Assembly: GCF_058153355.1 (NCBI RefSeq)
Contig: NZ_CM177019.1
Direction: 5' to 3' (one strand)
Length of the DNA: 64,000 nt
Below the pieces are notes generated by a model. It did not search any database. It saw nothing but the letters and a program-made list of their open reading frames with translations, and was not told the origin of the DNA. The translations under genes and the position numbers were made by a program. How positions within the stretch are numbered: position 1 is the stretch's first letter; every line of letters begins with the position of its first letter. This document shows, piece by piece, positions 1 through 64,000 of this stretch.

Positions 1-890
1 AGGAACATCAGGTACATCACAAAGAGGAAAATCGGCAGACCGAGGAAACGGTTGAGCACGATTTTATCTACCGCAGTGGTGAAACGGCTGGGTTCTGCCG
101 TCAGGGTGTTGCTTACCACATCACAGATGGCAGCAATGCACTGGTAACGCGCATCGGCAATGTGCAGCGCCGGATCGTCCATCTCATTACGCAGACGGGC
201 GAGGGCGGCATCAAGATGCTGCGACGCTTCACCGGCGTAGGCGCGGCTGTAGATATCGCCTTCCAGCATTTGCAGGCCCAGCCAGCGACGTTGTTTCAGC
301 GGGATGTCGGAAGGCATCACTTTTGCCAGTGAATCTGCTTCGTTGAGCAGCGGCTGTGCGTAATGCACCAGTTCCACATTCTCGTTAGCTTTATAGCGAT
401 CAATCGCCAGCTTGAGCGCTTCAATACCGCGACCACGAGTTGAAACCAGCGGGATCACCGGGCAGCCAAGACGCGTCGACAGAGCATCAATTTCAATGCG
501 AATATTTTGCTTCTCGGCAATGTCGAGCATGTTCAGCGCCACGATGCAGGGAATGCCGAGTTCCAGCAGTTGTAGCGTCAGGTACAGGTTACGCTCAAGG
601 TTAGACGCATCCACCACGTTAATCAGCAGGTCAGCGTCGCCACTCAAAATGTAGTGACAGGCGATTTGCTCATCGAGCGAGGTCTGCGATGAGATGGTGG
701 TCAGAGAATAGGTGCCGGGGAGGTCCACCAGCGTGACCTGATGATCGGTGGTGGAGAATTGCCCTTCTTTACGTTCGACGGTAACGCCAGCCCAGTTACC
801 TACACGCTGACGTGCGCCAGTGAGCTGGTTAAATAAGGTTGTCTTGCCAGAATTTGGATTACCAATTAAGCCAATGGTTAATTTTTTCAT
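1..890 (-). CDS. feoB: Ferrous iron transporter FeoB, N-terminal GTPase portion (partial; gene continues beyond window start)
   Basis: Reverse-strand translation from ATG at complement(888..890) reads MKKLTIGLIGNPNSGKTTLFNQLTG... (G-protein P-loop), matching the remembered FeoB N-terminus. The ORF runs off the window edge so it is not in the ORF track. Confidence 0.9.
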   Translation of the reverse strand, partial: MKKLTIGLIGNPNSGKTTLFNQLTGARQRVGNWAGVTVERKEGQFSTTDHQVTLVDLPGTYSLTTISSQTSLDEQIACHYILSGDADLLINVVDASNLERNLYLTLQLLELGIPCIVALNMLDIAEKQNIRIEIDALSTRLGCPVIPLVSTRGRGIEALKLAIDRYKANENVELVHYAQPLLNEADSLAKVMPSDIPLKQRRWLGLQMLEGDIYSRAYAGEASQHLDAALARLRNEMDDPALHIADARYQCIAAICDVVSNTLTAEPSRFTTAVDKIVLNRFLGLPIFLFVMYLMF

Positions 891-906
891 TGTTGTTATC
901 ACCGTA

Positions 907-1134
907 TTAACAGGAAACCGCTTCCACTTCTAATAAGGCCAGATCTTTTTTGCGTAATACCAGGCTCACACGACGGGTTTCGATATGAATGGGGTCGCCA
1001 AGTGGAGCGACGCGCACCACATTAAAAGAGGAGCCAGGTAACATGCCAAGAGAAAGCAGTTTTTGGCGATATGCCGGGCTGATTTCACGGGAAAAGCCAG
1101 TGATTTTCCACGCAGTATCTGGAGTGTATTGCAT
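907..1134 (-). CDS. feoA: Ferrous iron transport protein A
   Basis: 75-aa [17 protein letters not shown]... directly upstream of feoB on the same strand; size and sequence fit FeoA. Confidence 0.9.
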
Positions 1135-1242
1135 AGGTGCCTACTTGTTTCTCATTAACTGGATAACTACCTCATGGGGCGTTTGACAGCGACATGAGAC
1201 CAGATGATTTGCCAATGAAGGAGAGATTAAATAATCAACAAC

Positions 1243-1263
1243 ACAATGATAATGAGAATGGTT
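1243..1263. promoter_or_regulatory. Candidate Fur box in the feoABC promoter region
   Basis: caatgataatgagaatggt contains GATAAT/ATCATT-like hexamers resembling the Fur consensus GATAATGATAATCATTATC. feo is known to be Fur-repressed. The exact site is not verified. Confidence 0.35.
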
Positions 1264-1323
1264 TCTATCAGCAATACTTAAAATGTGTGCGAATGTTGGT
1301 TTGAATAATAATCTGACTCAATG

Positions 1324-1337
1324 TTGATGTGGCTCAA
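1324..1337. promoter_or_regulatory. Candidate FNR site (TTGAT-N4-CTCAA) upstream of feoA
   Basis: TTGATgtggCTCAA matches 9 of 10 positions of the FNR consensus TTGAT-N4-ATCAA. feo is known to be FNR-activated. Confidence 0.4.
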
Positions 1338-1466
1338 GGTTATATCGCAGCGAAAATATAATTCGAATAGCGAATTACCAGGACTGGTTAATGTTTAATT
1401 AAGGTTTCATTTGTTAATGAAGTGATAAATATTAACGGGATATATTGTGAGTTTGGTTGTGGAATA

Positions 1467-1497
1467 AAAGTGCCGGAGATATTCTCCGGCACTTTTA
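1467..1497 (-). terminator. Intrinsic terminator downstream of tex
   Basis: Inverted repeat gtgccggagat/atctccggcac flanked by A and T runs (aaaagtgccggagatattctccggcactttt). Confidence 0.6.
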
Positions 1498-1500
1498 TGT

Positions 1501-1550
1501 CAGGCAAGGCGTTCGTTGCCAGATGCGGCGTGAACGCCTTATCTGGCAGG
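1501..1550. repeat. REP (repetitive extragenic palindromic) element
   Basis: gccagatgcggcgtgaacgccttatctggc matches the classic REP consensus core GATGCGGCGTGAACGCCTTATC. Confidence 0.7.
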
Positions 1551-1573
1551 TTTACGTTTGTCTATCAGGGCGT

Positions 1574-3895
1574 TTAACGTTTTTTGCCCATTGCTGCCGC
1601 CAGCGCATCCATCATTGCGCTATTACCGGCAGGCTGCGCTTCACGACCGCGTGGTTTGGCTGCCGGGCGGTTGTTTTGCGGACGTTCATTACCGCCGCCG
1701 CGACGGGCGTTGGTTTCGCCAGGCTGCTCGTCCAGACGCATAGTCAGGGCGATACGTTTACGCTGAAGATCCACTTCCAGCACTTTCACCTTCACAATGT
1801 CGCCCGCTTTCACCACGGTATGCGGATCTTCCACAAACTTGTTCGACAATGAAGAGATGTGAACCAGGCCGTCCTGATGCACGCCAATATCGACAAACGC
1901 GCCAAAGTTGGTGACGTTGGTCACCGCACCTTCGAGGATCATACCCGGTTGCAGGTCGTTCATTGTCTCGACGCCATCGGCAAACTGGGCGGTTTTAAAT
2001 TCCGGACGCGGATCGCGACCTGGTTTTTCCAACTCTTTGATGATGTCGGTTACCGTCGGCACACCGAATTTCTCATCAGTAAAGTCAGACGCTTTCAGGT
2101 TACGCAGTTCGCTGCTGTTACCCATCAGATCTTTCAGTGCCTGCTGTGTTGCTGCCAGAATGCGTTCCACCACCGGATAGGCTTCCGGGTGAACAGTAGA
2201 GGCGTCCAGCGGGTTGTCACCGTGGTTAATGCGCAAGAAGCCTGCGCACTGCTCGAAGGCTTTTGGCCCCAGGCGGCTGACTTTTAACAGTTGCTGACGG
2301 TTCTGGAACTGGCCGTTCTCATCGCGCCAGGCCACAATGTTTTGCGCCATCATGCGCGTCAGGCCAGCCACGCGAGTTAACAGCGGAACAGAAGCGGTAT
2401 TGAGATCGACGCCAACGGCGTTTACGCAGTCTTCTACTACTGCATCCAGTTTGCGGGCCAGTTGCGTCTGGCTGACGTCATGCTGATATTGACCTACGCC
2501 GATAGATTTCGGATCGATTTTCACCAGCTCCGCCAGCGGATCCTGCAAACGACGGGCGATAGACACCGCGCCACGCAGCGAAACATCGAGATCCGGGAAC
2601 TCCTGCGCCGCCAGTTCGGAAGCCGAGTAAACCGACGCGCCTGCTTCGCTGACGACCACTTTCTGTGCGGTCACTTTCGGAAACTGCTTCTGAACGTCGA
2701 GATAGAAACGCTCAGTTTCGCGGGAAGCCGTACCGTTACCGATTGCCACCAGTTCAACGTTATGTTTTTCACACAAGGCAGCAACGGTCATCGCTGCTTT
2801 TGCGGCTTGTCCGGTGTGCGGGTAAATGGTGTCGGTCGCCACCAGTTTACCCGTCGCATCGACTACCGCCACTTTTACCCCAGTACGCAGACCCGGATCG
2901 AGGCCCATCGTTGCACGCAGTCCGGCAGGGGCCGCCATCAGAAGATCGTGTAGGTTACGGGCAAAGACGTTGATTGCTTCATCTTCCGCGCGTTCACGCA
3001 CTGTGCCCATCAGTTCGGTTTCCAGATGCATCAGCACCTTGATGCGCCACGTCCAGCTCACCACGCCTTTGCGCCAGCTATCCGCCGGGGCATTGTTCAG
3101 GCGCAGGCCAAGGTGATCCATGATGATTTGCTCGCAATAGCTCTCTTTTGGCGGCTCATCGAACTGCGGATCGGCATTCAGCGAAAGTTGGAGTACGCCT
3201 TCGTTACGCCCACGGAACATCGCCAGCGCGCGGTGAGAAGGCACCGTTGACAGCGGTTCGTGATGATCGAAATAGTCGCGGAATTTCGCCCCTTCCTCTT
3301 CTTTACCGTTCACCACCGTAGAAACCAAATGCGCGTTCTTCCACAGATAATCACGCACTTTCGCCAGCAGCGCGGCATCTTCGGCAAACCGTTCCATCAG
3401 GATATAGCGCGCGCCGTCCAGCGCGGCTTTGGTATCTGCTACGCCTTTATCGGCATCAACATATTGTGCAGCGGCGACTTCTGGCGTGTGCGACGGATCG
3501 TTCCACAGTAGGTCGGCCAACGGCTCAAGCCCTGCTTCAATGGCGATTTGCCCGCGGGTGCGGCGTTTAGGTTTGTAGGGCAGGTAGAGGTCTTCGAGTT
3601 CGGTTTTGCTTAAGGTGGCGTTGATAGCATTCGCCAGCTCGTCGGTCAGTTTGCCTTGCTCGGAAATGGACTTGAGGATTGCCTGACGTCTCTCTTCCAG
3701 CTCGCGCAAATAGCTCAGACGCGTTTCCAGATTACGCAGCTGCGTGTCATCCAGACCGCCGGTGATTTCCTTACGATAACGTGCGATAAACGGCACGGTA
3801 TTCCCTTCGTCAAGCAGGCGAACGGCAGCGTCAACCTGTTCCGGGCGCGCCTGAATTTCACCCGCAATAATGCGGCAGAACGAATCATTCATCAT
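1574..3895 (-). CDS. tex: Transcription accessory protein Tex (S1 RNA-binding domain protein YhgF)
   Basis: 773-aa ORF starting [21 protein letters not shown] with a C-terminal S1-like region; length and sequence match E. coli YhgF/Tex. Confidence 0.95.
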
Positions 3896-3991
3896 GGTTT
3901 GAGTTCATCTTTTCGGATCAAAAATCAGGGGATAGTTATACGGACTGGCTGGCAAAAATGCCAGCCATCGGCAGGAGGTTAAGACTCTTCC

Positions 3992-4468
3992 TTACGGTTT
4001 CACGTACTCAATAGCATTAACATACCAGCTCGCTTCCCCGGCAGGGGTATTGACCACTGCCAGATCGCCCACTTCTTTTTTCAGCAATGCGCGGGCCATT
4101 GGGGAATCGATAGAGATGTAATCTTTACGGCCAAAAATTTCATCGTAGCCGACAATGCGAAAACGGTGAGTCACGCCATCGTCGTTTTCAATCTCCACCC
4201 ATGCGCCAAAAAAGACTTTGCCTTCCTGTTGCGGGGAGTAATCGACGATTTTGAGATTTTCCATGCATTTAGTGAGATAGCGCACGCGACGGTCGATTTC
4301 ACGCAGACGCTTTTTATTATACTGATAGTCAGCATTTTCGCTGCGGTCGCCCAGACTTGCAGCCCAGGTCACTTTTTTTGTGACCTCCGGGCGCTCTTCA
4401 CGCCAGAGATAATTTAGCTCTTGTTTGAGTTTTTCATACCCTTCCCGGGTAACCAGGGGCGTTTTCAT
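3992..4468 (-). CDS. greB: Transcription elongation factor GreB
   Basis: The ORF track gives 170 aa, but GreB starts at the internal MKTPLVTREGYEKLKQEL (158 aa); the start is placed accordingly. Confidence 0.9.
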   Translation of the reverse strand: MKTPLVTREGYEKLKQELNYLWREERPEVTKKVTWAASLGDRSENADYQYNKKRLREIDRRVRYLTKCMENLKIVDYSPQQEGKVFFGAWVEIENDDGVTHRFRIVGYDEIFGRKDYISIDSPMARALLKKEVGDLAVVNTPAGEASWYVNAIEYVKP

Positions 4469-4695
4469 CTCGTTGATTCCCTTTGTCTGTTTGATAATGC
4501 GCACATTGGGTATAACGTGATCATATCAACAGAATCAATAATGTTTCGCCGAATAAATTGTATACTTAAGCTGCTGTTTAATATGCTTTGTAACAATTTA
4601 GGCTGAAATTCATACCAGATTTAGCTGGTGACGAACGTAAGCTTTTTTAAGAATACACGCTTACAAATTGTTGCGAACCTTTGGGAGTACAAAGA

Positions 4696-6764
<2,069 letters not shown>

Positions 6765-6772
6765 ATAAAACA

Positions 6773-6801
6773 GGAGGCGAAGGTGCCTCCCGTTTTATTT
6801 T
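6773..6801 (+). terminator. Intrinsic terminator of ompR-envZ
   Basis: ggaggcgaaggtgcctcc hairpin followed by cgttttatttt, 9 nt after the envZ stop. Confidence 0.8.
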
Positions 6802-6927
6802 GTGCACTCAGTATCTACTGAATGAATACGGTTTCAGACATCGGCACCATACGAAGTAAAGTGTACTGTAAGCTGATTGCAGGCTAGCGTATCCTGATTA
6901 GTAAAAGCACACTAAAGGAATAGCTTG

Positions 6928-8211
6928 ATGCAACTTACCAACGAAGAACAAGTACAGATTGCTCGTATAAAAGAAAAAATCCCACGCATTGCCGCACTGG
7001 ATCCTGAATGTAAGTTATTCGGTTCTGAAGGTTGGAAATATCAATGGCCGAAGCCTGCCAGCGAGGCGGAAATAGCTTCCTGGGAGAAAAAACATAGCGT
7101 CACTTTGCCACGGGAATATCGAATTTTTCTTCGCTATATCGCTAATGGCGGTCCGGCACATGCCTACGGTCTTGAATCTTTAGGCGGTACAGATATTTAT
7201 GGCGATATAACAAAAGAAAGCCCTGTACCGCTTTATATGACGCAGCAGGATGTTGATGTGTTGAATGCAGGCCGTACAGAAGATGATGAAGAATATAGTT
7301 TTTTTGACGGCGCATTGACCATTCTCACCCTGGGATGTACTTATGATATTTGCCTGGTGGTGACGGGGCAGTATCGCGGAAGGTTAATGCTGACTGATGG
7401 TGATGAAGATTATCCGTTTGATTTTATATATGATAAAAATTTCCTCAACTGGTATGAACGCTGGCTGGACGATTTTATTGCTGGCATGAGTATGAAGGGT
7501 TTCGATAGAAGTTTGCCAGGAACGCAAATTCAACTGCGTGAGTGGTTTTTAACTGAGAAAATCCCGGATTTACGTAGATCCATTTTATTCTCGCTATGCC
7601 GTTTTCCACAGATAGAACCCGAAACATTTGCCCTTTGGGAACATGTTTGCCGCACAGAGAATGATAAAGAATTGTGTGAAGAGGCATTCATAAGATTACG
7701 CCAAAAAAAAGTTTCTTGTGCTGCAGATATTTTTCGACTCTATTTTACAATGCCAGATGAATTACGTGATATTGCTATTAAAGATCTCCGTTTTGCCTGT
7801 AGAGATAGTGTGGTGAATATTGAGGATTATATTCATTCACTGTTAATAATAATGCCTGAACTTGACGATGACACTCTATCCTCAGCTGTCTTTGCTGTAC
7901 GAGAAACAGAGTATAATAAATATGATACTTTTCTGCCGCTTCTCGAACGTATCACTGATGACCGTCAGCAAACATTATTGTGGGCGATGAGTAAGGCGCC
8001 TGATTTCAATGAAAGCCGAGGATTCGTTGAGTTGGTATTACCGCTTTTTGCATCATCAAAGATGGAGAATGTAAGGAAGGCTATTTTGTTGCTCATTGAA
8101 GTTAAAGATAATCGTATTCCACCATTGGTTGATGAAGCTGCAACTCGTTTCCCTGAACTGACCATTTTACGAGAAAACTACTATCTCAGGACGTGGGGAC
8201 ATAAGCCATAA
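6928..8211 (+). CDS. Hypothetical protein with N-terminal SUKH/SMI1-KNR4-like domain and C-terminal alpha-helical (HEAT-like) repeat region; first gene of the AT-rich island
   Basis: Long ORF (427 aa from the ATG; the track starts 3 nt upstream at TTG). RBS aaggaa lies 7 nt upstream of the ATG. Motif SEAEIASWEKKHSVTLPREYRIFLRYIANGG resembles the SMI1/KNR4 (SUKH-1) signature. The C-terminal part, e.g. ENVRKAILLLIEVKDNRIPPLVDEA, looks HEAT-like. Not a K-12 gene that I recognise. Confidence 0.8.
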   Translation: MQLTNEEQVQIARIKEKIPRIAALDPECKLFGSEGWKYQWPKPASEAEIASWEKKHSVTLPREYRIFLRYIANGGPAHAYGLESLGGTDIYGDITKESPVPLYMTQQDVDVLNAGRTEDDEEYSFFDGALTILTLGCTYDICLVVTGQYRGRLMLTDGDEDYPFDFIYDKNFLNWYERWLDDFIAGMSMKGFDRSLPGTQIQLREWFLTEKIPDLRRSILFSLCRFPQIEPETFALWEHVCRTENDKELCEEAFIRLRQKKVSCAADIFRLYFTMPDELRDIAIKDLRFACRDSVVNIEDYIHSLLIIMPELDDDTLSSAVFAVRETEYNKYDTFLPLLERITDDRQQTLLWAMSKAPDFNESRGFVELVLPLFASSKMENVRKAILLLIEVKDNRIPPLVDEAATRFPELTILRENYYLRTWGHKP

Positions 8212-8248
8212 ATTAATGGCTCAGAAATGATCTAACGCGGAGAGAAAT

Positions 8249-8779
8249 ATGATCAGGGAACATATTCAGCAAGCGATAAATAATAGGTTAGCATTTGATG
8301 GCCCATTCAATGTTGTTCCTGAACCTGCAAGCACTGCGTTTGATAGCCGGATCCCGACATTGAAAAACGGTGTCTGGCAGAAGGCCAGCCCTATGTTGCA
8401 GGCGCGTTTTGCACATTGTGGACGTTGGTTAAGCGCTACACATGGAAGCTGGCTAAGTATAAGTGACATGGAAACGCTTTGGCAGGAACACATAGAAGAT
8501 ACGTTTCTTGATGAAATCAAAATGAATGCTGTAGCTTCAAGTGATAATTGGGATAACCATGCCTTGGGACTATTTCGTTCTCATCGCCTGTCACTTTTTG
8601 CCGGTAGTGATTACATTTATGAAATGGTTTTTCTCCTTTGGCTAGATAGTACCGTTGAGCCAGAGGTCTGGGTTTATGACTGCAATGGGGAATCACGTTA
8701 TAAAGATCTTAATGATTACCTGAATGCATATATTAATGATGACGTAAGCGCCTGTGAGCGCTCCTGGCGAGTAGAATGA
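8249..8779 (+). CDS. Hypothetical small soluble Trp-rich protein (island gene 2)
   Basis: 176-aa ORF with GGAGAG RBS 5 nt upstream, 37 bp after gene 1. No TM segment. No family recognised with confidence; the C-terminal VWVYDCNGESRYKDLNDYLNAYIND weakly recalls SUKH-type immunity folds. Confidence 0.75.
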   Translation: MIREHIQQAINNRLAFDGPFNVVPEPASTAFDSRIPTLKNGVWQKASPMLQARFAHCGRWLSATHGSWLSISDMETLWQEHIEDTFLDEIKMNAVASSDNWDNHALGLFRSHRLSLFAGSDYIYEMVFLLWLDSTVEPEVWVYDCNGESRYKDLNDYLNAYINDDVSACERSWRVE

Positions 8780-9402
8780 ATAGCCCCCCTTGCCCCTTTG
8801 ATCCACAAACCGCACATTACCTCGGTACAGTGCAAATCCACTACACCTCAACCACCTTCAACGCTGCCGTTAAGCATTATACCTATCACATTAAAAAGCG
8901 TTTTAAAGGGTTTAAATGGGGAATTGGTACCGCTGGCTTATTGGCTATATTGCCCATGATCCCACAATGGTTGAAACCTTCTCATGACTTTAAACTCAAC
9001 GCAATCAGTACGTTAATTCTTCTATTAATGTTGCCACTCCTCTTATCAATGTTCCTGTTAATCAGCAGAAGAATTAACGATTTTAAGTCAAAAACAAAGC
9101 AAGTTACTTTTACGAAACCCGTGCGTTATGCGTTTTATTTCGAGGGGATTGTTTTTTATGAATCTCATCAGCAGGGCATACTTCGCTGGGAAGATTTTTA
9201 TAGCATTGACTATGAAGAAGATTATTTGTGGCTTTTTCTGCATTTACCGAAGAGTTTTCCCAGAGAAGCGACGAAAGCGTTTTGCGATATTTTCATTCCC
9301 GCCAGCGCGATAAAAGCGCAGCCTGAACTGGATACGTTTTTTCGTGAAACACGCCACTATCTGGATTATCTGTTTGTCCCGTTTAATTCTGACAGAAAAT
9401 AA
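8776..9402 (+). CDS. Hypothetical inner-membrane protein (2 predicted TM helices) with C-terminal soluble domain (island gene 3)
   Basis: 208-aa ORF whose ATG overlaps the gene 2 stop (ATGA). Hydrophobic stretches WGIGTAGLLAILPMIPQWL (aa 48-66) and AISTLILLLMLPLLLSMFLLI (aa 76-96). The C-terminal ~110 aa are possibly YcxB-like/bacterial PH-like (unverified). Confidence 0.75.
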   Translation: MNSPPCPFDPQTAHYLGTVQIHYTSTTFNAAVKHYTYHIKKRFKGFKWGIGTAGLLAILPMIPQWLKPSHDFKLNAISTLILLLMLPLLLSMFLLISRRINDFKSKTKQVTFTKPVRYAFYFEGIVFYESHQQGILRWEDFYSIDYEEDYLWLFLHLPKSFPREATKAFCDIFIPASAIKAQPELDTFFRETRHYLDYLFVPFNSDRK

Positions 9403-9403
9403 A

Positions 9404-9437
9404 AAATCCCCCGTATCTGGTGAAACGGGGGATTTCG
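9404..9437. terminator. Intrinsic terminator shared by island gene 3 (+) and pck (-)
   Basis: aaaaaatcccccgt...acgggggatttcg hairpin with an A-run on one side giving a T-run on the minus strand; sits between the gene 3 stop (9402) and the pck stop (9455). Confidence 0.75.
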
Positions 9438-9454
9438 TCGCTTAACTTATCGGA

Positions 9455-11077
9455 TTACAGTTTTGGACCAGCCGCTACCAGCGCGGCACCCGCAGGGGTG
9501 TCGGTGTATTTATCGAAGTTGTCGATAAACAGTTTCGCCAGAGTTTCGGCTTTTTCCTGCCACTGTTCCGGAGAAGCGTAGGTGTTACGCGGATCGAGGA
9601 TCTTAGTGTCTACGCCCGGCAGTTCAGTCGGGATCGCCAGGTTAAACATCGGCAGAGTGAAGGTTTCTGCGTTATCCAGCGAACCGTTGAGGATAGCGTC
9701 GATAATGGCGCGGGTATCTTTAATGGAGATACGTTTGCCAGTACCGTTCCAGCCGGTGTTAACCAGATATGCCTGCGCACCCGCCGCTTGCATACGTTTC
9801 ACCAGCACTTCTGCGTACTGAGTTGGGTGCAGCGACAGGAACGCCGCGCCGAAGCAAGCGGAGAAGGTTGGCGTCGGTTCGGTGATGCCACGTTCAGTAC
9901 CGGCCAGTTTGGCGGTGAAGCCAGAGAGGAAGTGGTACTGAGTTTGATCGGCAGTCAGGCGAGAAACCGGTGGCAGCACACCAAAGGCGTCTGCGGTCAG
10001 GAAGATAACTTTAGTTGCATGGCCCGCTTTGGAAACCGGTTTAACGATGTTATCGATGTGATAGATCGGATAAGAAACGCGGGTGTTCTCGGTTTTTGAA
10101 CCATCGTCAAAATCGATAGTGCCATCTTCACGTACGGTGACGTTTTCCAGCAGCGCATCGCGACGGATAGCGTTGTAGATTTCAGGTTCCGCTTCTTTCG
10201 ACAGCTTGATGGTTTTCGCGTAGCAGCCGCCTTCGAAGTTAAACACGCCGTCGTCATCCCAGCCGTGCTCGTCATCGCCAATCAGGCGACGTTTCGGGTC
10301 GGTGGAAAGGGTGGTTTTACCGGTGCCGGAAAGACCAAAGAACACCGCAACATCGCCTTTCTCGCCAACGTTGGCGGAGCAGTGCATAGAAGCGATGCCT
10401 TTCAGCGGCAGCAGGTAGTTCATCATTGAGAACATCCCTTTCTTCATTTCGCCGCCGTACCAGGTGCCGCCAATCAGCTGCATACGCTCGGTCAGGTTAA
10501 ACGCCACGAAGTTTTCAGAGTTCAGCCCCTGCTCTTTCCACTGGGGGTTAGTGCATTTTGCGCCGTTCATAACGATAAAGTCAGGTTTAAAACCAGCCAG
10601 CTCTTCATCGCTCGGGCGAATAAACATGTTTTTGACAAAATGCGCCTGCCAGGCCACTTCGGTGATGAAACGGACGGAAAGACGCGTGTCTGGGTTCGCA
10701 CCACAGAAAGCGTCGACAACGAACAGACGTTTACCGGAAAGCTGTTTGGTCACCAGGCCCTTCAGATGCTGCCAGGTTTCCGGAGAGAGAGGTTTGTTGT
10801 CGTTCTTACCTTTGCCTTTATCAGCCCACCAGAAGGTATCGCGAGTGGTATCGTCACGGACGATATATTTATCTTTTGGTGAGCGACCGGTGAATATACC
10901 GGTATCGACGGCAACGGCACCCAGATTAGTTAACACCCCGCGCTCATAACCTGTCAGGCTCGGATCGAGCTCTTCCTGATACAGCAGGTCGTAGCTTGGG
11001 TTGTAAACGATATCATGTACGTCACTGATACCATAAGCCTCGAGTTCTTGCGGGGTCAAACCATTGTTAACGCGCAT
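9455..11077 (-). CDS. pck: Phosphoenolpyruvate carboxykinase (ATP)
   Basis: The track ORF is 563 aa; PckA starts at the internal [30 protein letters not shown] (540 aa). Contains the kinase-1a motif GLSGTGKTT. Confidence 0.95.
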
Positions 11078-11455
11078 TTCACTGCTCCTTAGCCAATATG
11101 TATTGCCTGAATAGTAAAGTCTTTTTGGGGGTGTTAACCGCGACAAGGCTCATAGATTTACGTATCTGGAGAAATTCATATTTGACAAAAAACTCCGTGA
11201 TTCCTGTCACGAAACGGTTGCTATTATCGCAGAAATAGCATTTTAGGTGTGGAAAATGTTCTTAAAAGGTTAAATCTTGGTTTATATGGCGGGAATATTG
11301 TGAGTGGAATCGCATTCCTGAATGAAATTGATGCAAATTCAATCAGTAAAGTATCGATTCACCACGCTAACTTTTTTTGATTATTTTCTGAAAAAAGCAA
11401 AATACTACGGCCCGGATGCGATAATTAACCCACTTTTTGATTCTGGATAACTAAC

Positions 11456-13180
11456 ATGGATAACGTTGAACTTTCACCCGCAACACGCTGGGGGATGATT
11501 GCTACCGGATTACTTCAGGGTCTGGTTTGCTACCTACTGATCGCCTGGCTTGCCGGAAAAAATCTCAGTTGGATTGTTTATGGCGTGCCTGCGACCGTCG
11601 CGTTTTCATCCGTTTTACTCTTCTCCGTGATCTCCTTTAAACAGAAGCGCCTTTGGGGATGGCTGGCGCTGGTGTTTATTGCCACGCTGGGAATGAGCGG
11701 CTGGCTGAAGTGGCAAACTGATGGCATGAACCCCTGGAGAGCTGAAAAGGCGCTTTGGGATTTTGGTTGCTATCTGCTGCTGATGGCAATGTTGTTGCTA
11801 CCGTGGATACAACAAAGCCTTCGCATCCGCAATGACAGTAGCCGCTATCGCTATTTTTACCAGTCAGTATGGCATAACGTACTTATATTACTGGTGATTT
11901 TTCTCGCCAATGGCCTGACGTGGCTGGTGCTATTACTGTGGAGTGAGTTGTTTAAACTTGTTGGCATCACGTTTTTCAAAACGCTCTTTTTTGCAACCGA
12001 CTGGTTTATTTATCTCACGTTAGGTCTGGTTACCACACTGGCGGTGATCCTCGCGCGTACACAGTCACGTTTAATCGACTCTATTCAAAAGTTGTTCACG
12101 TTAATCGCCACTGGGTTGCTGCCGTTAGTATCATTGCTAACCCTGATGTTTATCATCACCCTGCCGTTTACGGGCCTGAGCGCGATTTCTCGCCACATCT
12201 CCGCCGCCGGGTTGCTGTTGACGCTGGCCTTTTTGCAATTGATTTTAATGGCTATTGTCCGCGATCCGCAAAAAGCGTCACTTCCCTGGACGGGGCCGTT
12301 GCGTTGCCTGATTAAAACCGCTCTGCTGGCTGCTCCGCTGTATGTGTTCGTCGCCGCCTGGGCGTTATGGCTGCGGGTCGCTCAGTACGGCTGGACTGTC
12401 GACCGCTTGCAGGGCACGCTGGCGGTGCTGGTGTTACTGGTATGGTCGCTGGGGTATTTTGTCAGTATCGTCTGGCGTAAAGGGCAAACCCCTCTTGTTC
12501 TTCAGGGCAAAGTGAACCTTGCGGTTTCGTTATTGGTGTTGGTAATACTGGTGCTTCTTAATTCGCCGGTGCTGGATAGTATGCGCATTAGTGTGAACAG
12601 TCATATGGCACGTTATCAGAGCGGCAAGAACACGCCAGATCAGGTAAGTCTCTACATGCTCGAACAGAACGGTCGCTATGGACGTGCGGCGCTTGAGTCG
12701 CTGAAAAGCGATGCCGAGTATATGAAAGACCCGAAACGCGCACGGGATCTGCTGATGACGTTAGATGGAGAGCAACATCTTCAGGAACAGGTATCGGAAA
12801 AAGTATTAGCCGAAAATGTGTTAATTGCCCCAGGCTCTGGCAAACCGGATACGGCATTCTGGTCGGCCTTAATCCAGGATCGCTATAACGTGATGACCTG
12901 TATTGAAAAAGACGCCTGCGTACTGGTCGAGCAAGATCTGAATAGTGATGGTCAGGCGGAGCGGATCCTGTTTGCTTTTAATGATGACAGAGTCATTGTC
13001 TATGGCTTTGACCCGGCCAGAAAAGAATGGGACGCGCTTGATATGAGTTTACTTCCGCGCCAAATAACGAAAGAAAAATTACTCGCTGCTGCGAAGGATG
13101 GAAAACTGGGGACGAAGCCTAAAGCATGGTGTGATCTGACGGTAGATGGTGAAACGCTGGAAATAAACCTAAGTAAGTGA
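11456..13180 (+). CDS. yhgE: Inner membrane protein YhgE (multi-pass, unknown function)
   Basis: 574-aa polytopic membrane ORF in the K-12 position between pck and hslO. Confidence 0.85.
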
Positions 13181-13250
13181 CAATGCGTATTTGATTTTTT
13201 ATCGGATACGACGCTTTATCTTACCAACAATAACTTGCGAATTATTGCAT

Positions 13251-13278
13251 AGGCCTGGTAAGCGCAGCGCATCAGGCC
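13251..13278. repeat. REP element
   Basis: The reverse complement ggcctgatgcgctgcgcttaccaggcct matches the REP consensus. Confidence 0.6.
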
Positions 13279-13286
13279 ATTACGTC

Positions 13287-13315
13287 GTAAAATCCGGCAG
13301 AGCACTCTCTGCCGG
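13287..13315 (-). terminator. Probable hslO terminator
   Basis: ccggcagagcactctctgccgg hairpin with a T-run on the minus strand immediately downstream of hslO. Confidence 0.5.
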
Positions 13316-13324
13316 ACATACTCA

Positions 13325-14203
13325 TTAATGAACTTGCGGATCTGCCGGAGACGCGTTGTTGCGGATTTCAGCAATATCCATCGCATTGAACAGATAGTGG
13401 TTACCGCAGTAATCACAATGCATGTCAATTTCGCCTTCTTCCGCCAGAATGCTATCCACTTCTTCATCCGGCAGCGTTTTTAGCGCGTCGGCGCAACGTT
13501 CACGCGAGCAGGTGCATTTGAACTCCACATCCTGCGGATCGTAAACCGTCACCTCTTCTTCGTGATACAAACGCCACAACACTTCGTTTGCCGGTAAGGT
13601 CAGCAGTTCTTCGGTTTTGATGGTTTCGGTTAGCGTTGCCAGGTGGTCAAAGTCGTCCTGCTGGGCATTTTGCGCAGGCATTACCTGCAACAACATACCG
13701 CCTGCAGCCGGTTTGCCGTCTACGTCGCCGGTGCGAATAAACAGGCGCGTCGGCAGCTGTTCAGAACGCATAAAGTAATCTTCCAGGCAGGCCGCCAGGG
13801 TATCACCTTCCAGACCAACCACGCCCTGATAGCGTTCGCCTTCGCTCGGAGTAATGGTGATCACTACGTAACCATTGCCGACCAGCGTTTTCAGGTCGGC
13901 ATTTTCTGGAATTTCGCCCTGCACGCGCGCCACACCGCGCATCTGCTGGTTGTTGTTACCATTAATAACCGCCAGATTCATCGGTCCGTCGCCTTGCAGT
14001 TGTACGGTGATATCACCATCAAACTTCAGCGTAGCGGTTAACAGGCTGGTCGCAACCAGCAGTTCTGCCAGCACGTTTTTAACGGGCTGCGGATAATCGT
14101 GATTCTCAAGGATCTGTTGCAGGGTTTCCGAAACGGTTACCAGTTCGCCGCGAACGGCAAAGTTTTCAAACAGATAGCGATGTAATTGGTCATGTTGCGG
14201 CAT
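13325..14203 (-). CDS. hslO: Redox-regulated chaperone Hsp33
   Basis: [22 protein letters not shown]..., with C-terminal zinc-centre cysteines CTCSRERC...CDYCG; 292 aa from the third ATG. Confidence 0.95.
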
Positions 14204-14227
14204 AATCATCTCTCTTGCAGGTGACAG

Positions 14228-14629
14228 TTATTCACTGTCGCCATGTTTAAATCGTAACAGGTCGCGGCGCTCTTTTTTGTCCGGGCGTCGGTCCGGGTGC
14301 GGCATGGTTAAGGCATTAAGTTTACGTGCCAGCGCCATTTTTTCGCGTTTCTCTACACTTTCTGCAGTCTCTTCATACAGCAAGACTGCCTCGCTGGCGG
14401 GGCGACGCTGTTCAGTAATCGCCTTTACAATCACCGTTCGTTCGTCATTTCCCTGGCGCAGAGTGAGCGTGGCATTCAGCTCGACGATTTTGCTTGGCTT
14501 GCTGCGCTGCCCGTTGTAGTGCACCTTACCGCCTTCGATCATTTCGCGGGCCAGCGCGCGGGTTTTATAAAAACGGGCGGCCCATAGCCATTTATCCAGT
14601 CGAACCTCAACAGCAGGTTTTTCTTTCAT
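14228..14629 (-). CDS. hslR: Ribosome-associated heat shock protein Hsp15
   Basis: 133 aa, MKEKPAVEVRLDKWLWAARFYKTRALAREMIEGGKVHYNGQ (S4-like RNA-binding). Confidence 0.95.
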   Translation of the reverse strand: MKEKPAVEVRLDKWLWAARFYKTRALAREMIEGGKVHYNGQRSKPSKIVELNATLTLRQGNDERTVIVKAITEQRRPASEAVLLYEETAESVEKREKMALARKLNALTMPHPDRRPDKKERRDLLRFKHGDSE

Positions 14630-14639
14630 GGCGTCTCCT

Positions 14640-15308
14640 TCACATTAGCGAGGGGATCAGGCGGCGGTAGTCATTCAGTGACGGATGGTGCTGATACTGT
14701 TTCTCGGCAATCCCGGAGTCAGGATTAGTCACACCGAGGCAGTAACGAATACCAAATTGTGCGGCAGCATCGAGAATCGCTTCGCTGTCATCAATAAACA
14801 GCGTTCTTTCAGCTTTCATACCCGTAGCTTCGGCCACCGCATGCCATAACCGCTGATCCTCTTTCGGATAACCAAATGTGTGGGTGGAAAGTAATAAATC
14901 AAGGTGTGCGTCCAGACCGGTATGCTCAAGTTTTACCGCCAGGTTATGCGGATGAGCATTGGTGAGCAAAATTCGTTGCTTACCACTGGCTTTCAGTGCC
15001 TCAAGAAACGGAATGGTATCTTCACGCAGCACGGCACGCGGTCCCATCTCAGTGGTCATCGCACAGATATCCAGACCCAGTTGCTCACTCCAGTAATCAA
15101 GACAGTACCAGTTTAGCGTATGCTGCACGTCGTGATATTGCTGGCGCATATATTCCATCGCTTCCTGTGGCGTGACCCCGTTTTTCGCCCCCCATGTTTC
15201 AGGCACCAGTTTTTGCCAGAAATAGTTATCGAAGGCGAGGTCGAGCAACGTGCCGTCCATATCCAGCAGAACGGTATCTACGTCCTGCCAGGCAATGTTG
15301 ATATGCAT
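14640..15308 (-). CDS. yrfG: HAD-family GMP/IMP nucleotidase YrfG
   Basis: Internal start MHINIAWQDVDTVLLDMDGTLLD (HAD motif DxDGT) gives 222 aa; the longer track ORF would overlap igaA. Confidence 0.9.
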   Translation of the reverse strand: MHINIAWQDVDTVLLDMDGTLLDLAFDNYFWQKLVPETWGAKNGVTPQEAMEYMRQQYHDVQHTLNWYCLDYWSEQLGLDICAMTTEMGPRAVLREDTIPFLEALKASGKQRILLTNAHPHNLAVKLEHTGLDAHLDLLLSTHTFGYPKEDQRLWHAVAEATGMKAERTLFIDDSEAILDAAAQFGIRYCLGVTNPDSGIAEKQYQHHPSLNDYRRLIPSLM

Positions 15309-15372
15309 GAGGGAAATCTCCAGAGTGAAGCAATTTGCGCGACAGGGTAGCATAACCTGCCGCGCAAACGTG

Positions 15373-17508
15373 TTATTCAATAAGGCTTTCTGAAGAGGTA
15401 ATCAGTTGCGGATTCAGGCAGCTTTCATAATAGGCCTGAATCTCCATCATCCTGGTGCGATGACGTTGATAACGACGCCACGCCTGCACGCCATTATAGA
15501 TGGCGCTACCCAGCATCGTCAGTAGCAAAAGTGTGGTGCTGAGATAGCGCCACAGGCCGGAACGATCCGGGATCGGATGAAGGCCTATATGCTGCGTACC
15601 ATTGGCGTCGGTGAAGATTTTTGTGACGATGCCTTCGGCGTTAAACGGCGTATGCATTAACATTTGCGCCAGTTTCTGGAAAGCGTTCCACTGTTCTTGC
15701 GGCGGGTAGTCGTAAAGTGATGTTGAAGGCCAGGGTTGATCAACAAAATCGCTGCCTTCGTCGCTGACAATCAGGAATCCGCCTGGGGCCGGACTGTTAA
15801 GTGACTGTGCCGCTCGCGCTGTTTCATGCGTGATGAACGGTGCGGTGGAGGTCGCCACCAGGTTATCCAGCGATTCCGCACTCACTGGGCGTAATAACAC
15901 ATTCACGCCATCGAGTTTCCCGGCGTTAGCGCGTTTGACCAGCGCGTCCCAGTCTTTACTGTTGCCGAGATTGACCAGCGCATTTTTCAGTCGCACACAG
16001 TCATCTTTGGCAGAACACAGATCCGCTGTCTTCAGTACTATGTCGCCAAAATCATCAAGCAATACCATGCCGGATTTTTGAATTGCTGAACGTAATGAGG
16101 CGCTGACGCGAGATTCATCTTCCGGTTTAGGGTGCAGCTGGCGATTAACTGCTTCGGTCAATGCCGTCGCTTTGTTGACCAGTTCAGATTCTGGTAATGG
16201 TAATGAACGGGCGTCATTCCAGATGATCTGCGAGCAGTCAAACGGTAAAAAAGGTGAATTGGTTTTCGCGCTCCAGGTACCGGAAGTGCGAATATTACAC
16301 ATTCCCGTACCGCTAATACGCAATGTATCGCCAACCCGCACGCCAGCGTCAGCCAGTTGTTTCACGCTGGTGGCTTCAATGGTCTGCGCGCCTTTCATCC
16401 ACGAGAGGGTGAATTTCAGCGGCATATCCAGCGGGATCCAGAATAACAGCATAAACAGCACCAGTAGCGAGCCCGCAGCGATAATCGTACTGCGCAGCCA
16501 GTGCTGTAACGGAAAGTTTTTTACTTCATCATGCAGCGAAAGATATCGCCCCTGACGCACTACGTGGCGGTCGAGATAGATATCGATATCGGTTTGTTGG
16601 CCGAGATCCTGAGCAATGTAGGGCTGCCAGTGTGCGGGATAGACCAGGTCGATAATACCGAGTGAAATATTGTTGATCTGTTCCTGATCGTTTTCGCCAA
16701 ACAATCCCCAACGACGGGGTGTACCGCGCAGACAATGAATTTCCCGCAGGGAGGATTTTGCCGGGGGCGCGAATAGCCCCCACAGTCCTGCGCCCAGCAG
16801 CAGTAACGCGCCGCCTGCCAGCCACGGAACAAATACATCCGGGGTAATCAGGCAGAAAAAGAACATCAGGAAGGAGGCGACAATCAGCAACGCTTCGCGC
16901 AGCCCGCGCGGACGACTTAGCGCATACTCTTCGTGCGTTTCTTTGCGAATATTGAGTAGCTCGATTTGCTCACTCTCTTCCCCGCGAATAGACGCCTGTG
17001 TTGACGGAACAGGTTGCAAGGCATAGCCGCGAGTTTCCTGCATGTACTCCTGCAGCGTATGACCGTTGAGTGAAATAACCAGCGGCAGCGAATCGGTATG
17101 AATCAGTTCAACGGTATTCTCATCGTTGATGTACTGCTCCCAGAAAGGGGGCAGGTGGACTTCTACCGAATCGAGGTAGTAACGCCATTTATTCGGATCG
17201 TCGGTAGAGATGCCGTAACGCGTGATAGCGTGTGTCAGCATCATGACGTTGTTGCTTTCGGCATTCAGCGCCAGAGAGATCGGTGCCGCGCTGGCTCCCG
17301 TTGGGCCCGGCACCTGTAATACCTGCGTCAGGCTCTCAAGATAATTTTCAACGGCGCTACGTTCTTCAGGTGTGAGTTTACGCGTTTGCGCATCCGCGAA
17401 GGCGTTGGTCCAGGGCAGCTGACGCCGTCTGGATCGCACTTTTATCAGCCATCCCGCAAGTAGTGAGCAGGCCAGCAAAGCAGCTAAAAAAATCACAATG
17501 GTGCTCAT
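15373..17508 (-). CDS. igaA: Intracellular growth attenuator IgaA (negative regulator of the Rcs phosphorelay)
   Basis: 711-aa membrane protein MSTIVIFLAALLACSLLAGWLIKVR...; size and position match yrfF/igaA. Confidence 0.9.
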   Translation of the reverse strand: MSTIVIFLAALLACSLLAGWLIKVRSRRRQLPWTNAFADAQTRKLTPEERSAVENYLESLTQVLQVPGPTGASAAPISLALNAESNNVMMLTHAITRYGISTDDPNKWRYYLDSVEVHLPPFWEQYINDENTVELIHTDSLPLVISLNGHTLQEYMQETRGYALQPVPSTQASIRGEESEQIELLNIRKETHEEYALSRPRGLREALLIVASFLMFFFCLITPDVFVPWLAGGALLLLGAGLWGLFAPPAKSSLREIHCLRGTPRRWGLFGENDQEQINNISLGIIDLVYPAHWQPYIAQDLGQQTDIDIYLDRHVVRQGRYLSLHDEVKNFPLQHWLRSTIIAAGSLLVLFMLLFWIPLDMPLKFTLSWMKGAQTIEATSVKQLADAGVRVGDTLRISGTGMCNIRTSGTWSAKTNSPFLPFDCSQIIWNDARSLPLPESELVNKATALTEAVNRQLHPKPEDESRVSASLRSAIQKSGMVLLDDFGDIVLKTADLCSAKDDCVRLKNALVNLGNSKDWDALVKRANAGKLDGVNVLLRPVSAESLDNLVATSTAPFITHETARAAQSLNSPAPGGFLIVSDEGSDFVDQPWPSTSLYDYPPQEQWNAFQKLAQMLMHTPFNAEGIVTKIFTDANGTQHIGLHPIPDRSGLWRYLSTTLLLLTMLGSAIYNGVQAWRRYQRHRTRMMEIQAYYESCLNPQLITSSESLIE

Positions 17509-17624
17509 GCTTTCCCCATCTTACTTAGTCTGTCAGGCGTGGTCAGTCGCACCGGACACAATACATGATTCTGCGGTTGGCTATCGGCAAGCGTGGAGTT
17601 TAACTTGAGCATCATTAAGCACAT

Positions 17625-17640
17625 CACAGTAACCGCTGAT
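17625..17640. repeat. Direct-repeat copy A (CACAGTAACCGCTGAT) in igaA-nudE divergent intergenic region
   Basis: 16-mer repeated with one mismatch at 17792..17807. Confidence 0.4.
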
Positions 17641-17791
17641 CATAGCAAACCCTCTGAAGGCGGAATATCAGCAAATTCCTGGAGTTATTTCAACCTATTG
17701 ACTTTTAATTTGATTTGAGGATGATTATTTAATAAGTTACATAAATGTAAATAACATGCAATTCACATTGCCGAAAGCGTGTCCGATATCG

Positions 17792-17807
17792 CACAATAAC
17801 CGCTGAT
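17792..17807. repeat. Direct-repeat copy B (CACAATAACCGCTGAT) just upstream of nudE
   Basis: Second copy of the 16-mer, 21 bp before the nudE ATG. Confidence 0.4.
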
Positions 17808-17827
17808 TTCACAGCATAGATCCCACG

Positions 17828-18388
17828 ATGAGCAAATCATTACAAAAACCCACCATTCTGAATGTTGAAACTGTAGCCCGTTCACGACTGTTTACCGTCG
17901 AAAGCGTGGATCTGGAGTTCAGCAATGGCGTGCGGCGTGTTTATGAACGAATGCGTCCAACCAACCGGGAAGCGGTGATGATTGTGCCGATTGTGGACGA
18001 TCACCTGATCCTGATCCGCGAATACGCAGTGGGAACGGAATCCTACGAATTAGGTTTTTCGAAAGGATTAATTGATCCGGGTGAAAGCGTCTACGAAGCC
18101 GCTAACCGCGAGCTAAAAGAAGAGGTTGGATTTGGTGCGAACGATCTGACTTTTTTGAAGAAGCTCAGCATGGCACCGTCTTACTTTTCCAGCAAAATGA
18201 ATATCGTAGTAGCGCAAGATCTCTACCCGGAATCGCTGGAAGGCGATGAGCCAGAGCCGCTACCACAGGTGCGCTGGCCGCTGGCGCATATGATGGATTT
18301 GCTGGAAGATCCTGACTTCAACGAAGCACGTAATGTCAGCGCACTGTTCCTCGTGCGCGAGTGGTTGAAGGAGCAGGGGCGAGTGTAA
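17828..18388 (+). CDS. nudE: ADP-sugar diphosphatase NudE (Nudix hydrolase)
   Basis: 186 aa, MSKSLQKPTILNVETVARSRLF..., with Nudix box GLIDPGESVYEAANRELKEEVG. Confidence 0.95.
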   Translation: MSKSLQKPTILNVETVARSRLFTVESVDLEFSNGVRRVYERMRPTNREAVMIVPIVDDHLILIREYAVGTESYELGFSKGLIDPGESVYEAANRELKEEVGFGANDLTFLKKLSMAPSYFSSKMNIVVAQDLYPESLEGDEPEPLPQVRWPLAHMMDLLEDPDFNEARNVSALFLVREWLKEQGRV

Positions 18389-18400
18389 ATGCGTGAAGTT

Positions 18401-18475
18401 TGCCTGATGCACAATGCTTATCAGGCCTGCGCGGCTCCTGCAATATATTGATTTTTATCGATATTTTCAGACGGA
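18401..18475. repeat. REP-like palindromic units
   Basis: gcctgatgcacaatgcttatcaggc and cggataacgtgttcacgccgtatccgg palindromes in the nudE-mrcA convergent spacer. Confidence 0.5.
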
Positions 18476-18530
18476 TAACGTGTTCACGCCGTATCCGGTA
18501 TAAATAAAGTGACACTTTGTCAGCAAACAG

Positions 18531-18555
18531 AAAAAGGCGCCGAAGCGCCTTTTTA
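18531..18555. terminator. Bidirectional intrinsic terminator (nudE / mrcA)
   Basis: aaaaaggcgccgaagcgccttttt: GC hairpin flanked by A- and T-runs, 2 bp from the mrcA stop. Confidence 0.75.
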
Positions 18556-18556
18556 A

Positions 18557-21109
18557 TCAGAACAATTCCTGTGCCTCGCCATTATCGATAATGGTCGTTC
18601 CCACCTCGTGCACCGCCTGTTGTGTCGGCTGTGTACCTTCGATGAAATACTCTTCGCGGCTGTTGCCACCATTAGCTAACTGCCCGGTGCTGCGATCGAT
18701 ATTCACCGTCACAATACCCGGCGGCGGCGTCAGCGGCTGTTCCGGCACGCCTTCAAGAACGGCTTTCATATAAGCGTCCCATGCAGGCTGGGCACTCTTG
18801 GCACCGCCTTCGTAACCTGAGATCTGATCTTTAATCGCTCCGGAAGCCGTTGTATGACCGAGATTACGGCGGTGATCATCAAAGCCAATCCAAACCGAGG
18901 TCACAACGCCCGGACCGTAACCCGAGAACCACGCATCTTTCGAACTGTTAGTGGTACCCGTTTTTCCGCCGATATCATGCCGTTGTAAATCACGACCTGC
19001 TCGCCAGCCGGTACCCTGCCAGCCTGGCTCACCAAAAATATTGGTGTTCAGGGCGCTCTTAATCAGGAATGCCAGCGGAGTGTTGATGACGTGCGGTGCG
19101 TACTCCTGCGCGCCAGTCTTCGCGACTAACGCCTGATTCGCCTGCTCCAGCTGCGGCATTGGTACAGAAACATTCTGCTGCTCGCGGGAGATAGCGACAT
19201 CTTCAACATCGTTATTTTCCAGCACGTTCGATTTCTGCGTATCACCGTAAATCACCGGAATATCGCATTCCGGGCAGGCTACTTTCGGTTTCGCTTCGAA
19301 AATCACGCCGCCCTGATCGTTTTCAATTTTGCTGATAAACCACGGGTCCACCAGGAAGCCGCCGTTCGCCATTACCGCGTAGCCGCGCGCCACCTGCATT
19401 GGGGTGAAGGACGCTGAACCCAGCGCCAGCGATTCGGTGTGGACAATGTTTTGCGCCGGGAAGCCGAAGCGTTGCAGATATTCTGCAGCGTAGTCGACGC
19501 CCATCGCCCGCATTGCGCGTACCATCACCACGTTTTTCGACTGGCCCAGTCCCTGACGTAAGCGAATTGGACCGGCATACTGTGGTGGTGAGTTCTTCGG
19601 CTGCCAGTCAGAACCGGCACCTGCATCCCAGCGGGAAATTGGCACATCGTTCAACATACTTGCCAGCGTCAGACCTTTATCCATCGCCGCGGTGTAGAGG
19701 AACGGTTTGATGTTGGAACCTACCTGACGCAGTGCCTGGGTGGCGCGGTTAAACTTGCTCTGATTGAAATCAAAGCCACCGACCAGCGCCATAACGGCAC
19801 CGTTTTGCGGATTGATCGACACCAGCGCCGAGTTCACTTCCGGCACTTGTGCCAGCCACCATGTATCGCCAACCTGACGAACCCAGATTTGCTGACCCGT
19901 TTGCAGAACATCGGTCACTTTACGCGGCGTCGGTCCCTGCTGAGTATCCGAACGGTAAGGACGCGCCCAGCGAACGCCTTCCATACTCAATGCGACGGTC
20001 GACCCGTCCGCCAGCATCGCCGTCGCTTCCTGAGGATTGGCGCTGGTGACTGCGGCAGGCAGCAGCGGACCATAGGTCGGCAGCGCCTTCAGCGTATCGG
20101 TAATCTTGTTGTTATCCCACGCCGATTCGCCCACTTTCCACAGCACATTTGCCGGGCCGCGATAGCCGTGGCGCATGTCGTAGTCCAGCACGTTATTACG
20201 TACTGCCTGCTGTGCGGCCTGCTGTACTTTGCGGGTGATGGTGGTGTAAATGCGATAACCGTCTTCATAGGCACTTTCGCCATAACGGTTATACATCTCC
20301 TGGCGCACCATTTCGCTCAGGTACGGCGCAGAGAAAGCAATCTCCGGCGCGTGATAGTTAGCGTTAATCGCCTCAGTGCGTGTCTGATCGAACTGTTGTT
20401 GGGTGATATACCCTTCATCCAGCATCCGCGACAGTACGACGTTACGCCGCGCGACGGCACGATCCATTGAGTAGAGCGGATTAAAGGTGGAAGGCGCTTT
20501 CGGCAGCCCGGCTATCACCGCCATTTCGTTCAGCGTCAGTTGGTCGACCGTTTTACCGAAATAGACTTGTGCCGCAGCACCGACACCATAGGCGCGGTAA
20601 CCGAGGTAAATCTTGTTCAGATAAAGCTCGAGGATCTCGTCTTTCGTCAGCAACTGTTCAATGCGAATCGCGAGGAAGACTTCCTTAATCTTACGCATCA
20701 GCGTGCGTTCTGGACTGAGGAAGAAGTTTCTCGCCAGCTGCTGGGTAATGGTACTCGCCCCTTGTGACGCGTGGCCGGAGAACAGCGCCACACTTGCCGC
20801 ACGGAAGATCCCCACCGGGTCAACGCCGTGATGCTCGTAGAAGCGGCTGTCTTCCGTCGCGATAAAGGCTTTCACCATCTCCGGCGGGATTTGATCCAAC
20901 GTAACCGGAATACGACGTTTCTCACCGTATTGAGCAATCAGCTCGCCATCGGCGCTGTAAATCTGCATCGGAATTTGCAGGCGAACATCTTTTAATGTCG
21001 CCACATCCGGCAGTTGTGGCTCGATGTAGCGGTATAGGCCATAAATCGAGCCTGCTCCCAGCAGAATGCAACAGACTGCAAGGATCAAAAAATACTTTAC
21101 GAACTTCAC
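18557..21109 (-). CDS. mrcA: Penicillin-binding protein 1A (bifunctional transglycosylase/transpeptidase)
   Basis: Track ORF is 858 aa (MKLNGKFPVKFVKYFLIL...). The K-12 product is remembered as about 850 aa starting at the GTG that gives MKFVKYFLIL, so the start is placed there; the alternative ATG start is at 21133. Confidence 0.9.
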   Translation of the reverse strand: MKFVKYFLILAVCCILLGAGSIYGLYRYIEPQLPDVATLKDVRLQIPMQIYSADGELIAQYGEKRRIPVTLDQIPPEMVKAFIATEDSRFYEHHGVDPVGIFRAASVALFSGHASQGASTITQQLARNFFLSPERTLMRKIKEVFLAIRIEQLLTKDEILELYLNKIYLGYRAYGVGAAAQVYFGKTVDQLTLNEMAVIAGLPKAPSTFNPLYSMDRAVARRNVVLSRMLDEGYITQQQFDQTRTEAINANYHAPEIAFSAPYLSEMVRQEMYNRYGESAYEDGYRIYTTITRKVQQAAQQAVRNNVLDYDMRHGYRGPANVLWKVGESAWDNNKITDTLKALPTYGPLLPAAVTSANPQEATAMLADGSTVALSMEGVRWARPYRSDTQQGPTPRKVTDVLQTGQQIWVRQVGDTWWLAQVPEVNSALVSINPQNGAVMALVGGFDFNQSKFNRATQALRQVGSNIKPFLYTAAMDKGLTLASMLNDVPISRWDAGAGSDWQPKNSPPQYAGPIRLRQGLGQSKNVVMVRAMRAMGVDYAAEYLQRFGFPAQNIVHTESLALGSASFTPMQVARGYAVMANGGFLVDPWFISKIENDQGGVIFEAKPKVACPECDIPVIYGDTQKSNVLENNDVEDVAISREQQNVSVPMPQLEQANQALVAKTGAQEYAPHVINTPLAFLIKSALNTNIFGEPGWQGTGWRAGRDLQRHDIGGKTGTTNSSKDAWFSGYGPGVVTSVWIGFDDHRRNLGHTTASGAIKDQISGYEGGAKSAQPAWDAYMKAVLEGVPEQPLTPPPGIVTVNIDRSTGQLANGGNSREEYFIEGTQPTQQAVHEVGTTIIDNGEAQELF

Positions 21110-21228
21110 TGGAAATTTCCCATTTAGTTTCATTTGGGCAGTTTATAAACAAACGCGCGGTAGTATAAAGGCAAGCCAGACGCATTGATATACCCGTCAG
21201 AGTGACGGGTGATAAGGAGATCATCACG

Positions 21229-22008
21229 ATGGCATTTAAGATCTGGCAAATTGGTTTGCATTTACAACAGCAAGAAGCGGTGGCGGTTGCGATCGTGCGG
21301 GGCGCAAAAGAATGCTTTTTGCAACGCTGGTGGCGGTTGCCGCTGGCGAACGACATAATCAAAGATGGGCGGATTGTCGATGCACAGCGGCTGGCTAAAA
21401 CGTTGTTACCGTGGAGTCGCGAACTGCCGCAGCGTCATCACATTATGTTGGCGTTTCCCGCCAGTCGCACATTACAGCGGTCATTTCCGCGCCCGTCGAT
21501 GTCCCTTGGTGAGCGGGAGCAAACGGCCTGGCTGTCCGGGACGATGGCCCGCGAGCTGGATATGGATCCGGACTCCCTGCGCTTCGATTACAGCGAAGAC
21601 TCACTCAGTCCCGCCTATAACGTGACTGCCGCGCAAAGCAAAGAGCTGGCAACGCTGCTTACTTTGGCAGAAAGGTTGCGTGTTCATGTTAGTGCGATCA
21701 CCCCGGATGCCAGTGCATTACAGCGATTCCTGCCTTTTTTACCTTCTCATCAGCAATGTCTGGCCTGGCGTGATAACGAACAGTGGCTGTGGGCGACGCG
21801 CTATAGCTGGGGGCGCAAACTGGCGGTGGGGATGACTAGCGCGAAGGAGCTGGCGGCAGCGTTATCCGTTGATCCCGAAAGCGTCGCGCTATGTGGCGAA
21901 GGCGGATTTGACCCGTGGGAGGCGGTTTCTGTTCGTCAGCCGCCGCTACCGCCGCCAGGTGGAGACTTTGCCATCGCGCTGGGGCTGGCGCTAGGGAAGG
22001 CGTACTGA
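21229..22008 (+). CDS. hofM: Type IV pilus/DNA-uptake assembly protein HofM (PilM-like)
   Basis: MAFKIWQIGLHLQQQE... preceded by an AAGGAG RBS; first gene of the hofMNOPQ cluster, divergent from mrcA. Confidence 0.85.
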   Translation: MAFKIWQIGLHLQQQEAVAVAIVRGAKECFLQRWWRLPLANDIIKDGRIVDAQRLAKTLLPWSRELPQRHHIMLAFPASRTLQRSFPRPSMSLGEREQTAWLSGTMARELDMDPDSLRFDYSEDSLSPAYNVTAAQSKELATLLTLAERLRVHVSAITPDASALQRFLPFLPSHQQCLAWRDNEQWLWATRYSWGRKLAVGMTSAKELAAALSVDPESVALCGEGGFDPWEAVSVRQPPLPPPGGDFAIALGLALGKAY

Positions 22009-22547
22009 TGAACCCGCCAATTAATTTTTTGCCCTGGCGACAGCAACGCCGGACCGCTTTTCTTCGTTTCTGGTTGCTGATGTTCGTTGCGCCTCTGCTG
22101 CTGACCGTCGGGATAACGCTAATATTGCGTCTGACAAGCAACGCCGAAGCTCGCGTAGATGCCGTTTTGCTTCAGGCGGAACAACAACTCGCCCACAGCT
22201 TACAAATAACGAAACCACGTTTGCTGGAGCGCCAACAAATTCGTGAGCAGCGTTTGCAAAGGCAGCGCCAGCGACAATTTACCCGTGACTGGCAATCTGC
22301 GCTGGAAGCACTGGCGGCGCTTTTACCCGAGCACGCCTGGCTGACAACGATAAGCTGGCAGCAGGGAACGCTGGAGATCAAGGGGCTAACAACAAGCATT
22401 ACCGCGTTAAACGCGCTGGAAACGTCACTCCGCCAGGATGCTTCTTTTCATCTCAATCAGCGGGGGGCCACGCAGCAGGATGCGCAGGGACGCTGGCAAT
22501 TTGAGTATCAGTTAACAAGGAAGGTTAGCGATGGACATGCTCTTTGA
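22008..22547 (+). CDS. hofN: HofN (PilN-like)
   Basis: Start MNPPINFLPWRQQRR at the TGATG overlap with hofM; 179 aa with a single TM. Confidence 0.85.
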   Translation: MNPPINFLPWRQQRRTAFLRFWLLMFVAPLLLTVGITLILRLTSNAEARVDAVLLQAEQQLAHSLQITKPRLLERQQIREQRLQRQRQRQFTRDWQSALEALAALLPEHAWLTTISWQQGTLEIKGLTTSITALNALETSLRQDASFHLNQRGATQQDAQGRWQFEYQLTRKVSDGHAL

Positions 22548-22971
22548 CTGGTGGTTCGCCACATCACCCCGCCTCCGCCAGCTTTGCTGGGCATTCTGGT
22601 TGATGATGTTAGTTACGCTCATTTTTCTGTCATCGACACACCAGGAAGAGAGCGACGCATTAATTCGACTACGGGCAAGTCATTACCAGCAGTGGGCCGC
22701 ACTGTATCGCCTGGTAAACACCACTCCCTTCAGCGAGGAAAAAACGCAGCCCTTTTCGCCACTGGATTTTCAGTTATCCGGCGCGCAACTGGTTTACTGG
22801 CATCCATCCGCGCAGGGAGGTGAGTTGGCGTTGAAAACGCTGTGGGAAGCAGTGCCGTCGGCATTTACACGGCTGGCAGAGCGCAACGTCAGCGTGAGCC
22901 GTTTTTCGTTAAGCGTGGAAGGTGATGACCTTTTGTTCACGCTACAACTGGAGACGCCGCATGAGGGTTAA
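22531..22971 (+). CDS. hofO: HofO (PilO-like)
   Basis: 146-aa ORF overlapping the hofN end; operon position. Confidence 0.8.
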   Translation: MDMLFDWWFATSPRLRQLCWAFWLMMLVTLIFLSSTHQEESDALIRLRASHYQQWAALYRLVNTTPFSEEKTQPFSPLDFQLSGAQLVYWHPSAQGGELALKTLWEAVPSAFTRLAERNVSVSRFSLSVEGDDLLFTLQLETPHEG

Positions 22972-23365
22972 ACGCTGGTTGTTGGCAGGTATTGCATTGT
23001 GCCTTTTAACCGGTATGCGTGACCCTTTTAAACCGCCGGAAGATCTATGCCGGATTAGCGACCTTAGCCAGTGGCGCTATCAGGGGATGGTAGGGCGAGG
23101 CGAGCGCATCATCGGTGTAATAAAAGATGGGCAAAAAAAATGGCGACGGGTGCAGCAAAACGATGTGCTGGAAAACGGCTGGACGATCTTACAGCTAACG
23201 CCAGACGTACTAACGCTGGGAACCGGGACAAACTGCGAACCGCCACACTGGTTGTGGCAACGGCAAGGAGATACAAATGAAGCAATGGATAGCCGCACTA
23301 CTGTTGATGCTGATACCCGGCGTACAGGCGGCAAAGCCGCAAAAAGTGACGCTGATGGTGGATGA
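22961..23365 (+). CDS. hofP: HofP (PilP-like lipoprotein)
   Basis: Internal start MRVKRWLLAGIALCLLTGM (lipoprotein-type signal); 134 aa. Confidence 0.8.
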   Translation: MRVKRWLLAGIALCLLTGMRDPFKPPEDLCRISDLSQWRYQGMVGRGERIIGVIKDGQKKWRRVQQNDVLENGWTILQLTPDVLTLGTGTNCEPPHWLWQRQGDTNEAMDSRTTVDADTRRTGGKAAKSDADGG

Positions 23366-24515
23366 CGTTCCGGTAGCTCAGGTGTTGCAGGCGCTGGCTG
23401 AACAGGAGAAGTTGAACCTGGTGGTGTCGCCAGACGTCAGCGGTACGGTGTCGTTACATCTAACAGATGTTCCCTGGAAGCAAGCACTACAAACTGTAGT
23501 GAAAAGCGCCGGACTGATAACGCGTCAGGAGGGCAACATTCTCTCGGTGCATTCCGTTGCCTGGCAGAATGACAATATCGCCCGTCAGGAGGCGGAGCAG
23601 GCGCGGGCGCAGGCAAATCTGCCGCTGGAAAATCGCAGTATAACCCTGCAATACGCCGACGCGGGAGAACTGGCGAAAGCGGGGGAGAAGCTACTGAGTG
23701 CCAAAGGGAGTATGACCGTCGATAAACGCACCAATCGCCTTTTGCTGCGAGATAACAAAGCGGCGTTAAGCGCGCTTGAACAGTGGGTAGCGCAAATGGA
23801 TCTGCCGGTCGGGCAGGTTGAGCTGTCGGCGCATATTGTCACCATTAATGAAAAAAGTTTGCGTGAGTTAGGCGTGAAATGGACGTTGGCTGATGCGCAA
23901 CAAGCTGGTGGCGTTGGGCAAGTCACCACGCTTGGCAGCGACCTCTCCGTAGCGACGGCGACAACGCATGTCGGTTTTAACATTGGACGCATTAACGGAC
24001 GTTTACTGGATCTTGAGCTTTCCGCGCTCGAACAAAAACAGCAGCTGGATATTATCGCCAGTCCGCGTCTGCTGGCCTCACATCTTCAGCCTGCCAGCAT
24101 TAAACAGGGGAGTGAAATTCCATATCAGGTTTCCAGCGGGGAAAGTGGCGCGACGTCGGTGGAATTTAAAGAGGCCGTCCTGGGGATGGAAGTTACGCCC
24201 ACGGTGTTACAAAAAGGTCGCATCCGGCTGAAATTACACATCAGCCAGAACGTTCCGGGGCAGGTGCTACAGCAGGCCGATGGCGAAGTGCTGGCGATTG
24301 ATAAGCAGGAGATCGAAACGCAGGTCGAGGTCAAAAGCGGAGAAACGTTGGCGCTGGGTGGCATTTTTACCCGTAAAAATAAATCGGGTCAGGATAGCGT
24401 ACCGTTGCTTGGCGACATTCCCTGGTTCGGGCAATTATTTCGTCATGACGGAAAAGAAGATGAACGACGCGAGTTAGTGGTGTTTATCACGCCACGACTG
24501 GTTTCCAGTGAGTAA
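23277..24515 (+). CDS. hofQ: Secretin HofQ (PilQ/GspD family outer-membrane channel)
   Basis: 412 aa with signal peptide MKQWIAALLLMLIPGVQA and a secretin C-domain (…LGGIFTRKNKSGQDSVPLLGDIPWFGQLFR). Confidence 0.9.
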   Translation: MKQWIAALLLMLIPGVQAAKPQKVTLMVDDVPVAQVLQALAEQEKLNLVVSPDVSGTVSLHLTDVPWKQALQTVVKSAGLITRQEGNILSVHSVAWQNDNIARQEAEQARAQANLPLENRSITLQYADAGELAKAGEKLLSAKGSMTVDKRTNRLLLRDNKAALSALEQWVAQMDLPVGQVELSAHIVTINEKSLRELGVKWTLADAQQAGGVGQVTTLGSDLSVATATTHVGFNIGRINGRLLDLELSALEQKQQLDIIASPRLLASHLQPASIKQGSEIPYQVSSGESGATSVEFKEAVLGMEVTPTVLQKGRIRLKLHISQNVPGQVLQQADGEVLAIDKQEIETQVEVKSGETLALGGIFTRKNKSGQDSVPLLGDIPWFGQLFRHDGKEDERRELVVFITPRLVSSE

Positions 24516-24915
24516 ACAGCCGTAAAAGCGGTAATGTTTTTACGCTGAACGTGTTTCATCTATTTGACGCGCGCAGGTATTTAGCATACAAGGAGTACCG
24601 ATTTGAGAGTTGGTGCTCTTCGCTGCCTGCGTTCCATGATGATGATTTATCATTCAGGCGGCATTTTGCTGTCTTTTTTACGCTAATCTTACCCGGTGAT
24701 TTATCGCCAGAGCGGTGGTAGCAAGGCAGCGCGCTTGCAGCGACCAGATATGCAGAGGGATGGGTGATTTATTCAGTTGCCAAACCCGCTGGAGTATTGA
24801 GATAATTTTCAGTCTGACTCTCGCAATATCTTATGAGGTTTCAGTTCATGTCCTGCGGCGCTCTCTGAGCGAAGCGGGTTTATCATTAACGAATAGTCTT
24901 AGTAGTACCGAAAAA

Positions 24916-25437
24916 ATGGCAGAGAAACGCAATATCTTTCTGGTTGGGCCTATGGGTGCCGGAAAAAGCACTATTGGGCGCCAGTTAGCTCAACAACTCA
25001 ATATGGAATTTTACGATTCCGATCAAGAGATTGAGAAACGAACCGGAGCTGATGTGGGCTGGGTTTTCGATTTAGAAGGCGAAGAAGGCTTCCGCGATCG
25101 CGAAGAAAAGGTCATCAATGAGTTGACCGAGAAACAGGGTATTGTGCTGGCTACTGGCGGCGGCTCTGTGAAATCCCGCGAAACGCGTAACCGTCTTTCC
25201 GCTCGTGGCGTTGTCGTTTATCTTGAAACGACCATCGAAAAGCAACTTGCACGCACGCAGCGTGATAAAAAACGCCCGTTGCTGCACGTTGAAACACCGC
25301 CGCGTGAAGTTCTGGAAGCGTTGGCCAATGAACGCAATCCGCTGTATGAAGAGATTGCCGACGTGACCATTCGTACTGATGATCAAAGCGCTAAAGTGGT
25401 CGCAAACCAGATTATTCACATGCTGGAAAGCAACTAA
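24916..25437 (+). CDS. aroK: Shikimate kinase I
   Basis: [28 protein letters not shown] (P-loop), 173 aa; the 67-codon upstream extension in the track ORF is rejected. Confidence 0.95.
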
Positions 25438-25493
25438 TTCTGGCTTTATATACACTCGTCTGCGGGTACAGTAATTAAGGTGGATGTCGCGTT

Positions 25494-26582
25494 ATGGAGA
25501 GGATTGTCGTTACTCTCGGGGAACGTAGTTACCCAATTACCATCGCATCTGGTTTGTTTAATGAACCAGCTTCATTCTTACCGCTGAAATCGGGCGAGCA
25601 GGTTATGTTGGTCACCAACGAAACCCTAGCTCCTCTGTATCTCGATAAGGTCCGCGGCGTACTTGAACAGGCGGGTGTTAACGTCGATAGCGTTATCCTC
25701 CCTGACGGCGAGCAGTATAAAAGCCTGGCTGTACTCGATACCGTTTTTACGGCGTTGTTACAAAAGCCGCATGGTCGCGATACTACGCTGGTGGCGCTTG
25801 GCGGCGGCGTAGTGGGCGATCTGACCGGCTTCGCGGCGGCGAGTTATCAGCGTGGTGTACGTTTCATTCAAGTCCCGACGACGTTACTGTCGCAGGTCGA
25901 TTCCTCCGTTGGCGGCAAAACTGCGGTCAACCATCCCCTCGGTAAAAACATGATTGGCGCGTTCTACCAGCCAGCTTCAGTGGTAGTGGATCTCGACTGT
26001 CTGAAAACGCTTCCCCCGCGTGAGTTAGCGTCGGGGCTGGCAGAAGTCATCAAATACGGCATTATTCTTGACGGTGCGTTTTTTAACTGGCTGGAAGAGA
26101 ATCTGGATGCGTTGTTGCGTCTGGACGGTCCGGCAATGGCGTACTGTATTCGCCGTTGTTGTGAACTGAAGGCAGAAGTTGTCGCCGCCGACGAGCGCGA
26201 AACCGGGTTACGTGCTTTACTGAATCTGGGACACACCTTTGGTCATGCCATTGAAGCTGAAATGGGGTATGGCAATTGGTTACACGGTGAAGCGGTTGCT
26301 GCGGGTATGGTGATGGCGGCGCGGACGTCGGAACGTCTCGGGCAGTTTAGTTCTGCCGAAACGCAGCGTATTATAACCCTGCTCACGCGGGCTGGGTTAC
26401 CGGTCAATGGGCCGCGCGAAATGTCCGCGCAGGCGTATTTACCGCATATGCTGCGTGACAAGAAAGTCCTTGCGGGAGAGATGCGCTTAATTCTTCCGTT
26501 GGCAATTGGTAAGAGTGAAGTTCGCAGCGGCGTTTCGCACGAGCTTGTTCTTAATGCCATTGCCGATTGTCAATTAGCGTAA
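25494..26582 (+). CDS. aroB: 3-dehydroquinate synthase
   Basis: 362 aa, [22 protein letters not shown]...; operon position after aroK. Confidence 0.95.
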
Positions 26583-26673
26583 CAACAAGAAAGGTCAGGC
26601 CGCTTATCAAGCGGTCTATTAGCTTCAGGTTAATTGCAACGTGGTAAGCATTAACCTTTTAGTGGGGTGTTAA

Positions 26674-27960
26674 ATGGATGAATTCAAACCAGAAGACGAG
26701 CTGAAACCCGATCCCAGCGATCGTCGTACTGGTCGTTCTCGTCAATCTTCTGAACGTTCTGAGCGTACTGAACGTGGCGAACCGCAGATCAATTTTGATG
26801 ATATTGAACTTGATGACACTGACGATCGCCGTCCGACTCGTGCGCAAAAAGAGCGCAATGAGGAACCGGAAATCGAAGAAGAAATTGACGAATCCGAAGA
26901 TGAAACCGTGGATGAAGAGCGCGTAGAGCGTCGTCCGCGTAAGCGCAAAAAAGCAGCCAGTAAACCCGCTTCTCGTCAGTATATGATGATGGGCGTCGGC
27001 ATTCTGGTTCTCCTGCTGTTGATCATCGGTATCGGTTCTGCGCTAAAAGCCCCCTCGACCTCTTCCAGCGATCAAACCGCGTCTGGCGAGAAGAGTATTG
27101 ATCTTGCTGGCAATGCGACCGATCAGGCGAATGGCGTGCAGCCAGCGCCGGGAACCACGTCTGCGGAAAATACTCAGCAGGATGTTTCTCTGCCGCCGAT
27201 CTCTTCTACGCCGACTCAAGGGCAAACCCCGGCGGCAACGGATGGTCAACAACGTGTTGAAGTGCAGGGTGACCTGAACAATGCGCTGACCCAGCCACAA
27301 AATCAGCAACAGTTGAATAATGTGGCGGTCAATTCCACGTTGCCGACTGAACCCGCGACGGTCGCGCCTGTTCGCAATGGCAATGCATCGCGTGACACGG
27401 CGAAAACGCAAACCGCTGAACGTCCGGCCACTACGCGTCCAGCTCGCCAGCAGGCGGTGATTGAACCGAAAAAACCGCAAGCAACCGTGAAAACGGAACC
27501 GAAGCCGGTAACACAGACGCCGAAGCGTACTGAACCAGCTGCTCCTGTGGCGAGCACGAAGGCACCGGCTGCGACCTCTACGCCAGCACCAAAAGAGACC
27601 GCAACTACGGCTCCAGTACAGACGGCATCCCCGGCGCAAACCACGGCAACAACAGCCGCTGGAGGGAAGACCGCAGGTAATGTTGGTTCGTTGAAATCGG
27701 CACCGTCCAGCCATTACACTCTGCAGCTGAGCAGTTCCTCTAACTACGACAACCTGAACGGTTGGGCGAAGAAAGAGAATCTGAAAAACTACGTTGTCTA
27801 TGAAACGACGCGTAATGGTCAGCCGTGGTATGTCCTGGTTTCTGGCGTGTACGCTTCGAAAGAAGAGGCGAAAAAAGCGGTATCTACATTGCCAGCAGAT
27901 GTCCAGGCCAAAAACCCGTGGGCGAAACCGCTGCGTCAGGTACAGGCCGATCTGAAGTAA
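26674..27960 (+). CDS. damX: Cell-division protein DamX (SPOR domain)
   Basis: 428 aa with an acidic N-terminus, a single TM, a long P/T/A/Q-rich low-complexity linker and a C-terminal SPOR-like domain. Confidence 0.9.
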
Positions 27961-28066
27961 TCAAGGTTATCTCCCGCAATGGTTTATCATCGCGGGAGTT
28001 GCCTGAAGCGCTGGATGCTGTCGGAGCTTTCTCCACAGCCGGAGAAGGTGTAATTAGTTAGTCAGC

Positions 28067-28903
28067 ATGAAGAAAAATCGCGCTTTTTTGAAGTGGGCAG
28101 GGGGCAAGTATCCCCTGCTTGATGATATTAAACGGCATTTGCCCAAGGGCGAATGTCTGGTTGAGCCTTTTGTAGGTGCCGGGTCGGTGTTTCTCAACAC
28201 CGACTTTTCTCGTTATATCCTTGCCGATATCAATAGCGACCTGATCAGTCTCTATAACATTGTGAAGATGCGTACTGATGAGTACGTACAGGCCGCACGC
28301 GAGCTGTTTGTTCCCGAAACAAATTGCGCCGAGGTTTACTATCAGTTCCGCGAAGAGTTCAACAAAAGCCAGGATCCGTTCCGTCGGGCGGTACTGTTTT
28401 TATATTTGAACCGCTACGGTTACAACGGCCTGTGTCGTTACAATCTGCGCGGTGAGTTTAACGTGCCGTTTGGCCGCTACAAAAAACCCTATTTCCCGGA
28501 AGCAGAGTTGTATCACTTCGCTGAAAAAGCGCAGAATGCCTTTTTCTATTGTGAGTCTTACGCCGATAGCATGGCGCGCGCAGATGATGCATCCGTCGTC
28601 TATTGCGATCCGCCTTATGCGCCGCTGTCTGCGACCGCCAACTTTACGGCGTATCACACAAACAGTTTTACGCTTGAACAACAAGCGCATCTGGCGGAGA
28701 TCGCCGAAGGTCTGGTTGAGCGCCATATTCCAGTGCTGATCTCCAATCACGATACGATGTTAACGCGTGAGTGGTATCAGCGCGCAAAATTGCATGTCGT
28801 CAAAGTTCGACGCAGTATAAGCAGCAACGGCGGCACACGTAAAAAGGTGGACGAACTGCTGGCTTTGTACAAACCAGGAGTCGTTTCACCCGCGAAAAAA
28901 TAA
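28067..28903 (+). CDS. dam: DNA adenine methyltransferase (GATC-specific)
   Basis: 278 aa, [18 protein letters not shown]..., with the DPPY catalytic motif ([10 protein letters not shown]). Confidence 0.95.
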
Positions 28904-28920
28904 TTCTCAAGGAGAAGCGG

Positions 28921-29598
28921 ATGAAACAGTATTTGATTGCCCCCTCAATTCTGTCGGCTGATTTTGCCCGCCTGGGTGAAGATACCGCAAAAGCCCTGGC
29001 AGCTGGCGCTGATGTCGTGCATTTTGACGTCATGGATAACCACTATGTTCCCAATCTGACGATTGGGCCGATGGTGCTGAAATCTCTGCGTAATTATGGC
29101 ATTACTGCCCCTATTGATGTGCATCTGATGGTGAAACCGGTCGATCGCATTGTGCCAGATTTCGCTGCCGCTGGTGCCAGCATCATAACCTTTCATCCAG
29201 AAGCCTCCGAGCATGTTGACCGCACGCTGCAACTGATTAAAGAAAATGGCTGTAAAGCGGGGCTGGTATTTAACCCGGCGACACCGCTGAGCTATCTGGA
29301 TTACGTGATGGATAAGCTGGATGTGATCCTGCTGATGTCCGTCAACCCTGGTTTCGGCGGTCAGTCTTTCATTCCTCAAACACTGGATAAACTGCGCGAA
29401 GTACGTCGTCGTATCGACGAGTCTGGCTTCGACATTCGACTGGAAGTGGACGGCGGCGTGAAGGTGAACAACATTGGCGAAATCGCTGCGGCAGGTGCCG
29501 ATATGTTCGTCGCTGGTTCGGCCATTTTCGATCAGCCAGACTACAAAAAGGTCATTGATGAAATGCGCAGTGAACTGGCAAAGGTAAGTCATGAATAA
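28921..29598 (+). CDS. rpe: Ribulose-phosphate 3-epimerase
   Basis: 225 aa, [21 protein letters not shown]... Confidence 0.95.
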
Positions 29599-30349
29599 GT
29601 TTGAAGATATTCGCGGCGTCGCTTTTGATCTCGATGGTACGCTGGTGGACAGTGCTCCTGGTCTGGCTGCTGCGGTAGATATGGCGCTGTATGCGCTGGA
29701 GTTGCCCGTCGCAGGTGAAGAGCGTGTTATTACCTGGATTGGTAATGGCGCAGATGTTCTGATGGAGCGTGCATTGACCTGGGCGCGTCAGGAACGTGCG
29801 ACTCTGCGTAAAACGATGGGCAAACCGCCTGTTGATGACGATATTCCGGCAGAAGAACAGGTACGTATTCTGCGTAAACTGTTTGATCGCTACTATGGAG
29901 AGGTTGCCGAAGAGGGGACGTTTTTGTTCCCACACGTTGCCGATACGCTGGGCGCATTGCAGGCTAAAGGCCTGCCGCTAGGCCTGGTTACCAACAAACC
30001 GACTCCGTTCGTCGCGCCGCTGCTCGAAGCCTTAGATATCGCCAAATACTTCAGCGTGGTGATTGGTGGTGATGATGTGCAAAACAAAAAACCGCATCCG
30101 GACCCACTGTTACTGGTGGCTGAGCGGATGGGCATTGCCCCACAACAGATGCTGTTTGTTGGCGACTCACGCAATGATATTCAGGCAGCAAAAGCGGCCG
30201 GTTGCCCTTCTGTTGGTTTAACCTATGGATATAACTACGGCGAGGCTATCGATCTTAGCCAGCCTGATGTAATTTATCAGTCTATCAATGACCTTCTGCC
30301 CGCACTAGGGCTTCCGCATAGCGAAAATCAGGAATCGAAAAATGACTAA
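29591..30349 (+). CDS. gph: Phosphoglycolate phosphatase (HAD family)
   Basis: 252 aa with the HAD motif [10 protein letters not shown]; overlaps the rpe end. Confidence 0.95.
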
Positions 30350-31346
30350 GCCCATCGTTTTTAGTGGCGCACAGCCCTCAGGTGAATTGACCATTGGTAA
30401 CTACATGGGTGCGCTGCGTCAGTGGGTAAACATGCAGGATGACTACCATTGCATTTACTGTATCGTTGACCAACACGCGATCACCGTGCGCCAGGATGCA
30501 CAGAAGCTGCGTAAAGCGACGCTGGATACGCTGGCCTTGTATCTGGCTTGTGGTATCGATCCTGAGAAAAGCACCATTTTTGTTCAGTCCCACGTGCCGG
30601 AACATGCGCAGTTAGGCTGGGCACTGAACTGCTATACCTACTTCGGCGAACTGAGCCGCATGACGCAGTTTAAAGATAAATCTGCGCGTTATGCTGAGAA
30701 TATCAACGCGGGTCTGTTTGACTATCCGGTGCTGATGGCGGCGGATATCCTACTGTATCAAACCAACCTGGTGCCGGTGGGTGAAGACCAGAAACAGCAC
30801 CTGGAACTGAGCCGCGATATCGCCCAGCGTTTCAACGCGCTGTATGGCGATATTTTTAAAGTACCGGAGCCGTTTATTCCGAAATCTGGCGCGCGCGTAA
30901 TGTCGCTGCTGGAGCCGACCAAGAAGATGTCCAAGTCTGACGATAACCGCAATAACGTTATCGGCCTGCTGGAAGACCCGAAATCGGTAGTGAAGAAAAT
31001 CAAACGCGCGGTCACTGACTCCGACGAGCCGCCGGTAGTTCGCTACGATGTGCAGAATAAAGCGGGCGTTTCCAACCTGCTGGATATTCTTTCTGCGGTA
31101 ACTGGCCAGAGTATCCCGGAACTGGAAAAACAGTTCGAAGGCAAGATGTATGGTCATCTGAAAGGCGAAGTGGCTGATGCCGTTTCTGGTATGCTGACTG
31201 AATTGCAGGAACGTTATCACCGTTTCCGCAACGACGAAGCCTTCCTGCAACAGGTCATGAAAGACGGCGCAGAAAAAGCCAGTGCACACGCTTCCCGGAC
31301 GCTGAAAGCGGTTTACGAAGCGATTGGTTTTGTGGCGAAGCCGTAA
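30342..31346 (+). CDS. trpS: Tryptophan--tRNA ligase
   Basis: 334 aa, class I aaRS with the KMSKS motif (KKMSKSDDN). Confidence 0.95.
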
Positions 31347-31361
31347 TTTAACATTAATGCC

Positions 31362-31387
31362 AAAAACCGGGGAAACCCGGTTTTTTA
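31362..31387 (+). terminator. Intrinsic terminator after trpS
   Basis: aaaaaccggggaaacccggtttttt. Confidence 0.8.
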
Positions 31388-31505
31388 TCCTCTTTTCGCA
31401 ACAACCCGAAAAAATGTGAAGTGCCTCGCCGTTTCCACATCTCATAGTTGCCACTTATCTTCAATTTAATGAAGATATAAATATTCACTTTATTGAAAAT
31501 TTACT

Positions 31506-32411
31506 ATGCGTCGAACGTTTATCAAAAAAGAAGGCGTCGTCATCACGACTCTGGCTCGTTATCTGTTAGGTGAAAAGTGCGGTAATCGACTGAAAACCAT
31601 AGATGAACTGGCAACTGAATGCCATTCATCGGTTGGTCTGACACAGGCCGCATTGAAAACACTGGAATCTGGCGGCGCGATACGGATAGAACGCCGTGGG
31701 CGCAATGGCAGTTATCTGGTGGAAATGGATAACAAAGCGCTGCTGAGTCATGTGGATATCAATAACGTTGTGTGTGCCATGCCTTTGCCCTATACCCGCT
31801 TGTACGAAGGTTTAGCAAGCGGGCTGAAAGCCCAGTTTGATGGCATTCCTTTTTACTATGCGCATATGCGCGGCGCGGATATTCGTGTGGAGTGTTTACT
31901 TAACGGCGTGTATGACATGGCGGTGGTTTCCCGACTGGCGGCGGAAAGTTATCTCACGCAAAAAGGGTTATGCCTCGCGCTGGAGTTGGGGCCGCATACC
32001 TACGTTGGCGAGCACCAGTTGATTTGCCGTAAAGGCGAGTCCGCAAACGTGAAGCGCGTGGGGCTGGATAACCGTTCGGCGGATCAGAAAATCATGACCG
32101 ATGTCTTTTTTGGCGATAGTGATGTGGAACGAGTCGATCTCTCTTATCACGAGAGTTTACAACGCATTGTTAAAGGCGATGTTGATGCTGTTATCTGGAA
32201 CGTGGTGGCAGAAAACGAACTGACCATGCTGGGATTAGAAGCGACGCCGCTCACAGACGATCCGCGATTTTTACAGGCCACCGAAGCCGTGGTTTTGACG
32301 CGTGCCGATGATTACCCAATGCAACAACTGCTGCGTGCAGTGGTTGATAAACAGGCCCTGCTTGCCCATCAACAACGAGTGGTGAGTGGGGAACAGGAAC
32401 CCAGTTATTAA
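31506..32411 (+). CDS. yhfZ: Putative transcriptional regulator YhfZ
   Basis: 301-aa ORF; the N-terminus is HTH-like; occupies the K-12 yhfZ position next to trpS. Confidence 0.8.
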   Translation: MRRTFIKKEGVVITTLARYLLGEKCGNRLKTIDELATECHSSVGLTQAALKTLESGGAIRIERRGRNGSYLVEMDNKALLSHVDINNVVCAMPLPYTRLYEGLASGLKAQFDGIPFYYAHMRGADIRVECLLNGVYDMAVVSRLAAESYLTQKGLCLALELGPHTYVGEHQLICRKGESANVKRVGLDNRSADQKIMTDVFFGDSDVERVDLSYHESLQRIVKGDVDAVIWNVVAENELTMLGLEATPLTDDPRFLQATEAVVLTRADDYPMQQLLRAVVDKQALLAHQQRVVSGEQEPSY

Positions 32412-32427
32412 ATGAAAGGCATCTGAA

Positions 32428-32790
32428 ATGGAAACCAGACTCAACCTGCTTTGCGAGGCAGGCGTTATTGATAAGGACATCTGCAAAGGCATGATGCAGG
32501 TCGTTAAGGTACTGGAAAGCGAATGCCATTTGCCAGTGCGCAGTGAGCAAGGAACCATGGCGATGACGCATATGGCGAGTGCACTGATGCGCAGTCGCCG
32601 TGGTGAAGAAATAGAGCCGCTGGATAACGAATTGCTGGCAGAGCTGGCGCAATCCAGCCACTGGCCAGCCATTTTGCAATTGCATCAGGTGTTGTTGAAG
32701 GAATTCGCGCTGGAAGTTAACCCGTGTGAAGAAGGCTATTTGCTGGCCAACCTTTATGGATTATGGATGGCTGCTAACGAAGAGGTTTGA
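32428..32790 (+). CDS. yhfY: PRD-domain-like protein YhfY
   Basis: 120-aa ORF, second gene of the yhf cluster. Confidence 0.8.
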   Translation: METRLNLLCEAGVIDKDICKGMMQVVKVLESECHLPVRSEQGTMAMTHMASALMRSRRGEEIEPLDNELLAELAQSSHWPAILQLHQVLLKEFALEVNPCEEGYLLANLYGLWMAANEEV

Positions 32791-32873
32791 GGCTCCCGAC
32801 AAATCCACGTCGCACAACCTAAATATTCAAAAAAATGAATGTTTAATTCAAGGAACAGAAACGAGGCAACAAG

Positions 32874-34037
32874 ATGTTTGTAGAAGCATTGAAACGCCAG
32901 AACCCGGCACTGATTTCCGCCGCACTAAGATTGTGGCAACAGGGCAAGATCGCCCCGGACAGTTGGGTAATCGACGTGGATCAGATACTGGAAAACGGTA
33001 AGCGGCTGATTGAGACGGCGCGGCTTTACGGTATTGAACTGTATCTGATGACCAAACAGTTCGGTCGTAATCCGTGGTTGGCAGAAAAACTGCTGGCGCT
33101 GGGCTACAGCGGCATTGTGGCGGTGGATTACAAAGAGGCACGAATCATGCGCCGCGCAGGTTTACCGGTGGCGCATCAGGGGCATCTGGTACAAATCCCT
33201 TGTCATCAGGTTTCTGACGCCGTTGAACAGGGCACCGACGTCATCACCGTGTTTACACTCGACAAAGCGCGGGAAGTTTCTGCGGCAGCGGTGACGGCCG
33301 GGCGGGTCCAGCCTGTGCTGCTCAAAGTTTATAGCGACGATGATTTTCTTTATCCGGGGCAGGAGAGCGGTTTTGCACAGCATTCGCTGCATGAGGTGGT
33401 TGCTGAAATCCAGAAACTACCGGGGTTACATTTAGCCGGATTAACCCATTTCCCTTGCCTGCTATGGGATGAGGCTGCCGGGAAAGTTTTGCCAACACCG
33501 AACCTCCAGACGCTGGTCAATGCTCGTAACCAACTTCTGAAGTCTGGAGTTGTACTTGAGCAATTAAACGCGCCTTCAGCGACCAGCTGCACTTCGCTGC
33601 CATTACTGGCGGAATACGGTGTGACTCATGCCGAACCCGGCCATGCGCTGACGGGGACGATTCCGGCAAACCAGCAGGGCGACCAACCTGAACGTATCGC
33701 CATGCTTTGGCTGAGCGAAATTTCCCATCACTTCCGTGGCGACAGCTACTGCTACGGCGGCGGTTATTACCGTCGTGGTCACGCGCAACATGCGCTGGTA
33801 TTTACACCAGAAAATCAAAGCATTACTGAAACATATCTCAAAGTCGTAGATGACAGCAGTATCGACTACACCCTGCCGCTGGCAGGCGAGTATCCGGTGA
33901 GCAGTGCAGTGGTGCTCTGTTTTCGCACGCAGATTTTTGTCACCCGTAGCGATGTGGTGCTGGTGTCCGGTATTCACCGTGGCGAACCGGAAATCGTTGG
34001 TCGTTATGACAGTCTTGGAAGCTCTCTGGAGGCGTAA
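32874..34037 (+). CDS. yhfX: Putative PLP-dependent enzyme YhfX (alanine racemase-like fold)
   Basis: 387-aa ORF in conserved order. Confidence 0.8.
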
Positions 34038-35263
34038 TGGCGCGATTTGTGGTGTTAGTGATTGATAGCTTTGGCGTAGGGGCAATGAAAGATGTCACGT
34101 TGGTGCGTCCGCAGGATGCCGGGGCGAATACCTGTGGTCACATCCTGAGCCAGTTGCCGCATTTGCAGCTACCAACGCTGGAGAAAATGGGGCTAATCAA
34201 CGCATTAGGTTATGCGCCTGGCGATATGCAGCCGTCAGACTCCGCAACCTGGGGTGTGGCAGAGCTGCAACATGAAGGTGGCGATACCTTTATGGGGCAT
34301 CAGGAAATTTTAGGCACGCGCCCGTTACCGCCGCTGCGGATGCCCTTTCGCGATGTGATTGACCGTGTTGAACAGGCATTAGTCACCGCTGGCTGGCGGG
34401 TTGAGCGCCGTGGCGAAGAGTTGCAATTTCTGTGGGTCAATCAGGCGGTTGCGATTGGCGATAATCTCGAGGCGGATTTAGGCCAGGTCTATAACATCAC
34501 CGCCAATCTCTCTGTGATCTCTTTTGACGACGCAATCAAAATTGGTCGTATCGTGCGTGAGCAGGTACAGGCCGGTCGGGTCATTGCATTTGGCGGCCTG
34601 TTAACTGACAGTCAGCGCATTCTCGATGCCGCAGAAAGCAAAGAAGGGCGCTTTATTGGCATCAATGCGCCGCGTTCTGGCGCTTATGACAACGGTTTCC
34701 AGGTCGTACATATGGGCTATGGCGTCGATGAAAAAGTGCAGGTGCCGCACCAACTGCATCAAGTGGGCGTGCCCACGGTGCTGGTGGGTAAGGTGGCAGA
34801 TATCGTCAGCAATCCTTATGGCGTGAGCTGGCAAAACCTGGTGGATAGCCAGCGGATTATGGATATCACCCTCGACGAATTTAACACGCATCCGACGGCG
34901 TTTATTTGCACCAATATCCAGGAAACCGACCTCGCTGGTCACGCAGAAGACGTCGCACGTTATGCCGAACGTTTGCAGGTCGTTGACCGTAACCTTGTCC
35001 GGCTTGTTGAGGCGATGCAGCCAGATGATTGCCTGGTCGTGATGGCGGATCACGGTAACGATCCGACCATTGGTCACAGCCACCATACCCGTGAAGTAGT
35101 GCCAGTGCTGGTTTATCAGCAAGGGCTGGTCCACACGCAACTCGGTGTGCGCACCACGCTTTCTGATGTGGGGGCTACCGTGTGTGAATTTTTCCGTGCG
35201 CCACCGCCACAAAATGGTCGCTCTTTTCTTTCCTCCCTCCGGTTTGCAGGAGACACCCTATGA
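34037..35263 (+). CDS. yhfW: Putative phosphopentomutase-family mutase YhfW
   Basis: 408 aa; the start overlaps the yhfX stop (TAATG). Confidence 0.8.
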
Positions 35264-36138
35264 GTTTTGATCCGACGGGCTTCACCCTCGCCCATGAGCA
35301 TCTGCATATTGATCTCTCCGGCTTTAAAAACAACGTGGACTGCCGCCTTGATCAGTATGCGTTCATTTGCCAGGAGATGAACGACCTGATGGCACTGGGT
35401 GTGCGTAATGTGATTGAGATGACCAACCGTTACATGGGGCGCAATGCACAATTTATGCTCGATGTAATGCACGAGACGGGGATCAACGTGGTGGCCTGCA
35501 CCGGTTATTACCAGGACGCGTTTTTCCCGCAACATGTGGCGACCCGCAGCGTGCAGGAACTGGCGCAGGAGATGGTCGATGAAATTGAACAGGGTATCGA
35601 TGGCACGGAGCTGAAAGCCGGGATCATCGCGGAGATCGGCTCCAGCGAAGGAAAGATTACGCCGCTGGAAGAGAAAGTTTTTATTGCCGCCGCGCTGGCA
35701 CATAACCAGACCGGACGCCCGATCTCCACGCATACGTCGTTCAGCACGATGGGGCTGGAGCAATTGGCTCTGTTGCAAGCCCACGGAGTTGATCTTTCGC
35801 GCGTCACCGTTGGTCACTGCGATCTGAAAGACAACCTCGACAACATTTTGAAGATGATCGATCTCGGCGCGTATGTGCAGTTCGACACCATCGGCAAGAA
35901 CAGTTACTACCCGGACGAAAAGCGCATTGCGATGCTCCACGCGCTACGTGACCGTGGTTTGCTGAACCGCGTCATGCTGTCGATGGATATTACGCGCCGC
36001 TCCCATTTAAAAGCCAACGGTGGTTATGGCTATGACTATTTATTGACCACCTTTATTCCGCAATTGCGCCAGTCAGGATTCAGTCAGGCCGATGTGGATG
36101 TGATGTTACGTGAAACTCCCTCTCAATTTTTCCAATAA
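35260..36138 (+). CDS. php: Phosphotriesterase homology protein
   Basis: 292 aa starting [20 protein letters not shown] (metal-binding HxH); overlaps the yhfW end. Confidence 0.9.
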
Positions 36139-36148
36139 GGACAGACTC

Positions 36149-36502
36149 ATGAAAAAGATTGGTGTTGCAGGCTTACAGCGTGAGCAGATTAAAAAAACCA
36201 TTGAAGCGACGGCTCCTGGCTGTTTTGAAGTTTTCATTCATAACGACATGGAAGCGGCGATGAAGGTGAAATCCGGGCAACTGGATTACTACATCGGCGC
36301 GTGTAATACCGGTGCGGGCGCGGCATTGTCGATTGCCATCGCGGTGATTGGCTATAACAAAAGTTGCACCATTGCCAAGCCGGGCATTAAAGCGAAAGAC
36401 GAGCATATCGCCAAAATGATCGCCGAAGGGAAAGTGGCGTTTGGGCTATCCGTTGAGCATGTCGAACACGCGATTCCGATGCTGATTAACCATCTGAAAT
36501 AA
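36149..36502 (+). CDS. yhfU: Uncharacterised protein YhfU
   Basis: Start taken at the internal MKKIGVAGLQREQIKK (117 aa), which avoids a long overlap with php. Confidence 0.75.
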   Translation: MKKIGVAGLQREQIKKTIEATAPGCFEVFIHNDMEAAMKVKSGQLDYYIGACNTGAGAALSIAIAVIGYNKSCTIAKPGIKAKDEHIAKMIAEGKVAFGLSVEHVEHAIPMLINHLK

Positions 36503-36513
36503 AAGGCACGACT

Positions 36514-37818
36514 ATGGATCTGTATATTCAGATTATCGTGGTGGCGTGCCTGACGGGTATGACATCGCTTCTGGCGCATCGCTCGGCAGCCGTTTTTCAT
36601 GACGGTATCCGCCCGATCCTGCCGCAACTGATTGAAGGCTATATGAACCGTCGTGAGGCGGGGAGTATCGCTTTTGGTCTGAGCATTGGTTTTGTGGCCT
36701 CGGTGGGGATCTCTTTTACCCTGAAAACCGGGCTGCTCAACGCATGGTTACTCTTTCTTCCTACCGATATCCTCGGCGTACTGGCGATAAACAGCCTGAT
36801 GGCGTTTGGCCTTGGTGCACTCTGGGGCGTACTGATCCTCACCTGCCTGCTGCCGGTAAACCAGCTGCTGACCGCGCTACCGGTGGATGTATTAGGTAGT
36901 CTGGGGGAATTAAGCTCGCCAGTGGTTTCAGCTTTTGCACTGTTCCCGTTGGTGGCGATTTTCTACCAGTTTGGCTGGAAGCAAAGTCTGATCGCCGCCG
37001 TGGTAGTGTTGATGACCCGTGTGGTGGTAGTGCGCTATTTCCCGCATCTCAATCCGGAATCCATCGAAATCTTTATTGGCATGGTGATGCTGCTGGGGAT
37101 CGCGATTACTCACGACCTGCGTCATCGTGATGAAAATGATATCGATGCCAGCGGTATGTCGGTGTTTGAAGAACGCACGTCCAGGATTATTAAAAACTTA
37201 CCCTATATCGCCATCGTAGGGGCGCTGATTGCCGCCGTTGCCAGCATGAAGATTTTTGCTGGTAGTGAAGTGTCGATCTTCACCCTGGAGAAAGCATATT
37301 CCGCAGGCGTAACGCCGGAACAATCACAAACGCTGATCAACCAGGCGGCGCTGGCGGAATTTATGCGCGGGCTTGGCTTTGTGCCTTTGATTGCCACCAC
37401 GGCCTTAGCCACCGGCGTATATGCAGTTGCGGGCTTTACCTTTGTTTATGCGGTGGGCTATCTCTCGCCGAATCCGATGGTTGCGGCGGTATTAGGCGCA
37501 GTGGTTATTTCGGCAGAAGTCCTGTTACTTCGTTCGATCGGCAAATGGCTGGGACGCTACCCATCGGTACGTAATGCGTCGGATAACATCCGTAACGCCA
37601 TGAATATGCTGATGGAAGTGGCTCTGTTGGTCGGTTCGATTTTCGCAGCAATTAAGATGGCGGGCTATACCGGATTCTCTATCGCGGTTGCCATTTACTT
37701 CCTCAACGAATCTCTGGGCCGTCCGGTACAGAAAATGGCGGCACCGGTCGTAGCAGTAATGATCACCGGCATCCTGCTGAATGTTCTTTACTGGCTTGGT
37801 CTGTTCGTTCCGGCTTAA
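36514..37818 (+). CDS. yhfT: Putative inner-membrane transporter YhfT
   Basis: 434-aa polytopic membrane ORF. Confidence 0.8.
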   Translation: MDLYIQIIVVACLTGMTSLLAHRSAAVFHDGIRPILPQLIEGYMNRREAGSIAFGLSIGFVASVGISFTLKTGLLNAWLLFLPTDILGVLAINSLMAFGLGALWGVLILTCLLPVNQLLTALPVDVLGSLGELSSPVVSAFALFPLVAIFYQFGWKQSLIAAVVVLMTRVVVVRYFPHLNPESIEIFIGMVMLLGIAITHDLRHRDENDIDASGMSVFEERTSRIIKNLPYIAIVGALIAAVASMKIFAGSEVSIFTLEKAYSAGVTPEQSQTLINQAALAEFMRGLGFVPLIATTALATGVYAVAGFTFVYAVGYLSPNPMVAAVLGAVVISAEVLLLRSIGKWLGRYPSVRNASDNIRNAMNMLMEVALLVGSIFAAIKMAGYTGFSIAVAIYFLNESLGRPVQKMAAPVVAVMITGILLNVLYWLGLFVPA

Positions 37819-37829
37819 GGAAGGCACCT

Positions 37830-38915
37830 ATGAAGACGTTTCCTTTGCAAAGCCTGACGCTTATTGAAGCGCAGCAAAAGCAGTTTGCGTTGGTGGATAC
37901 GATTTGCCGCCATTTTCCCGGCGCGGAGTTTCTTACCCGCGGTGATTTGGGCTTAACGCCGGGACTGAATCAACCGCGTATTACTCAGCGTGTGGAGCAG
38001 GTGCTGGCTGACGCGTTTCATGCGCCAGCGGCGGCGCTGGTACAGGGCGCGGGTACTGGAGCGATTCGTGCGGCGTTGGCGGCTTTGCTCAAACCGGGGC
38101 AGCGTCTTCTGGTGCATGACGCGCCTGTTTACCCGACGACTCAGGTCATTATTGAGCAGATGGGGCTGACACTTATCACTGCTGATTTCAACAACCTGTC
38201 GGCGCTTAAACAGGCCATTGAAGAGCAACAACCAGATGCCGCGCTGGTGCAGCATACGCGCCAGCAGCCGCAGGACAGCTATGTACTGGCAGATGTGCTG
38301 GCAACGCTGCGCGCAGCAGGTGTTCCAGCCTTAACCGATGACAACTATGCGGTGATGAAGGTGGCGCGCATTGGCTGTGAATGCGGGGCGAATGTCTCGA
38401 CATTTTCCTGCTTCAAGCTATTTGGGCCAGAAGGTGTTGGCGCGGTGGTAGGCGATGCTGATGTTATTAACCGTATTCGCGCCACGCTCTACTCCGGCGG
38501 CAGCCAGATTCAGGGCGCGCAGGCGTTGGAAGTCTTGCGTGGGCTGGTATTCGCGCCAGTGATGCACGCGGTACAGGCGGGGGTATCTGAGCGGTTGCTG
38601 GCTTTACTTAACGGTGGCGCGGTGGCGGAAGTTAAAAGCGCCGTTATTGCCAATGCACAGTCGAAGGTGTTGATTGTGGAGTTTCATCAACCGATTGCCG
38701 CCAGAGTGCTTGAAGAGGCGCAAAAGCGCGGCGCGTTGCCTTATCCGGTCGGCGCAGAGTCAAAATATGAAATCCCGCCGCTCTTTTATCGACTTTCCGG
38801 AACGTTTCGTCAGGCGAATCCGCAATTAGAACATTGTGCAATTCGCATTAACCCGAATCGCAGCGGTGATGAGACGGTATTGCGGATTTTGCGCGAGAGT
38901 ATTGCCAGCGTTTAA
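37830..38915 (+). CDS. yhfS: Putative PLP-dependent aminotransferase-like protein YhfS
   Basis: 361-aa ORF, last gene of the yhf cluster. Confidence 0.8.
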   Translation: MKTFPLQSLTLIEAQQKQFALVDTICRHFPGAEFLTRGDLGLTPGLNQPRITQRVEQVLADAFHAPAAALVQGAGTGAIRAALAALLKPGQRLLVHDAPVYPTTQVIIEQMGLTLITADFNNLSALKQAIEEQQPDAALVQHTRQQPQDSYVLADVLATLRAAGVPALTDDNYAVMKVARIGCECGANVSTFSCFKLFGPEGVGAVVGDADVINRIRATLYSGGSQIQGAQALEVLRGLVFAPVMHAVQAGVSERLLALLNGGAVAEVKSAVIANAQSKVLIVEFHQPIAARVLEEAQKRGALPYPVGAESKYEIPPLFYRLSGTFRQANPQLEHCAIRINPNRSGDETVLRILRESIASV

Positions 38916-39019
38916 TTCTGGGAACGATGTTTTCGCAGAGGATGGAGAAAAATACGCCCTCGGAAAATTCAGAGGGCGTTAGCTCATTAAATCGGTGTTA
39001 GCCGATTTCTGTCAGAGAC

Positions 39020-39187
39020 TTACTGTGCAGTAGGACCGCAACCGCCAATGATTTTAGAAATAGAAATTGCCGGGTGCAGCAGGTAGTCGTAAGAGCAGTT
39101 CTTATCACGGTTTTCAATATGACCAGTACATGCAGTTAACGTAGCCAGTACTGCACCTACCAGTGCAACTTTAATAAATTTGTTCAT
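39020..39187 (-). CDS. yhfL: Small lipoprotein YhfL
   Basis: Not in the ORF track (<60 aa). Manual minus-strand translation gives MNKFIKVALVGAVLATLTACTGHIENRDKNCSYDYLLHPAISISKIIGGCGPTAQ (55 aa) with a lipobox LTAC. Confidence 0.8.
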   Translation of the reverse strand: MNKFIKVALVGAVLATLTACTGHIENRDKNCSYDYLLHPAISISKIIGGCGPTAQ

Positions 39188-39433
39188 TTACATTCCCTAT
39201 GTATTATATATTAATTAATATTCATTGATTATATGAATATAAGCGGACTGCTCATAAAAAACGATACAGGAATATTTAATTGGCGTCAGTGAGTGAATGA
39301 CTTAATTTTGTAAGTCGCTGTAACGGTGAATATAATCCATTAGCAAATGATATTTATTAAGAGGGTATGCTTTATTTGCTGAATATATAAAAAGAGTGAT
39401 AAAGAGGGCCAGAATTATCTGGCCCGGGTAAAA

Positions 39434-40807
39434 TTAATGGTTAGAGAACCAGTTCAATTTATCGCGCAGGCCAACGACCCGACCAATAATAATTAATGAG
39501 GGACTGTTCATTTGCTGCGCCAGCTCGCCCAGCTGCGAGAGTGTACCGTCAATCACGCGTTGCGTTACCGCCGTACCGTTTTCGACAATCGCCACCGGCA
39601 TTTCGCCAGGCATTCCGTGTTCAATCAGTTTTTGCTGAATGGTCGCGGCCTGATTAAGCCCCATATAGAACACCAGCGTCTGTTTTTCGGCTGCCAGGTT
39701 TTCCCAGTCCAGCTCGCCACCGGTTTTTAAGTGTCCGGTAATTAAGCGTACGCTCTGAGCATAATCGCGATGCGTGAGCGGAATGCCCGAATAGGCAGAG
39801 CAACCAGAAGCTGCGGTAATACCTGGAACCACCGAGAACGGAATGCCTGCATTGCACAGTGTTTCCAGCTCTTCGCCACCACGGCCAAAAATAAACGGAT
39901 CGCCGCCTTTCAGCCGCACCACGCGTTTGCCTTTTTGCGCTTCCCGCAGCAGGATCTGGTTAATCTCTTCCTGCGGTACGCAGTGGTATCCCGCGCGTTT
40001 GCCGACGAAGACACGATCCGCATCGCGGCGTACCAGATTCATAATATCGTCAGAAACCAGACGGTCGTAGACCACCACATCTGCCTGCTGAATTTGTTGC
40101 AGTCCTTTTAGTGTCAGCAGACCGGCATCGCCCGGACCTGCGCCAACCAGCACCACTTCACCGCGATGATCGAGCGGTTCATTGATTAACTGTTCGGTCG
40201 TTTCGGTAATGGCTTTCTGATCGTTGTTCGCCAGCGACTGCGCCAGGCGATCATTAACGAACAGTTTTTCCCAGAAACGGCGACGTTCACCCATCGTGGC
40301 GAACTGTCTTTTGACCCGACCGCGTAACTGCCCCGCATATTTTGCTACCTGGCCGAGATGCAGCGGCAGCAGTGATTCAAGTTTTTCGCGCAACAGTCGC
40401 GCCAGAACCGGAGAGGTGCCGCCAGAGGAGACCGCTACCATGAGCGGGGAGCGGTCAATAATCGACGGCATAATAAAGCTGGCGGCTTTCGGCGCATCGA
40501 CCACGTTACAGAAGATACGACGAGATTCGGCGGCTTCGCTGACACGCTGGTTAAGCGCGTCATCATCCGTCGCCGCAATTGCCAGCCAGCAGGTGTCGAG
40601 AAGGCTTTCATCAAATGGCCCTTCGACGAGGGTTAACATGCCTGCATCTGCCCATGCGGTGAACTGTGGAATAAACGCTAATGCATTCACCGTTAAGCGA
40701 GCACCTGCGTCTAACAGCAACCTTGCTTTGCGTTCCGCGACATCACCACCGCCGACAATCAAACAGTCGCGGTCGCGTAATTGGCAAAATATAGGCAAAT
40801 GATCCAC
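39434..40807 (-). CDS. cysG: Siroheme synthase (multifunctional)
   Basis: 457 aa, [31 protein letters not shown]..., with a C-terminal SAM-dependent methyltransferase region. Confidence 0.95.
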
Positions 40808-40825
40808 GTAAAAACCCCTTAATAA

Positions 40826-41632
40826 TTAACCGGCAGCCGTTTCAGTTTGATTAAATTTGTCCGCAACCGGACGATTAGCTTTCGGCGTAGCATACCAATA
40901 ACCCAATCCCATGAATACGGCGCCCGATAAAGTATTACCCAGCGTCACCCACAGCAGGTTATGACCAATACCCGCCAGCGTGTAGGCTTCGTTGTGGTTG
41001 CCGAACCATGAGAGCGCGAACAGCGTCATGTTAGCGATGGAGTGCTCGTAACCGGACGCAATAAACGCCAGCAGACACCACCAGATTGCGATAAATTTCG
41101 CCGCGCCTTCAGTACGCAGTGCCATCCAGATTGCCAGACAAACCAGCCAGTTACACAATGCGCCTTTGAAGAACAGTACCATTGCCGGTGCGGTGGTTTT
41201 AGCCAATGCGACGGAGTGAACAATACTGGTATCTACCGGCAGCAGGCTACCACCGCCCCAGCTATAGAGCATGGCAACGAAGACGGAACCGACCAGGTTA
41301 CCCAGCCAGGTTTGCGGCAGGATTGCCCACATTTGCCCGTGGCTGATGGTGCCTGCTTTTACCCCAAAGGTGAGGAACATGGTGTGTCCGGTGAACAGTT
41401 CAGAACCGGCGATAATCACCAGCGTTAAAGCGATACCAAAGGTCGCGCCCATCACCAGCGGACGTACGGATGGATCGAGCAAATTACCGAGCGTGAAAAT
41501 CAGGATGATCCCAAGACCTACATACGCGCCCGCCATGGCGGAGCTGACCCAAAAGCCGAGCGGGTTATTTGCCGACAGGCGTGCAATGCGCGCAGCGTTA
41601 GCCGCACACTTATTAATAGTGTCTGTAAACAT
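40826..41632 (-). CDS. nirC: Nitrite transporter NirC (FNT family)
   Basis: 268-aa polytopic membrane ORF between cysG and nirD. Confidence 0.9.
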   Translation of the reverse strand: MFTDTINKCAANAARIARLSANNPLGFWVSSAMAGAYVGLGIILIFTLGNLLDPSVRPLVMGATFGIALTLVIIAGSELFTGHTMFLTFGVKAGTISHGQMWAILPQTWLGNLVGSVFVAMLYSWGGGSLLPVDTSIVHSVALAKTTAPAMVLFFKGALCNWLVCLAIWMALRTEGAAKFIAIWWCLLAFIASGYEHSIANMTLFALSWFGNHNEAYTLAGIGHNLLWVTLGNTLSGAVFMGLGYWYATPKANRPVADKFNQTETAAG

Positions 41633-41757
41633 TTGATTATCCTTTAAAAAATAAAAACAAAAAATAAAACAAAAAGTTTAAAAAATGTCCTGCAATATAC
41701 CGAAGGTCATTGCAGGACCATGCAAAAAGGGGAGGCATTGCGCCTCCCGTTAAAACA

Positions 41758-42084
41758 TTAACCGCGTAGCTGTACCACGCCGTCTTTCACTCGCGCTTCG
41801 TAATGCTTGACGGAAAACTGTTCGTCTTCCATGCACAAGCCGTCACTTAAGCGAAAACGCTGTTTTTTCAGCGGACTGGCGACCCACAGCTCGCCCTGGT
41901 GTTCCGCAATCAGCCCGCGTGATAGCACGCTGGATTCGAAGAACGGATCGATGTTGCTGATCGCAAACACCTGGTCGCTGTGATACGGGCGGAAAATCGC
42001 TACCTGCTCGTCACCTAACAGCGCGCAGACGCCGGTTTCAGGCAGGATGTCATCAATTTTGCAGATGTCTTTCCACTGGCTCAT
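41758..42084 (-). CDS. nirD: Nitrite reductase small subunit
   Basis: 108 aa, MSQWKDICKIDDILPETG... (Rieske-like). Confidence 0.95.
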   Translation of the reverse strand: MSQWKDICKIDDILPETGVCALLGDEQVAIFRPYHSDQVFAISNIDPFFESSVLSRGLIAEHQGELWVASPLKKQRFRLSDGLCMEDEQFSVKHYEARVKDGVVQLRG

Positions 42085-44624
42085 GCGTTGTCCTCCACCA
42101 GAGTTACCGGGATACGTTCATACGGCGTTGCCGGACGGTGCTGTTCGCGCTCTGGCACCATCTGCACGTTCGGGTCACGCTTATCGCTGTTGATGAAGTG
42201 TTTGAAGCGAGTCTGCGCAGACGGCGTATTGACCGTTTCAGTCCACTCACACACTACCGCTTCACGCAGGCGCGCCATCTCTTCTTCCAGATGTGCGTTC
42301 AGCCCCAGCTTGTCGTCAATGATCACCGCTTTCAGGTAATCAATGCCGCCTTCGAGGTTTTCTAACCACGGTGCGGTACGCGTCAGTTTGTCGGCAGTAC
42401 GGATGTAGAACATCATGAAGCGGTCAAGATATTTGATCAGCGTTTCGCGATCGATATCCGCTGCCAGCAGATCCGCATGACGCGGTTTCATGCCGCCGTT
42501 ACCGCAAACGTACAGGTTCCAGCCTTTTTCGGTGGCGATAATACCTACGTCTTTACCCTGAGCTTCTGAACATTCACGGGTACAGCCGGAGACACCGAAC
42601 TTCATTTTGTGCGGCGTACGGATGCCTTTGTAGCGGTTTTCCAGTTCCACGCCGAGGCCGACGCTGTCGCCAACGCCGTAGCGGCACCAGGTGCTACCCA
42701 CGCAGGTTTTCGCCATACGCAGTGCTTTCGCATACGCATGACCGGTTTCGAAACCTGCTTCAATCAGCTGACGCCAGATCTCCGGCAGATCGTCTTTCTG
42801 TGCGCCAAACATCGCCAGACGCTGGGAGCCGGTGATTTTGGTGTAGAGATTAAATTCACGCGCGATACGACCCACTGCCATCAGCCCTTCTGGGGTGATT
42901 TCACCACCCGGAGAACGCGGGATCACCGAGTAGGTGCCGTCTTTCTGGATGTTAGCGAGGAAGTTGTCGTTAGAATCCTGCAGCGGAGTATGTTCCGGCT
43001 TCAGAATGTATTCGTTCCAGCAGGAGGCCAGCAGCGAACCGACGGTCGGTTTACAAACCTCACAACCGTAGCCTTTACCGTGTTTCGCCAGCAGTTCTTC
43101 GAAGGTTTTAATGCCTTCAACGCGGATCAAATGGAACAGTTCCTGACGCGAATAAGCAAAGTGTTCGCACAGGTTATTGTTAACTTCGATACCCTGTTTT
43201 GCCAGTTCCGCGTTCAGTACCTGAGTGACCAGCGGGATACAGCCACCGCAGCCAGTACCCGCTTTGGTTTCGGCTTTCAGCGCCGCAACGGTGTGGCAGC
43301 CTTTGTTGATGGCAGCAATCAGATCGCCTTTGGTGACGTCAAAGCAGGAGCAGATTTGCGCGCTGTCCGGCAGTTTATCAACACCAATAGACGGCTTGCC
43401 GCTACCTGAGTGCGCCGGCAGGATCAGGGAATCCGGGTTTTCCGGCAGTTCGATTGCGTTCAGCACCAGTTGCAGCAGGTTACCGTAGTCGCTGGTATCA
43501 CCCACCAGTACTGCACCGAGCAGGGTTTTGTTGTCTTCGCTGACAATCAGGCGTTTGTAGATCTCTTTGCTTTCGTCGAGGTAAACGTAGCTACGTGTGC
43601 CAGGCGTGCGACCGTGCGCATCACCAATACCCCCTACGTCTACGCCCAGCAGTTTCAGCTTGGCGCTAAGGTCAGCACCTTCAAAGGCGTTTTCGCTGCC
43701 AAGAATATGGTCAACGGCGACCTGCGCCATTTTGTAGCCTGGTGCTACCAGACCAAATACACGGTTGTTCCAGCTTGCGCATTCACCGATGGCGTAGATA
43801 TCCGGATCGGAAGTCTGGCAGGAATCATTTATGACGATACCCCCACGCGGAGCAACGTCCAGACCACACTGGGTTGCCAGCTTATCGCGCGGACGGATAC
43901 CAGTAGAGAAGACGATAAAGTCAACTTCCAGTTCGCTGCCGTCGGCAAAACGCATGGTTTTACGCGCTTCGACACCTTCCTGCACAATCTCAAGGGTGTT
44001 TTTGCTGGTGTGAACGCGCACGCCCATACTTTCGATTTTGCGACGCAGCTGCTCGCCACCCATCTGATCAAGCTGTTCCGCCATCAGCATAGGGGCAAAT
44101 TCGATAACGTGGGTTTCAATACCTAAGTTTTTCAGCGCGCCAGCGGCTTCCAGACCTAACAGGCCGCCGCCAACAACGGCACCGCGTTTGCTGCGACGGG
44201 CGCAGGATTCAATGGCGTTGAGGTCTTCAATGGTGCGATAGACAAAGCAGTCCTGAGTATCAGAACCTTTGATTGGCGGGATCCACGGATAGGAACCGGT
44301 CGCCATGATCAGCTTGTCATAAAAAACGGTACGTCCGGCGCTGGAGTGAATCACCTTCTCCTGACGGTTGATGGTGATAGCGCGTTCGCCGACCAGAACT
44401 TTAATACCGTGTTTTTCGTAAAAGCCTTCGCGCACCAGCGACAGCTCTTCGGCGGTGTGGTGAGAGAAGTAAGACGAGAGGTGTACGCGGTCATAAGCGA
44501 TGCGCGGTTCTTCACAGAAAACGGTAATATCAAAGTTGGCCGCATCAGATTTATCAAGAAGATCTTCGATAAAGCGATGGCCGACCATACCGTTACCGAT
44601 AATTGCGAGTCTGACTTTGCTCAT
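42081..44624 (-). CDS. nirB: NADH-dependent nitrite reductase large subunit
   Basis: 847 aa, MSKVRLAIIGNGMVGHRFIEDL..., FAD/NAD-binding with siroheme/Fe-S cysteines. Confidence 0.95.
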   Translation of the reverse strand: MSKVRLAIIGNGMVGHRFIEDLLDKSDAANFDITVFCEEPRIAYDRVHLSSYFSHHTAEELSLVREGFYEKHGIKVLVGERAITINRQEKVIHSSAGRTVFYDKLIMATGSYPWIPPIKGSDTQDCFVYRTIEDLNAIESCARRSKRGAVVGGGLLGLEAAGALKNLGIETHVIEFAPMLMAEQLDQMGGEQLRRKIESMGVRVHTSKNTLEIVQEGVEARKTMRFADGSELEVDFIVFSTGIRPRDKLATQCGLDVAPRGGIVINDSCQTSDPDIYAIGECASWNNRVFGLVAPGYKMAQVAVDHILGSENAFEGADLSAKLKLLGVDVGGIGDAHGRTPGTRSYVYLDESKEIYKRLIVSEDNKTLLGAVLVGDTSDYGNLLQLVLNAIELPENPDSLILPAHSGSGKPSIGVDKLPDSAQICSCFDVTKGDLIAAINKGCHTVAALKAETKAGTGCGGCIPLVTQVLNAELAKQGIEVNNNLCEHFAYSRQELFHLIRVEGIKTFEELLAKHGKGYGCEVCKPTVGSLLASCWNEYILKPEHTPLQDSNDNFLANIQKDGTYSVIPRSPGGEITPEGLMAVGRIAREFNLYTKITGSQRLAMFGAQKDDLPEIWRQLIEAGFETGHAYAKALRMAKTCVGSTWCRYGVGDSVGLGVELENRYKGIRTPHKMKFGVSGCTRECSEAQGKDVGIIATEKGWNLYVCGNGGMKPRHADLLAADIDRETLIKYLDRFMMFYIRTADKLTRTAPWLENLEGGIDYLKAVIIDDKLGLNAHLEEEMARLREAVVCEWTETVNTPSAQTRFKHFINSDKRDPNVQMVPEREQHRPATPYERIPVTLVEDNA

Positions 44625-44682
44625 TTTTGCCTCGATTTCTTTTCTATTACCGCCTACCTTAACGATTCAGCAACCCCGCTTA

Positions 44683-44696
44683 TTGATGTAAATCAA
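44683..44696. promoter_or_regulatory. FNR binding site of the nirB promoter (TTGATgtaaATCAA)
   Basis: Perfect FNR consensus half-sites, centred about 65 bp upstream of the nirB ATG, consistent with a -41.5 class II site. Confidence 0.8.
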
Positions 44697-44885
44697 ATTC
44701 ACCTTTATATACTCCTTAAGAGGTATATTGCTGATTTGTATAAATTTTCTTAAGTCACGGAATTGTCTGATATTTCATGTTTGTGCAAAAAACAGACAAA
44801 ATGAACGGGTTTATAGAAATAGATGTACGTAGCAGGGTAAGAGAGGAAAAGGCCGGACGACGATAGTGCCGCCCGGCATGAGCAA

Positions 44886-46067
44886 TTAATGAGAGGTCAG
44901 GGTGTTATGCTGACGGTGACGGCTGACGAAACCTAACAGGAAGCACATCACAAAGACGACAGCGTACAGACCGTTTGCTGTAAGCAGTGCCGCCTGCGGA
45001 CCGCTATGTTCAACAATCGGGCCGGTAACCACAAAGGTCAACATAGTACCGATGGTCCCGCAGGTCAGGACAAAGTTAACCAGTTTTGGTGACGGTACTT
45101 TGGTCTGCTGTGAACCCAGGGTGATGATGGTGGTATAGATCGCGCTGGAGAAGAAGCCCAGGGCGAGAATTGACCACGCCATATGTGCCGGTGTTCCGGT
45201 GTTAAAGACGTACATCAGAATCGCAGCCAGACCAGCCAGTACGGTCAGGATACGTTGCAAATCAAAGAAGCGAAGAATAAAGCTGAACGCCCACATGCCG
45301 ACCATATATGACATCCAGAAGTTACTCACCAGCGTGCCAGCGTCGTTCAGGCTCATGCCCAGGCCTTTGGCATACTCCGGCACCCAGGAGATAAAACCTA
45401 ACTGACCGAGGATGTAGCACAGCGCTGCAATTGAGAGAAACAGTACGCCGATGCCCCATTTTTCTTTCGCTACTGGAGCATCCGTTTTTGGTGCATGTTT
45501 GCCCAGTGCCGGAAACTCACAGCCGAAGGTCAGAATAAAAATAGCGACGTAAACCAGCCCGATGCAGGCATAAACCCAGTACCACTCAATGCTGCGCGCC
45601 AGCAGAAACGCGGCGATCATTGGGAAAATCATCCCTGCCATACTGAAGAAGGAGTCGGTAAATAACAGGCGAGAACCGCGCTGACGCCCTTCATACATTT
45701 GTGTTACCAGGAATGTACCAATCGACATGGTGATGCCACTGACCACCCCGAGAATGAACATCGCCGCCGAGAACAGCGCCAGGCTGTGGCTGAACATCAA
45801 ACCGGCAACCGCCAGCACCATCAGGAGAAAGCCAAAACGTAACTGCGTTTTCAACGGGACGATTTCCATCAGCCAGGCGTTGAGGAAGATAGAGATTAAA
45901 ATGCCGGCGTTGAGGAAGGTGAAGGTATTACTCATACTGGAAACAGGCAGATTGAAATAATCGGCGATGTTTCCCATCACCATCCCGGTGACAATAACCA
46001 ACGCACCCGTCAGTGCGTAGGAGAGAAAGCTAATCCATGTGAGCTTGATGCGATTGCTGTTAGTCAT
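44886..46067 (-). CDS. tsgA: MFS-type transporter TsgA
   Basis: 393-aa polytopic ORF starting [21 protein letters not shown]. Confidence 0.9.
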
Positions 46068-46328
46068 GATTGGCCTGCGTTCAAAAATAAAATGGCATAG
46101 CGGGCTATGCCGCGAGCGGGCGATTTTAGGTGATTTTGTGATCTGTTTAAATATTTTATTGCAATCGGTTGCTAAATTGCATTTTAAGAGGTGATTTTGA
46201 TCACGGAATAAAAAGTGATCGTCAGGTTACATATATTTCAGATACGTAAAATTAGGTAAAGGGATGGCCTTGTTCTTGAAGGCTATTTAGAATCTCTTCA
46301 CTTGCTTTTTTTCTGCTCTGTTTGTTAA

Positions 46329-46910
<582 letters not shown>

Positions 46911-47014
46911 TGATTTCTCGCGCGGGCAATCTTGCCCGCGCTTCTGCTCTCCCGGCGTAACCCGGATTTGCCGCTTATACTTGTGGCAAATGGACACGTT
47001 CAGGGAGGCATCAA

Positions 47015-47182
47015 GTGAAGAAACTCACCGATAAGCAAAAGTCCCGTCTCTGGGAGCTTCAGCGTAATCGTAATTTCCAGGCCAGTCGCCGTCTTGAAGG
47101 CGTCGAGATGCCTTTAGTTACTCTTACTGCCGCAGAGGCTTTAGCGCGCCTTGAAGAGCTGAGGAGGCACTATGAGCGATAA
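47015..47182 (+). CDS. yhfG: Small protein YhfG (putative Fic-associated antitoxin-like partner)
   Basis: Not in the track. GTG-initiated 55 codons translating to [55 protein letters not shown]; the stop overlaps the fic start. Confidence 0.75.
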
Positions 47183-47774
47183 ATTCGGCGAAGGGCGCGA
47201 TCCGTATCTTTATCCTGGCCTTGATATCATGCGTAACCGGCTGAACATCCGCCAGCAACAGCGGCTGGAACAGGCCGCTTACGAAATGACGGCGCTGCGT
47301 GCTGCGACCATTGAGCTTGGTCCGCTGGTGCGCGGTTTACCGCATTTGCGCACTCTCCATCGCCAGCTGTATCAGGATATTTTCGACTGGGCGGGGCAAC
47401 TGCGTGAAGTTGATATTTATCAGGGCGATACACCGTTCTGCCACTTTGCTTATATCGAAAAAGAGGGCAATGCCCTGATGCAGGATCTGGAGGAAGAAGG
47501 GTATCTGGTTGGCCTGGAGAAAACGAAGTTCGTCGAGCGGCTGGCACACTACTATTGTGAAATCAACGTCCTGCATCCCTTCCGAGCGGGAAGTGGTCTG
47601 GCACAGCGGATCTTCTTCGAGCAACTGGCGATTCATGCCGGTTATCAACTGAGCTGGCAGGGTATCGAAAAAGAGGCCTGGAATCAGGCAAATCAGAGTG
47701 GGGCAATGGGTGATCTCACTGCGCTGCAGACGATATTTAGCAAAGTGGTAAGCGAAGCCGGGGAATCTGAGTAA
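47172..47774 (+). CDS. fic: Fic-domain protein (adenylyltransferase family)
   Basis: 200 aa, [24 protein letters not shown]..., containing the Fic-motif variant [12 protein letters not shown]. Confidence 0.95.
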
Positions 47775-47805
47775 AATAGCGCGGTTCTTTCGTACCGGAG
47801 CCGCC

Positions 47806-48369
47806 ATGATCCTGCTTATTGATAACTACGATTCTTTTACCTGGAACCTCTACCAGTACTTTTGTGAACTGGGGGCGGATGTGCTGGTTAAGCGCAACGA
47901 TGCGTTGACGCTGGCGGATATCGACGCCCTGAAACCGCAAAAAATTGTCATCTCACCCGGCCCCTGTACGCCAGATGAAGCCGGGATCTCCCTTGACGTT
48001 ATTCGTCACTATGCCGGACGCTTGCCGATTCTTGGTGTCTGCCTCGGTCATCAGGCAATGGCGCAGGCATTTGGCGGCAAAGTTGTGCGCGCAGCAAAGG
48101 TCATGCACGGCAAAACCTCGCCGATCACACATTACGGTGAGGGCGTATTTAAGGGGCTGGCAAATCCACTCACCGTGACACGCTACCATTCGCTGGTGGT
48201 GGAGCCTGACTCATTACCGGAGTGCTTTGAAGTGACGGCCTGGAGCGAAACCCGCGAGATTATGGGGATTCGCCATCGCCAGTGGGATCTGGAAGGTGTG
48301 CAGTTCCATCCAGAAAGTATACTCAGCGAACAAGGACATCAACTGCTGGCTAATTTCCTGGAACGCTGA
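47806..48369 (+). CDS. pabA: Aminodeoxychorismate synthase glutamine amidotransferase subunit
   Basis: 187 aa, [19 protein letters not shown]..., with the catalytic GVCLGHQ. Confidence 0.95.
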
Positions 48370-48439
48370 TTTCTGATTGCCATTTAGTGATTTTTTATGC
48401 ATATTTTGTGATTATAATTTCACATTGGTTTATGCGTAA

Positions 48440-49675
<1,236 letters not shown>

Positions 49676-49682
49676 ATAAGAC

Positions 49683-49740
49683 GCGTCAGCGTCGCATCAG
49701 GCAAAAGATATCGGATGCGGCGTGAACGCCTTATCCGATG
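49683..49740. repeat. REP element
   Basis: gatgcggcgtgaacgccttatccgatg is the classic REP core; lies between the convergent argD and yhfK. Confidence 0.7.
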
Positions 49741-49752
49741 GTTTAGCCTGTA

Positions 49753-51843
49753 TTACGCCTTCGAATCCCGTAACTTCCGACTCAACCAAATCCCATGATG
49801 CGGTCGCTGCCGCCATGCCATCGACGAAATGGTGTGCATGGTGTTCAGATGACCAATAACCCGCTGTAAATGCTGCTCCAGCGTGCCTGCTGCACCTTCG
49901 TGCGGCTGCATCTCCGGCGCATCCATAATATTGGCATCGCCAGAACTACCTGGTTCGTCATACTCCAGTCGCTGCTGACAACGCTGAATGGCGATTTCAC
50001 AAGACTGTAAATACTCTTGTGCCAGTTCAGGTGGCAATGCCCGGTGTTCCCGCGCCAGCGTGGTCATGGCATTAATATGCTCAACAATAAACTGGCTGTG
50101 CGTCACCCACAGTTTCATATCTGCCAGATAATGGCTGTTGAATGCCGGTTCCTGCATCGCCTGATTCAATGAGTTATACAGAGTGTTATGCGCCTGATTC
50201 ACCCGCATTCGCTGCCAGGCCAGTGGCGTTGGTTGCGGATCCTCGCTCAGAATCAAACGAATCGCTTCCTGATAGGCTTCTAAAGCATCATGGGCGTTTT
50301 TACGCAATAACCCGCTCTGCCACTGCGGCCACAGCCAGACAGTTCCGCCGAAAGCAATCAAACAACCAATAATGGTGTCGATAAGACGCGGAAGAATGTA
50401 CTGCTCACCGTTCAGCCACAACAGTTGCAGGGTATATACTGCGGTAATGGTAAAACCGACCGTCGCCCAGCCGTAGTTTTTGCGCAATATCAGGTAGCTG
50501 GCGAGGGTGGTAATCAGCATCAACGTCAGGGTATAACCTTCGGGAATTTTAAAGTGCAGGGCAACGCCCGCAATGATTAACCCGACCACGGTTCCCACAG
50601 AACGATTCACAATTCGCAGGCGAGTCGCGCCGTAACCATTTTGCGTCACCAGCAATACCGTCATCAGGATCCAGTACGACTTCGGCAGATGCAGCGCGGT
50701 GCCCATCAGGCTGGCAACGCTTAACATCACACTGAGTCGTCCGGCATTGCGTAGCGCCGGAGACTTTAGTGACAGATAACTTTTCAGCGCCGGAAGTAAC
50801 GGCATTCGCCGCTGTTTATCGGCCAGTAAGTCACGGGCATAGAGCGGTTTTTGGGTGCGCAGCACGCGGGCGATGCGGCTGAAGTGCCAATAGCAGAATT
50901 GCCCAACAGGATTATCCGGATGCTGGCGGGCGATTTTTTCCAGTGCGCCAATTTGTTTTTCCATCGTAAAGCGCGTCGGCAGGCGATGGTAAAGAATGTC
51001 ATCAGCCAGCACGCGCAGGCGAGTGGCGACAGTTTGCGCATTCCAGCGGATAACTTCTTCCGCATGGCTACGCTCGACCAGCTTTTGCACCTCTTCCGGC
51101 TGATGCAAGCTGACCGAAATATGTTCCTGTAAATCCAGCGCCTCCTGGAAAATACGCAGCATCCGCTTGTAGTCAGTATTATTTTGCGCGGAAAGCATAT
51201 GCATTTGCTGATAGCACTGAGTAATTAAATCGACCGCTTTTTGCTGGCGCACCAGCAGCGGTGGCAATGCTTTTTCAGGATCGGTGTGCTGGGTAAGCAG
51301 GCTGTATTTGGCTTCACAATAATCTGCCAGTTCACGGTACAGCAGACTTAGTGACTCGCGTAGCGGTTGTTCGCGCCAGATCCAGAACCAAAACCAGTTA
51401 AACAGTCCGTACCACAACGTGCCCAGCGCATAGATCAGCAACGGTTCCCAGACTGGCATGTATCCCGCCAGACTGAGGGTAAAAATGGCGGCGAGCAGCG
51501 ATGCGGGAAGCAATTTTGCGTGCAATGGCCCCAGCTCAGCAGTGACGCCAAGTACCAGCGTTAGTCCAGTCAGCAAAAAGGGCAAGGGAACATCTTTTGC
51601 CAGTAGTAGCTGTGTCAGCAAGCTACAGGTGGCAAACAGCGACGCACCAATGATTAAGCGTTTGAAAAAACGTTTATGAGGCGTATCAAGGCCCGCAATA
51701 TTGCAACAAGCAGGAACGAGGGAGAAGAGCAGACCGAATCGTAATTCGCCAAGCATTAACCCAACGGCCACGGGCAAACATAGCACCAGCGTTTGTCGAA
51801 GTGCATAGTTGATATCGGGGTGATAAATCAGTCTGCGCCACAT
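49753..51843 (-). CDS. yhfK: Putative FUSC-family inner-membrane transporter YhfK
   Basis: About 696 aa from MWRRLIYHPDINYALRQTLVL; the track ORF has 4 extra N-terminal codons. Confidence 0.85.
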   Translation of the reverse strand: MWRRLIYHPDINYALRQTLVLCLPVAVGLMLGELRFGLLFSLVPACCNIAGLDTPHKRFFKRLIIGASLFATCSLLTQLLLAKDVPLPFLLTGLTLVLGVTAELGPLHAKLLPASLLAAIFTLSLAGYMPVWEPLLIYALGTLWYGLFNWFWFWIWREQPLRESLSLLYRELADYCEAKYSLLTQHTDPEKALPPLLVRQQKAVDLITQCYQQMHMLSAQNNTDYKRMLRIFQEALDLQEHISVSLHQPEEVQKLVERSHAEEVIRWNAQTVATRLRVLADDILYHRLPTRFTMEKQIGALEKIARQHPDNPVGQFCYWHFSRIARVLRTQKPLYARDLLADKQRRMPLLPALKSYLSLKSPALRNAGRLSVMLSVASLMGTALHLPKSYWILMTVLLVTQNGYGATRLRIVNRSVGTVVGLIIAGVALHFKIPEGYTLTLMLITTLASYLILRKNYGWATVGFTITAVYTLQLLWLNGEQYILPRLIDTIIGCLIAFGGTVWLWPQWQSGLLRKNAHDALEAYQEAIRLILSEDPQPTPLAWQRMRVNQAHNTLYNSLNQAMQEPAFNSHYLADMKLWVTHSQFIVEHINAMTTLAREHRALPPELAQEYLQSCEIAIQRCQQRLEYDEPGSSGDANIMDAPEMQPHEGAAGTLEQHLQRVIGHLNTMHTISSMAWRQRPHHGIWLSRKLRDSKA

Positions 51844-51893
51844 CGGGGGAAACAAAATGACGCGCTACTCAGTAACGCGCCACTCCGACGGGA

Positions 51894-52526
51894 TTAACGA
51901 GTGCCGTAAACGACGATGGTTTTACCGTGTGCGGAGATCAGGTTCTGATCTTCCAGCATCTTCAGAATGCGCCCCACGGTTTCACGAGAACAGCCGACAA
52001 TCTGACCGATTTCCTGACGGGTAATTTTGATTTGCATACCGTCCGGGTGAGTCATGGCATCCGGTTGTTTTGCCAGGTTCAGCAGAGTCTGTGCAATGCG
52101 GCCCGTCACGTCGAGGAACGCCAGGTTGCCCACTTTCTCTGAAGTGACTTGCAAACGACGCGCCATCTGTGCAGAAAGACGCATCAGAATGTCCGGGTTT
52201 ACCTGAATCAATTGGCGAAATTTTTTGTATGAAATTTCAGCCACTTCACAGGCGGTTTTCGCACGTACCCATGCGCTACGTTCCTGGCCTTCTTCAAACA
52301 GGCCCAGTTCGCCAATAAAATCACCCTGATTCAGATAGGAGAGGATCATTTCTTTACCCTCTTCATCTTTGATCAGCACTGCCACAGAGCCTTTAACGAT
52401 GTAGTACAGCGTTTCCGCTTTTTCACCCTGGTGAATAAGCGTGCTCTTGGATGGGTACTTATGAATGTGGCAATGAGACAAGAACCATTCGAGAGTCGGG
52501 TCTGTTTGCGGTTTGCCAAGCACCAT
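51894..52526 (-). CDS. crp: cAMP receptor protein
   Basis: 210 aa, [50 protein letters not shown]... Confidence 0.98.
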
Positions 52527-52642
52527 GCGCGGTTATCCTCTGTTATAAGCTTTCTCCAGAGCCAGAAAACGCCGCTGTCTCTGGATTGCCGAAATTGTGC
52601 TTCCCGCTACCTGGGAAGGGGCTATCAACTGTACTGCACGGT

Positions 52643-52663
52643 AATGTGACGTCCTTTGCATAC
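52643..52663. promoter_or_regulatory. Candidate CRP autoregulatory site in the crp leader/promoter region
   Basis: aaTGTGAcgtcctTTGCAtac approximates TGTGA-N6-TCACA; the location fits the known downstream CRP site of crp. Not verified. Confidence 0.4.
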
Positions 52664-52828
52664 ATGCAGTACATCAATGTATTACTGTAGCATCCTGACT
52701 GTTTTAGCATAGCTTTCGCTTTGTGTCTCCTGGTGTCTCGCTTCAGCATGACCCAGGTCGCCTTCCGTTGCGCGATTTGGTTAGTACGCGTACTCTGTCA
52801 GGAAAATTGACGCAGTGGAGTAGCAAAA

Positions 52829-53233
52829 ATGCAAGCGCGAGTGAAGTGGGTCGAAGGGTTAACTTTTCTGGGCGAATCCGCCTCTGGTCACCAGATTTTA
52901 ATGGACGGCAACTCAGGCGATAAAGCACCAAGTCCGATGGAAATGGTGTTGATGGCGGCGGGAGGCTGTAGCGCCATCGATGTGGTTTCTATCCTGCAAA
53001 AGGGGCGTCAGGATGTGGTCGATTGTGAAGTAAAACTGACCTCTGAACGCCGCGAAGAGGCACCACGCCTGTTTACGCACATTAATTTGCATTTTATCGT
53101 CACCGGTCGCGACCTGAAAGACGCAGCAGTTGCGCGTGCGGTTGATCTCTCTGCCGAGAAATATTGCTCAGTAGCGTTAATGCTGGAAAAAGCGGTAAAT
53201 ATTACTCACTCGTATGAAGTGGTGGCCGTGTGA
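52829..53233 (+). CDS. yhfA: OsmC-family protein YhfA
   Basis: 134-aa ORF divergent from crp. Confidence 0.85.
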   Translation: MQARVKWVEGLTFLGESASGHQILMDGNSGDKAPSPMEMVLMAAGGCSAIDVVSILQKGRQDVVDCEVKLTSERREEAPRLFTHINLHFIVTGRDLKDAAVARAVDLSAEKYCSVALMLEKAVNITHSYEVVAV

Positions 53234-53287
53234 TTTAATGTCAGGAGTACGATGCCGGATAATTGTTTATCCGGCATATTAGCAGAG

Positions 53288-54157
53288 TTACTCGATTTTC
53301 TTTCCTTCCATCAATCGTTGCACCAGCGGCAGCATAATTAATTCCATTGCCAGACCCATTTTACCGCCCGGTACCACTAACGTATTGATGTGGGAAATGA
53401 ATGAGCCTTGCAACATCGCCAGCAGCCAGGGGAAATCGATCCCTTCCAGATTACGAAAATGGATCACCACAAAGCTTTCATCCAGCGACGGGATAGCTTT
53501 TGCCGCGAACGGGTTTGAGGTGTCAACGGTGGGGACGCGCTGGAAGTTAAGATGGGTGCGGGAAAACTGCGGTGTGATGTAGTTGATATAGTCTTCCATT
53601 GAGCGCACTACTGAGTCCATCACTGCTTCTCGTGAGTGCCCGCGCTCGCTGGTGTCGCGGATCAGTTTTTGAATCCACTCAAGGTTAACGATAGGCACCA
53701 CGCCAACCAGTAAATCCACATGTTGCGCAACGTTATGATGTGGCGTGACCACGCCGCCGTGTAGCCCTTCATAAAACAGTACATCAGTGGGTTCCGGTAA
53801 AGGTTGCCATGGGGTGAATGTTCCCGGCACCTGATTCCACGGTACGGCTTCGTCGTACGTATGCAGATATTTGCGTGATTTTCCTTTGCCGCTCTGACCG
53901 TATTCAATGAAGGTTTGTTCCAGCAGGCCGAAGTCGTTCGCTTCGGGGCCAAAGTAGCTGATATGCCGCCCGGCATCACGCGCCTTGCGGATCGCCATGT
54001 CCATTTCCGGGCGCGTGTAACGGTGAAAACTGTCGCCTTCCACCTCAGCTGCATGCAGATTTAACTGCGCGAATATTTTACGAAACGCGAGACTGGTGGT
54101 GGTGGTCCCCGCGCCGCTGGATCCTGTTACCGCAATGACCGGATGTTTGGCAGACAT
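53288..54157 (-). CDS. prkB: Putative phosphoribulokinase
   Basis: 289 aa, MSAKHPVIAVTGSSGAGTTTTSLAF (P-loop). Confidence 0.9.
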   Translation of the reverse strand: MSAKHPVIAVTGSSGAGTTTTSLAFRKIFAQLNLHAAEVEGDSFHRYTRPEMDMAIRKARDAGRHISYFGPEANDFGLLEQTFIEYGQSGKGKSRKYLHTYDEAVPWNQVPGTFTPWQPLPEPTDVLFYEGLHGGVVTPHHNVAQHVDLLVGVVPIVNLEWIQKLIRDTSERGHSREAVMDSVVRSMEDYINYITPQFSRTHLNFQRVPTVDTSNPFAAKAIPSLDESFVVIHFRNLEGIDFPWLLAMLQGSFISHINTLVVPGGKMGLAMELIMLPLVQRLMEGKKIE

Positions 54158-54210
54158 AGTAACTCCATGACTTAGCTATCATTATTATCTCGTCCGCCGA
54201 CGGCTGCAGG

Positions 54211-54429
54211 TTATTCGCGAAACTGACTGCGCGGCATGATATTGACCGTTTCGTGCAGCTCCGACCATACCAGCACCGCTTCTCCGCACTGTAGCTGGCG
54301 TTTGACGTCGGCGACTTTCTGTTCAAGTGTACGCTCATGTTCACCATAATCGGTGCCTTCGCGTAACACAAAACTTTCAATTAAATTTTCCAGCGTTTCG
54401 GGGGAGAGTTCTTGCCACGGAATCAACAT
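54211..54429 (-). CDS. yheU: UPF0270 protein YheU
   Basis: 72 aa, [30 protein letters not shown]... Confidence 0.85.
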
Positions 54430-55445
54430 GATTTCGCCTCCAGATACGTTGTTAACCAGTCAGGAATGCGTGACTCCAGCCACATTTGCGGATGAAATAA
54501 TGTACCGCCAAGAAAGCCAACATGACCACCATGTTCAGTCAGTTGATACTCCACCTGCGGGGGGAGATTTTCCGGTTTCGGGATCACCTGATGATCCATA
54601 AACGGATCGTCTTTGGCGTGAATAATCAGTGTCGGTTTGGCGATCTGGTTCAGCATCGGCATGGCGCTACACTGACGATAATAGTCGATAGCGTCAGCGT
54701 AGCCGTGAATTCTGGCGGTGATCAGATCGTCAAATTCACGGATGCGACGTACCGATTTTAACTGTGCGAGATTAATCGGCAGCGTACCGGGATAGGCTGC
54801 CAGTTTGCGCGCAGCATTGGCTTTTAACAGGTTCAGCAAGTAACGCTGATAAACGCGGGAAAAGCCCTTTTCCATATGATAACTACAGGCTTCCAGCATA
54901 AATGGCGCGGAGACAATTACCGCTGCATCAATCGGGAGGTTATTACCTTCTTTTGCCAGCAAACAGGCGAGCATATTACCGCCGAGCGAATAGCCGACGG
55001 CAGCCGTTGGCGCATGTCCAAATTCGCGCTGCAGCCAGCGTAAAAACCAGCTGGCGTCTTCGGTTTCGCCCGAATGGTAAATGCGGTGCATACGGTTTGG
55101 TTCACCGCTGCATCCGCGAAAATGCATCACCACGCCCAGCCAGCCGCGTTTTTGCGCCGCCTCGACCAGACCGTGGGCGTAAGGGCTATTGAGGCTGCCC
55201 TCCAGCCCGTGAAACACCACTAAACGCGGTTTATGGTTCGCCTGGGCAGGGTCTTCACTCCATGCGAGATCGACAAAATCGCCGTCGGGCAACTCCAGTC
55301 GCTGCCAGTGCGGGGTGAATTTCACCTTGCGACGAAACAGACGCGGCAGCATGGTTTGCAGATGACAATTGCTAAAGCCGCGCATAGGGGTGAATTCAGC
55401 ACTGCTGCTGAATTCATTGGCATCGGTCGTCGTTATCTGCGCCAT
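54423..55445 (-). CDS. yheT: Putative alpha/beta hydrolase YheT
   Basis: 340 aa with a GYSLGG nucleophile-elbow motif. Confidence 0.85.
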
Positions 55446-57358
55446 CAGTTGCTTTGGCCTTCCAGCAGCATCTGCTCAAGCTGCTCCTGGGCTTCCAGCC
55501 ACGCCATTTCGCACTCTTCCAGCCCGGATTTGGCGCTGGCTTGCTGTTGCAGGCAGGCGGTCAACTCCGCTTTACGGCTTTGATCGTACAGTTCGCTGTC
55601 GCCGAGTTTCTCTTCCGCCTGCGCCAGTTGCGCGTTCAGCTTCTCCATCTCTTTTTCCAGACGGGCGATTTCTTTACGCAGTGGCTGGGTTTGCGCACGC
55701 AGCTCCGCTTCCCGACGCTTCTGGTCTTTACGTGCCTGGGCGCTGTTCGCGTTCTCTTTTGGCGCGTCGTCGGTCTGGTTTTCCTGCTTTTGAACGTCGC
55801 TCAACCACTGTTGATAATCTTCCAGATCGCCGTCGAACGGTTCGACTTTACGATCGTGAACCAGATAGAGATCGTCAGTGGTGGAACGCAACAAATGGCG
55901 GTCGTGCGAAACGACAACCAATGCGCCTTCAAACTCGATCAACGCTTCAGTCAGTGCCTGGCGCATGTCGAGGTCAAGGTGGTTAGTCGGTTCGTCGAGC
56001 AGCAGTAGATTCGGACGCTGCCAGACGATTAATGCCAGCACCAGGCGGGCTTTTTCCCCACCGGAGAAACGGCGCGTTTCTTCCGTCACTTTATCGCCCT
56101 GGAAACCAAAGCCACCGAGGTAATCACGCAGTTTTTGTTCTAGTTCCTGCGGTGCTAAACGTGCCAGATGTTGAATAGGCGATTCGTCGGCGCGTAGATA
56201 TTCCAGTTGATGCTGGGCGAAGTAACCGAGTTTGATCCCTTTCGCCAGGCCAATTTCACCGCTGACTGGCGCAAGTTCGCCGGCTAACAGTTTGATCAAT
56301 GTCGATTTACCCGCGCCGTTGCGGCCTAACAGACCAATGCGCGAACCCGGCACCAGATTCAGTTTAATCGAGTCGAGAATAATGCGATCGCCATAACCCG
56401 CGCTGACCTTTTCCATTTTCAACAACGGATTTGGCAGGCTTTCCGGCGCGCGGAAGCTAAAGCGGAACGGGTTGTCGACGTGCGCGGGGGCAATCAACTC
56501 CATACGCTCGAGCATCTTAATACGGCTCTGGGCCTGCTTCGCTTTGGTGGCTTTGGCACGGAAACGGTCGATATAACTTTGCAGATGTGCCACGCGCTCT
56601 TGCTGGCTTTCATACATCGCCTGTTGCTGTGCCAGACGGGTAGCACGCTGCACTTCAAACGAGCTGTAGTTGCCGGTGTACTCGAACATGTTTTGCTGTT
56701 CGATATGAATAATTTTATCAACAATCGGATCGAGGAAGTCGCGGTCGTGGGAGATCAGGATCAGCGTGCCCTGATAGCTCTTCAGCCATTTTTCCAGCCA
56801 GATAACAGCATCGAGATCGAGGTGGTTAGTTGGTTCGTCGAGCAGCAGCAAGTCTGAACGGCAAATCAGCGCCTGGGCGAGGTTGAGACGCATACGCCAG
56901 CCACCGGAGAAATCACTTACCGGGCGCTCCAGTTGTTCATTGCTGAAACCGAGGCCGTGCAGCAGGCTGGCGGCGCGGGAGCGAATACTCCATGCGTCAA
57001 TAGCATCCAGCTTGCCATGAATGGTCGCAATGGCGTGCCCGTCGTTACGTTCGTTGGCGTCGTGTAGCTGCGCTTCCAGTTGACGATATTCACGGTCGCC
57101 GTCAATGACATATTCCAGCGCCGCTTGCGGTAGCGCTGGTGTTTCCTGATTCACCCACGCCAGTTGCCAGCTTCCTGGAAAGGTGTAGCTGCCGCCGTCG
57201 GCGCTGATTTCATTTTTCAGCAATGCCAGCAGGGTAGATTTACCACAGCCGTTTTTACCCACCAGGCCGACTTTCTGCCCGGGGTTGATGGTGGCGGTGG
57301 CATTATCCAGCAGGACGCGCACGCCGCGACGAATTTGTAACGAGGAGAAAACAATCAT
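55445..57358 (-). CDS. yheS: ABC-F family ATPase YheS
   Basis: 637 aa with two ABC cassettes (GKNGCGKST and GRNGAGKST) and a C-terminal coiled coil. Confidence 0.9.
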   Translation of the reverse strand: MIVFSSLQIRRGVRVLLDNATATINPGQKVGLVGKNGCGKSTLLALLKNEISADGGSYTFPGSWQLAWVNQETPALPQAALEYVIDGDREYRQLEAQLHDANERNDGHAIATIHGKLDAIDAWSIRSRAASLLHGLGFSNEQLERPVSDFSGGWRMRLNLAQALICRSDLLLLDEPTNHLDLDAVIWLEKWLKSYQGTLILISHDRDFLDPIVDKIIHIEQQNMFEYTGNYSSFEVQRATRLAQQQAMYESQQERVAHLQSYIDRFRAKATKAKQAQSRIKMLERMELIAPAHVDNPFRFSFRAPESLPNPLLKMEKVSAGYGDRIILDSIKLNLVPGSRIGLLGRNGAGKSTLIKLLAGELAPVSGEIGLAKGIKLGYFAQHQLEYLRADESPIQHLARLAPQELEQKLRDYLGGFGFQGDKVTEETRRFSGGEKARLVLALIVWQRPNLLLLDEPTNHLDLDMRQALTEALIEFEGALVVVSHDRHLLRSTTDDLYLVHDRKVEPFDGDLEDYQQWLSDVQKQENQTDDAPKENANSAQARKDQKRREAELRAQTQPLRKEIARLEKEMEKLNAQLAQAEEKLGDSELYDQSRKAELTACLQQQASAKSGLEECEMAWLEAQEQLEQMLLEGQSN

Positions 57359-57485
57359 AAGGCGCCGTATGTTCAGACTATGTTAACTTATCATTATGAT
57401 AATGTAATGTATGGGCGAGCTGCCGCACCGGGCGCAATGGTAGCCCAAAACAGCGACTATACACAAAAACCATACCGGGAGGGGG

Positions 57486-58040
57486 ATGATGTCTCAGCCA
57501 GCGAAAGTTTTGCTGCTGTATGCCCATCCGGAATCTCAGGACTCGGTGGCAAACCGGGTACTGCTTAAACCGGCCACGCAGCTCAGCAATGTTACCGTGC
57601 ACGACCTTTATGCGCACTATCCCGATTTTTTTATTGATATCCCCCGTGAGCAGGCATTACTGCGCGAGCACGAGGTGATTGTCTTTCAGCACCCTCTTTA
57701 TACCTATAGCTGCCCGGCGCTACTGAAAGAGTGGCTGGACCGGGTATTAAGCCGTGGTTTTGCCAGCGGGCCGGGAGGAAACCAACTGGCGGGAAAGTAC
57801 TGGCGTAGCGTGATTACCACCGGCGAGCCGGAAAGTGCTTACCGTTATGACGCATTGAATCGCTACCCGATGAGCGATGTTCTGCGCCCCTTTGAGCTGG
57901 CGGCGGGCATGTGCCGGATGCATTGGTTAAGCCCTATCATTATTTACTGGGCGAGACGGCAAAGCGCACAGGAGCTGGCGAGTCACGCCAGAGCCTACGG
58001 TGACTGGCTGGCAAATCCGCTGTCTCCAGGAGGCTGCTGA
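57486..58040 (+). CDS. kefG: Glutathione-regulated K+ efflux system ancillary protein KefG
   Basis: 184 aa, [20 protein letters not shown]... (flavodoxin-like quinone oxidoreductase fold). Confidence 0.9.
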
Positions 58041-59845
58041 TGGAAGGTTCCGATTTTTTACTCGCAGGAGTGCTGTTTCTCTTCGCGGCGGTGGCTGCGG
58101 TGCCGTTGGCATCGCGGCTGGGTATTGGCGCTGTGTTGGGATATTTGCTGGCAGGGATTGCAATTGGCCCGTGGGGGCTAGGGTTTATTCGCGACGTCGA
58201 TGAGATCCTCCACTTTTCGGAACTCGGCGTGGTGTTCCTGATGTTTATCATCGGCCTTGAGTTGAATCCCTCCAAGCTTTGGCAACTGCGGCGTTCGATT
58301 TTTGGCGTAGGCGCGGCACAGGTGCTGTTAAGCGCGGCGTTGCTGGCGGGATTATTGATGCTGACGGATTTCGCCTGGCAGGCGGCGGTGGTCGGTGGCA
58401 TTGGCCTTGCGATGTCTTCAACTGCAATGGCGTTGCAATTGATGCGTGAGAAAGGGATGAATCGCAGCGAATCCGGCCAGTTAGGTTTCTCGGTACTGCT
58501 GTTTCAGGATCTGGCGGTGATCCCGGCACTGGCGTTAGTACCGCTGCTGGCGGGATCGGCAGATGAACATTTTGACTGGATGAAGATCGGCATGAAGGTG
58601 CTGGCGTTTGTCGGCATGCTGATTGGGGGGCGCTATTTACTGCGTCCGGTATTCCGTTTTATTGCTGCTTCTGGCGTGCGGGAAGTGTTCACTGCCGCGA
58701 CGCTGTTGCTGGTGTTGGGTTCTGCATTGTTTATGGATGCGCTGGGGTTGTCGATGGCGCTCGGTACGTTTATTGCGGGCGTGCTGCTGGCGGAAAGTGA
58801 ATATCGCCATGAACTGGAAACGGCTATCGATCCCTTCAAAGGCTTGCTGCTCGGACTGTTTTTTATCTCTGTCGGCATGTCGCTCAACCTCGGGGTGCTT
58901 TATACCCATCTGTTGTGGGTAGTGATAAGCGTGGTTGTGCTGGTGGCGGTGAAAATTCTCGTGCTGTATTTGCTGGCGCGGCTGTATGGCGTGCGTAGCT
59001 CAGAGCGGATGCAGTTTGCTGGCGTGTTGAGTCAGGGCGGTGAGTTTGCCTTTGTCCTCTTTTCTACTGCTTCTTCACAACGCTTATTCCAGGGCGACCA
59101 GATGGCGCTATTGCTGGTGACGGTGACGCTTTCCATGATGACCACGCCGCTGCTGATGAAGCTGGTGGATAAATGGCTATCCCGCCAGTTTAACGGACCG
59201 GAAGAAGAAGACGAAAAACCGTGGGTCAACGATGATAAACCCCAGGTCATAGTCGTGGGCTTCGGACGTTTTGGGCAGGTGATTGGTCGTTTGTTGATGG
59301 CCAATAAAATGCGCATTACCGTGCTGGAGCGGGATATCAGCGCCGTTAACCTGATGCGCAAATATGGCTACAAAGTTTATTACGGCGACGCCACGCAGGT
59401 AGATCTTTTACGTTCTGCGGGTGCAGAGGCCGCTGAGTCTATCGTCATTACCTGTAACGAACCGGAAGACACCATGAAGCTGGTGGAGATTTGCCAGCAA
59501 CACTTCCCGCATTTGCATATTCTTGCGCGAGCGCGCGGACGTGTGGAAGCGCATGAGTTATTACAGGCAGGGGTGACGCAGTTTTCTCGTGAGACATTCT
59601 CCAGTGCGTTAGAGCTGGGGCGCAAGACGCTGGTCACGCTTGGCATGCATCCACATCAGGCGCAGCGGGCGCAACTGCATTTTCGCCGCCTGGATATGCG
59701 GATGTTGCGGGAGCTCATCCCAATGCATGCCGATACCGTACAAATTTCTCGCGCCAGGGAAGCCCGACGCGAACTGGAAGAGATTTTCCAGCGTGAAATG
59801 CAACAAGAACGACGCCAGCTGGACGGCTGGGATGAATTTGAGTAG
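58040..59845 (+). CDS. kefB: Glutathione-regulated potassium-efflux system protein KefB
   Basis: 601 aa with a membrane domain plus a C-terminal KTN/RCK domain ([17 protein letters not shown]); ATG overlaps the kefG stop. Confidence 0.95.
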
Positions 59846-59854
59846 AGGGTAAAG

Positions 59855-60055
59855 ATGGCAATCCGAAAACGTTTTATTGCGGGCGCAAAATGCCCGGCCT
59901 GTCAGGCGCAGGATTCAATGGCGATGTGGCGCGAAAATAATATTGATATTGTTGAATGTGTTAAGTGCGGACATCAGATGCGAGAAGCAGACAAAGAAGC
60001 CCGCGATCACGTTCGCAAAGATGAGCAAGTGATCGGGATTTTTCATCCGGACTAG
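59855..60055 (+). CDS. yheV: Zinc-ribbon protein YheV
   Basis: 66 aa with CPAC...CVKCGH. Confidence 0.85.
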   Translation: MAIRKRFIAGAKCPACQAQDSMAMWRENNIDIVECVKCGHQMREADKEARDHVRKDEQVIGIFHPD

Positions 60056-60149
60056 CGATATGCGCCGAGATTTTTTAAGCTAGTGAGTACACGGCTGCAG
60101 AATTCCGCTACAATCTGCGCCACTATTCTTCCCATGCTCAGGAGATATC

Positions 60150-60734
60150 ATGAAAGTAGCAAAAGACCTGGTGGTCAGCCTGGCCTATCAGGTACGTACA
60201 GAAGACGGTGTGTTGGTTGATGAGTCTCCGGTGAGTGCGCCGCTGGACTACCTGCATGGTCACGGTTCCCTGATCTCTGGCCTGGAAACGGCGCTGGAAG
60301 GTCACGAAGTTGGCGACAAATTTGATGTCGCTGTTGGCGCGAACGACGCTTACGGTCAGTACGACGAAAACCTGGTGCAACGCGTTCCTAAAGACGTATT
60401 TATGGGCGTTGATGAACTGCAGGTTGGTATGCGTTTCCTGGCTGAAACCGACCAGGGTCCGGTACCGGTTGAAATCACTGCGGTTGAAGACGATCACGTC
60501 GTGGTTGATGGTAACCACATGCTGGCCGGTCAGAACCTGAAATTCAACGTTGAAGTTGTGGCGATTCGCGAAGCGACTGAAGAAGAGCTGGCTCATGGCC
60601 ACGTTCACGGTGCGCACGATCATCACCACGATCACGACGGTTGCTGCGGTGGTCATGGCCACGATCACGGTCATGAACACGGTGGCGAAGGCTGCTGCGG
60701 CGGTAAAGGTAACGGCGGTTGCGGTTGCCACTAA
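60150..60734 (+). CDS. slyD: FKBP-type peptidyl-prolyl isomerase SlyD with His/Cys-rich metal-binding tail
   Basis: MKVAKDLVVSLAYQVRTEDGVLVDESPVSAPLDYLHGHGSLISGLE..., ending in a HGHVHGAHDHHHDHDGCCGG... tail. Confidence 0.95.
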   Translation: MKVAKDLVVSLAYQVRTEDGVLVDESPVSAPLDYLHGHGSLISGLETALEGHEVGDKFDVAVGANDAYGQYDENLVQRVPKDVFMGVDELQVGMRFLAETDQGPVPVEITAVEDDHVVVDGNHMLAGQNLKFNVEVVAIREATEEELAHGHVHGAHDHHHDHDGCCGGHGHDHGHEHGGEGCCGGKGNGGCGCH

Positions 60735-60751
60735 TACCGAAAAAGTGACAA

Positions 60752-60778
60752 AAAAGCGGGGAATCCCCGCTTTTTTTA
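60752..60778. terminator. Bidirectional intrinsic terminator (slyD / slyX)
   Basis: aaaaagcggggaatccccgcttttttt. Confidence 0.8.
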
Positions 60779-60782
60779 CGCC

Positions 60783-61001
60783 TCAATAATGTGGCGGTGG
60801 CGTTTCTTCAGCCTGCGACGCGATGTTCGACGGCTGGCTGGCTTTTAGCTTCTCGGTCAGCAGACGCAGATGATCGCGCAGTTTCGCCATCTCCATTTCA
60901 TGAGCGGTCACCGTGACGTTCAGTTCTTCAATGGTGATTTCCTGAAAAGCCAGTCGGCTCTCCAGCTCTGCCAGGCGTGCTTCCAATGATAAATCCTGCA
61001 T
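60783..61001 (-). CDS. slyX: Protein SlyX
   Basis: 72 aa, [28 protein letters not shown]... (coiled coil). Confidence 0.9.
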
Positions 61002-61221
61002 GATTCACCTCTTTTGTCGAATGGTCGCCGCGGATTCTACTTAACTTTGCTGCCCGAGACAGCACTCATTTCGCGGTCATCGAAACTAATTTAAACAAAA
61101 AGAGTCTGAAAATAGATGATAATAGGGCGTGTCTGTATGTAGATTTGTTCGACAACGCTTTATAGTACCCTTCTGATAATAGTTAACCCTGGGGTGAGAT
61201 GCCCCGATCCTGGAGATATGG

Positions 61222-62034
61222 ATGAAATCACTGTTTAAAGTAACGCTGCTGGCGACCACAATGGCCGTTGCCCTGCATGCACCGATCACTTTTGCTGCTG
61301 AAGCTGCAAAACCTGCTACAACTGCTGACAGCAAAGCAGCGTTCAAAAATGACGATCAGAAATCAGCTTATGCACTGGGTGCTTCGCTGGGTCGTTACAT
61401 GGAAAACTCTCTTAAAGAACAAGAAAAACTGGGCATCAAACTGGATAAAGATCAGCTGATTGCGGGTGTTCAGGATGCATTTGCTGATAAGAGCAAACTC
61501 TCCGACCAAGAGATCGAACAGACACTGCAAGCATTCGAAGCTCGCGTGAAGTCTTCTGCTCAGGCGAAGATGGAAAAAGACGCGGCAGATAACGAAGCGA
61601 AAGGTAAAGAGTACCGCGAGAAATTTGCCAAAGAGAAAGGTGTGAAAACCTCTTCAACTGGTCTGGTTTATCAGGTAGTAGAAGCCGGTAAAGGCGAAGC
61701 ACCGAAAGACAGCGATACTGTTGTCGTGAACTACAAGGGTACGCTGATCGACGGTAAAGAGTTCGACAACTCTTACACCCGTGGTGAACCGCTCTCTTTC
61801 CGTCTGGACGGTGTTATTCCGGGTTGGACAGAAGGTCTGAAGAACATCAAGAAAGGCGGTAAGATCAAACTGGTTATTCCACCAGAACTGGCTTACGGCA
61901 AAGCGGGTGTTCCGGGGATCCCACCGAATTCTACCCTGGTGTTTGACGTAGAGCTGCTGGATGTGAAACCAGCGCCGAAGGCTGATGCAAAGCCGGAAGC
62001 TGATGCGAAAGCCGCAGATTCTGCTAAAAAATAA
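61222..62034 (+). CDS. fkpA: Periplasmic FKBP-type peptidyl-prolyl isomerase FkpA
   Basis: 270 aa with a signal peptide, dimerisation helices and an FKBP domain (…VVNYKGTLIDGKEFDNSY…). Confidence 0.95.
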   Translation: MKSLFKVTLLATTMAVALHAPITFAAEAAKPATTADSKAAFKNDDQKSAYALGASLGRYMENSLKEQEKLGIKLDKDQLIAGVQDAFADKSKLSDQEIEQTLQAFEARVKSSAQAKMEKDAADNEAKGKEYREKFAKEKGVKTSSTGLVYQVVEAGKGEAPKDSDTVVVNYKGTLIDGKEFDNSYTRGEPLSFRLDGVIPGWTEGLKNIKKGGKIKLVIPPELAYGKAGVPGIPPNSTLVFDVELLDVKPAPKADAKPEADAKAADSAKK

Positions 62035-62043
62035 GCATTAAGA

Positions 62044-62074
62044 ACCGCCGCCTGACCAGGCGGCGGTTTTTTTA
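62044..62074 (+). terminator. Intrinsic terminator after fkpA
   Basis: accgccgcctgaccaggcggcggtttttttatt. Confidence 0.8.
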
Positions 62075-62200
62075 TTACAGGCCGGATATAATTAGTGCTG
62101 GAAAGCGGAACCTCCGCTGTATTAATTTAGTTACCCGCATCATTAATGAGCCTGCCCTGAAAAGTTAACGACAGGCTCCTGAAAAGGAGTGTTTTTTTTC

Positions 62201-63308
<1,108 letters not shown>

Positions 63309-63309
<1 letters not shown>

Positions 63310-63668
63310 TGAAACGAATTGCGTTTGTTTTTTCTACTGCGCCTCATGGTACCGCTGCAGGCCGGGAAGGTTTAGATGCTTTACTGGCAACTTCCGCATT
63401 AACTGACGATCTGGCTGTCTTCTTTATTGCTGATGGCGTTTTTCAGCTGTTGCCAGGACAAAAGCCCGATGCAGTGCTGGCGCGTGATTACATTGCCACT
63501 TTTAAATTGTTGGGTCTGTACGACATTGAACAGTGCTGGGTTTGTGCGGCTTCACTGCGCGAACGCGGGTTAGATCCGCAGACCCCCTTTGTTGTCGAAG
63601 CCACGCCGCTCGAAGCAGATGCCTTACGCCGCGAACTCGCCAACTACGATGTTATTTTGAGGTTTTGA
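63309..63668 (+). CDS. tusC: Sulfur relay protein TusC
   Basis: 119 aa, [26 protein letters not shown]... Confidence 0.9.
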
Positions 63669-63675
63669 GGCGTTT

Positions 63676-63963
63676 ATGCTGCACACATTACATCGTTCAC
63701 CCTGGCTGACGGATTTTGCTGCGCTGTTGCGTCTACTCAGTGAAGGCGACGAACTGCTATTATTGCAAGATGGTGTAACTGCCGCAGTTGACGGTAACCG
63801 CTACCTTGAAAGTCTGCGTAATGCCCCCATTAAGGTCTATGCCCTGAACGAAGACCTTATTGCCCGCGGTTTGACTGGTCAAATTTCGAACGACATCATT
63901 CCCATTGACTATACTGATTTCGTCAGACTTACGGTTAAGCACTCCAGCCAGATGGCCTGGTGA
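63676..63963 (+). CDS. tusB: Sulfur relay protein TusB
   Basis: 95 aa, [21 protein letters not shown]... Confidence 0.9.
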
Positions 63964-63985
63964 TGGCGGGATCGTTGTATATTTC

Positions 63986-63991
63986 TTGACA
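63986..63991 (+). promoter_or_regulatory. Probable -35 hexamer (TTGACA) of the rpsL (str operon) promoter
   Basis: A consensus TTGACA lies immediately downstream of tusB, where rpsL follows in K-12. The -10 is beyond the window. Confidence 0.35.
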
Positions 63992-64000
63992 CCTTTTCGG

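Follow-up and report, generated by a model that had tools for sequence, protein, structure and literature searches.

Islet gene 3, the last of three genes found between envZ and pckA in the analysed window (a 64,000-nucleotide stretch of contig NZ_CM177019.1, RefSeq assembly GCF_058153355.1), is, on the basis of its modelled structure, a divergent member of the YcxB family with a PH-like domain placed on a two-helix hairpin. We infer, with slightly less than even confidence, that its product is tethered to the membrane, is not an enzyme and serves as an immunity or adaptor protein within an orphan-immunity islet. A protective function is more likely than that of a killing effector, since the other two genes of the islet look like immunity genes directed against toxins of rival bacteria. 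The initial annotation had offered, as a second choice, an immunity protein against a membrane-targeting toxin; the immunity part of that proposal fits the genomic context better, but nothing was found in favor of the membrane-targeting part, and no cognate toxin was detected.

Organization of the envZ-pckA islet

The islet spans 2.65 kb and has a GC content of 0.39–0.44, in comparison with about 0.52–0.58 in the flanks. Alignment with the corresponding region of strain K-12, in which envZ and pck lie just about 75 bp apart, diverged just past the envZ terminator and rejoined at the pckA stop codon, so that the previously proposed island is real. It was present in 18 of the 5426 complete E. 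coli genomes, and a 19th genome, that of strain A30, carried a fused form of gene 3 alone. Neither flanking direct repeats nor an integrase were found at the islet, and it contained no toxin gene, sensor or enzyme; the window as a whole held no ORF longer than 858 aa. The coordinates of the relevant features are collected in Table 1.

Table 1. Features of the islet and of the gene 3 product, in positions of the window.
Feature	Position	Strand	Remarks
envZ terminator hairpin, left islet edge	6763-6800	.	16-nt inverted repeat
Low-GC accessory islet	6798-9452	.	between envZ terminator and pckA stop codon; boundaries approximate
Islet gene 1	6928-8211	+	SUKH (SMI1/KNR4) domain protein, plus C-terminal half of ~230 aa
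Islet gene 2	8249-8779	+	stand-alone SUKH-fold protein (predicted)
Islet gene 3 (feature under study)	8776-9402	+	208-aa YcxB-like inner-membrane protein (predicted)
Gene 3, aa 15-42, beta-strand 1 and helix	8818-8901	+	N-terminal piece of split PH-like domain; predicted cytoplasmic
Gene 3, aa 48-66, first membrane helix (TM1)	8917-8973	+	moderately hydrophobic in this allele
Gene 3, aa 77-97, second membrane helix (TM2)	9004-9066	+	strongly hydrophobic; basic stretch SRRINDFKSKTK after it
Gene 3, aa 98-208, beta-rich PH-like part and C-terminal helix	9067-9399	+	predicted cytoplasmic
Hairpin separating gene 3 from convergent pckA	9404-9435	.	14-nt arms, 93% complementary

Translation of the gene 3 ORF gave exactly the protein quoted in the initial annotation, confirming that the gene is real; in RefSeq its product is named 'hypothetical protein'. 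The ORF was intact in 19 of 19 E. coli carriers, across 97–100% of its length. The start of gene 3 overlaps the stop of gene 2 by 4 nt (ATGA, 8776–8779) and, as judged from the sequence, is translationally coupled to it. Genes 1 and 2 are separated by a gap of 37 bp, one terminator follows gene 3, and the three genes appear to be co-transcribed; a simple promoter scan of the plus strand revealed no sigma-70-like site ahead of gene 1. The hairpin located after gene 3 had a folding energy of −20.3 kcal/mol (z = −4.2), and none of 200 shuffled sequences was as stable. It was found in strain A30, is absent from K-12, and is probably a bidirectional terminator. At the opposite edge, the envZ terminator hairpin, kept in both K-12 and A30, showed terminator-like sites on both strands in the scan.

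Genes 1 and 2 are of the SUKH immunity type

Gene 1 matched the Pfam families SMI1_KNR4 (E = 2.7e-6) and SUKH_6 (E = 3.4e-5) over residues 44–170. Its RefSeq start ('SMI1/KNR4 family protein') is the ATG at position 6928 of the window; the mechanically called ORF starts at a TTG at 6925. Gene 2 is annotated as 'hypothetical'; its AlphaFold2 model (pLDDT 91.8) yielded Foldseek matches almost all of which were SMI1/KNR4 proteins, and this model-based comparison assigns it to the SUKH superfamily. A homologue of gene 2 (56% identical) in Pectobacterium parmentieri was located 20 bp past the end of a PAAR-Rhs gene (1423 aa), within an Hcp-VgrG-DcrB-Rhs (type VI) locus, that is, directly after a toxin gene, as expected for a cognate immunity gene. 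Another homologue was found among clustered small genes, one of which is SUKH_6. Neither gene 1 nor gene 2 had a match in PADLOC or NCBIfam, and sequence searches of the PDB revealed no relative for either of them, nor for the gene 3 family profile.

Membrane segments and predicted fold of the gene 3 product

The hydropathy of the protein was calculated on the Kyte-Doolittle scale with a 19-residue window. Two strongly hydrophobic helices had been described previously; both segments are present, and the wording holds for TM2, with a value of 2.6, but it is slightly overstated for TM1, because this segment reaches just 1.25 in this allele. Exactly two hydropathy peaks were observed at the same positions in 17 of 17 aligned relatives, with values ranging from 1.25 to 2.75 for TM1 and from 1.9 to 2.9 for TM2, and with a third peak of at most 1.27. 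The net charge of the flanks in these relatives varied from +2 to +7 before TM1 and from 0 to +6 after TM2 (+4 in the gene 3 protein), the loop being approximately neutral. With two hydrophobic segments and positive flanks, both termini of the protein are therefore predicted to be cytoplasmic and the loop periplasmic, in agreement with the positive-inside rule and the structural model. The N-terminus, also noted previously as basic, does contain six K/R residues versus one D/E in residues 1–47, but it is not a mere tail, as it supplies a beta-strand (residues 15–21) and a helix (residues 25–42), assigned by DSSP on the model.

The AlphaFold2 model of the gene 3 product (pLDDT 73.5, pTM 0.66) contains two long helices, 44–66 and 76–108, and runs in the order strand 1, helix, TM hairpin, five or six strands and C-terminal helix. 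In this model, the hairpin is inserted after strand 1 into a PH-like beta-sandwich of the seven-stranded type, closed by the C-terminal helix as in the PH-like superfold. The best-conserved region of the protein corresponds to residues 98–208, with the motifs EGIVFYESHQQGILRW.DFY and IFIP, and the sequences YLGTVQIHY and AAVKHY..IKKRFK are kept throughout the close family. Hydrophobic segments and core motif persist down to 20% identity. Conservation is higher in the soluble domain than in the hairpin, the most variable part of the protein, which suggests that the hairpin serves as an anchor.

Assignment of gene 3 to the YcxB family

A Foldseek search of AFDB50, in which one model (query mean pLDDT 73.5) is compared with others, resulted in 624 matches at E ≤ 1e-3, and all of the top 50 were annotated as YcxB family or YcxB-like. 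The best match was a 98%-identical E. coli protein with the UniProt name 'YcxB family protein'; non-self matches reached E = 1e-8 with TM-scores of 0.55–0.64. As the search yielded almost solely YcxB-family proteins, the earlier guess of a YcxB-like or bacterial PH-like fold with a two-TM architecture was right. The structural neighbours of the protein are PH-fold binding modules. No enzymatic motif was recognised in the protein, and no enzyme family of Pfam or NCBIfam matched it.

Gene 3 resembles the YcxB family (PF14317; B. subtilis YcxB) in size (about 170–220 aa), predicted structure and architecture, made up of an N-terminal stretch, a membrane hairpin and a beta-rich C-terminal domain. 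In sequence, on the contrary, it is an outlier: the PF14317 profile matched it with an i-Evalue of 1.9 (residues 123–155), and among 17 members of the subfamily one matched at E ≤ 1e-3 (6.2e-4, the best value) and five at E ≤ 0.1. A Pfam scan gave just sub-threshold YcxB and MASE8 matches, and NCBIfam, PHROGs and PADLOC returned nothing meaningful for gene 3. The combination of a two-TM hairpin with a PH-like domain is also reminiscent of the bacterial PH (bPH) proteins YdbS/YdbT and DdE/DdF, which have been linked to the way cells handle or resist bacteriocins that act on membranes (PMC8657885). Unlike these, neither the gene 3 protein nor its 17 relatives matched bPH Pfam families such as PF03703; the hairpin lies inside the PH-like fold, after strand 1, instead of preceding it, and the gene belongs to a Gram-negative islet that has no genes for an ABC transporter or a bacteriocin.

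The YcxB family is large and taxonomically broad, its 624 structural matches being spread over many phyla, and literature searches for 'YcxB' or 'PF14317' returned no functional study. The gene 3 subfamily, in contrast, is tiny and almost restricted to Enterobacterales and Orbaceae: a search of 1.84 billion representative proteins gave 15 matches at E ≤ 1e-3, and a scan of the genome collection with a narrower alignment of the family gave 4 loci.

Genomic neighbourhoods of gene 3 relatives

Elsewhere in Escherichia, and in Salmonella, the YcxB-like gene at this site was always the last one; its companions were a HEAT-like domain (separate or fused to it, at either end), SUKH genes or CdiI_5 cassettes. 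The HEAT-like domain was fused N-terminally to YcxB in E. coli A30 and E. whittamii and C-terminally in locus L008, and in Escherichia sp. MOD1 the order was HEAT-like gene, gene 2 and YcxB. CdiI_5 cassettes were found upstream of the YcxB-like gene in Salmonella, where a cassette had clearly split a fused HEAT-YcxB gene, and altogether cassettes were inserted at the HEAT/YcxB junction in three lineages. From these observations, the stretch between envZ and pckA emerges as a small hot spot at which immunity cassettes are swapped in Escherichia and Salmonella; our literature search returned nothing on envZ/pckA as a hot spot. We also examined the HEAT-like domain as a possible counterpart of gene 2 or of the C-terminal half of gene 1, and this candidate was rejected (BLASTP E > 20, hhalign probability 0.1%). 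Its homologues in Bacteroidota (Spirosoma and a Bacteroidota-like MAG) had no toxin or immunity neighbours, and the domain gave no PDB match.

In Orbaceae, 10 paralogous genes form a tandem array flanked by a gene 3 relative on one side and a paralogue on the other. The products of the array, of ~250 aa, had no match in Pfam, NCBIfam, PADLOC or the PDB; judging from their tandem-paralogue layout, these genes may be taken as putative immunity genes. Three distant relatives were solitary, located at secF/GH43 in Superficieibacter, at yciH/rnb in Morganella and near abgT in a metagenomic contig, and stand-alone forms of about 200–220 aa are the rule among distant relatives. In the small sample of contexts inspected, no gene 3 homologue lay beside a toxin gene.

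Sequence evolution of gene 3

The dN/dS of gene 3 was 0.24–0.53, against about 0.01 for the flanking genes; the values obtained (0.14–0.53, among them 0.17 for the soluble domain at a dS of 0.82) stayed well below 1. Within E. coli, gene 3 reached 0.44–0.53 versus 0–0.01 for envZ and pckA, although a dN/dS of about 0.4 is also compatible with simple relaxed constraint. Synonymous divergence departed from that of the flanks in both directions: dS was 0.21 for gene 3 against 0.50–0.79 for the flanks in the comparison with Salmonella, and 0.95 against 0.31–0.34 in that with Escherichia sp. MOD1. Gene 3 is fast-evolving and has been laterally exchanged between species. Within E. coli, its pS was 0.023–0.046 versus 0–0.011 for genes 1 and 2, with small counts, and frameshifted alleles are on record (P0007, P0012 and P0016).

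Alternative interpretations

In the initial annotation, gene 3 had been taken mainly for a membrane-disrupting effector closing a defence operon, in which genes 1 and 2 would sense phage infection and the two-TM protein would then carry out the abortive response by disrupting the membrane. Small two-TM proteins are common defence effectors, the three genes look co-transcribed in a low-GC, strain-variable islet, and gene 3 gave one weak PADLOC match, to PycTM (E = 0.0057, residues 54–151). This lead could not be reproduced and was rejected: at E ≤ 0.1, PycTM matched neither the A30 allele (83% identical) nor the homologues P0019, P0021 and P0026, and there is no cyclase. Two TM helices and a small soluble domain are indeed shared with Pycsar PycTM and the 2TM proteins of CBASS, but the soluble domain of gene 3 is PH-like, with nothing marking nucleotide binding, and its neighbours are SUKH genes. 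No cyclase, nuclease, NTPase or other sensor was found in the islet, leaving the operon without a sensing or signal-generating partner; genes 1 and 2 are immunity-type genes without PADLOC match, one of them from a family seen after an Rhs toxin gene. Furthermore, gene 3 occurs solitary or with entirely different partners, its hairpin is the part that varies most, and no homologues were detected among 50,697 phage and 72,556 plasmid records. We consider the effector reading improbable. Even less credit is given to a toxin-antitoxin-like pair in which gene 2 would restrain gene 3 as a small membrane toxin: small hydrophobic proteins can be toxic and the two genes overlap by 4 nt, but the gene 2 family is found without gene 3, beside Rhs toxin genes and in SUKH clusters, and gene 3 relatives are found without gene 2, solitary or HEAT-fused, which makes this pairing very improbable.

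A third possibility is that gene 3 encodes a general YcxB membrane protein acting outside interbacterial conflict, for instance in envelope stress or in lipid or protein binding, and that immunity cassettes landed beside an older resident of the hot spot. Gene 3 is found together with immunity genes mainly at one Escherichia/Salmonella hot spot, so that the association could be a coincidental co-insertion. The solitary distant relatives among housekeeping genes, the size and breadth of a family with no function reported in the literature, and the higher pS of gene 3, which (with small counts) hints at an earlier arrival at the locus than that of the upstream cassettes, are consistent with this view. 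On the other hand, the gene is seldom found (in 19 of 5426 E. coli genomes, and few subfamily members in the protein collection); its fast evolution, lateral exchange and frequent frameshifts are unlike a housekeeping function; cassettes have been inserted repeatedly at or inside the gene, HEAT-like fusions are recurrent, and the Orbaceae copies bracket a paralogue array. We regard this explanation as possible but doubtful. The fused HEAT-YcxB genes at the same site, one of them split by a cassette in Salmonella, together with the frameshifted alleles and the raised dN/dS, would also suit a decaying remnant, namely the C-terminal piece of an ancestral fused gene that lost its function after cassette insertion. 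The intact ORF in every E. coli carrier, dN/dS values well below 1, the survival of hydrophobic segments and core motif in the most divergent relatives, the prevalence of stand-alone forms among these and the coupling of the start to gene 2 argue against it, and we find it unlikely.

A putative membrane-tethered immunity or adaptor protein

In the preferred reading, that of an immunity or adaptor protein, gene 3 would be the conserved 3′ gene of a horizontally exchanged SUKH/SUKH/YcxB-like orphan-immunity islet. The hairpin, with both termini in the cytoplasm, would keep the split PH-like beta-sandwich close against the cytoplasmic side of the inner membrane, where the protein would most likely act by binding and not by killing. 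The domain might neutralise an interbacterial toxin (type VI, CDI or bacteriocin-like) while the toxin crosses the inner membrane or immediately afterwards; alternatively, it might fix a soluble protein at that site, for example the HEAT-like domain found fused to it elsewhere.

There are precedents for such an arrangement. Orphan-immunity islets have been described in Salmonella (PMC7400221). In the survey of polymorphic-toxin immunity by Zhang et al. 2012 (PMC3482391), HEAT repeats and two-TM proteins (Imm-CdiI, Imm17) are listed among immunity types, and two-TM immunity proteins are proposed to block uptake at the membrane; word searches of that survey for YcxB or PH domain were negative. 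The HEAT-YcxB fusions resemble the fused immunity domains of the 'polyimmunity proteins' presented there. The polyimmunity loci of polymorphic toxin systems (PMC3482391), the AID clusters (Ross et al. 2019, 10.1101/471110) and SAIDI-1 of S. Typhi (PMC7400221) share with our islet tandem immunity-type genes without a toxin gene, strain-variable contents, probable co-transcription, SUKH as common denominator and an AT-rich islet in an enterobacterial chromosome; the present islet differs from them in having three genes, its site at envZ-pckA and no recombinase. Imm-CdiI (CdiI of EC93) and Imm17 are likewise small inner-membrane hairpin proteins from toxin/immunity contexts. They are, however, little more than two helices, whereas gene 3 has a conserved soluble domain of about 140 aa and variable helices, and no homology between them was detected.

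A broader proposal, which goes beyond this locus and which we put forward as speculative and rather doubtful, is that proteins with the YcxB fold form a class, so far overlooked, that provides immunity between bacteria or a scaffold for it. They would sit at the cytoplasmic face of the inner membrane, intercepting toxins on entry or holding soluble HEAT-like or SUKH immunity modules at the entry site. If true, this would provide the first function for at least one branch of the large YcxB family; if gene 3 is just a bystander membrane protein, the finding is an ordinary one. A fast-evolving YcxB branch as a constant member of the islet leads to an idea that is cheap to test, namely protection in competition rather than phage defence. 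The YcxB-like gene may in addition mark a recombination site for the swapping in of immunity cassettes, in view of the insertions at the HEAT/YcxB junction and of the flanked paralogue array in Orbaceae. Gene 2, in turn, is assigned here to the SUKH superfamily and, through its family, to the immunity position behind an Rhs toxin gene.

The envZ-pckA islet

The window is Escherichia coli chromosome, with the gene order yhgF, greB, ompR, envZ, the islet, pckA and yhgE. The GC content of the islet is 0.39-0.44, versus 0.52-0.58 in its flanks, the envZ-pck gap of K-12 measures only ~75 bp, and of 5426 complete E. coli genomes 18 carry all three genes. These data confirm the initial annotation of the region as an island, absent from K-12 and rare. 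A 19th carrier genome, that of strain A30, has only gene 3, in a fused form.

The gene 3 reading frame proved to be real, its translation being the 208-aa protein originally quoted, and its ATG overlaps the gene 2 stop codon by 4 nt (ATGA). In E. coli 2013C-4282 (locus L028, 5066-5638) the RefSeq start of the gene 3 copy is an internal GTG (V19, 190 aa), equivalent to window position 8830, and not the ATG at 8776; as 'FDPQTAHYLG' is conserved upstream of this GTG, the longer form is the more probable. The islet contains no gene for a toxin, cyclase, nuclease or NTPase, and no open reading frame within the 64-kb window exceeds 858 aa.

Islet features and content of the envZ-pckA site in this and other genomes (L numbers, loci in other genomes)
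Genome	Feature	Coordinates	Strand	Remarks
This window	Gene 1	6928-8211		SUKH/SMI1-KNR4 domain
This window	Gene 2	8249-8779		SUKH-type by AlphaFold2 model
This window	Gene 3	8776-9402	+	208-aa YcxB-like protein
This window	Hairpin 3' of gene 3	9404-9435		dG -20.3 kcal/mol, z -4.2; facing convergent pckA
This window and E. albertii	SUKH-428, gene 2, YcxB			
E. coli K-12	Empty site			
E. coli A30	HEAT-YcxB	L001 5566-6606		Single gene; YcxB preceded by a fused HEAT-like domain of ~140 aa
E. whittamii	HEAT-YcxB	L017 4966-6273		As in A30
Escherichia sp. MOD1-EC7003	HEAT-like gene, gene 2 homologue, YcxB	L019 ~4900-5323 (HEAT-like gene)		
Salmonella enterica	HEAT-YcxB, interrupted	L006 4306-6618		Broken by cassette between residues H14 and Y15
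Assembly GCA_917097915	YcxB-HEAT	L008 6001-7098		Fusion in reverse order

Architecture and fold of the gene 3 protein

Two strongly hydrophobic helices had been proposed for this protein. Kyte-Doolittle hydropathy supports this for the second segment (aa 77-97, 2.6), whereas the first (aa 48-66) is weaker (1.25). Exactly two hydrophobic peaks, at the same positions, were present in all of 17 relatives, down to 20% identity, with positive charge before TM1 and after TM2 and a short, near-neutral loop, a pattern from which the positive-inside rule predicts that both termini are cytoplasmic. The AlphaFold2 model, with 12 family sequences as input (pLDDT 73.5, pTM 0.66), contains a strand at 15-21, a helix at 25-42 and long helices at 44-66 and 76-108, followed by strands within 116-175 and a final helix at 183-199. 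Since the only partner for strand 15-21 is the C-terminal sheet, the DSSP assignment suggests that the soluble domain is split by the hairpin; the N-terminus, described at the outset as basic, is indeed so, and would belong to this domain instead of forming a separate element. The codons for the second membrane helix are flanked by a perfect 13-nt inverted repeat (window 9011-9023 and 9067-9079; CGTTAATTCTTCT / AGAAGAATTAACG), which in such AT-rich sequence has probably arisen by chance.

Foldseek comparison of the model with AFDB50 returned 624 matches at E<=1e-3, one of them a 98%-identical E. coli protein to which the name 'YcxB family protein' had already been given. The top 50 were all YcxB family or YcxB-like, so the early guess of a YcxB-like, PH-like fold was correct. 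The proposed profile check gave less: PF14317 matched gene 3 at E=1.9 and reached E<=1e-3 in only 1 of 17 relatives. Membership is thus marginal at the sequence level. The gene 3 protein is a divergent, new member of the known but uncharacterised YcxB family.

Among 5.8 billion proteins, a word-indexed search recovered 18 relatives, confined to Escherichia, E. albertii, Salmonella and Enterobacteriaceae. When 1.84 billion cluster representatives were searched with a profile, 15 reached E<=1e-3, the distant ones belonging to Superficieibacter, Morganella, Orbaceae and metagenomes. Neither the 72,556 plasmid records nor the 50,697 phage records contained a homologue.

Genomic context

At the envZ-pckA site the YcxB-like gene is always the last before pckA, and the upstream content varies. 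The Salmonella cassette (CdiI_5 of 170 aa, a 91-aa ORF and an 80-aa CdiI_5 fragment) lies exactly between 'FDPQTAH' and 'YLGTVQ' of the ancestral HEAT-YcxB gene, the CdiI_5-fragment codons 'MPFGLKPVMTQ' forming the new N-terminus of the YcxB-like gene. In the HEAT-like domain family, whose 45 proteins extend to Bacteroidota, the motifs HxxHQ, YTCS, KWFSH and EMxYRL are strikingly invariant; the family gave only faint matches to Pfam HEAT_2 and no relative in the PDB. In Orbaceae bacterium ac157xtp (CP133583, L025 7-8660), ten tandem ~250-aa paralogues, for which Pfam, NCBIfam, PADLOC and the PDB gave no match, are flanked on both sides by YcxB-like genes, one a distant relative and the other a paralogue, in a layout that resembles a homogeneous polyimmunity array.

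Gene 1 showed two SUKH/SMI1-KNR4 matches in Pfam (E=2.7e-6 and 3.4e-5). Gene 2 had no Pfam match, and its AlphaFold2 model (pLDDT 91.8) matched almost only SMI1/KNR4 proteins. In Pectobacterium parmentieri (CP003415, L015 2710-7525), a PAAR-Rhs gene of 1423 aa, part of an Hcp-VgrG-DcrB-Rhs locus, is followed after 20 bp by a 56%-identical gene 2 homologue, which stands where a cognate immunity gene is canonically found; beyond the PFGLAG motif, the PAAR-Rhs protein has a ~120-aa C-terminal domain for which NCBIfam gave no match. In Corticimicrobacter, another homologue lies within a small-gene cluster including SUKH_6.

Polyimmunity loci are described by Zhang et al. 2012 (PMC3482391) as strain-variable, co-transcribed tandem immunity genes without a toxin, SUKH being the commonest component. 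The islet fits this description because genes 1 and 2 are SUKH-type, a gene 2 homologue follows a PAAR-Rhs gene and no toxin gene is present. It also fits the orphan-immunity islet SAIDI-1 of S. Typhi (PMC7400221) and AID clusters (10.1101/471110), and is an islet of a known kind.

Evolution of gene 3

Comparison with orthologues gave dN/dS values of 0.24-0.46. Amino-acid identity was lowest in the hairpin (44-80%) and highest in the C-terminal domain (77-86%), where dN/dS was 0.17 at dS 0.82. Within E. coli, dN/dS was 0.44-0.53 for gene 3 versus 0-0.01 for envZ/pckA in the same strains. The dS of gene 3 against Salmonella (0.21, versus 0.50-0.79 in the flanks) indicates lateral transfer after the Escherichia/Salmonella split, whereas that against Escherichia sp. 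MOD1 (0.95, versus 0.31-0.34) places the origin of that allele before host divergence. Gene 3 is thus under weak purifying selection with lateral exchange, which is typical of conflict-related accessory genes and also fits plain relaxed constraint.

In three database alleles of gene 3 (P0007, P0012 and P0016), the C-terminal domain is replaced as a result of one common frameshift, located after 'EGIVF'; pseudogenised copies therefore circulate. Between the window and three E. coli loci (L002, L027 and L028), gene 3 differs at 8-16 positions per 627 nt (pS 0.023-0.046) and genes 1 and 2 at 2-6 per 531-1287 nt (pS 0-0.011); these small counts suggest a more recent spread of the upstream SUKH cassettes.

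Proposed role and alternatives

The data show the architecture, fold, context and evolution of gene 3; on function, which we read by association, the conserved PH-like module with its variable hairpin, the neighbours and the fusions best support an orphan-immunity islet in which gene 3 encodes an immunity protein or adaptor tethered to the membrane, a proposal that we make tentatively. The conserved part would be a PH-like module that binds without enzymatic activity, placed on the cytoplasmic side of the inner membrane, with the hairpin as a likely anchor; the protein may capture an incoming toxin during its passage through the membrane or immediately afterwards, or else keep a soluble partner there, the HEAT-like domain for example. 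The 2012 survey includes HEAT repeats among immunity types and two 2-TM types proposed to prevent uptake at the membrane (PMC3482391), and YdbS/DdE, in which a bacterial PH domain accompanies two TM helices, is implicated in bacteriocin handling (PMC8657885). Immunity, initially offered as the alternative, fits the SUKH neighbours and the polyimmunity-type islet better than an effector does; a main weakness is that no toxin gene adjoined a YcxB-like gene in the contexts inspected. The association also comes mostly from one hot spot, and several relatives (in Superficieibacter, in Morganella and on one metagenomic contig) stand alone amid housekeeping genes; a bystander with an unrelated membrane role is accordingly conceivable, although we consider it unlikely.

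The abortive-infection effector favoured in the initial annotation is improbable given the SUKH-type neighbours and the lack of a convincing PADLOC match to the islet genes; the sole match of gene 3, PycTM (E=0.0057), was not reproduced by four homologues. We give equally little credence to a decaying remnant of the HEAT-YcxB gene, considering the fusions on one side and the conserved C-terminal domain on the other. A membrane toxin paired with gene 2, whose homologue occupies an immunity position, is the most far-fetched reading.

The immunity or adaptor proposal provides a testable functional hypothesis for one branch of the YcxB family, and envZ-pckA is recognised as a small hot spot for immunity cassettes. 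Further evidence for an insertion hot spot comes from E. albertii CP117637, where the YcxB-like gene is separated from pckA by a RelE-like/HTH pair (L005 7101-7773) and the islet is preceded by remnants of a fimbrial usher.

Follow-up and report, generated by a model that had tools for sequence, protein, structure and literature searches.

The plus-strand interval 21,229–24,515 of the window (the whole 64,000-nucleotide stretch of DNA that was analysed) is almost certainly the chromosomal E. coli hofMNOPQ operon, formerly yrfD-yrfC-yrfB-yrfA-hofQ, which encodes the envelope-spanning scaffold of a machine resembling the type IVa pilus. Read as open reading frames from the window, all five genes have an ATG start and a single terminal stop, and their coordinates (Table 1) equal those in the RefSeq annotation of the nearest genome, strain N96. 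They lie co-oriented in the order M-N-O-P-Q between the divergent mrcA and aroK-aroB, an arrangement on which the open reading frames, RefSeq and the K-12 annotation agree; the gene identities and the divergent mrcA neighbour proposed in an earlier sequence-only reading are thereby confirmed. No sequence evidence contradicting this assignment was found.

E. coli K-12 (b3395-b3391) carries the same five genes with the same order, lengths and overlaps, and it likewise has the divergent mrcA, the downstream aroK-aroB-damX and a 119-bp mrcA-hofM spacer (118/119 identical). Alignment to the K-12 MG1655 counterparts revealed no gap, indel, frameshift, internal stop or other inactivating mutation, in keeping with the earlier claim that all five genes are intact. 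The two operons differ by point substitutions only, amounting to 3, 10, 10, 2 and 4 amino-acid differences in HofM, HofN, HofO, HofP and HofQ (98.8, 94.4, 93.2, 98.5 and 99.0% identity, respectively); MrcA differs at four residues. The operon was also correctly described as not novel: all but one of the 5426 complete E. coli genomes carry the locus, and the exact five proteins are already deposited publicly as HofM, HofN, HofO, HofP and HofQ. Because the operon is complete, undamaged and already well known, its identification is correct but not new.

Table 1. Positions of the hof genes, their junctions and the flanking features in the window.
Feature	Position	Strand	Description
mrcA (PBP1a)	18557..21109	-	RefSeq annotation; divergent neighbour of hofM
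Invariant block	20937..21194		roughly the first 58 mrcA codons and most of the mrcA-hofM spacer
CRP-binding fragment	20953..21078		within the 5' portion of the mrcA coding sequence; primers yrfDF and yrfDR (PMC1635313) map exactly
Candidate CRP-S sites	20964-20979 TGCATCGGAATTTGCA; 21045-21060 ATCGAGCCTGCTCCCA		weak, at the fragment ends; putative assignments
hofM	21229..22008	+	259 aa; short cytoplasmic PilM-like protein, predicted actin-like fold
hofM/hofN junction	22006..22010	+	TGATG, 1-nt overlap, read directly from the sequence
hofN	22008..22547	+	179 aa; PilN-like bitopic inner-membrane protein
hofN/hofO overlap	22531..22547	+	17 nt, read directly from the sequence
hofO	22531..22971	+	146 aa; bitopic protein in the PilO position
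hofO/hofP overlap	22961..22971	+	11 nt, read directly from the sequence
hofP	22961..23365	+	134 aa; periplasmic protein in the PilP position
hofP/hofQ overlap	23277..23365	+	89 nt, read directly from the sequence
hofQ	23277..24515	+	412 aa; outer-membrane secretin
Terminator-like hairpin and T-run	24656..24684	+	pattern scan; 141 nt past the hofQ stop

Components of the machine and its likely role

The operon is the enterobacterial counterpart of pilMNOPQ / comABCDE. Its five-gene order is like that of PilMNOPQ in Pseudomonas aeruginosa, Thermus and Myxococcus, which forms the type IVa pilus alignment subcomplex plus secretin, and the likeness extends to the PilM-like fold predicted for HofM, the PilN domain of HofN and a HofQ score above the PilQ cut-off. 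On the other hand, HofM has 259 residues compared with about 350, HofO and HofP fall in enterobacterial-type Pfam families only, and the 412-residue HofQ is without the N-terminal region of the 570–900-residue PilQ proteins. Haemophilus influenzae comABCDE and Vibrio cholerae pilMNOPQ are treated as orthologous and as being under the same Sxy-dependent CRP-S control (PMC1635313).

HofQ matched the NCBIfam model NF007851 ('DNA uptake porin HofQ') with 856.6 bits (cut-off 598) and TIGR02515 (PilQ) with 448.1 bits (cut-off 284), and it contains the Pfam domains STN, Secretin_N and Secretin. Its top PDB matches are type IV pilus secretins (PilQ); the best of them, and the closest solved relative, is the V. 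cholerae competence secretin 6w6m (E = 1.6e-74), to residues 158–569 of which HofQ aligns, without the long N-terminal extension. The N-terminus of HofQ (MKQWIAALLLMLIPGVQA) looks like a signal peptide.

HofN scored 37.9 bits with Pfam PilN (PF05137, cut-off 22.8), and its N-terminal MNPPINFLPWR is followed by a hydrophobic helix; we take the PINFLPWR stretch to resemble the PilM-binding INLLP motif. RefSeq labels the present HofN allele 'PilN domain-containing protein' and not HofN. HofO and HofP matched only their own Pfam families (PF25319, 89.1 bits with a cut-off of 27, and PF10748, 262.6 bits with the entire model, 1–132, covered), and no PilO or PilP model was matched even at E values up to 10. 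Their equivalence to PilO and PilP would rest on gene position and size. An HMM search of HofN, HofO and HofP against the NCBIfam library returned no match.

HofM fell below the thresholds of the PilM sequence models (TIGR01175, 15.8 bits with a cut-off of 133; PF11104, 11.8 bits with a cut-off of 27) and is ~90 residues shorter than PilM. A single-sequence search of PDB sequences yielded nothing relevant; with a HofM profile, the two best PDB matches were PilM, at non-significant E values (0.3–0.6). Precomputed PF11104 matches exist for homologues at ~50% identity, one of them marked faint. The AlphaFold2 model of HofM (pLDDT 83.8) had the PilM structures 5eou and 2ych as its top PDB matches (E = 1.8e-13, TM 0.68–0.70), with 11–15% identity in the structural alignment. 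We count as new that the predicted structure of HofM matches PilM though the sequence models are sub-threshold. For HofM, the type-IV-pilus membership originally claimed is thus supported by the predicted fold but not by the sequence models.

In the assembly model that we infer, HofM would be a shortened cytoplasmic PilM-like protein of the actin fold, HofN and HofO would sit in the inner membrane as bitopic proteins, HofP would serve as the connector in the periplasm, and HofQ would form the outer-membrane secretin channel. Its partners, encoded at other genomic sites, are ppdD (pilin), hofB (ATPase), hofC (platform protein) and the homologues of ComEA/ComEC. With these, the machine would draw double-stranded DNA through the HofQ channel and into the periplasm, where the DNA may be degraded for nutrients or handed on for recombination. 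The suggested link to DNA uptake and nutrition agrees with the literature, from which we take the requirement for hofQ: its knockout abolishes Sxy-dependent transformation (PMC3330819), and DNA as a nutrient was the subject of Palchevskiy & Finkel 2006, as cited in PMC9273947. Natural competence is readily shown in H. influenzae and V. cholerae, but in E. coli only with artificial sxy expression, and the natural inducing conditions in E. coli are described as unknown (PMC3330819).

It is unlikely that the machine serves chiefly to build an adhesive surface pilus of PpdD (the 'haemorrhagic coli pilus'), with DNA uptake as a side effect. In favor of such a role, the parts are those with which type IVa pili are assembled, and enterohaemorrhagic strains make PpdD pili. 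Assembly of E. coli PpdD into pili is credited to Sauvonnet et al. 2000, as cited in PMC3330819. However, HofQ does not have the long N-terminal extension that pilus secretins carry, its V. cholerae relative 6w6m is, for its part, a competence secretin, the operon is part of the Sxy/CRP-S competence regulon (PMC1635313), and the sampled O157:H7 genome has a frameshift in hofM. Pilus assembly and DNA uptake are not mutually exclusive; DNA uptake is the role that we favor.

Gene junctions and overlaps

The hofM start codon has a Shine-Dalgarno sequence (AAGGAG) 9 nt upstream, and at the hofM/hofN junction, which reads ACTGATGAAC, the TGA and ATG have one base in common. The sequence-only reading had named this overlap and those of hofN/hofO and hofO/hofP, all of which are present, but omitted hofP/hofQ, the longest of the operon. 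The 1-nt hofM/hofN overlap is shared by E. fergusonii, Salmonella, Citrobacter and Kosakonia, with 4 nt in Yokenella; hofN/hofO overlap by 17 nt in four of the five other genera, by their gene calls, and hofO/hofP by 11 nt, again in four of five. Across the five other enterobacterial genera, the genes keep their order and the overlaps at M/N, N/O and O/P persist (the lengths at N/O and O/P in 4/5), which we count as new. The pattern suggests translational coupling across the hof junctions: short conserved overlaps, each with a Shine-Dalgarno sequence within the upstream gene, would couple translation and may keep the subunits in proportion.

The hofP/hofQ overlap carries three polymorphic sites among 12 E. 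coli alleles and is very unlikely to be an annotation artefact in which HofP ends earlier or HofQ starts later. Such an artefact would be in line with the inter-genus ranges of 35–152 nt for the overlap and 115–157 residues for HofP, and because both vary, the HofP tail looks weakly constrained. Nevertheless, the hofQ ATG at 23277 follows AAGGAG by 7 nt and starts a plausible signal peptide, hofP is stop-free until 23365, and the Pfam HofP model reaches the very end of the protein (residues 3–134 on model positions 1–132 of 132). Moreover, the gene calls of all six genera include a hofP/hofQ overlap, whatever its length. We retain the 89-nt overlap as annotated.

Control region and flanking spacers

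The sequence-only reading called the operon cryptic in laboratory E. coli, in agreement with published expression data: the operon is barely transcribed without Sxy, which raises the yrfD (hofM) transcript 16-fold, and this induction needs CRP and cAMP (PMC1635313). The yrfD promoter fragment binds CRP weakly in gel shift, with two CRP-S sites predicted at its ends; two such weak sites, not one, are predicted at enterobacterial promoters (PMC1635313). Since window and K-12 agree over the whole fragment (126/126), the published binding result should carry over. An intact crp gene is present within the same window (51894-52526). We take the induction by Sxy and CRP from the literature and infer the exact CRP-S sites. 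When the window was searched for the CRP-S core TGCGA-N6-TCGCA, allowing at most two mismatches, there were 30 matches where chance predicts 47, and none of them lies upstream of hofM; this strict consensus was dropped for placing sites, and the CRP-S positions therefore remain candidates. Expression would be off in ordinary culture and would need cAMP-CRP and Sxy at weak CRP-S sites within the start of mrcA.

The CRP-binding fragment lies inside an unusually invariant block, an observation that we count as new. Over 259 bp, the block has no polymorphic site among 12 alleles, whereas the rest of the alignment is polymorphic at 5.2% of sites, and a 200-bp query within it (20957-21156) was found at an identity of at least 99% in 5425 of 5426 records, versus 3772 when a segment of mrcA was used as a control. 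Across six genera, 136 of the 160 columns at 21039-21198 are invariant, as are 15 of the 16 columns of the candidate CRP-S site at 21045-21060. The block is presumed to be a control region common to the divergent mrcA and hofM. The RefSeq start of mrcA is a GTG, and its reading frame stays open on to an ATG at 21133. An Rfam search over 20500-25600 returned only a sub-threshold asponA match (14.7 bits versus 113), and a scan for promoter and terminator patterns gave counts no higher than in shuffles.

On the other side of the operon, the hairpin downstream of hofQ possibly marks the end of the operon transcript; it is only a candidate because such sites are not above chance in the region. Structure prediction gives the 400-nt hofQ-aroK spacer a good fold (z = -3.7), and the spacer includes a block, conserved across genera, that carries AAGGAG followed by TTG. 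The 27-codon open reading frame after this AAGGAG/TTG is not conserved as a peptide in the other genera, and a conserved small protein in the spacer is therefore unlikely. A literature search found no mention of the spacer. There is a small chance that both flanks, namely the 160–260-bp block over the mrcA start and mrcA-hofM spacer and the 400-nt hofQ-aroK spacer, each far more invariant than the bordering genes, hold undescribed control elements. If so, an example would be a regulatory RNA or leader coupling cell-wall synthesis by mrcA, DNA uptake by hof and the aroK-dam operon.

Variation, selection and meaning

Only 18 of the 5426 records are at least 99% identical to the window over the operon, and the hofN-hofO segment of the window is a minority allele. 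Across 12 alleles, dN/dS was 0.165 for hofM, 0.175 for hofN, 0.508 for hofO, 0.181 for hofP and 0.079 for hofQ, with 0.08 for the housekeeping gene aroB. The hof genes are thus under purifying selection (0.08–0.18, except HofO at 0.5), which we also count as new. The least constrained of the five, hofO (about 0.51), differs between the window and K-12 by 10 non-synonymous and 2 synonymous changes (pairwise dN/dS 1.5). Among ten complete alleles of a spread sample, gene lengths are kept except for the hofM frameshift of the O157:H7 genome ECP17-1298 and, in one allele, an in-frame 6-nt deletion in hofQ. In addition, the urinary isolate CNR20180903 has lost hofQ at a rearrangement, and the protein collection holds many truncated or fused HofM variants. 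Synteny of the hof genes extends to five other enterobacterial genera, with HofM identity there at only 51–69%.

That the operon is intact by chance only, as a functionless relic decaying neutrally in E. coli, would fit its near silence in laboratory culture (PMC1635313), the dN/dS values of HofO and the lesions in some lineages, but is extremely improbable given the near-aroB dN/dS of four of the five genes, the gene lengths kept in the spread sample, the near-universal presence of the locus, the conservation of architecture, overlaps and control region over six genera, and the phenotype of the hofQ knockout (PMC3330819). Together, the population and cross-genus comparisons lend modest support to selection keeping this 'cryptic' operon, and not decay.

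The significance of hofMNOPQ integrity here is little more than book-keeping. The strain retains the complete envelope gene set for Sxy-dependent DNA uptake, unlike the O157:H7 genome (hofM) and the urinary isolate (hofQ), and, provided that the remainder of the competence regulon is also intact, it would in principle be able to take up DNA.

Layout and integrity of the hofMNOPQ operon

Open reading frame listing and direct translation placed five tandem hof genes in the window, each with an ATG start and a single stop codon at its end. The region was found by megablast in 5,425 of 5,426 complete E. coli genomes, with the best match in strain N96 (99.8 %). RefSeq positions of hofM, hofN, hofO, hofP and hofQ in N96 translate exactly to the window coordinates, and the range of 21229-24515 given by a sequence-only reading is therefore exact. 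That reading had also described divergence from mrcA and overlaps at three junctions, all of which we recovered: hofM and hofN share 1 nt in TGATG, hofN and hofO overlap by 17 nt, hofO and hofP by 11 nt, and mrcA lies 119 bp from hofM on the opposite strand. An 89-nt overlap of hofP and hofQ was missing from its list.

Features of the hof locus and comparison of its proteins with K-12 MG1655. The hof coordinates come from ORF listing, direct translation and RefSeq N96; dN/dS is from a small sample, uncorrected for kinship; contigs are those with the exact protein.
Feature	Window position	Strand	Amino acid differences from K-12	Identity to K-12 (%)	dN/dS	Contigs
mrcA	18557-21109	-			0.020	
hofM	21229-22008	+	3	98.8	0.165	756
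hofN	22008-22547	+	10	94.4	0.175	632
hofO	22531-22971	+	10	93.2	0.508	708
hofP	22961-23365	+	2	98.5	0.181	17
hofQ	23277-24515	+	4	99.0	0.079	147
hofQ-aroK spacer	24516-24915					
aroB					0.079	
crp	51894-52526	-				

The Shine-Dalgarno-like purine runs of hofM to hofQ are, in order, AAGGAG, GGGAAGG, AAGGAAGG, TGGAGA and AAGGAG, and those of the last four genes each lie inside the gene before. Loci with HofM relatives (69 to 51 % identical) were compared from E. fergusonii, Salmonella, Citrobacter, Yokenella and Kosakonia; all five share the order igaA, nudE, mrcA, then divergent hofMNOPQ, aroK, aroB, damX, with an mrcA-hofM spacer of 119-120 bp. As called, the M/N overlap is 1 nt in four of the five (Yokenella, 4 nt), the N/O overlap 17 nt in four (Yokenella, 11 nt), the O/P overlap 11 nt in four (E. 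fergusonii, 8 nt) and the P/Q overlap 35-152 nt. The first three are conserved features, and the hofP/hofQ overlap is never absent and variable in length. Together, the conserved overlaps and internal Shine-Dalgarno sequences suggest translational coupling of the hof genes.

All five genes equal their K-12 MG1655 counterparts in length and align with zero gaps; the search for inactivating mutations by this alignment was thus negative, and the operon is intact, as the sequence-only reading had held. The exact HofM, HofN, HofO, HofP and HofQ sequences are already public under those names, and RefSeq labels the HofN allele only as 'PilN domain-containing protein'. As a DNA allele of the whole operon, the window copy belongs to a minority: just 18 of 5426 records match it at 99 % identity or better. 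An intact operon is the norm. Natural lesions do occur in other strains, and recording the window copy as intact is therefore reasonable: in E. coli O157:H7 ECP17-1298 (3001-3779 of the fetched locus) hofM is flagged as frameshifted, since a GGGG run close to its 3' end (window-equivalent 21981) is 1 nt short, which alters the last nine codons; the urinary isolate CNR20180903 no longer has hofQ, lost where the locus joins a truncated barA (5085-5195 of its locus); hofQ of E100341 carries a 6-nt in-frame deletion (window-equivalent 23600-23605); and many HofM variants in the protein collection are shortened or fused to HofN.

Protein folds and selection

Pfam assigned a PilN domain to HofN, the HofO domain to HofO, the HofP family to HofP, and STN, Secretin_N and Secretin to HofQ. 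HofQ scored 856.6 bits against the NCBI HofQ model (cut-off 598) and 448 bits against the PilQ model (cut-off 284). Among solved structures it is closest to type IV pilus secretins, the best being the V. cholerae competence secretin 6w6m (E 1.6e-74); the alignment covers only residues 158-569 of 6w6m, so HofQ is a short secretin. HofM was the weak point of the 'type IV pilus' label of the sequence-only reading because no sequence model reached threshold, and we therefore gathered homologues and predicted its structure from 37 aligned sequences (pLDDT 83.8, pTM 0.81). The top Foldseek matches in the PDB were the PilM proteins of P. aeruginosa and T. thermophilus (E 1.8e-13 to 2e-11; query-based TM 0.64-0.70), followed by the GspL/EpsL cytoplasmic domain and FtsA; the model thus points to a PilM-like actin-fold protein, although HofM is ~90 residues shorter than canonical PilM.

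Ten complete alleles spread over the identity ranking were aligned with K-12 over 8 kb, from mrcA to aroB. Nei-Gojobori dN/dS over all pairs of this small, kinship-uncorrected sample gave clear purifying selection on hofM, hofN, hofP and hofQ, and HofO is much less constrained than the other four Hof proteins. Between window and K-12, HofO carries 10 non-synonymous and 2 synonymous changes. The regional peak of nucleotide diversity falls on hofN-hofO (22008-22971), where a 200-bp stretch can hold as many as 28 polymorphic sites in 12 alleles.

Two invariant flanks

Cameron and Redfield (PMC1635313) predicted two CRP-S sites in the yrfD (hofM) promoter, found weak CRP binding to a promoter fragment in gel shifts, and reported 16-fold induction by Sxy that depended on CRP and cAMP. 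In the window, the primers of that gel-shift fragment fall at 20953-21078, within the first codons of mrcA, and the fragment is identical to K-12 (126/126). It lies inside 20937-21194 (259 bp), which spans approximately the first 58 mrcA codons and most of the mrcA-hofM spacer and shows zero polymorphism in 12 alleles, compared with 5.2 % polymorphic sites overall. Identity of 99 % or more was reached in 5,425 of 5,426 records by a 200-bp query (20957-21156) and in 3,772 by a control mrcA segment. When six genera are aligned over 21039-21198, 136 of the 160 columns do not vary (~85 %, versus ~60-70 % in adjoining mrcA coding sequence), including synonymous positions of approximately the first 24 mrcA codons. 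A strict CRP-S consensus search allowing up to 2 mismatches returned no site upstream of hofM; weak candidates lie at 20964-20979 and 21045-21060, at the fragment ends where the paper puts its sites, and the latter is invariant in 15 of 16 columns across six genera. The conservation of 20937-21194 exceeds the need of CRP-S sites alone, and the segment may contain the promoters of the two divergent transcripts, or an RNA element. A sub-threshold Rfam match to asponA ('anti ponA RNA') was seen at 20955-20980. The window also carries crp, whose product activates the hof promoter, intact (210 aa) and ~27 kb downstream of hofQ.

On the other side, the unannotated 400-nt hofQ-aroK spacer has 0 differences from K-12 and reaches 99 % identity or more in 5424 of 5425 E. 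coli records, a level that the adjoining operon attains in only 18. Its predicted RNA fold beats all 100 shuffles (z = -3.7); a search against Rfam gave no match, and a literature search on the spacer found no paper. Only two blocks are conserved across six genera: 24562-24613, with AAGGAG at 24590 and a TTG at 24603 opening a 27-codon ORF whose peptide is not conserved across the genera compared, and 24770-24915, with a promoter-like TTGCCA-18-TGaGATAAT and the aroK leader. Low diversity runs on through aroK (dS 0.016 versus ~0.06 elsewhere), so part of the spacer conservation may be regional.

Genomic setting and function

The window is collinear with N96 over 990-44698 (98.6 % identity). 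Between envZ and pckA (window ~6938-9412), N96 has a three-gene insert, in which one gene encodes a protein of the SMI1/KNR4 family and the other two encode hypothetical proteins. The frl (fructoselysine) operon, which in K-12 lies between yhfS and yhfL, is absent (window ~38900-39200). These two are probably the 'variable loci' of the sequence-only reading.

The mechanism given here for the hof system rests on literature and homology. Expression of sxy leads to DNA uptake in E. coli, and a hofQ knockout abolishes it (Sinha and Redfield, PMC3330819); PMC9273947 credits Palchevskiy and Finkel 2006 with the work on DNA as a nutrient. By analogy with PilMNOPQ systems, HofMNOP would be the scaffold through which a pilus motor in the inner membrane connects with the HofQ channel. 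Overall, the earlier observation is confirmed and its interpretation supported: hofMNOPQ here is already known and ordinary, and what is added is confined to the hofP/hofQ overlap, fold support for a PilM-like HofM, evidence of selection on the operon, and two strikingly invariant flanks.

Follow-up and report, generated by a model that had tools for sequence, protein, structure and literature searches.

The present analysis suggests that the 104-bp spacer that separates the convergent genes yhfS and yhfL, at positions 38916–39019 of the 64-kb stretch of DNA studied here (the window), is the unoccupied ancestral form of the site at which some Escherichia lineages, including K-12, carry the frlABCDR operon. 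We judge this reading, which rests on comparison of sequences among alleles and outgroups, to be about 85% probable. The absence of frl is an already documented, common accessory-gene polymorphism and carries little weight as a discovery, frl being a well-known accessory operon whose absence from B2, O145:H28, and many other strains has been published. What the comparison adds is the direction of the event, with the empty site as the likely ancestral state. The catabolism of fructoselysine and psicoselysine through frl was reportedly characterized in K-12 by Wiame and Van Schaftingen (ref. 33 of PMC5996543).

Genes and Spacer at the Empty Site

In the window, yhfS (37830–38915, plus strand) is an intact ORF of 361 aa, a PLP-dependent aminotransferase-fold gene that forms the end of the yhfZYXW-php-yhfUTS cluster. 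Its product is 95.3% identical in amino acid sequence to K-12 YhfS (tblastn) and has a YhfS-like_C domain (1.8e-44) and an aminotransferase domain in Pfam. On the other side of the spacer, yhfL (39020–39187, minus strand) is a 55-aa ORF for a small DUF4223 lipoprotein (5e-38, Pfam) with 100% amino acid identity to its K-12 counterpart. The two genes are adjacent and convergent, no gene lies between them, and they are exactly 104 bp apart, in agreement with the first-pass annotation, which had placed their ends at 38915 and, on the opposite strand, 39020, with about 104 bp between. On the upstream side the neighbors are yhfT, yhfU, php, yhfW, and yhfX, and on the downstream side the minus strand carries cysG, nirC, nirD, and nirB. 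A small ORF of 48 aa (38836–38982), which overlaps the end of yhfS and the spacer, was dismissed as a mechanical reading frame without support, and an Rfam scan of 38700–39500 at E ≤ 1 gave no match.

A tblastn search with the K-12 proteins found no homologue of FrlA, FrlB, FrlC, FrlD, or FrlR in the whole 64-kb window; in the same search NirBDC, CysG, YhfL, YhfS, YhfT, and YhfU matched at 95–100%. The operon is thus missing here relative to K-12, as had been claimed on first reading. The K-12 gene order on which that claim leaned, yhfL-frlA-frlB-frlC-frlD-frlR-yhfS (b3369–b3376), agrees with the MG1655 record (nirBDC-cysG-yhfL-frlABCDR-yhfS-yhfT).

Boundaries and Content of the frl Insertion

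In a blastn alignment to K-12, the yhfL side of the window is homologous as far as 38942 and the yhfS side as far as 38921, and 20 bp (38922–38941) remain unaligned. The exact boundaries were taken from a comparison of K-12 with strain S10, whose frl-negative allele is the most similar to that of K-12. The two agree base for base up to one nucleotide past the yhfS stop codon and again from AGAAAC, 9 nt before the spacer hairpin, and between these points S10 has 29 bp where K-12 has 5,242 bp (record positions 3,499,692–3,504,933). In window terms, K-12 homology ends at 38916 next to yhfS and resumes at 38946 toward yhfL, leaving a 29-bp segment, TCTGGGAACGATGTTTTCGCAGAGGATGG (38917–38945), that belongs to empty-site alleles only and has a homologue in EC958, S10, O145:H28, SCPM-O-B-8794, and E. 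albertii. It had been proposed that the spacer be compared with the flanks of the frl insertion point; the flanks do match K-12, and the central 20–29 bp have no counterpart there.

The K-12 insert contains the frl promoter, frlABCDR, and a GC-rich palindromic repeat. Its left end lies 218 bp before the frlA ATG, and its right end 150 bp beyond frlR. The frl control region, mapped to −219/+75, includes σ70 and σ32 promoters, a CRP site, and the FrlR operator (bioRxiv 10.1101/2020.01.13.904318). To judge by these coordinates, the module appears to carry its own regulation and to be self-contained in this respect. At the right end of the insert, the GC-rich repeat GGGGAGAGGGTTAGGGTGAGGGG (positions 10858–10880 of one extracted locus), which may be of the “boxC” type, is found in every frl-positive allele examined; the window has none. 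The same sequence is a dispersed intergenic repeat that also occurs, at unrelated places, in Superficieibacter, Pseudocitrobacter, Enterobacter, and Buttiauxella loci.

No direct repeat of 7 nt or longer is shared by the two termini of the K-12 insert, where only two trivial inverted 7-mers were found, and no integrase, transposase, insertion sequence (IS), or tRNA gene is found at the insert, whose genes are frlABCDR only. The GC content of frl is that of its flanks. An integration site for a mobile element or genomic island was rejected on these grounds.

Comparison with known loci places the window among empty alleles. At the K-12 locus (frlABCDR, b3370–b3375), the flanking genes are those of the window and the yhfL hairpin lies directly downstream of yhfL, but 5,242 bp stand in place of 29 bp, and yhfS is followed by the GC-rich repeat that belongs to the insert. 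The O157:H7-type locus (yhfL-frlABCDR-trpS) shares the yhfL side and the terminator with the window and is otherwise its opposite: frl is present, the eight-gene yhfS–yhfZ cluster is deleted, and frlR abuts trpS. In one O157:H7 strain, MB9-1 (extracted locus 3784–9251), the annotation lists frlD as a pseudogene containing an internal stop. Phylogroup B2 strains (ST131 EC958 and SE15) and O145:H28 have the same order as the window, yhfT-yhfS followed by yhfL-cysG on the opposite strand, with no frl. Their spacers, of about 104–108 bp, are homologous to that of the window and contain the same hairpin core and the segment found only in the ancestral form, although around the spacer and yhfS the window and B2 alleles are only 86–92% identical.

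Direction and Age of the Event

The arrangement outside E. coli was assessed by a search with YhfL against one genome per GTDB species, which returned at least 39 loci from a sample that does not include E. fergusonii, E. marmotae, or Salmonella. Directly facing yhfL and yhfS, without frl, are found in E. albertii, in a second divergent Escherichia lineage (SCPM-O-B-8794), and in Citrobacter werkmanii, Citrobacter sp. FP75, Enterobacter sp. ENT03, Superficieibacter electus, and Buttiauxella agrestis, and in no non-Escherichia locus among the matches listed does frl lie within 10 kb of yhfL. The homology is not limited to gene order. The spacer of the window aligns end to end with those of MFDS1022581 (100% identical), EC958, SCPM-O-B-8794, and E. 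albertii, and the alignments to the latter two are unbroken, including the 20–29 bp that K-12 lacks. Because the outgroups share both the adjacency and the spacer, an ancestral allele that never received frl is favored over loss of the operon, and because a deletion could not regenerate the 20–29-bp segment, the window probably holds the ancestral unoccupied allele, with frl as the derived insertion.

The insertion itself appears to be old. Strain E69 (CP089930.1), which has about 91–94% identity to all other Escherichia sampled here, carries frl at exactly the same boundaries (extracted locus 3757–10331), and its frl genes are 91–96% identical to those of K-12, the same as its flanks. An operon with the GC content of its flanks, and as diverged in E69 as they are, points to an old event: the insertion would predate much of Escherichia diversification, or else it would have moved together with the flanks.

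The Spacer Hairpin as a Predicted Terminator of yhfL

The spacer contains an inverted repeat, ACGCCCTCGGAA/TTCAGAGGGCGT, that is unique in the window and folds into a GC-rich stem-loop at 38954–38979. A repeat of this kind had been noted earlier and taken for a possible shared terminator; it does exist, but 13 nt to the left of the previously given position (about 38967–38992). On the minus strand the predicted fold has a ΔG of −16.4 kcal/mol and a z-score of −4.1. The core stem of 8 GC-rich bp (10 bp with one mismatch) is followed by AUUUUUCU, as in an intrinsic terminator, with the U-tract (AUUUUUCUCC on the minus strand) at 38944–38953. All ten Escherichia alleles share the core, ACGCCCTC/GAGGGCGT, unchanged, and in some the stem extends to 10–11 bp; the three distal pairs differ among alleles, two of them (of 11 pairs in all) with compensatory changes, and 95.5% of cells are paired. 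The ATTT(G/T)T motif is kept in 10/10 aligned Escherichia alleles. A second, small AU-rich hairpin, AAATCGG/CCGATTT (38989–39008, minus strand), is a 7-bp inverted repeat that lies 11 nt after the yhfL stop and is present in the minimum free-energy fold. It has 97% of cells paired, and in O157 and O145:H28 one G-C pair is replaced by A-U through a compensatory change. For both hairpins together, 96% of cells pair, vs. 33–49% when the partners are slid.

In K-12, O157, and E69 the larger hairpin is kept beside yhfL, upstream of frl. Since it stays with yhfL where frl sets yhfS 5 kb apart, it would serve primarily that gene, and the stem-loop with its minus-strand U-tract is a predicted intrinsic (Rho-independent) terminator of yhfL. 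A scan for consensus promoters and terminators passed over this hairpin owing to the break in its stem and to the scan's loop rule.

That the terminator is also shared with yhfS is only weakly supported for Escherichia. A GC-rich hairpin between convergent genes does resemble Rho-independent bidirectional terminators; in the frl-positive strains, unlike such elements, it would serve yhfL alone. Moreover, the plus-strand tail, UUAGCUCAUU, is a poor U-tract: as UUAGCUCAUUAAAU it has 3 U in the first 8 positions, short of what defines a bidirectional terminator. This asymmetry is the same in all Escherichia alleles aligned. The Citrobacter, Enterobacter, and Superficieibacter spacers have an A-run, hairpin, and T-run, a symmetric bidirectional terminator, in contrast to the Escherichia form, in which a U-tract is present for yhfL only. 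Of the earlier proposal, the terminator stands as a prediction for yhfL, and the sharing finds little in its favor, given a U-tract on the minus strand only and a hairpin that in K-12 remains with yhfL.

Distribution of the Empty and Occupied Alleles

Among 5426 complete E. coli genomes, 2102 (about 39%) match a 1.1-kb query across the frl-less junction without a break. DNA of K-12 frlABCDR is present in 3300 of the same 5426, always on the chromosome, at this one locus, and essentially in single copy. The two classes are nearly complementary, accounting for 5402/5426 genomes (2102 + 3300), and the approximately 24 with neither frl nor a contiguous junction include IS-mediated deletions, as in SY3626, and partial operons. 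In SY3626 an IS1-associated deletion removes yhfL through yhfZ (extracted locus 7989–8985). Another strain, AR Bank #0349, has an ISApl1 transposase annotated in the stretch that the 3′ portion of yhfS would occupy, immediately before the spacer (extracted locus 1–270).

A 70-mer across the center of the spacer is found at full length in at least 1916/5426 genomes, among them B2 (SE15), O145:H28, an O22:H8 strain, and porcine ETEC; 2020CK-00188 carries it unchanged (100%), and five genomes match it at 99% or better. The yhf cluster (yhfS–yhfZ) is present in 5075/5426. The interval from trpS to cysG is therefore a mosaic of two modules: K-12 has both frl and the eight-gene yhfS–yhfZ cluster; the window, B2, and O145:H28 have yhf only; and O157:H7 has frl only. 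With the empty junction, frl, and the yhf cluster each present in only part of the 5426 genomes, the earlier description of the site as a variable locus was apt.

These counts are in keeping with the literature on the operon. According to genome-scale models and pangenome comparisons, phylogroup B2 lacks the frl transporter and operon, and growth on fructoselysine is predicted for 0–3% of B2 strains vs. 69–91% in other groups (PMC5996543). Absence of frl has been described as a B2 hallmark (bioRxiv 10.1101/2025.09.14.675865), and O145:H28 was reported to lack frl and to have the eight-gene cluster that O157 lacks (PMC3893438). One pangenome paper conflicts with these in assigning Amadori-degradation genes exclusively to a B2/D/E/F/G group (PMC11774025). 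The genes meant there may be paralogues that a DNA search would miss, and for this reason the predicted phenotype should not be over-read.

Lineage of the Window and Divergence Around the Site

The window was read from the start as coming from a non-K-12 lineage, and genome comparisons bear this out. None of the 5,426 complete E. coli genomes exceeds 98.8% identity to any 20-kb part of it. The nearest, N96, from a Tibetan pig, is collinear with the whole window at 98.57% identity and reaches 98.6–98.8% over the flanking core. Across 51.7 kb of flanking core sequence, the identity of the window is 97.19% with K-12 and 97.07% with EC958 (B2); K-12 and EC958 share 97.85%. Being farther from K-12 and from B2 than those are from one another, the window would branch at least as deeply as the A/B2 split, which suggests a deep-branching, under-sampled source lineage nearest to N96, rather than B2. 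The exact YhfS protein was found in Logan assemblies only.

In 1-kb bins, the lowest identity of the entire window, 89–90%, falls in the bin 38001–39000 in every inter-lineage pair, including K-12 vs. EC958. Within E. coli, the dS between yhfS alleles is about 0.39–0.42, near the 0.44–0.46 measured to species-level Escherichia outgroups, with a dN/dS of about 0.05. The divergence therefore peaks at the site because its yhfS alleles are unusually old. Among ten E. coli genomes, the four that are frl-positive share one tight yhfS haplotype (97.5–99.9%), and the six frl-negative alleles are 90–95% identical to each other and to that haplotype. In this sample of ten, the pattern fits the spread of a derived frl-positive haplotype against old empty alleles. 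The peak of divergence, the old yhfS alleles, and the young frl-positive haplotype would also fit an ancient presence/absence polymorphism across Escherichia, possibly under balancing or niche-dependent selection on the use of Amadori products, a reading that we offer tentatively and consider rather doubtful. Compared with its close relative MFDS1022581, the window is 99–100% identical over 38720–39012 (the spacer, yhfL, cysG) vs. 88–93% over 38116–38715 (mid-yhfS), a sharp recombination mosaic less than 1 kb from the site.

Discussion

In the history that we favor, the ancestral arrangement in Enterobacteriaceae would be that of yhfL and yhfS converging on a short spacer with a terminator hairpin. 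About 29 bp of this spacer would then have given way, in an ancestor within Escherichia, to a self-contained 5.2-kb frl module made up of the frl promoter/operator, frlA–D, frlR, and the GC-rich repeat, and bordered by the yhfL terminator on one side and the stop codon of yhfS on the other. Both alleles would have persisted since the insertion, most likely passing from lineage to lineage through homologous recombination in the genes on either side. The window would hold the empty allele, in which the hairpin at 38954–38979 and its minus-strand U-tract would terminate yhfL.

Exchange of this kind also provides the alternative that fares best, a secondary loss in which an ancestor of the window lineage had frl and recombination in cysG/yhfL and yhfS/yhfT then imported an empty allele; the site would still look ancestral. 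The region is indeed a recombination mosaic, the window and MFDS1022581 alternating between blocks of 99–100% and of 88–95% identity, and empty and occupied alleles can have identical flanks on the yhfL side up to the junction, as in the pairs S10/K-12 and O145:H28/O157. O145:H28 lacks frl though its relatives O157 and O55 have it, which was read as loss by the authors of that comparison (PMC3893438), and O145:H28 carries the ancestral junction. For the window, however, the closest complete genomes examined at the locus, N96 and MFDS1022581, have the same empty site, and the junction 70-mer is identical in 2020CK-00188. With a lineage at least as deep as the A/B2 split, nothing in the data requires a gain followed by a loss, and we regard such a history as unlikely.

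Excision of frl in situ, out of an occupied site like that of K-12 and by way of repeat recombination or an IS, would have left a scar, and deletions are in fact known at the locus: besides the IS1-associated loss of yhfL–yhfZ in SY3626, there are a partial frl in FCI56 and the deleted yhfS–Z of O157, and both frl and a contiguous junction are lacking in about 24 of the 5426 genomes. Against this, the 20–29 bp that are absent from frl-positive genomes and kept in E. albertii and other outgroups could not be recreated by a deletion. Moreover, the window retains no remnant of frl coding sequence, frl promoter, or GC-rich repeat, no insert-derived base is found where it is aligned to the K-12 ends, no IS is present, and the K-12 insert has no flanking direct repeats. 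On these comparisons an in situ deletion is effectively refuted. An assembly or scaffolding artifact that collapsed the operon, for which no support was found, is of negligible probability, since the same junction occurs in complete genomes (the spacer at 100% in MFDS1022581, the 70-mer at 100% in 2020CK-00188), N96 is collinear with the window over all 64 kb, and an independent Logan assembly, SRR28786219, differs from window positions 34830–41915 by 2 mismatches in 7,086 bp.

With the empty site as the ancestral form, what has been published as “loss of the frl operon” would probably correspond to allele replacement or to retention of an old allele, and not to deletion. For annotation, the junction flags the strain as non-K-12. 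As the FrlABCD pathway is absent from the yhfL–yhfS locus in the 64 kb that were read, growth on fructoselysine and psicoselysine is predicted to be negative; frl or a diverged analogue may lie elsewhere in the genome, outside the window. The trait appears to be ecologically relevant, in that evolution experiments in the mouse gut repeatedly yield adaptive changes in frlR, frlA, frlC, and the yhfL/frlA intergenic region (bioRxiv 10.64898/2026.05.27.728231).

Two other segments of the window vary among the genomes compared. A stretch of 75 bp in the yhgE–hslO intergenic region (13191–13265) has no alignment to K-12, and in EC958 the equivalent position is taken by an insQ/IS remnant. Between envZ and pckA, 2.66 kb (6797–9453) are absent from K-12 and EC958 and present in N96; of the three ORFs in this segment, 8249–8779 and 8776–9402 have no Pfam match, and 6925–8211 has an SMI1/KNR4 (SUKH-1) domain. 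This segment is probably the other variable locus to which the first-pass annotation alluded.

Follow-up and report, generated by a model that had tools for sequence, protein, structure and literature searches.

The AT-rich spacer between cysG and yhfL of Escherichia coli is probably an ordinary terminator and promoter–leader region

The closest described counterparts of the spacer between cysG and yhfL are the type-B-spacer constitutive promoters of E. coli (PMC3946193, PMC5493296), a catalogue in which the spacer is itself listed, alongside the H-NS-flagged, AT-rich upstream spacers of osmB, bdm and yhcN. Table 3 of PMC3946193 gives it as 'cysG > HNS > yhfL', with an RpoD-holoenzyme site and an H-NS genomic-SELEX site in the spacer, both in vitro, and Shimada et al. 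2014 predicted the promoter TTAACG-19-TATAAT in K-12 (PMC3946193; hereafter P1); the comparative data presented here favour cTGACg-17-TATCGT instead (hereafter P2). H-NS-silenced islands and 'promoter islands' are alike in low GC, TpA steps and −10-like hexamers on both strands, but the present region is only about 250 bp long, lies at an ancestral syntenic locus and precedes an expressed gene. Rho-independent terminators share with it a GC-rich stem after a stop codon, a T-rich tail and a hairpin kept across lineages, although the T-tract is broken here (TCTTTATCAC) and forms a better run in other alleles (TTTTTCGTTT). The enterobacterial small-RNA candidate STnc340 is found in Salmonella at the orthologous place, directly upstream of yhfL, but Escherichia-type spacers do not match it and the sequences cannot be aligned. 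The spacer is thus already catalogued in genome-wide binding studies; the modest additions made here are firmer support for one promoter position and a candidate site upstream of it.

The window, by which we mean the whole 64-kb stretch of DNA analysed, is a segment of the E. coli chromosome, for which the RefSeq annotation of the near-identical NZ_AP027764.1, the closest complete genome (99.8% identity over the query), served as the reference. The cysG–yhfL spacer occupies positions 39188–39433 (246 bp), with minus-strand genes on either side; its features are collected in Table 1.

Table 1. Predicted and annotated features of the cysG–yhfL spacer and its flanks (window coordinates).
Feature	Position	Strand	Basis or remark
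yhfL intrinsic terminator	38944..38979	minus	RNA fold; kept in K-12, O157 and 2022H047
yhfL, 55-aa lipoprotein precursor, lipobox LTAC, PF13978/DUF4223	39020..39187	minus	ORF list, annotation
Predicted leader of yhfL, some 67 nt long with P2 as promoter	39188..39255	minus	GC, fold, diversity
Shine-Dalgarno region TAGGGAAT, 4 nt before the yhfL ATG (A at 39187)	39192..39199	minus	Invariance
Alternative promoter P1 (predicted), consensus TATAAT −10 element	39228..39233	minus	Prediction in PMC3946193, K-12
Proposed promoter P2, −10 element TATCGT	39261..39266	minus	5/6 invariant, fixed 17-nt spacing
Proposed promoter P2, −35 element CTGACG	39284..39289	minus	6/6 invariant; RpoS SELEX peak
TTACA in tandem with a 10-bp period, GTTACAgcgaCTTACAaa, candidate activator site	39307..39324	minus	Conservation
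Promoter-like site TTGTAA-17-TATAAT, 10/12, towards cysG 3' end	39308..39336	plus	Sole consensus-scan match
Fast-evolving AT-rich filler, terminator to yhfL control region	39325..39381	minus	Strain diversity
Predicted intrinsic terminator of cysG, hairpin and interrupted T-tract	39382..39425	minus	Terminator scan, RNA fold
cysG stop codon TAA, coding end of the nirBDC-cysG operon	39434..39436	minus	ORF list and RefSeq annotation
cysG	39434–40807	minus	ORF list and NZ_AP027764.1 annotation

An earlier note on this DNA had described the spacer as strongly AT-rich, and so it is. Its GC content is 30.5% (69.5% AT) against 51.8% for the 64-kb window, 246-bp stretches as GC-poor make up 0.12% of the window, and the lowest value anywhere in the 64 kb (27.2%, at 39158–39403) falls at this spacer; one other place only, upstream of feoA, comes near it. 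The 24 intergenic regions nearby average 42.5% GC; all others above 200 bp in length are richer in GC than this one, and two shorter spacers, nirC–nirD and pabA–argD, are as AT-rich. The composition is uneven, with 15% GC at 39188–39240, 35% at 39251–39330, 24% at 39331–39405 and 54% in the terminator stem, and the AT-richness belongs to the TpA/ApT type (TpA makes up 13.9% of steps in the spacer versus 4.3% in the window), with only four A/T tracts of at least 4 nt. The accompanying description of the sequence as repetitive in A/T words points to nothing beyond chance: the spacer has 213 distinct 6-mers, as its composition predicts (219 ± 7.6 in first-order Markov simulations), and Tandem Repeats Finder returned no tandem repeats in it. 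It contains no open reading frames of at least 20 aa, and the smaller ones have no ribosome-binding sites.

Transcription from the cysG side meets a hairpin, GGGCCAGA-TAAT-TCTGGCCC (39406–39425), which starts 8 nt past the cysG stop and combines an 8-bp GC-rich stem with a 4-nt loop. It is followed by an interrupted T-rich tail, TCTTTATCACTCTTTTTATATATT (39382–39405). The predicted fold has a free energy of −16.9 kcal/mol (z = −5.25), and none of 200 shuffled sequences was equally stable. The hairpin is present in all strains compared and in other genera, and in one cryptic Escherichia lineage (L010) the stem carries a compensatory two-sided change (GGTCAGA/TCTGACC). By its sequence and predicted fold, the hairpin with its tail is predicted to be the intrinsic terminator of nirBDC-cysG. 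The U-run after the stem satisfies the scan rule of five T in eight, yet it is interrupted; because other E. coli alleles carry a better run at this place, termination efficiency may vary between strains. The 3'-end mapping supplement of PMC7815308 has no yhfL entry. Beyond the terminator, the filler has a pairwise diversity of 0.09–0.20 per site with indels among eight strains, as compared with 0.10 at cysG third positions.

On the yhfL side, comparison beyond E. coli singles out one promoter candidate. The 17-nt spacing of P2 lies within the usual 16–18 bp, and its hexamers agree with the consensus at 8/12 positions, including the A at −11 and the T at −7, which falls short of the 9/12 that the consensus scan requires; in a position-weighted promoter scan it is the top minus-strand candidate. 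Its hexamers stand out from everything around them: across ten sequences, invariant positions number 6/6 in the −35 element and 5/6 in the −10 element, as opposed to 4/17 in the spacer between them, 0/25 in the 25 nt upstream and 1/30 in the 30 nt downstream. The arrangement CTGACG-17 nt-TAT(C/T)GT is kept in E. coli, in the cryptic Escherichia lineages L010 and L024 and in contigs L051–L054, whose cysG shares 75–81% nucleotide identity with that of the window, which is about the Citrobacter level and corresponds to genus-level divergence. Two further contigs, L055 and L056, were left out as lineages because they look like E. coli with errors (a frameshift; pervasive C-to-T changes). The published RpoS-holoenzyme peak at 3497370 (PMC5493296) corresponds to window position 39287, on the proposed −35 element, when U00096.2 is mapped through the yhfL ATG at 3497470, bearing in mind that SELEX resolves to roughly 100–300 bp and in vitro. 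A conserved hexamer pair within diverged flanks is, judged from the alignment, a core-promoter signature, and P2 is the most likely candidate for the yhfL core promoter; its working hexamers and exact start are what we infer from this pattern. The suggestion that the spacer is a promoter or regulatory region is therefore borne out, in that it is an AT-rich spacer that carries a promoter and is listed with RpoD- and RpoS-holoenzyme sites in published SELEX. No yhfL entries were found in the supplements of transcription-start, operon and 3'-end mapping papers, and other mentions of yhfL in the literature were not informative on its regulation.

Upstream of P2 lies a tandem TTACA repeat, centred at about −60 relative to the proposed promoter. 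It is kept in all E. coli strains and in L010 and L024 while its neighbours vary, and it is absent outside Escherichia. The repeat lies 35 nt from the −35 element in E. coli and 46 nt from it in L010 and L024; because this 11-bp indel is about one helical turn, helical phase is preserved between the lineages. Read as GTTAC-N5-CTTAC (GTAAG-N5-GTAAC on the plus strand), the repeat has a 10-bp period, within the 10–11 bp expected of such response-regulator sites, and may resemble the CpxR site GTAAA-N5-GTAAA and the sites of OmpR and RstA. Its conservation, period and phasing suggest that it may bind an OmpR/PhoB-type activator. The part of the PMC5217608 supplements that was consulted, from a paper that includes OmpR ChIP-seq, lists no other ChIP peaks for this spacer. 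Fur and RcsAB boxes, judged by eye against their consensuses, gave matches that were poor or not conserved.

From P2 to the start codon runs the predicted leader, in which the AT-richness of the spacer is highest (15–22% GC) and which is unstructured near the start codon (fold z of about 0). The leader is this extremely AT-rich only in Escherichia; the corresponding spacers of L051 and L052 have 40% GC. The Shine-Dalgarno region is invariant in all Escherichia and in L051–L054, and similar in Buttiauxella, Cedecea and Hafnia. A conserved 5'-leader hairpin was considered and rejected: pairings of the GAAT/ATTC type are possible in each lineage, but the partner arms differ and there is no clean covariation. 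None of the strains inspected differs in the encoded protein, WP_001031834.1. The gene is followed by a predicted terminator of its own (arms ACGCCCUC...GAGGGCGU, then AUUUUUCUCC), with which yhfL would form a complete transcription unit by itself. Just past this terminator comes the frl-island junction.

Constraint follows the same layout. In eight aligned E. coli strains, chosen to spread over the identity range and set against a diversity of 0.10 at cysG third positions, diversity declines from 0.09–0.20 with indels in the cysG-proximal ~100 nt, through about 0.05 in the next ~100 nt, to 0.01–0.02 in the last 55 nt. Among 5,426 complete E. coli genomes, 5263 of the 5264 records that match the yhfL-proximal 123 bp do so at 90% identity or more, whereas the cysG-proximal 123 bp are 60–90% identical in 2277/5426 records. 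The comparative alignment that the earlier note proposed thus gives a divided answer, with the yhfL-proximal part and the terminator hairpin conserved and the cysG-proximal part variable. Because constraint on the yhfL side coexists with drift on the cysG side, about half of the spacer appears to be neutral filler and half a constrained control region. A scan for YhfL with one genome per species yielded 39 loci, whose spacers range from 124 to 510 bp and from 26% to 45% GC. These spacers cannot be aligned between genera, with the one clear exception of CTGACG-17-TAT(C/T)GT.

Other readings of the same sequence have to be weighed against this one. The architecture could be as described with P1 as the working promoter, which would shorten the leader to about 34 nt and turn CTGACG/TATCGT into an operator or activator site; in principle, the conserved hexamer pair could indeed be a protein-binding site instead of a promoter. 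P1, which lies 33 nt downstream of P2, has a perfect −10 element and was predicted in PMC3946193. Its TATAAT sits in the 7-nt gap of a conserved inverted repeat, ATATTCAT-N7-ATGAATAT (39218–39240), with the outermost base overlapping one arm, and it is overlapped by a Nac-type ATA-N9-TAT (39218–39232), one of seven in the 64 kb. The Nac match is rejected as a site, being at chance level (reached in 34% of shuffles) and some 280 bp away from the published summit of Nac ChIP. The −35 element of P1 is poor and varies between strains (TTAACG and TTAATG; TTTATG in this window), and the −10 element is kept within Escherichia only (as TATAAT, CATAAT or CATTAT), being absent from L051–L054, where CTGACG-17-TATCGT is kept. 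It is conservation alone that leads us to prefer P2 over P1; we regard P1 as a possible secondary start of yhfL and as rather unlikely to be the working promoter. Far less probable still is that the spacer encodes a small RNA, either an STnc340-like transcript opposite yhfL or one derived from the cysG 3' untranslated region and ending at the terminator. Such a transcript is suggested by the bigA–yhfL spacer of Salmonella, which matches RF02065 (STnc340) at 159 bits (gathering threshold 80) on the strand opposite yhfL, by weaker matches (31–57 bits) that share this position and strand in Citrobacter, Superficieibacter, Enterobacter and Leclercia, and by the 10/12 plus-strand site in the window. 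However, an Rfam scan of 38700–39700 with E values up to 10 gave no STnc340 and only two chance snoRNA matches, and the spacers of L010, L024 and L052–L054 did not match STnc340 either. The last T of the plus-strand −10 element occurs in this lineage alone, most E. coli, K-12 and O157 among them, having TATAAC, and the element is missing in L010, so the site is probably non-functional. Read on the plus strand, the cysG hairpin is not followed by a U-tract, the segment that such an RNA would cover is the one that varies most within the spacer, and the conserved elements of STnc340-type spacers are DNA palindromes (AGTCC-N6-GGACT and AAATGGA-N5-TCCATTT) that fit protein-binding sites equally well. 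Given that Escherichia-type spacers are unmatched and the plus-strand −10 is lineage-private, E. coli is unlikely to have an STnc340-like RNA.

The earlier note had proposed that the segment is bound by H-NS, horizontally acquired or silenced, and several observations speak for this. Spacer and yhfL together have 35% GC compared with 52% for the window, the GC3 of yhfL is 0.36 versus 0.56 for cysG, −10-like TAnnnT hexamers are 3–4-fold enriched on both strands, and the flanks are an accessory-gene hotspot (frl present or absent; bigA in Salmonella). Binding by H-NS is plausible, but tests on the sequence lend it little support. The in vitro SELEX flag speaks for it, although we take that flag with caution because the portion of the PMC3946193 supplementary rows that was consulted shows yhfL>frlA only. 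The spacer holds no match to the high-affinity motif TCGATAAATT at up to two mismatches; the nearest, with one mismatch, is at 39456–39465, 22 nt inside cysG, and the spacer contributes none of the 74 matches in the window, a number modestly above the shuffle mean of 58 and reached in 1/100 shuffles. Predicted curvature is moderate, with a peak of 27 degrees that at least 12 others in the window exceed, a value that serves as a within-window ranking only. A paper on FNR and H-NS names cysG only as a member of the nir operon. Foreign origin is contradicted on several counts. yhfL directly follows cysG in Citrobacter, Enterobacter, Leclercia, Lelliottia, Cedecea, Buttiauxella, Hafnia and Pseudocitrobacter, and in Salmonella bigA is inserted between the two; the spacer locus is single-copy in 5419–5424 of 5,426 complete E. 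coli genomes, YhfL does not vary among the strains inspected, and yhfL GC3 rises with host GC, from 0.28–0.47 in low-GC hosts to 0.61–0.75 in Enterobacter, Lelliottia and Leclercia. The promoter core persists at genus-level divergence, and the AT-rich tract extends over merely ~250–400 bp. Silencing is at odds with expression, since published control RNA-seq of K-12 gives yhfL 120.8 RPKM, about twofold above cysG (59.1). Nac induction is reported to lower yhfL from 121 to 0 RPKM, a 125-fold 'repression', with a Nac ChIP-seq region at 3497026–3497383 whose summit is inside cysG (Aquino et al. 2017). This 'repression' may be a library artefact, because the 'most repressed' list consists mostly of very short genes and tRNAs. 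Taken together, we consider a horizontally acquired, H-NS-coated and silenced segment decidedly improbable.

We therefore favour the reading in which the spacer is, very likely, an ordinary two-function region, a terminator followed by a promoter and leader. In this model, the GC-rich hairpin and T-tract after the cysG stop would end nirBDC-cysG transcription, and about 80 nt of AT-rich sequence would then drift freely between strains. P2 (39289–39261) would be read by sigma-70 and/or sigma-S RNA polymerase, with a start near 39253–39255, and the AU-rich, unstructured leader with its Shine-Dalgarno region should favour ribosome loading on the yhfL mRNA. The Escherichia leader would have gained TATAAT-like hexamers, one of which may serve as the second start P1. 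With this four-part anatomy, the AT-richness of the spacer is the sum of terminator tail, neutral filler and promoter–leader, and such an AT-rich promoter would be able to bind both RNA polymerase and H-NS in vitro, as many E. coli promoters are. A more speculative extension, which we hold to be unlikely, is that an envelope-stress regulator of the OmpR/PhoB family (CpxR-, OmpR- or RstA-like) activates P2 through the phase-locked TTACA repeat, while the TATAAT-rich leader of 15% GC recruits H-NS and extra RNA polymerase to tune yhfL. This arrangement would be an Escherichia innovation, with sister genera carrying the STnc340-type module, and if it were true, the region upstream of yhfL would have been rewired wholesale between genera.

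Beyond annotation, the significance of these results is small. They remove a false lead, the spacer being in all likelihood neither foreign DNA nor a silenced island, and they provide a model of how yhfL, whose lipoprotein product is conserved in enterobacteria and functionally uncharacterised, is transcribed from its promoter into a leader, with the likely promoter position corrected relative to the published prediction. In evolutionary terms, a minor point of interest is that the spacer has been rewritten almost entirely between genera, with a 29-bp promoter core in one group of lineages and an STnc340-type module in another.

Two cryptic Escherichia lineages (L010 and L024) carry an 11-bp insertion between the conserved TTACA tandem repeat, a candidate upstream activator site, and the proposed -35 element, with helical phase preserved. 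A short hairpin or palindrome of the GAAT/ATTC type can form in every lineage, including the contigs at genus-level divergence (L051–L054), around 12–35 nt into the predicted leader. It is organised around a conserved TATATTC, and the side on which the partner arm lies differs between lineages; this element may act as an RNA hairpin or as an operator, or may be a product of chance.

The Salmonella spacer upstream of yhfL matches the Rfam family STnc340, an enterobacterial sRNA candidate, at 159 bits, and weaker matches occur at the same place in four other genera (L012, L013, L015, L016, L017, L020, L022 and L025). The conserved parts of these spacers are two DNA palindromes, AGTCC-N6-GGACT and AAATGGA-N5-TCCATTT. 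The AGTCC-N6-GGAC palindrome is also present in L051–L054 and is absent from Escherichia. The palindromes may be protein-binding sites, instead of or besides part of an sRNA.

Coordinates of features in the window and in comparison loci
Feature	Window	Comparison locus
Stretch upstream of feoA	~1186-1486	
Extra genes between envZ and pckA	~6930-9400	L009: 6836-9310
yhfS-yhfL gap, compared with L001 and L005	38916-39019	
GAAT/ATTC-type leader element	39218-39240	
TTACA tandem repeat	39307-39324	
cysG	39434-40807	
GCGATAAATT	39456-39465	
Nac ChIP summit	~39501	
Salmonella yhfL-upstream spacer, minus strand		L049: 1825-1953
Salmonella enterica cysG-yhfL region with bigA		L049/L050: 1-2171
IS1A junction, strain SY3626		L003: 1489-2648

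On the other side of the spacer, the cysG allele of this strain shares only 95.0% nucleotide identity with K-12, and is about as distant from K-12 as from the cryptic Escherichia representatives (93.8–94.0%). Third-position diversity in cysG is 0.10 across eight strains, and a near-identical spacer allele occurs in only 13–14 of around 5,420 genomes. For an E. coli locus, cysG appears to be unusually diverse or recombinant. Inside its 3′ end, 22 nt upstream of the stop codon, GCGATAAATT matches the H-NS high-affinity motif with one mismatch. The published Nac ChIP summit (Aquino et al. 2017) also falls in the cysG 3′ end and not in the spacer.

Only one other stretch of the window, upstream of feoA, is equally AT-rich, with GC over 246 bp falling to a minimum of 30.5%. 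The yhgF–feoA spacer is likewise flagged for HNS in the published SELEX table (PMC3946193). In the closest genome, three extra genes lie between envZ and pckA, encoding a protein of the SMI1/KNR4 family plus two hypothetical proteins; together they could constitute a small accessory island of the immunity type. K-12 is not known to carry them there.

Gene content also varies next to yhfL. K-12 and O157:H7 carry the frlABCDR (fructoselysine) operon after yhfL. The window lacks this operon, and convergent yhfS comes directly after yhfL; the junction lies just past the yhfL terminator hairpin. Arrangements with and without frl are both common among complete E. coli genomes. Strain SY3626 has an IS1A element adjoining the cysG terminator and lacks the whole stretch from yhfL to the yhfZ side, as far as trpS, a further indication that what lies downstream of the cysG–yhfL spacer is dispensable. 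The yhfS–yhfZ cluster is also missing from L051–L053. In Salmonella enterica, the large bigA autotransporter gene lies between cysG and yhfL, and trpS directly follows yhfL. Therefore, yhfL is a boundary position, with accessory genes gained and lost on both sides.

Follow-up and report, generated by a model that had tools for sequence, protein, structure and literature searches.

In the window, that is, in the whole stretch of 64,000 nucleotides that was analyzed, two overlapping genes, yhfG and fic, are located upstream of pabA. The coding features are the following:

47015-47182, plus strand: yhfG (ecficA), GTG start, 55 amino acids, the FicA-type partner of Fic
47172-47774, plus strand: fic (ecficT), ATG start, 200 amino acids, a class I Fic-domain protein
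47172-47182, plus strand: 11-nt overlap of yhfG and fic, ATGAGCGATAA, from the fic start codon to the yhfG stop codon
47806-48369, plus strand: pabA (aminodeoxychorismate synthase subunit 2), the downstream neighbor within a conserved gene order

The initial annotation had reported a GTG-initiated ORF of 55 codons that overlaps the start of fic at 47172-47182, and this is borne out by the sequence and the ORF list. The small protein matches the Pfam family PF10832 (YhfG; E = 1.6e-24), and the larger protein matches PF02661 (Fic/DOC; E = 1.4e-13; 51.9 bits versus a cutoff of 24) with residues 58-152. Both proteins match NCBIfam equivalogs over the full length (YhfG 7.7e-38; Fic 2.8e-128) as well as the chains of the co-crystals 5JFF/5JFZ (Fic E = 5.9e-132; YhfG E = 3.9e-30), and the identity to the EcFicT/EcFicA chains is 98% for YhfG and for Fic. 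The RefSeq annotation of the region is yhfG/ficA and fic, and in some recent RefSeq records the small gene is called "ficA: FicA/YhfG family antitoxin". The neighborhood, consisting of tsgA (on the opposite strand), ppiA, yhfG, fic, pabA, argD, yhfK, and crp, matches that of E. coli K-12 and of other RefSeq E. coli. Klebsiella and Superficieibacter have an ATG in place of the E. coli GTG, which confirms the start position of yhfG. On the evidence of the Pfam and NCBIfam matches, the dN/dS values (see below), the starts of the orthologs, and the Shine-Dalgarno sites, both ORFs are judged to be real genes and not chance ORFs. The locus is the chromosomal ficA(yhfG)-ficT(fic) module of E. coli, which is already known down to its crystal structure. 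A small ORF on the same strand just upstream of fic is the arrangement of class I FicT proteins, and it is common to seven genera. The parallel to FicT/FicA modules had been well drawn, because the near-identity to 5JFF/5JFZ, the inhibition motif, and the RefSeq name make the pair the E. coli member of this class. An Rfam search of the whole window at the gathering threshold gave no match.

The regulatory features of the locus are the following:

46920-46941, plus strand: ppiA terminator hairpin, GCGCGGGCA-ATCT-TGCCCGCGC, which separates ppiA from the yhfG-fic unit
46973-46983, plus strand: GCTTATACTTG, the extended -10 region of the fic promoter, which depends on σS (σ38); the -10 hexamer TATACT is at 46976-46981
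46987 (±1 nt), plus strand: approximate yhfG-fic transcription start, placed from published fragment coordinates
47003-47008, plus strand: yhfG Shine-Dalgarno sequence GGGAGG, 6 nt upstream of the GTG
47161-47167, plus strand: fic Shine-Dalgarno sequence GAGGAGG, inside yhfG codons 49-51 and 4 nt upstream of the fic ATG
47775-47805, plus strand: fic-pabA spacer, 31 nt, with the conserved CCGGAGCCGCCATG

The hairpin downstream of ppiA has an RNA fold centroid of -20 kcal/mol (z = -2.9), and its stem is kept in seven genera while the loop changes; its T-tract is weak, and it is absent from a simple terminator scan. The fic promoter is a textbook example of a σ38-dependent promoter (PMC3089606, PMC3141248), and in strain EDL933 (O157:H7) yhfG-fic is 133/111-fold RpoS-dependent (PMC2907692). 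The extended -10 region GCTTATACTTG is invariant across the seven genera, in surrounding intergenic DNA that has diverged. For the transcription start, the published 256-bp BanI/fic2 fragment (fic-up primer, BanI site, fic2 primer; PMC3089606) was mapped to positions 46830-47085 of the window. Its span was read as -157 to +99, the printed "-99" being taken as a typographical error (PMC3089606), and this places +1 at about 46987. The yhfG promoter went undetected in a simple σ70 consensus scan, as is expected of a σS promoter without a match to the -35 consensus. An inverted repeat, TTGCC-N12-GGCAA (46968-46989), spans the -10 element and was considered as an autoregulatory operator. It is invariant in four genera, but its arms vary when seven genera are compared and are not kept in Superficieibacter or Salmonella. 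Because the arms are variable and only GCTTATACTTG is invariant, the region was treated as an extended -10 region and not as an operator. The only Pfam match of YhfG is PF10832, and none is to a DNA-binding domain.

The signals for translation are similarly conserved. The sequence CAGGGAGG at the yhfG Shine-Dalgarno site is kept in six of the seven genera, the form (A/G)GGAG(G/T) of the fic Shine-Dalgarno sequence is common to all seven, and the 11-nt overlap ATGAGCGATAA is identical in six, while Kosakonia has the 8-nt variant ATGAGTGA. This geometry suggests that the translation of the two genes may be coupled. The terminator scan detected no terminator-like site in the 31-nt spacer between fic and pabA. 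The length of the spacer is 31-32 nt in six of the seven genera, and its 3' part is conserved in the five sequences compared. Since the spacer lacks a terminator and contains the conserved CCGGAGCCGCCATG, co-transcription of pabA is probable, and, judged from the geometry, transcripts of yhfG-fic probably read through into pabA.

The distribution of the locus is that of a core-genome element. Of 5,426 complete E. coli genomes, 5,425 contain the 1-kb region; its median copy number is one, and 5,427 of its 5,428 occurrences lie on chromosomes. The order ppiA-yhfG-fic-pabA-argD is the same in Salmonella, Klebsiella, Leclercia, Kosakonia, Superficieibacter, and Citrobacter, and ORFs of 55 and 200 codons are present in all six of these non-Escherichia loci. 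The MFS transporter gene tsgA lies upstream on the opposite strand in five of the six; upstream of the Kosakonia locus no MFS gene was found in the stretch examined. The dN/dS ratios (Nei-Gojobori, outside the overlap), calculated for orthologs from K-12, Salmonella, Klebsiella, and Leclercia, lie at 0.04-0.10 in fic and at 0.05-0.14 in yhfG; in the comparisons between genera, synonymous sites are nearly saturated. It has been reported that close homologs of EcFicT are confined to Enterobacteriaceae and are syntenic between ppiA and pabA (PMC5033356), and the locus in the window occupies this syntenic position, which is one of the features that define subgroup 3 of the EcFicT-like proteins. 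The patchy, mobile distribution that is typical of type II toxin-antitoxin systems, although it does not strictly define them, is not observed for yhfG-fic. This points to a fixed housekeeping or stress pair of the core genome and not to a mobile addiction module. That the locus is a decaying relic was also considered, and this is excluded by the conservation, the synteny, and the dN/dS results.

The partner protein carries the following motif:

47084-47101, plus strand: SRRLEG, the [S/T]xxxE[G/N] inhibition motif, yhfG codons 24-29, as read from the sequence

This motif had not been mentioned in the initial annotation. Its inhibitory glutamate is kept in 119 of 120 clusters of YhfG homologs, and the full motif [S/T]xxxE[G/N] in 114 of the 120. 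In the structure 5JFF, S24 and E28 of YhfG bind R146 of Fic, the arginine that closes its motif, and R25 of YhfG contacts T40 of Fic (PMC5033356). Both E28 and R146 are present in the allele of the window; the crystals contain proteins that are 98% identical and not the window allele itself. The pairing of the two proteins was predicted in 2009, when YhfG-Fic was described as an enterobacteria-specific, toxin-antitoxin-like pair (Makarova et al., PMC2701414). The complex is stable, has a stoichiometry of 1:1 by SEC-MALLS and crystallography, and has a Tm of 63 °C (PMC5033356). The possibility that YhfG does not interact with Fic, which had been named as an argument against the module, is answered by this published complex (PMC5033356). 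A strain of E. albertii has a stop codon in ficA and retains fic (PMC5033356, legend of S4). Fic without an intact ficA in this strain means that free Fic seems to be tolerated, and this weakens the view that YhfG restrains a harmful activity.

The signature motif of the Fic protein is located as follows:

47574-47609, plus strand: degenerate Fic signature motif, residues 135-146, in which codon 139 (47586-47588, GCG) encodes a rare Ala allele

The motif that had been noticed in Fic is present at residues 135-146, nucleotides 47574-47609. It had been proposed to align it with the canonical HxFx(D/E)GNGRxxR as a measure of catalytic competence, and in this alignment it departs from the AMPylation-competent consensus. 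His135, Phe137, Gly140, Gly142, and Arg146 are present, but three positions fail, namely D/E, which is replaced by A139, N, replaced by S141, and R1, replaced by L143. Fic has thus lost the acidic residue that binds Mg (position 139 is Ala in the window and Val in most E. coli), the Asn at the center of the motif, and R1, which binds the ATP phosphate, and because all three are replaced, it is very probably not a canonical ATP-using AMP transferase. The motif of EcFicT was described earlier as lacking R1 and the acidic residue and as derived from that of canonical AMP transferases (PMC5033356). For the K-12 protein, neither auto-AMPylation nor AMPylation of a target was found, even with the E28G variant of YhfG, and Δfic strains are viable with no defect reported (PMC5033356). 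The remark of the initial annotation that chromosomal E. coli Fic is usually considered weakly active was too cautious, since no AMPylation was detectable even when the inhibitory Glu was mutated (PMC5033356). In contradiction to the primary authors, two reviews call EcFicT growth-inhibitory or a gyrase AMPylase (PMC10886550, PMC8097203).

The degenerate motif is not a peculiarity of one strain. Homologs of Fic were taken as the 120 best cluster representatives from a database of 5.8 billion proteins (at least 79% identity). All 120 carry the form HPF[RC][LIVF]G[SNC]G[LMI][AV]QR, with R at the fourth position in 119 and C in one, and none of these 120 nearest clusters has the canonical motif. 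Salmonella, Citrobacter, Klebsiella, and Leclercia are among the sources of these clusters. None of the 120 has Ala at the fifth position of the motif, which is L, I, V, or F instead. The residues that characterize subgroup 3 of the EcFicT-like proteins (Stanger et al., 2016) are found in the Fic of the window, namely A36, T40, Y67, F71, E79, Y83, DPY at 10-12, G55, and R0 (R138), with the single exception of V139, which is A139. L143 is found at R1, and the D/E position is hydrophobic, with the reservation that Ala is atypical there. Across Enterobacteriaceae, the derived motif, the residues of the pocket, and the Glu of YhfG would therefore appear to be under strong purifying selection.

The alleles of the window differ from those of K-12 at only a few positions. 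Fic is identical to the protein of MG1655 at 196 of 200 residues (I62L, A118T, V139A, M187T), and YhfG at 54 of 55 (S51R). R51 is the common E. coli form of YhfG. The underlying G/T polymorphism at 47167 alters both YhfG residue 51 (R/S) and the strength of the ribosome-binding site of fic, which is strengthened by the R51 codon (AGGAGG, compared to AGGAGT in K-12). In contrast to R51, A139 of Fic is rare, with 16 carriers among 5,426 complete genomes. This number was obtained as 3 plus 13 by exact 31-mers on two backgrounds and as 16 in the band of at least 99% identity to a 101-nt query. On the flanks of the window, the 31-mer yielded Ala in 3 genomes and Val in none; on the CGG background, which is the K-12 haplotype, it yielded Ala in 13 and Val in 2,842. 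The absence of Val on the window flanks results from a neighboring synonymous CGA/CGG polymorphism. A third common haplotype (CGT GTG ... AGC GGA) has V139 in all three of the genomes sampled from the band of 90-95% identity. A conserved hydrophobic groove, formed by A36, F71, and V139 and edged by Y67 and T40, may bind a substrate (PMC5033356). By its sequence, V139A is a conservative exchange for a smaller hydrophobic residue within the signature motif and the proposed groove. As a whole, the window reaches no more than 98.3% identity over 22 kb with any of the complete E. coli genomes, which indicates that it stems from an under-sampled lineage.

Several characterized systems were compared with the pair in the window. 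The closest is EcFicT/EcFicA of K-12 (5JFF, 5JFZ; Stanger et al., 2016, PMC5033356), which has the same locus, overlap, promoter block, inhibition motif, and subgroup residues and differs from the window pair in its alleles only. VbhT/VbhA of Bartonella schoenbuchensis (3SHG, 3ZC7, 3ZCB) likewise has a class I architecture with the Fic fold and an N-terminal DPY lock, and its antitoxin Glu is bound to R2. VbhT matches the Fic of the window with E = 4e-33. Its NCBIfam equivalog also gives a match (5.3e-40), but with 138 bits versus a cutoff of 800, and a score so far below the cutoff characterizes the Fic of the window as a relative and not an ortholog of VbhT. Unlike it, VbhT has a canonical motif, AMPylates GyrB/ParE, is toxic and plasmid-borne, and is fused to a BID secretion domain, and VbhA is made of three helices, YhfG of two and a loop (PMC5033356). 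The closest canonical relative with a solved structure is Fic-1/AntF of Pseudomonas bijieensis 2P24 (8WT0; PMC13327609), with E = 1.6e-48 over 196 residues. It shares with the window pair the length, the numbering (H135 and R146; S24 and E28), and the small upstream partner. The alignment is gapless across the motif, which is HPFREGNGRAQR in Fic-1 compared to A139, S141, and L143 in the window, and the acidic patch E29/E36/E139 of Fic-1 corresponds to Q29, A36, and A139. Fic-1 AMPylates GyrB at Y111, and the complex of Fic-1 with AntF acts as a deAMPylase (PMC13327609). Doc/Phd of phage P1 resembles the window pair in that the Doc toxin has the Fic fold, a degenerate motif with a changed chemistry (Doc is a kinase), and a controlling small upstream partner with the same helix kink as YhfG (PMC5033356). 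The Doc system differs in its motif, its target (EF-Tu), and the family of its antitoxin, and in being a mobile addiction module.

The Fic family, which dates back about 40 years, was founded on E. coli Fic. To our knowledge, neither a substrate nor a target nor any catalysis has been demonstrated for its clade. We conclude that yhfG-fic very probably encodes a class I Fic protein together with a separately encoded inhibitory partner, and that Fic would be a derived enzyme that does not use ATP. The sequence and published experiments on proteins that are 98% identical show that the two genes are transcribed together from the σS-dependent promoter just upstream of yhfG, and that fic has a separate ribosome-binding site within the final yhfG codons, its start overlapping the yhfG stop. 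They also show that YhfG binds Fic 1:1 and inserts the end of its first helix, with the SRRLEG sequence, into the active site, where R146 of Fic is held by E28 and S24. Retained in Fic are His135, which is catalytic, the Phe and Gly residues with a structural role, and R146. Fic would be made in stationary phase, and YhfG would block it until some signal frees it. The strong purifying selection on the motif, the residues of the pocket, and the Glu of YhfG argues that Fic would most likely be an active enzyme with a different substrate or target, an argument from conservation alone. The same selection fits a non-catalytic binding role equally well.

Such a role is the core of the first alternative, which regards Fic as a catalytically dead pseudoenzyme that binds or scaffolds other components, for instance in cell division or, together with pabA, in PABA/folate metabolism, with YhfG as a structural partner. 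An old report is said to have tied fic to PABA/folate, and this has been counted in favor of this explanation; a literature search for the link retrieved no usable source. In agreement with a dead enzyme, no Fic activity has ever been detected (PMC5033356), and the linkage of fic to pabA with its 31-nt gap is kept in six of the seven genera. Furthermore, the sole known phenotype, that of the fic-1 allele G55R, maps away from the active site (PMC5033356), and the basis of this filamentation phenotype was still called elusive in 2026 (PMC13327609). However, conservation extends to His135, R146, the anion-binding Gly, the residues of the flap, and the Glu with which YhfG targets R146. The explanation fits these observations poorly, because conserved active-site residues are hard to explain if the active site is not in use, and we regard it as unlikely.

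Somewhat more doubtful still is the idea that YhfG, instead of being an antitoxin, joins Fic as the second subunit of an enzyme that requires both proteins. His135 and R146 of Fic and E28 of YhfG would form its active site, and the σS-induced enzyme might strip a target in stationary phase of a modification of the nucleotide or phosphoryl type, or might transfer one from a donor other than ATP. In that case V139A might alter the proposed groove. A more specific form of this idea is that the YhfG-Fic heterodimer is a working de-modifying enzyme that resembles a deAMPylase, in which E28 of YhfG is catalytic instead of being a plug. The precedent is Fic-1-AntF (8WT0), which has the same numbering and superimposes on 5JFF at 0.9 Å, and for which it was shown in 2026 that the complex deAMPylates GyrB in an E28-dependent manner (PMC13327609). 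It also fits that E28 is kept in 119 of the 120 YhfG clusters though Fic has lost its ATP-binding residues, and that a very stable complex is formed by the products of genes that are, judging by their geometry, translationally coupled. On the other hand, the acidic patch that is implicated in the deAMPylation by Fic-1 is replaced by Q29, A36, and A139, the metal-binding acidic residue of the motif is absent, and no matching AMPylase is known that would make the substrate. A deAMPylase-like heterodimer is therefore very unlikely.

The initial annotation had compared the pair with toxin-antitoxin modules, and of this comparison the FicT/FicA pairing stands, whereas the designation of Fic as a toxin is not established in view of the failure of the motif, the vertical inheritance, and the near-universal presence. 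A canonical type II system would require that free Fic AMPylates GyrB/ParE with ATP and stops growth, and that YhfG is a labile antitoxin. VbhT, YeFicT, PaFicT, and Fic-1 are the systems that are cited as a precedent for the AMPylation of gyrase. The pair has its fold, class I architecture, and inhibition motif in common with VbhTA and Fic-1-AntF, the NCBIfam VbhT equivalog is matched, though far below its cutoff, and EcFicT is toxic or a gyrase AMPylase according to the two reviews (PMC10886550, PMC8097203). In contrast, the acidic residue, the Asn, and R1 are missing from the motif, and the primary authors observed no auto- or target-AMPylation even with YhfG E28G (PMC5033356). The locus belongs to the core genome and is syntenic in seven genera, the E. 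albertii strain without an intact ficA keeps fic, and a complex with a Tm of 63 °C is very stable (PMC5033356). We consider a toxin of this kind highly improbable. That Fic is an anti-phage defense gene is hardly credible, because its match to the PADLOC profile PDC-S04 (E = 5.2e-75) is to a candidate family only and just reflects the similarity of the Fic domain, YhfG has no PADLOC match, and in every genus examined the locus lies between the housekeeping genes ppiA and pabA and not in a defense island.

Much of this was known before, because the pairing was predicted in 2009, the complex was crystallized in 2016, and the degenerate motif, the vertical inheritance, and the synteny were described in 2016. 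The window thus re-finds a known locus, and it makes the question of the substrate of this Fic clade no more testable than before. What is added is that the published conclusions hold on a database that is several orders of magnitude larger, that a rare variant, V139A, occurs naturally in the groove proposed to bind the substrate, and that the acidic patch needed for the deAMPylase activity of the sister complex is absent from the Fic of the window.

Comparison of the window with K-12 revealed a 2.66-kb extra segment between envZ and pck (6797-9453), which is not present in K-12. This insertion contains three open reading frames, all on the + strand:

6925-8211, + strand, ORF of 428 aa with a weak match to SUKH-1/SMI1_KNR4
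8249-8779, + strand, ORF of 176 aa
8776-9402, + strand, ORF of 208 aa

The SUKH-1/SMI1_KNR4 family is frequent among immunity proteins. For the 176-aa and 208-aa proteins no Pfam matches were found. A search of 5,426 complete E. coli genomes detected the insertion in just 19, and four of the five insertion-bearing genomes among the matches listed carry the rare Fic A139 allele.

Several further differences from K-12 were observed. The frlABCDR (fructoselysine) operon, which occupies about 5.2 kb in K-12 (3,499,685-3,504,929), is missing at 38921-38950, where the yhfS side directly abuts the yhfL side. In the yhfZ-trpS intergenic region about 146 bp of K-12 sequence are also missing (31348-31364). 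The yhfS-yhfZ block (31364-38921) is only 93.6% identical to K-12, compared to 95.7-97.6% for the adjoining blocks, and this low identity suggests that it is a divergent or recombined segment. The top match of the region 36000-58000 among the 5,426 complete E. coli genomes reached 98.3% over 22 kb. The window therefore derives from a lineage within E. coli, or from a close relative, with sparse representation among complete genomes.

A second, partly conserved intergenic block is located at 46950-46962; the -10 hexamer of the yhfG-fic promoter follows about 15 nt downstream. Comparison of seven genera yielded the approximate pattern CC(C/T)NGCG(T/G/A)AA(C/T), and the block has no likeness to a σ70 -35 hexamer. 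No Rfam family was detected at the gathering threshold across the whole 64-kb window (1-64000); in the homologous K-12 region two antisense RNAs, AsCRP and AsompR, are annotated.

In two reviews, EcFicT of E. coli is described as a growth inhibitor or as an AMPylase of gyrase/topo IV (PMC10886550, PMC8097203). According to the primary authors, AMPylation by EcFicT could not be demonstrated (PMC5033356). The statements about toxicity and AMPylation in the reviews look like an error that has been propagated through the secondary literature.

At the yhfG-fic junction, a G/T polymorphism at 47167 alters residue 51 of YhfG, which is Arg in the window and Ser in K-12; Arg51 is also present in all five other non-K-12 E. 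coli genomes that were compared. The same base is the last one of the fic Shine-Dalgarno sequence, which reads AGGAGG in the window versus AGGAGT in K-12. Single ORFs encoding YhfG-Fic fusions occur in public assemblies, namely P0001 (252 aa, 15 member sequences) and P0006 (233 aa), two homologous proteins. They may be real variants or assembly errors. The junction of P0001 reads …EELR-VT-MSDKFG…, and the corresponding site in the window is 47161-47172. Judged from its sequence, the P0001 fusion looks as though a K-12-type sequence had undergone a 1-nt deletion immediately 5' of the ATG of fic. A single frameshift would thus be enough to join the two class I partners in one class II-like Fic protein whose inhibitory helix is N-terminal.

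Follow-up and report, generated by a model that had tools for sequence, protein, structure and literature searches.

The slyD Locus and Its Gene Neighborhood

The window, i.e., the whole stretch of 64,000 nucleotides that was analyzed (NCBI RefSeq assembly GCF_058153355.1, contig NZ_CM177019.1), carries a slyD gene within the gene order kefG-kefB-yheV-slyD-slyX-fkpA. With kefB upstream and fkpA downstream, this arrangement corresponds to the standard slyD neighborhood of Escherichia coli. The following elements were located at and next to the gene:

59855..60055, yheV, on one side of slyD
60150..60734, plus strand, slyD ORF, 194 aa, 585 bp (ORF list and alignment with K-12)
60750..60776, no strand assigned, GC-rich hairpin flanked by an A-run and a T-run, 12 pairs and a T-tail (consensus scan only)
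60783..61001, minus strand, slyX, convergent with slyD

The ORF of 194 aa and its C-terminal sequence were found exactly as given in the preliminary description of this DNA. Apart from a gap of two amino acids, the deduced protein is 100% identical to SlyD of E. coli K-12 in the alignment, and residues 1-163 are the same in both proteins. The exact 194-aa product carries PF00254 (FKBP_C), i.e., an FKBP-type PPIase domain, and the RefSeq annotation of the identical protein is slyD (WP_000861331.1). On the DNA level, the best identity to E. coli alleles was 99.0%, and 97.3% was reached with K-12-type alleles. A whole-gene search matched 5,425 of 5,426 complete E. coli genomes, the matched genes being annotated as slyD. 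Sequence and conserved neighborhood together identify the gene as an ortholog of E. coli slyD. A single one of the 5,426 complete genomes was without any slyD match, and one match to the slyD region sits on a record classed as plasmid.

Located between the convergent genes slyD and slyX, the hairpin at 60750..60776 likely acts as a shared bidirectional intrinsic terminator. An antisense ORF of 197 aa with a GTG start (60138-60731, minus strand) spans all of slyD and mirrors its frame; it is almost certainly spurious.

Architecture and Repeat Content of the Metal-Binding Tail

SlyD combines PPIase and IF chaperone domains with an unstructured metal-binding tail at its C-terminus (PMC7055735). 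The C-terminus of the window protein reads HGHVHGAHDHHHDHDGCCGGHGHDHGHEHGGEGCCGGKGNGGCGCH, and the following features were defined within its coding region:

60594..60731, plus strand, His/Cys/Asp-rich C-terminal tail, His149-His194, 46 aa, 48 aa in K-12 (sequence)
60615..60638, plus strand, His-Asp tract CAC GAT CAT CAC CAC GAT CAC GAC (HDHHHDHD), hot spot of length alleles
60627..60638, plus strand, indel site with two CACGAY units left (CACGAT CACGAC); K-12 and R32_14_1F have three (CACGAT CACGAC CACGAC)
60659..60668, plus strand, copy 2 of the direct repeat CCACGATCAC, copy 1 at 60626-60635 (repeat search)
60717..60728, plus strand, two tandem GGTTGC copies at the 3' end (Gly-Cys-Gly-Cys), another short tract prone to slippage (sequence)

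The extension behind the HGHVHG motif comprises 14 His, 6 Cys, 4 Asp, 2 Glu and 16 Gly, compared with 15 His, 6 Cys, 5 Asp, 2 Glu and 16 Gly in K-12. The HGHVHG site, both GCCGG motifs and the CGCH end are retained. The start of the tail had earlier been set at 60580, which is 14 nt upstream of His149 (60594); this difference is immaterial.

The tail had also been described as encoded by repetitive codons. This was borne out insofar as the coding region contains short direct repeats of 9-19 nt (repeat search with 6-nt seeds) and an internal direct duplication of 49 nt with 73% identity, in which 60615-60663 (HDHHHDHDGCCGGHGH) corresponds to 60666-60714 (HGHEHGGEGCCGGKGN). A tandem array in the strict sense was not present, as Tandem Repeats Finder (TRF) reported none within 60500-60800, even at a score of 30, because the repeats are too short and their copies too few. 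In view of the 73% identity of the 49-nt duplication, the two GCCGG modules appear to descend from a unit of about 17 aa that was duplicated in tandem long ago.

Comparison with the K-12 Allele

In the K-12 MG1655 record, slyD comprises 591 bp and encodes 196 aa (WP_000861334.1), precisely the length that the preliminary description had given for K-12. In the pairwise alignment, both proteins were 100% identical except for the gap, which means that they differ in length, and the sole difference on the protein level is one missing His-Asp: K-12 reads HDHHHDHDHDGCC at this position, the window HDHHHDHDGCC. The corresponding DNA is CACGAT-CACGAC-CACGAC-GGT in K-12 and CACGAT-CACGAC-GGT in the window. 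The missing 6 bp have no unique position and fit at any point of 60633-60638 or at the 3' edge of this segment. The window tail thus has one His fewer than the 15 of K-12 and one Asp fewer than the 5, with all 6 Cys present.

The best whole-gene match was R32_14_1F, which encodes 196 aa; the match spans 591 bp for the 585-bp query, so that the identity of 99.0% equals 585/591. Since MAFFT gap placement gave false mismatches between alleles which differ by an indel only, an exact-removal test was used instead. Removal of any 6-mer starting at 484-490 of the R32_14_1F gene results in the window gene with no other change in 585 bp, and removal of one CACGAC from the K-12 gene results in the gene of strain PEC422. 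The missing segment is therefore one unit of a CACGAC-CACGAC pair, and its loss recurs on the independent haplotype backgrounds of the R32_14_1F type and the K-12 type. As these backgrounds differ at about 10-12 synonymous sites, the same CACGAC loss must be attributed to independent events, which occurred at least twice.

Length Alleles among Complete E. coli Genomes

Tail length was surveyed in the set of 5,426 complete E. coli genomes with allele-specific queries, the match span being read for each record, and representative loci were compared codon by codon. Identity bands obtained with a 117-bp query from K-12 cannot part indels from SNP-rich alleles, a same-length allele with six SNPs giving 94.9%. 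The survey, which had been named as a check of the suspected length variation, revealed proteins of 183, 192, 194, 196, 201 and 202 aa in complete genomes. The counts given below are lower bounds, derived from the top-ranked matches of each search:

192 aa, at least 15 genomes, two junction types, HDHHHD and HDHDHD, the latter a 12-bp loss between ATCAC/CACGATCAC copies
192 aa, junction HDHHHD: NCTC9038, 382634_2f
192 aa, junction HDHDHD: H1827/12, FORC_082, 2013C-4830
192 aa, by span only: EC0026B (five times), E100341, AST19, AST205, 2012C-4227, Z1323PEC0014
194 aa, at least 8 genomes, four 6-bp junctions: PEC422, OY754443, E2348/69 (twice), O127:H6 (twice), MIN6, cM2a
194 aa, loss of CACGAC: window, PEC422, OY754443
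194 aa, loss of CACGAT: E2348/69
194 aa, loss of CCACGA, creating a CAT codon: MIN6
194 aa, loss of CACCAC, resulting in HDHDHDHD and thus a different protein: cM2a
183 aa, at least 3 genomes, 39-bp loss between two CCACGATCAC copies: VREC0864, HCP4S3_I4, O157:H7 TX 265-1
201 aa, at least 1 genome, 15-bp duplication in the HD tract: MB10 (L003 103-708)
202 aa, at least 1 genome, 18-bp duplication, GHGHDH: CP61_Sichuan (L093 181-789)

A second E2348/69 record and two O127:H6 genomes showed the same match identity as the E2348/69 record with the CACGAT loss; the junctions listed above are those of loci whose sequence was read. The 183-aa allele also drops the first Cys-Cys pair; the window allele, on the other hand, loses no Cys. 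Within O157:H7, the 183-aa allele was found in a single strain, and the other O157:H7 genomes among the matches listed were of standard length; the event in O157:H7 TX 265-1 is therefore recent. The 18-bp duplication of the 202-aa allele affects a different, second tract, located 3' of the first Cys pair.

About 99.5% of the 5,426 complete genomes encode the 196-aa form, and all variants together account for approximately 0.5%. Codon comparison (19 alleles and three more) located nearly all E. coli length differences in the tract 60615..60638. All length alleles seen are in frame, i.e., they differ by multiples of three nucleotides, and 26 contractions face two expansions among the complete-genome matches listed. 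For a synthetic allele extended by 6 bp, with four CACGAY units, no carrier was detected in a search which seeded 4,679 genomes and could miss divergent backgrounds. Strains with length variants derive from mixed sources, namely pig, human, chicken meat, cattle and dog, with no niche pattern visible.

Distribution in Wider Collections and Other Species

In wider collections, the exact 194-aa protein, which is labeled 'MULTISPECIES [Escherichia]' and includes CAS11146.1, was present on at least 330 contigs (737 index blocks). Two sequences of 192 aa occurred on 693 and 454 contigs, the latter also being labeled Shigella boydii, and a further member of the 192-aa cluster (P0023), labeled Shigella dysenteriae, on 113 contigs. 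Proteins of 183 aa and 201 aa were encoded on 174 and 103 contigs, respectively, and a 209-aa E. coli variant (P0032) on three. A natural E. coli variant (P0006, 34 contigs) arrives at 194 aa in another way: it ends in GNGGCH and is one Gly-Cys short, the GGTTGC pair at the 3' end being reduced to a single copy.

Seven loci encoding the exact 194-aa protein were compared with the window, the closest of them being 98.0% identical over 6.6 kb. For three contigs with the exact protein, identity to the window over 6.6 kb was 92.9-95.1%; in view of this identity they derive from divergent Escherichia lineages, and they share the same two-unit arrangement.

These data bear on the question whether the 6 bp are missing only because of a mistake in sequencing or assembly, the gene in truth encoding 196 aa. 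Low-complexity tracts are prone to indel mistakes by some assemblers and long-read polishers, and the tail haplotype of the window is absent from the 5,426 complete E. coli genomes (no match of at least 99% over 111 bp); the best match of the region 52000-64000 in this set was 99.1% over 12 kb, so that the set contains no genome of the source lineage. However, the gap comprises exactly one repeat unit in codon phase and translation can continue as far as the normal stop, whereas the usual errors are homopolymer indels of 1-2 nt and not clean losses of a 6-nt unit. The identical junction is found in PEC422, OY754443 and the three divergent Escherichia contigs, which are independent assemblies, and the exact protein on at least 330 contigs comes from several sources. 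We therefore consider an error of this kind extremely improbable.

The same contigs could also be taken to indicate that the 194-aa state is ancestral and was inherited, or imported by recombination, from a two-unit lineage, rather than having arisen by a fresh deletion. All three divergent contigs share the complete His-Asp tract of the window including its CAT codon, and the exact protein carries a label covering several species of the genus. However, not one of the 585 positions that the window gene shares with a 196-aa E. coli allele is different, whereas 17-22 sites separate it from the alleles of the divergent Escherichia, so that any import would be limited to a tiny patch. Moreover, the 196-type tail was found in E. 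whittamii and in a second E. coli-named species representative, and Salmonella SlyD likewise has 196 aa, but with HDHGED where HDHDHD stands. An ancestral or imported origin thus appears unlikely, even though the two-unit state in the divergent contigs leaves some doubt about the ancestral state of the genus.

Beyond the genus, the tails of 74 Enterobacterales species, measured from HGHVHG to the end, were 41-50 aa long, with HD/HE runs of very varied length; this range stems from a degenerate-pattern scan with one genome per species and is bounded by the gap limits of the scan.

Proposed Origin of the Length Alleles

Relative to the 196-aa form, each length allele has gained or lost either a complete repeat unit or the segment separating a pair of short direct repeats. 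In K-12, the distances between CACGATCAC copies are 12 and 39 nt, which equals the sizes of the 12-bp and 39-bp deletions, and in the 183-aa allele 39 bp between the CCACGATCAC copies were removed, a loss attributable to recombination or slippage between these copies. The repeat-driven length polymorphism which the preliminary description had suspected is hence supported: one CACGAC was lost from a tandem pair, 6-bp losses recur on different SNP backgrounds, and the alleles of -12, -39, +15 and +18 bp also end in short direct repeats. Losses of repeat units, a bias toward deletions and sizes in multiples of three constitute the signature of replication slippage or misalignment.

For the window allele, slipped-strand mispairing of neighboring CACGAC copies in the course of replication would have reduced the three tandem CACGAY units of the reference allele to two, resulting in a protein of 194 instead of 196 aa with unchanged PPIase and IF domains and a tail lacking one His and one Asp. 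The same tract would give rise to an in-frame series with -6 (four junctions), -12 (two junctions), -39, +15 and +18 bp, brought about by slippage or misalignment at short direct repeats and filtered by selection against frameshifts. Judged from the repeat context, slippage is the likely mechanism, although only two to three copies of the 6-mer are involved and TRF calls no tandem repeat. A phase-variable contingency locus was considered as well and rejected: TRF found no array, none of the alleles seen shifts the reading frame and only about 0.5% of the genomes carry a variant.

Taken as a whole, the explanation of the window slyD as a natural, nearly neutral in-frame slippage allele is in our view very well founded.

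Expected Effect on Tail Function

The SlyD tail binds up to seven Ni(II) at heterogeneous sites and has been called 'variable among SlyDs' (PMC7055735). Only its complete removal in the truncation SlyD155, which leaves one Ni site, abolishes hydrogenase activation in vivo (PMC7055735). Furthermore, the tail aids the Ni(II)-specific transfer involving HypB (PMC12284835). Binding of Ni(II) and Zn(II) and support of [NiFe]-hydrogenase maturation are known for the 196-aa K-12 protein only (PMC7055735).

If the window protein acts likewise, its tail would bind Ni(II) and supply HypB in [NiFe]-hydrogenase maturation, and the loss of nickel capacity would amount to less than one of roughly seven sites. 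The functional effect of the 194-aa tail is probably negligible to slight, as far as can be predicted from the ligands encoded. We favor this near-neutral reading because of the ligand counts (a single His out of 15 and a single Asp out of 5 lost, all 6 Cys kept) and because shorter alleles persist; hundreds of contigs, some of them labeled Shigella, encode the 192-aa form with its still shorter tail. Differences in tail length are, moreover, commonplace between species. The earlier suggestion that a polymorphism of this kind could alter Ni/Zn binding capacity is probably overstated for a change of two amino acids.

The recurrence of many independent in-frame events within about 30 bp could alternatively reflect adaptive tuning, with the His-Asp tract as a site at which niche-favored tail lengths set Ni/Zn/Co buffering or the efficiency of hydrogenase maturation; the chances of this are very slim. 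In detail, in-frame changes would adjust nickel storage and HypB transfer or the tolerance of Ni, Co, Zn and Cu, and the window allele would represent one adaptive state, which we regard as highly doubtful. Equally little weight can be given to the lineages that come into question for such tuning, i.e., EPEC E2348/69, the Shigella-labeled strains and the divergent Escherichia. Hydrogenase activation depends on the tail, which can bind more than one metal ion (PMC7055735), and some short alleles are abundant on contigs, like the two 192-aa sequences, or mark a lineage, like the 194-aa form of E2348/69. Yet mutation bias alone predicts recurrence at short direct repeats, and purifying selection against frameshifts predicts that only in-frame alleles survive; in addition, all variants together reach only about 0.5% of the complete genomes and their carriers come from mixed hosts and sources, among which no niche stands out. 

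Significance of the Length Allele

The slyD tail length variant can be regarded as a rare, recurrent and ordinary known polymorphism. The protein encoded by the window allele has an existing catalogue entry, WP_000861331.1, and is also the SlyD found in the EPEC reference strain E2348/69. A limited literature search of top-ranked titles returned no publication on a length polymorphism of the slyD tail. During chemostat evolution, three of four fast-growth populations under glucose limitation acquired slyD mutations, namely a nonsynonymous SNP, a frameshift and two deletions of about 7 kb, with no tail indels among them (PMC3446313).

The overall importance of a tail change by two amino acids is very small. 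The variant illustrates that a metal-binding tail which is disordered and of low complexity can accommodate slight in-frame gains or losses of length, and that its short direct repeats give rise to them time and again. An annotation of SlyD with 194, 192 or 183 aa in E. coli is accordingly not an annotation error. Tail length might serve as a minor lineage marker, although its homoplasy makes it unreliable. For studies of tail composition versus Ni(II) stoichiometry, ready variants are at hand in the natural series from 183 to 209 aa.

Comparison with Known Systems

The closest characterized relative is K-12 SlyD (UniProt SLYD_ECOLI), with which all 194 aligned residues, the gene neighborhood, the FKBP_C domain and the tail architecture are shared; the K-12 gene has three CACGAY units and its protein 15 His and 5 Asp in the tail, whereas the window has two units, 14 His and 4 Asp. 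WP_000861331.1, known from EPEC O127:H6 E2348/69, PEC422 and other Escherichia, is identical to the window SlyD on the protein level. E2348/69, however, lost CACGAT, which leaves CAC GAC CAC GAC, whereas the window and PEC422 lost CACGAC, which leaves GAT CAC GAC, and the synonymous-SNP background of the window differs from those of both E2348/69 and PEC422.

The E. coli and Shigella alleles of 183, 192, 201, 202 and 209 aa share the hot spot with the window allele, are likewise in frame and bounded by short direct repeats, but differ from it in size and direction. SlyD orthologs of other species, like those of Helicobacter pylori and the tail-less one of Thermus thermophilus, combine a conserved PPIase/IF core with a variable C-terminal metal-binding extension, as observed here (PMC7055735). 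Their tails, however, represent fixed differences between species which concern many residues, whereas the window allele represents a polymorphism of two residues within a species. Simple-sequence contingency loci likewise undergo indels in coding regions by slippage in short repeats. Unlike these, slyD has only two to three hexamer copies and no frame-shifting on/off switch, and its variants are rare and stable within lineages.
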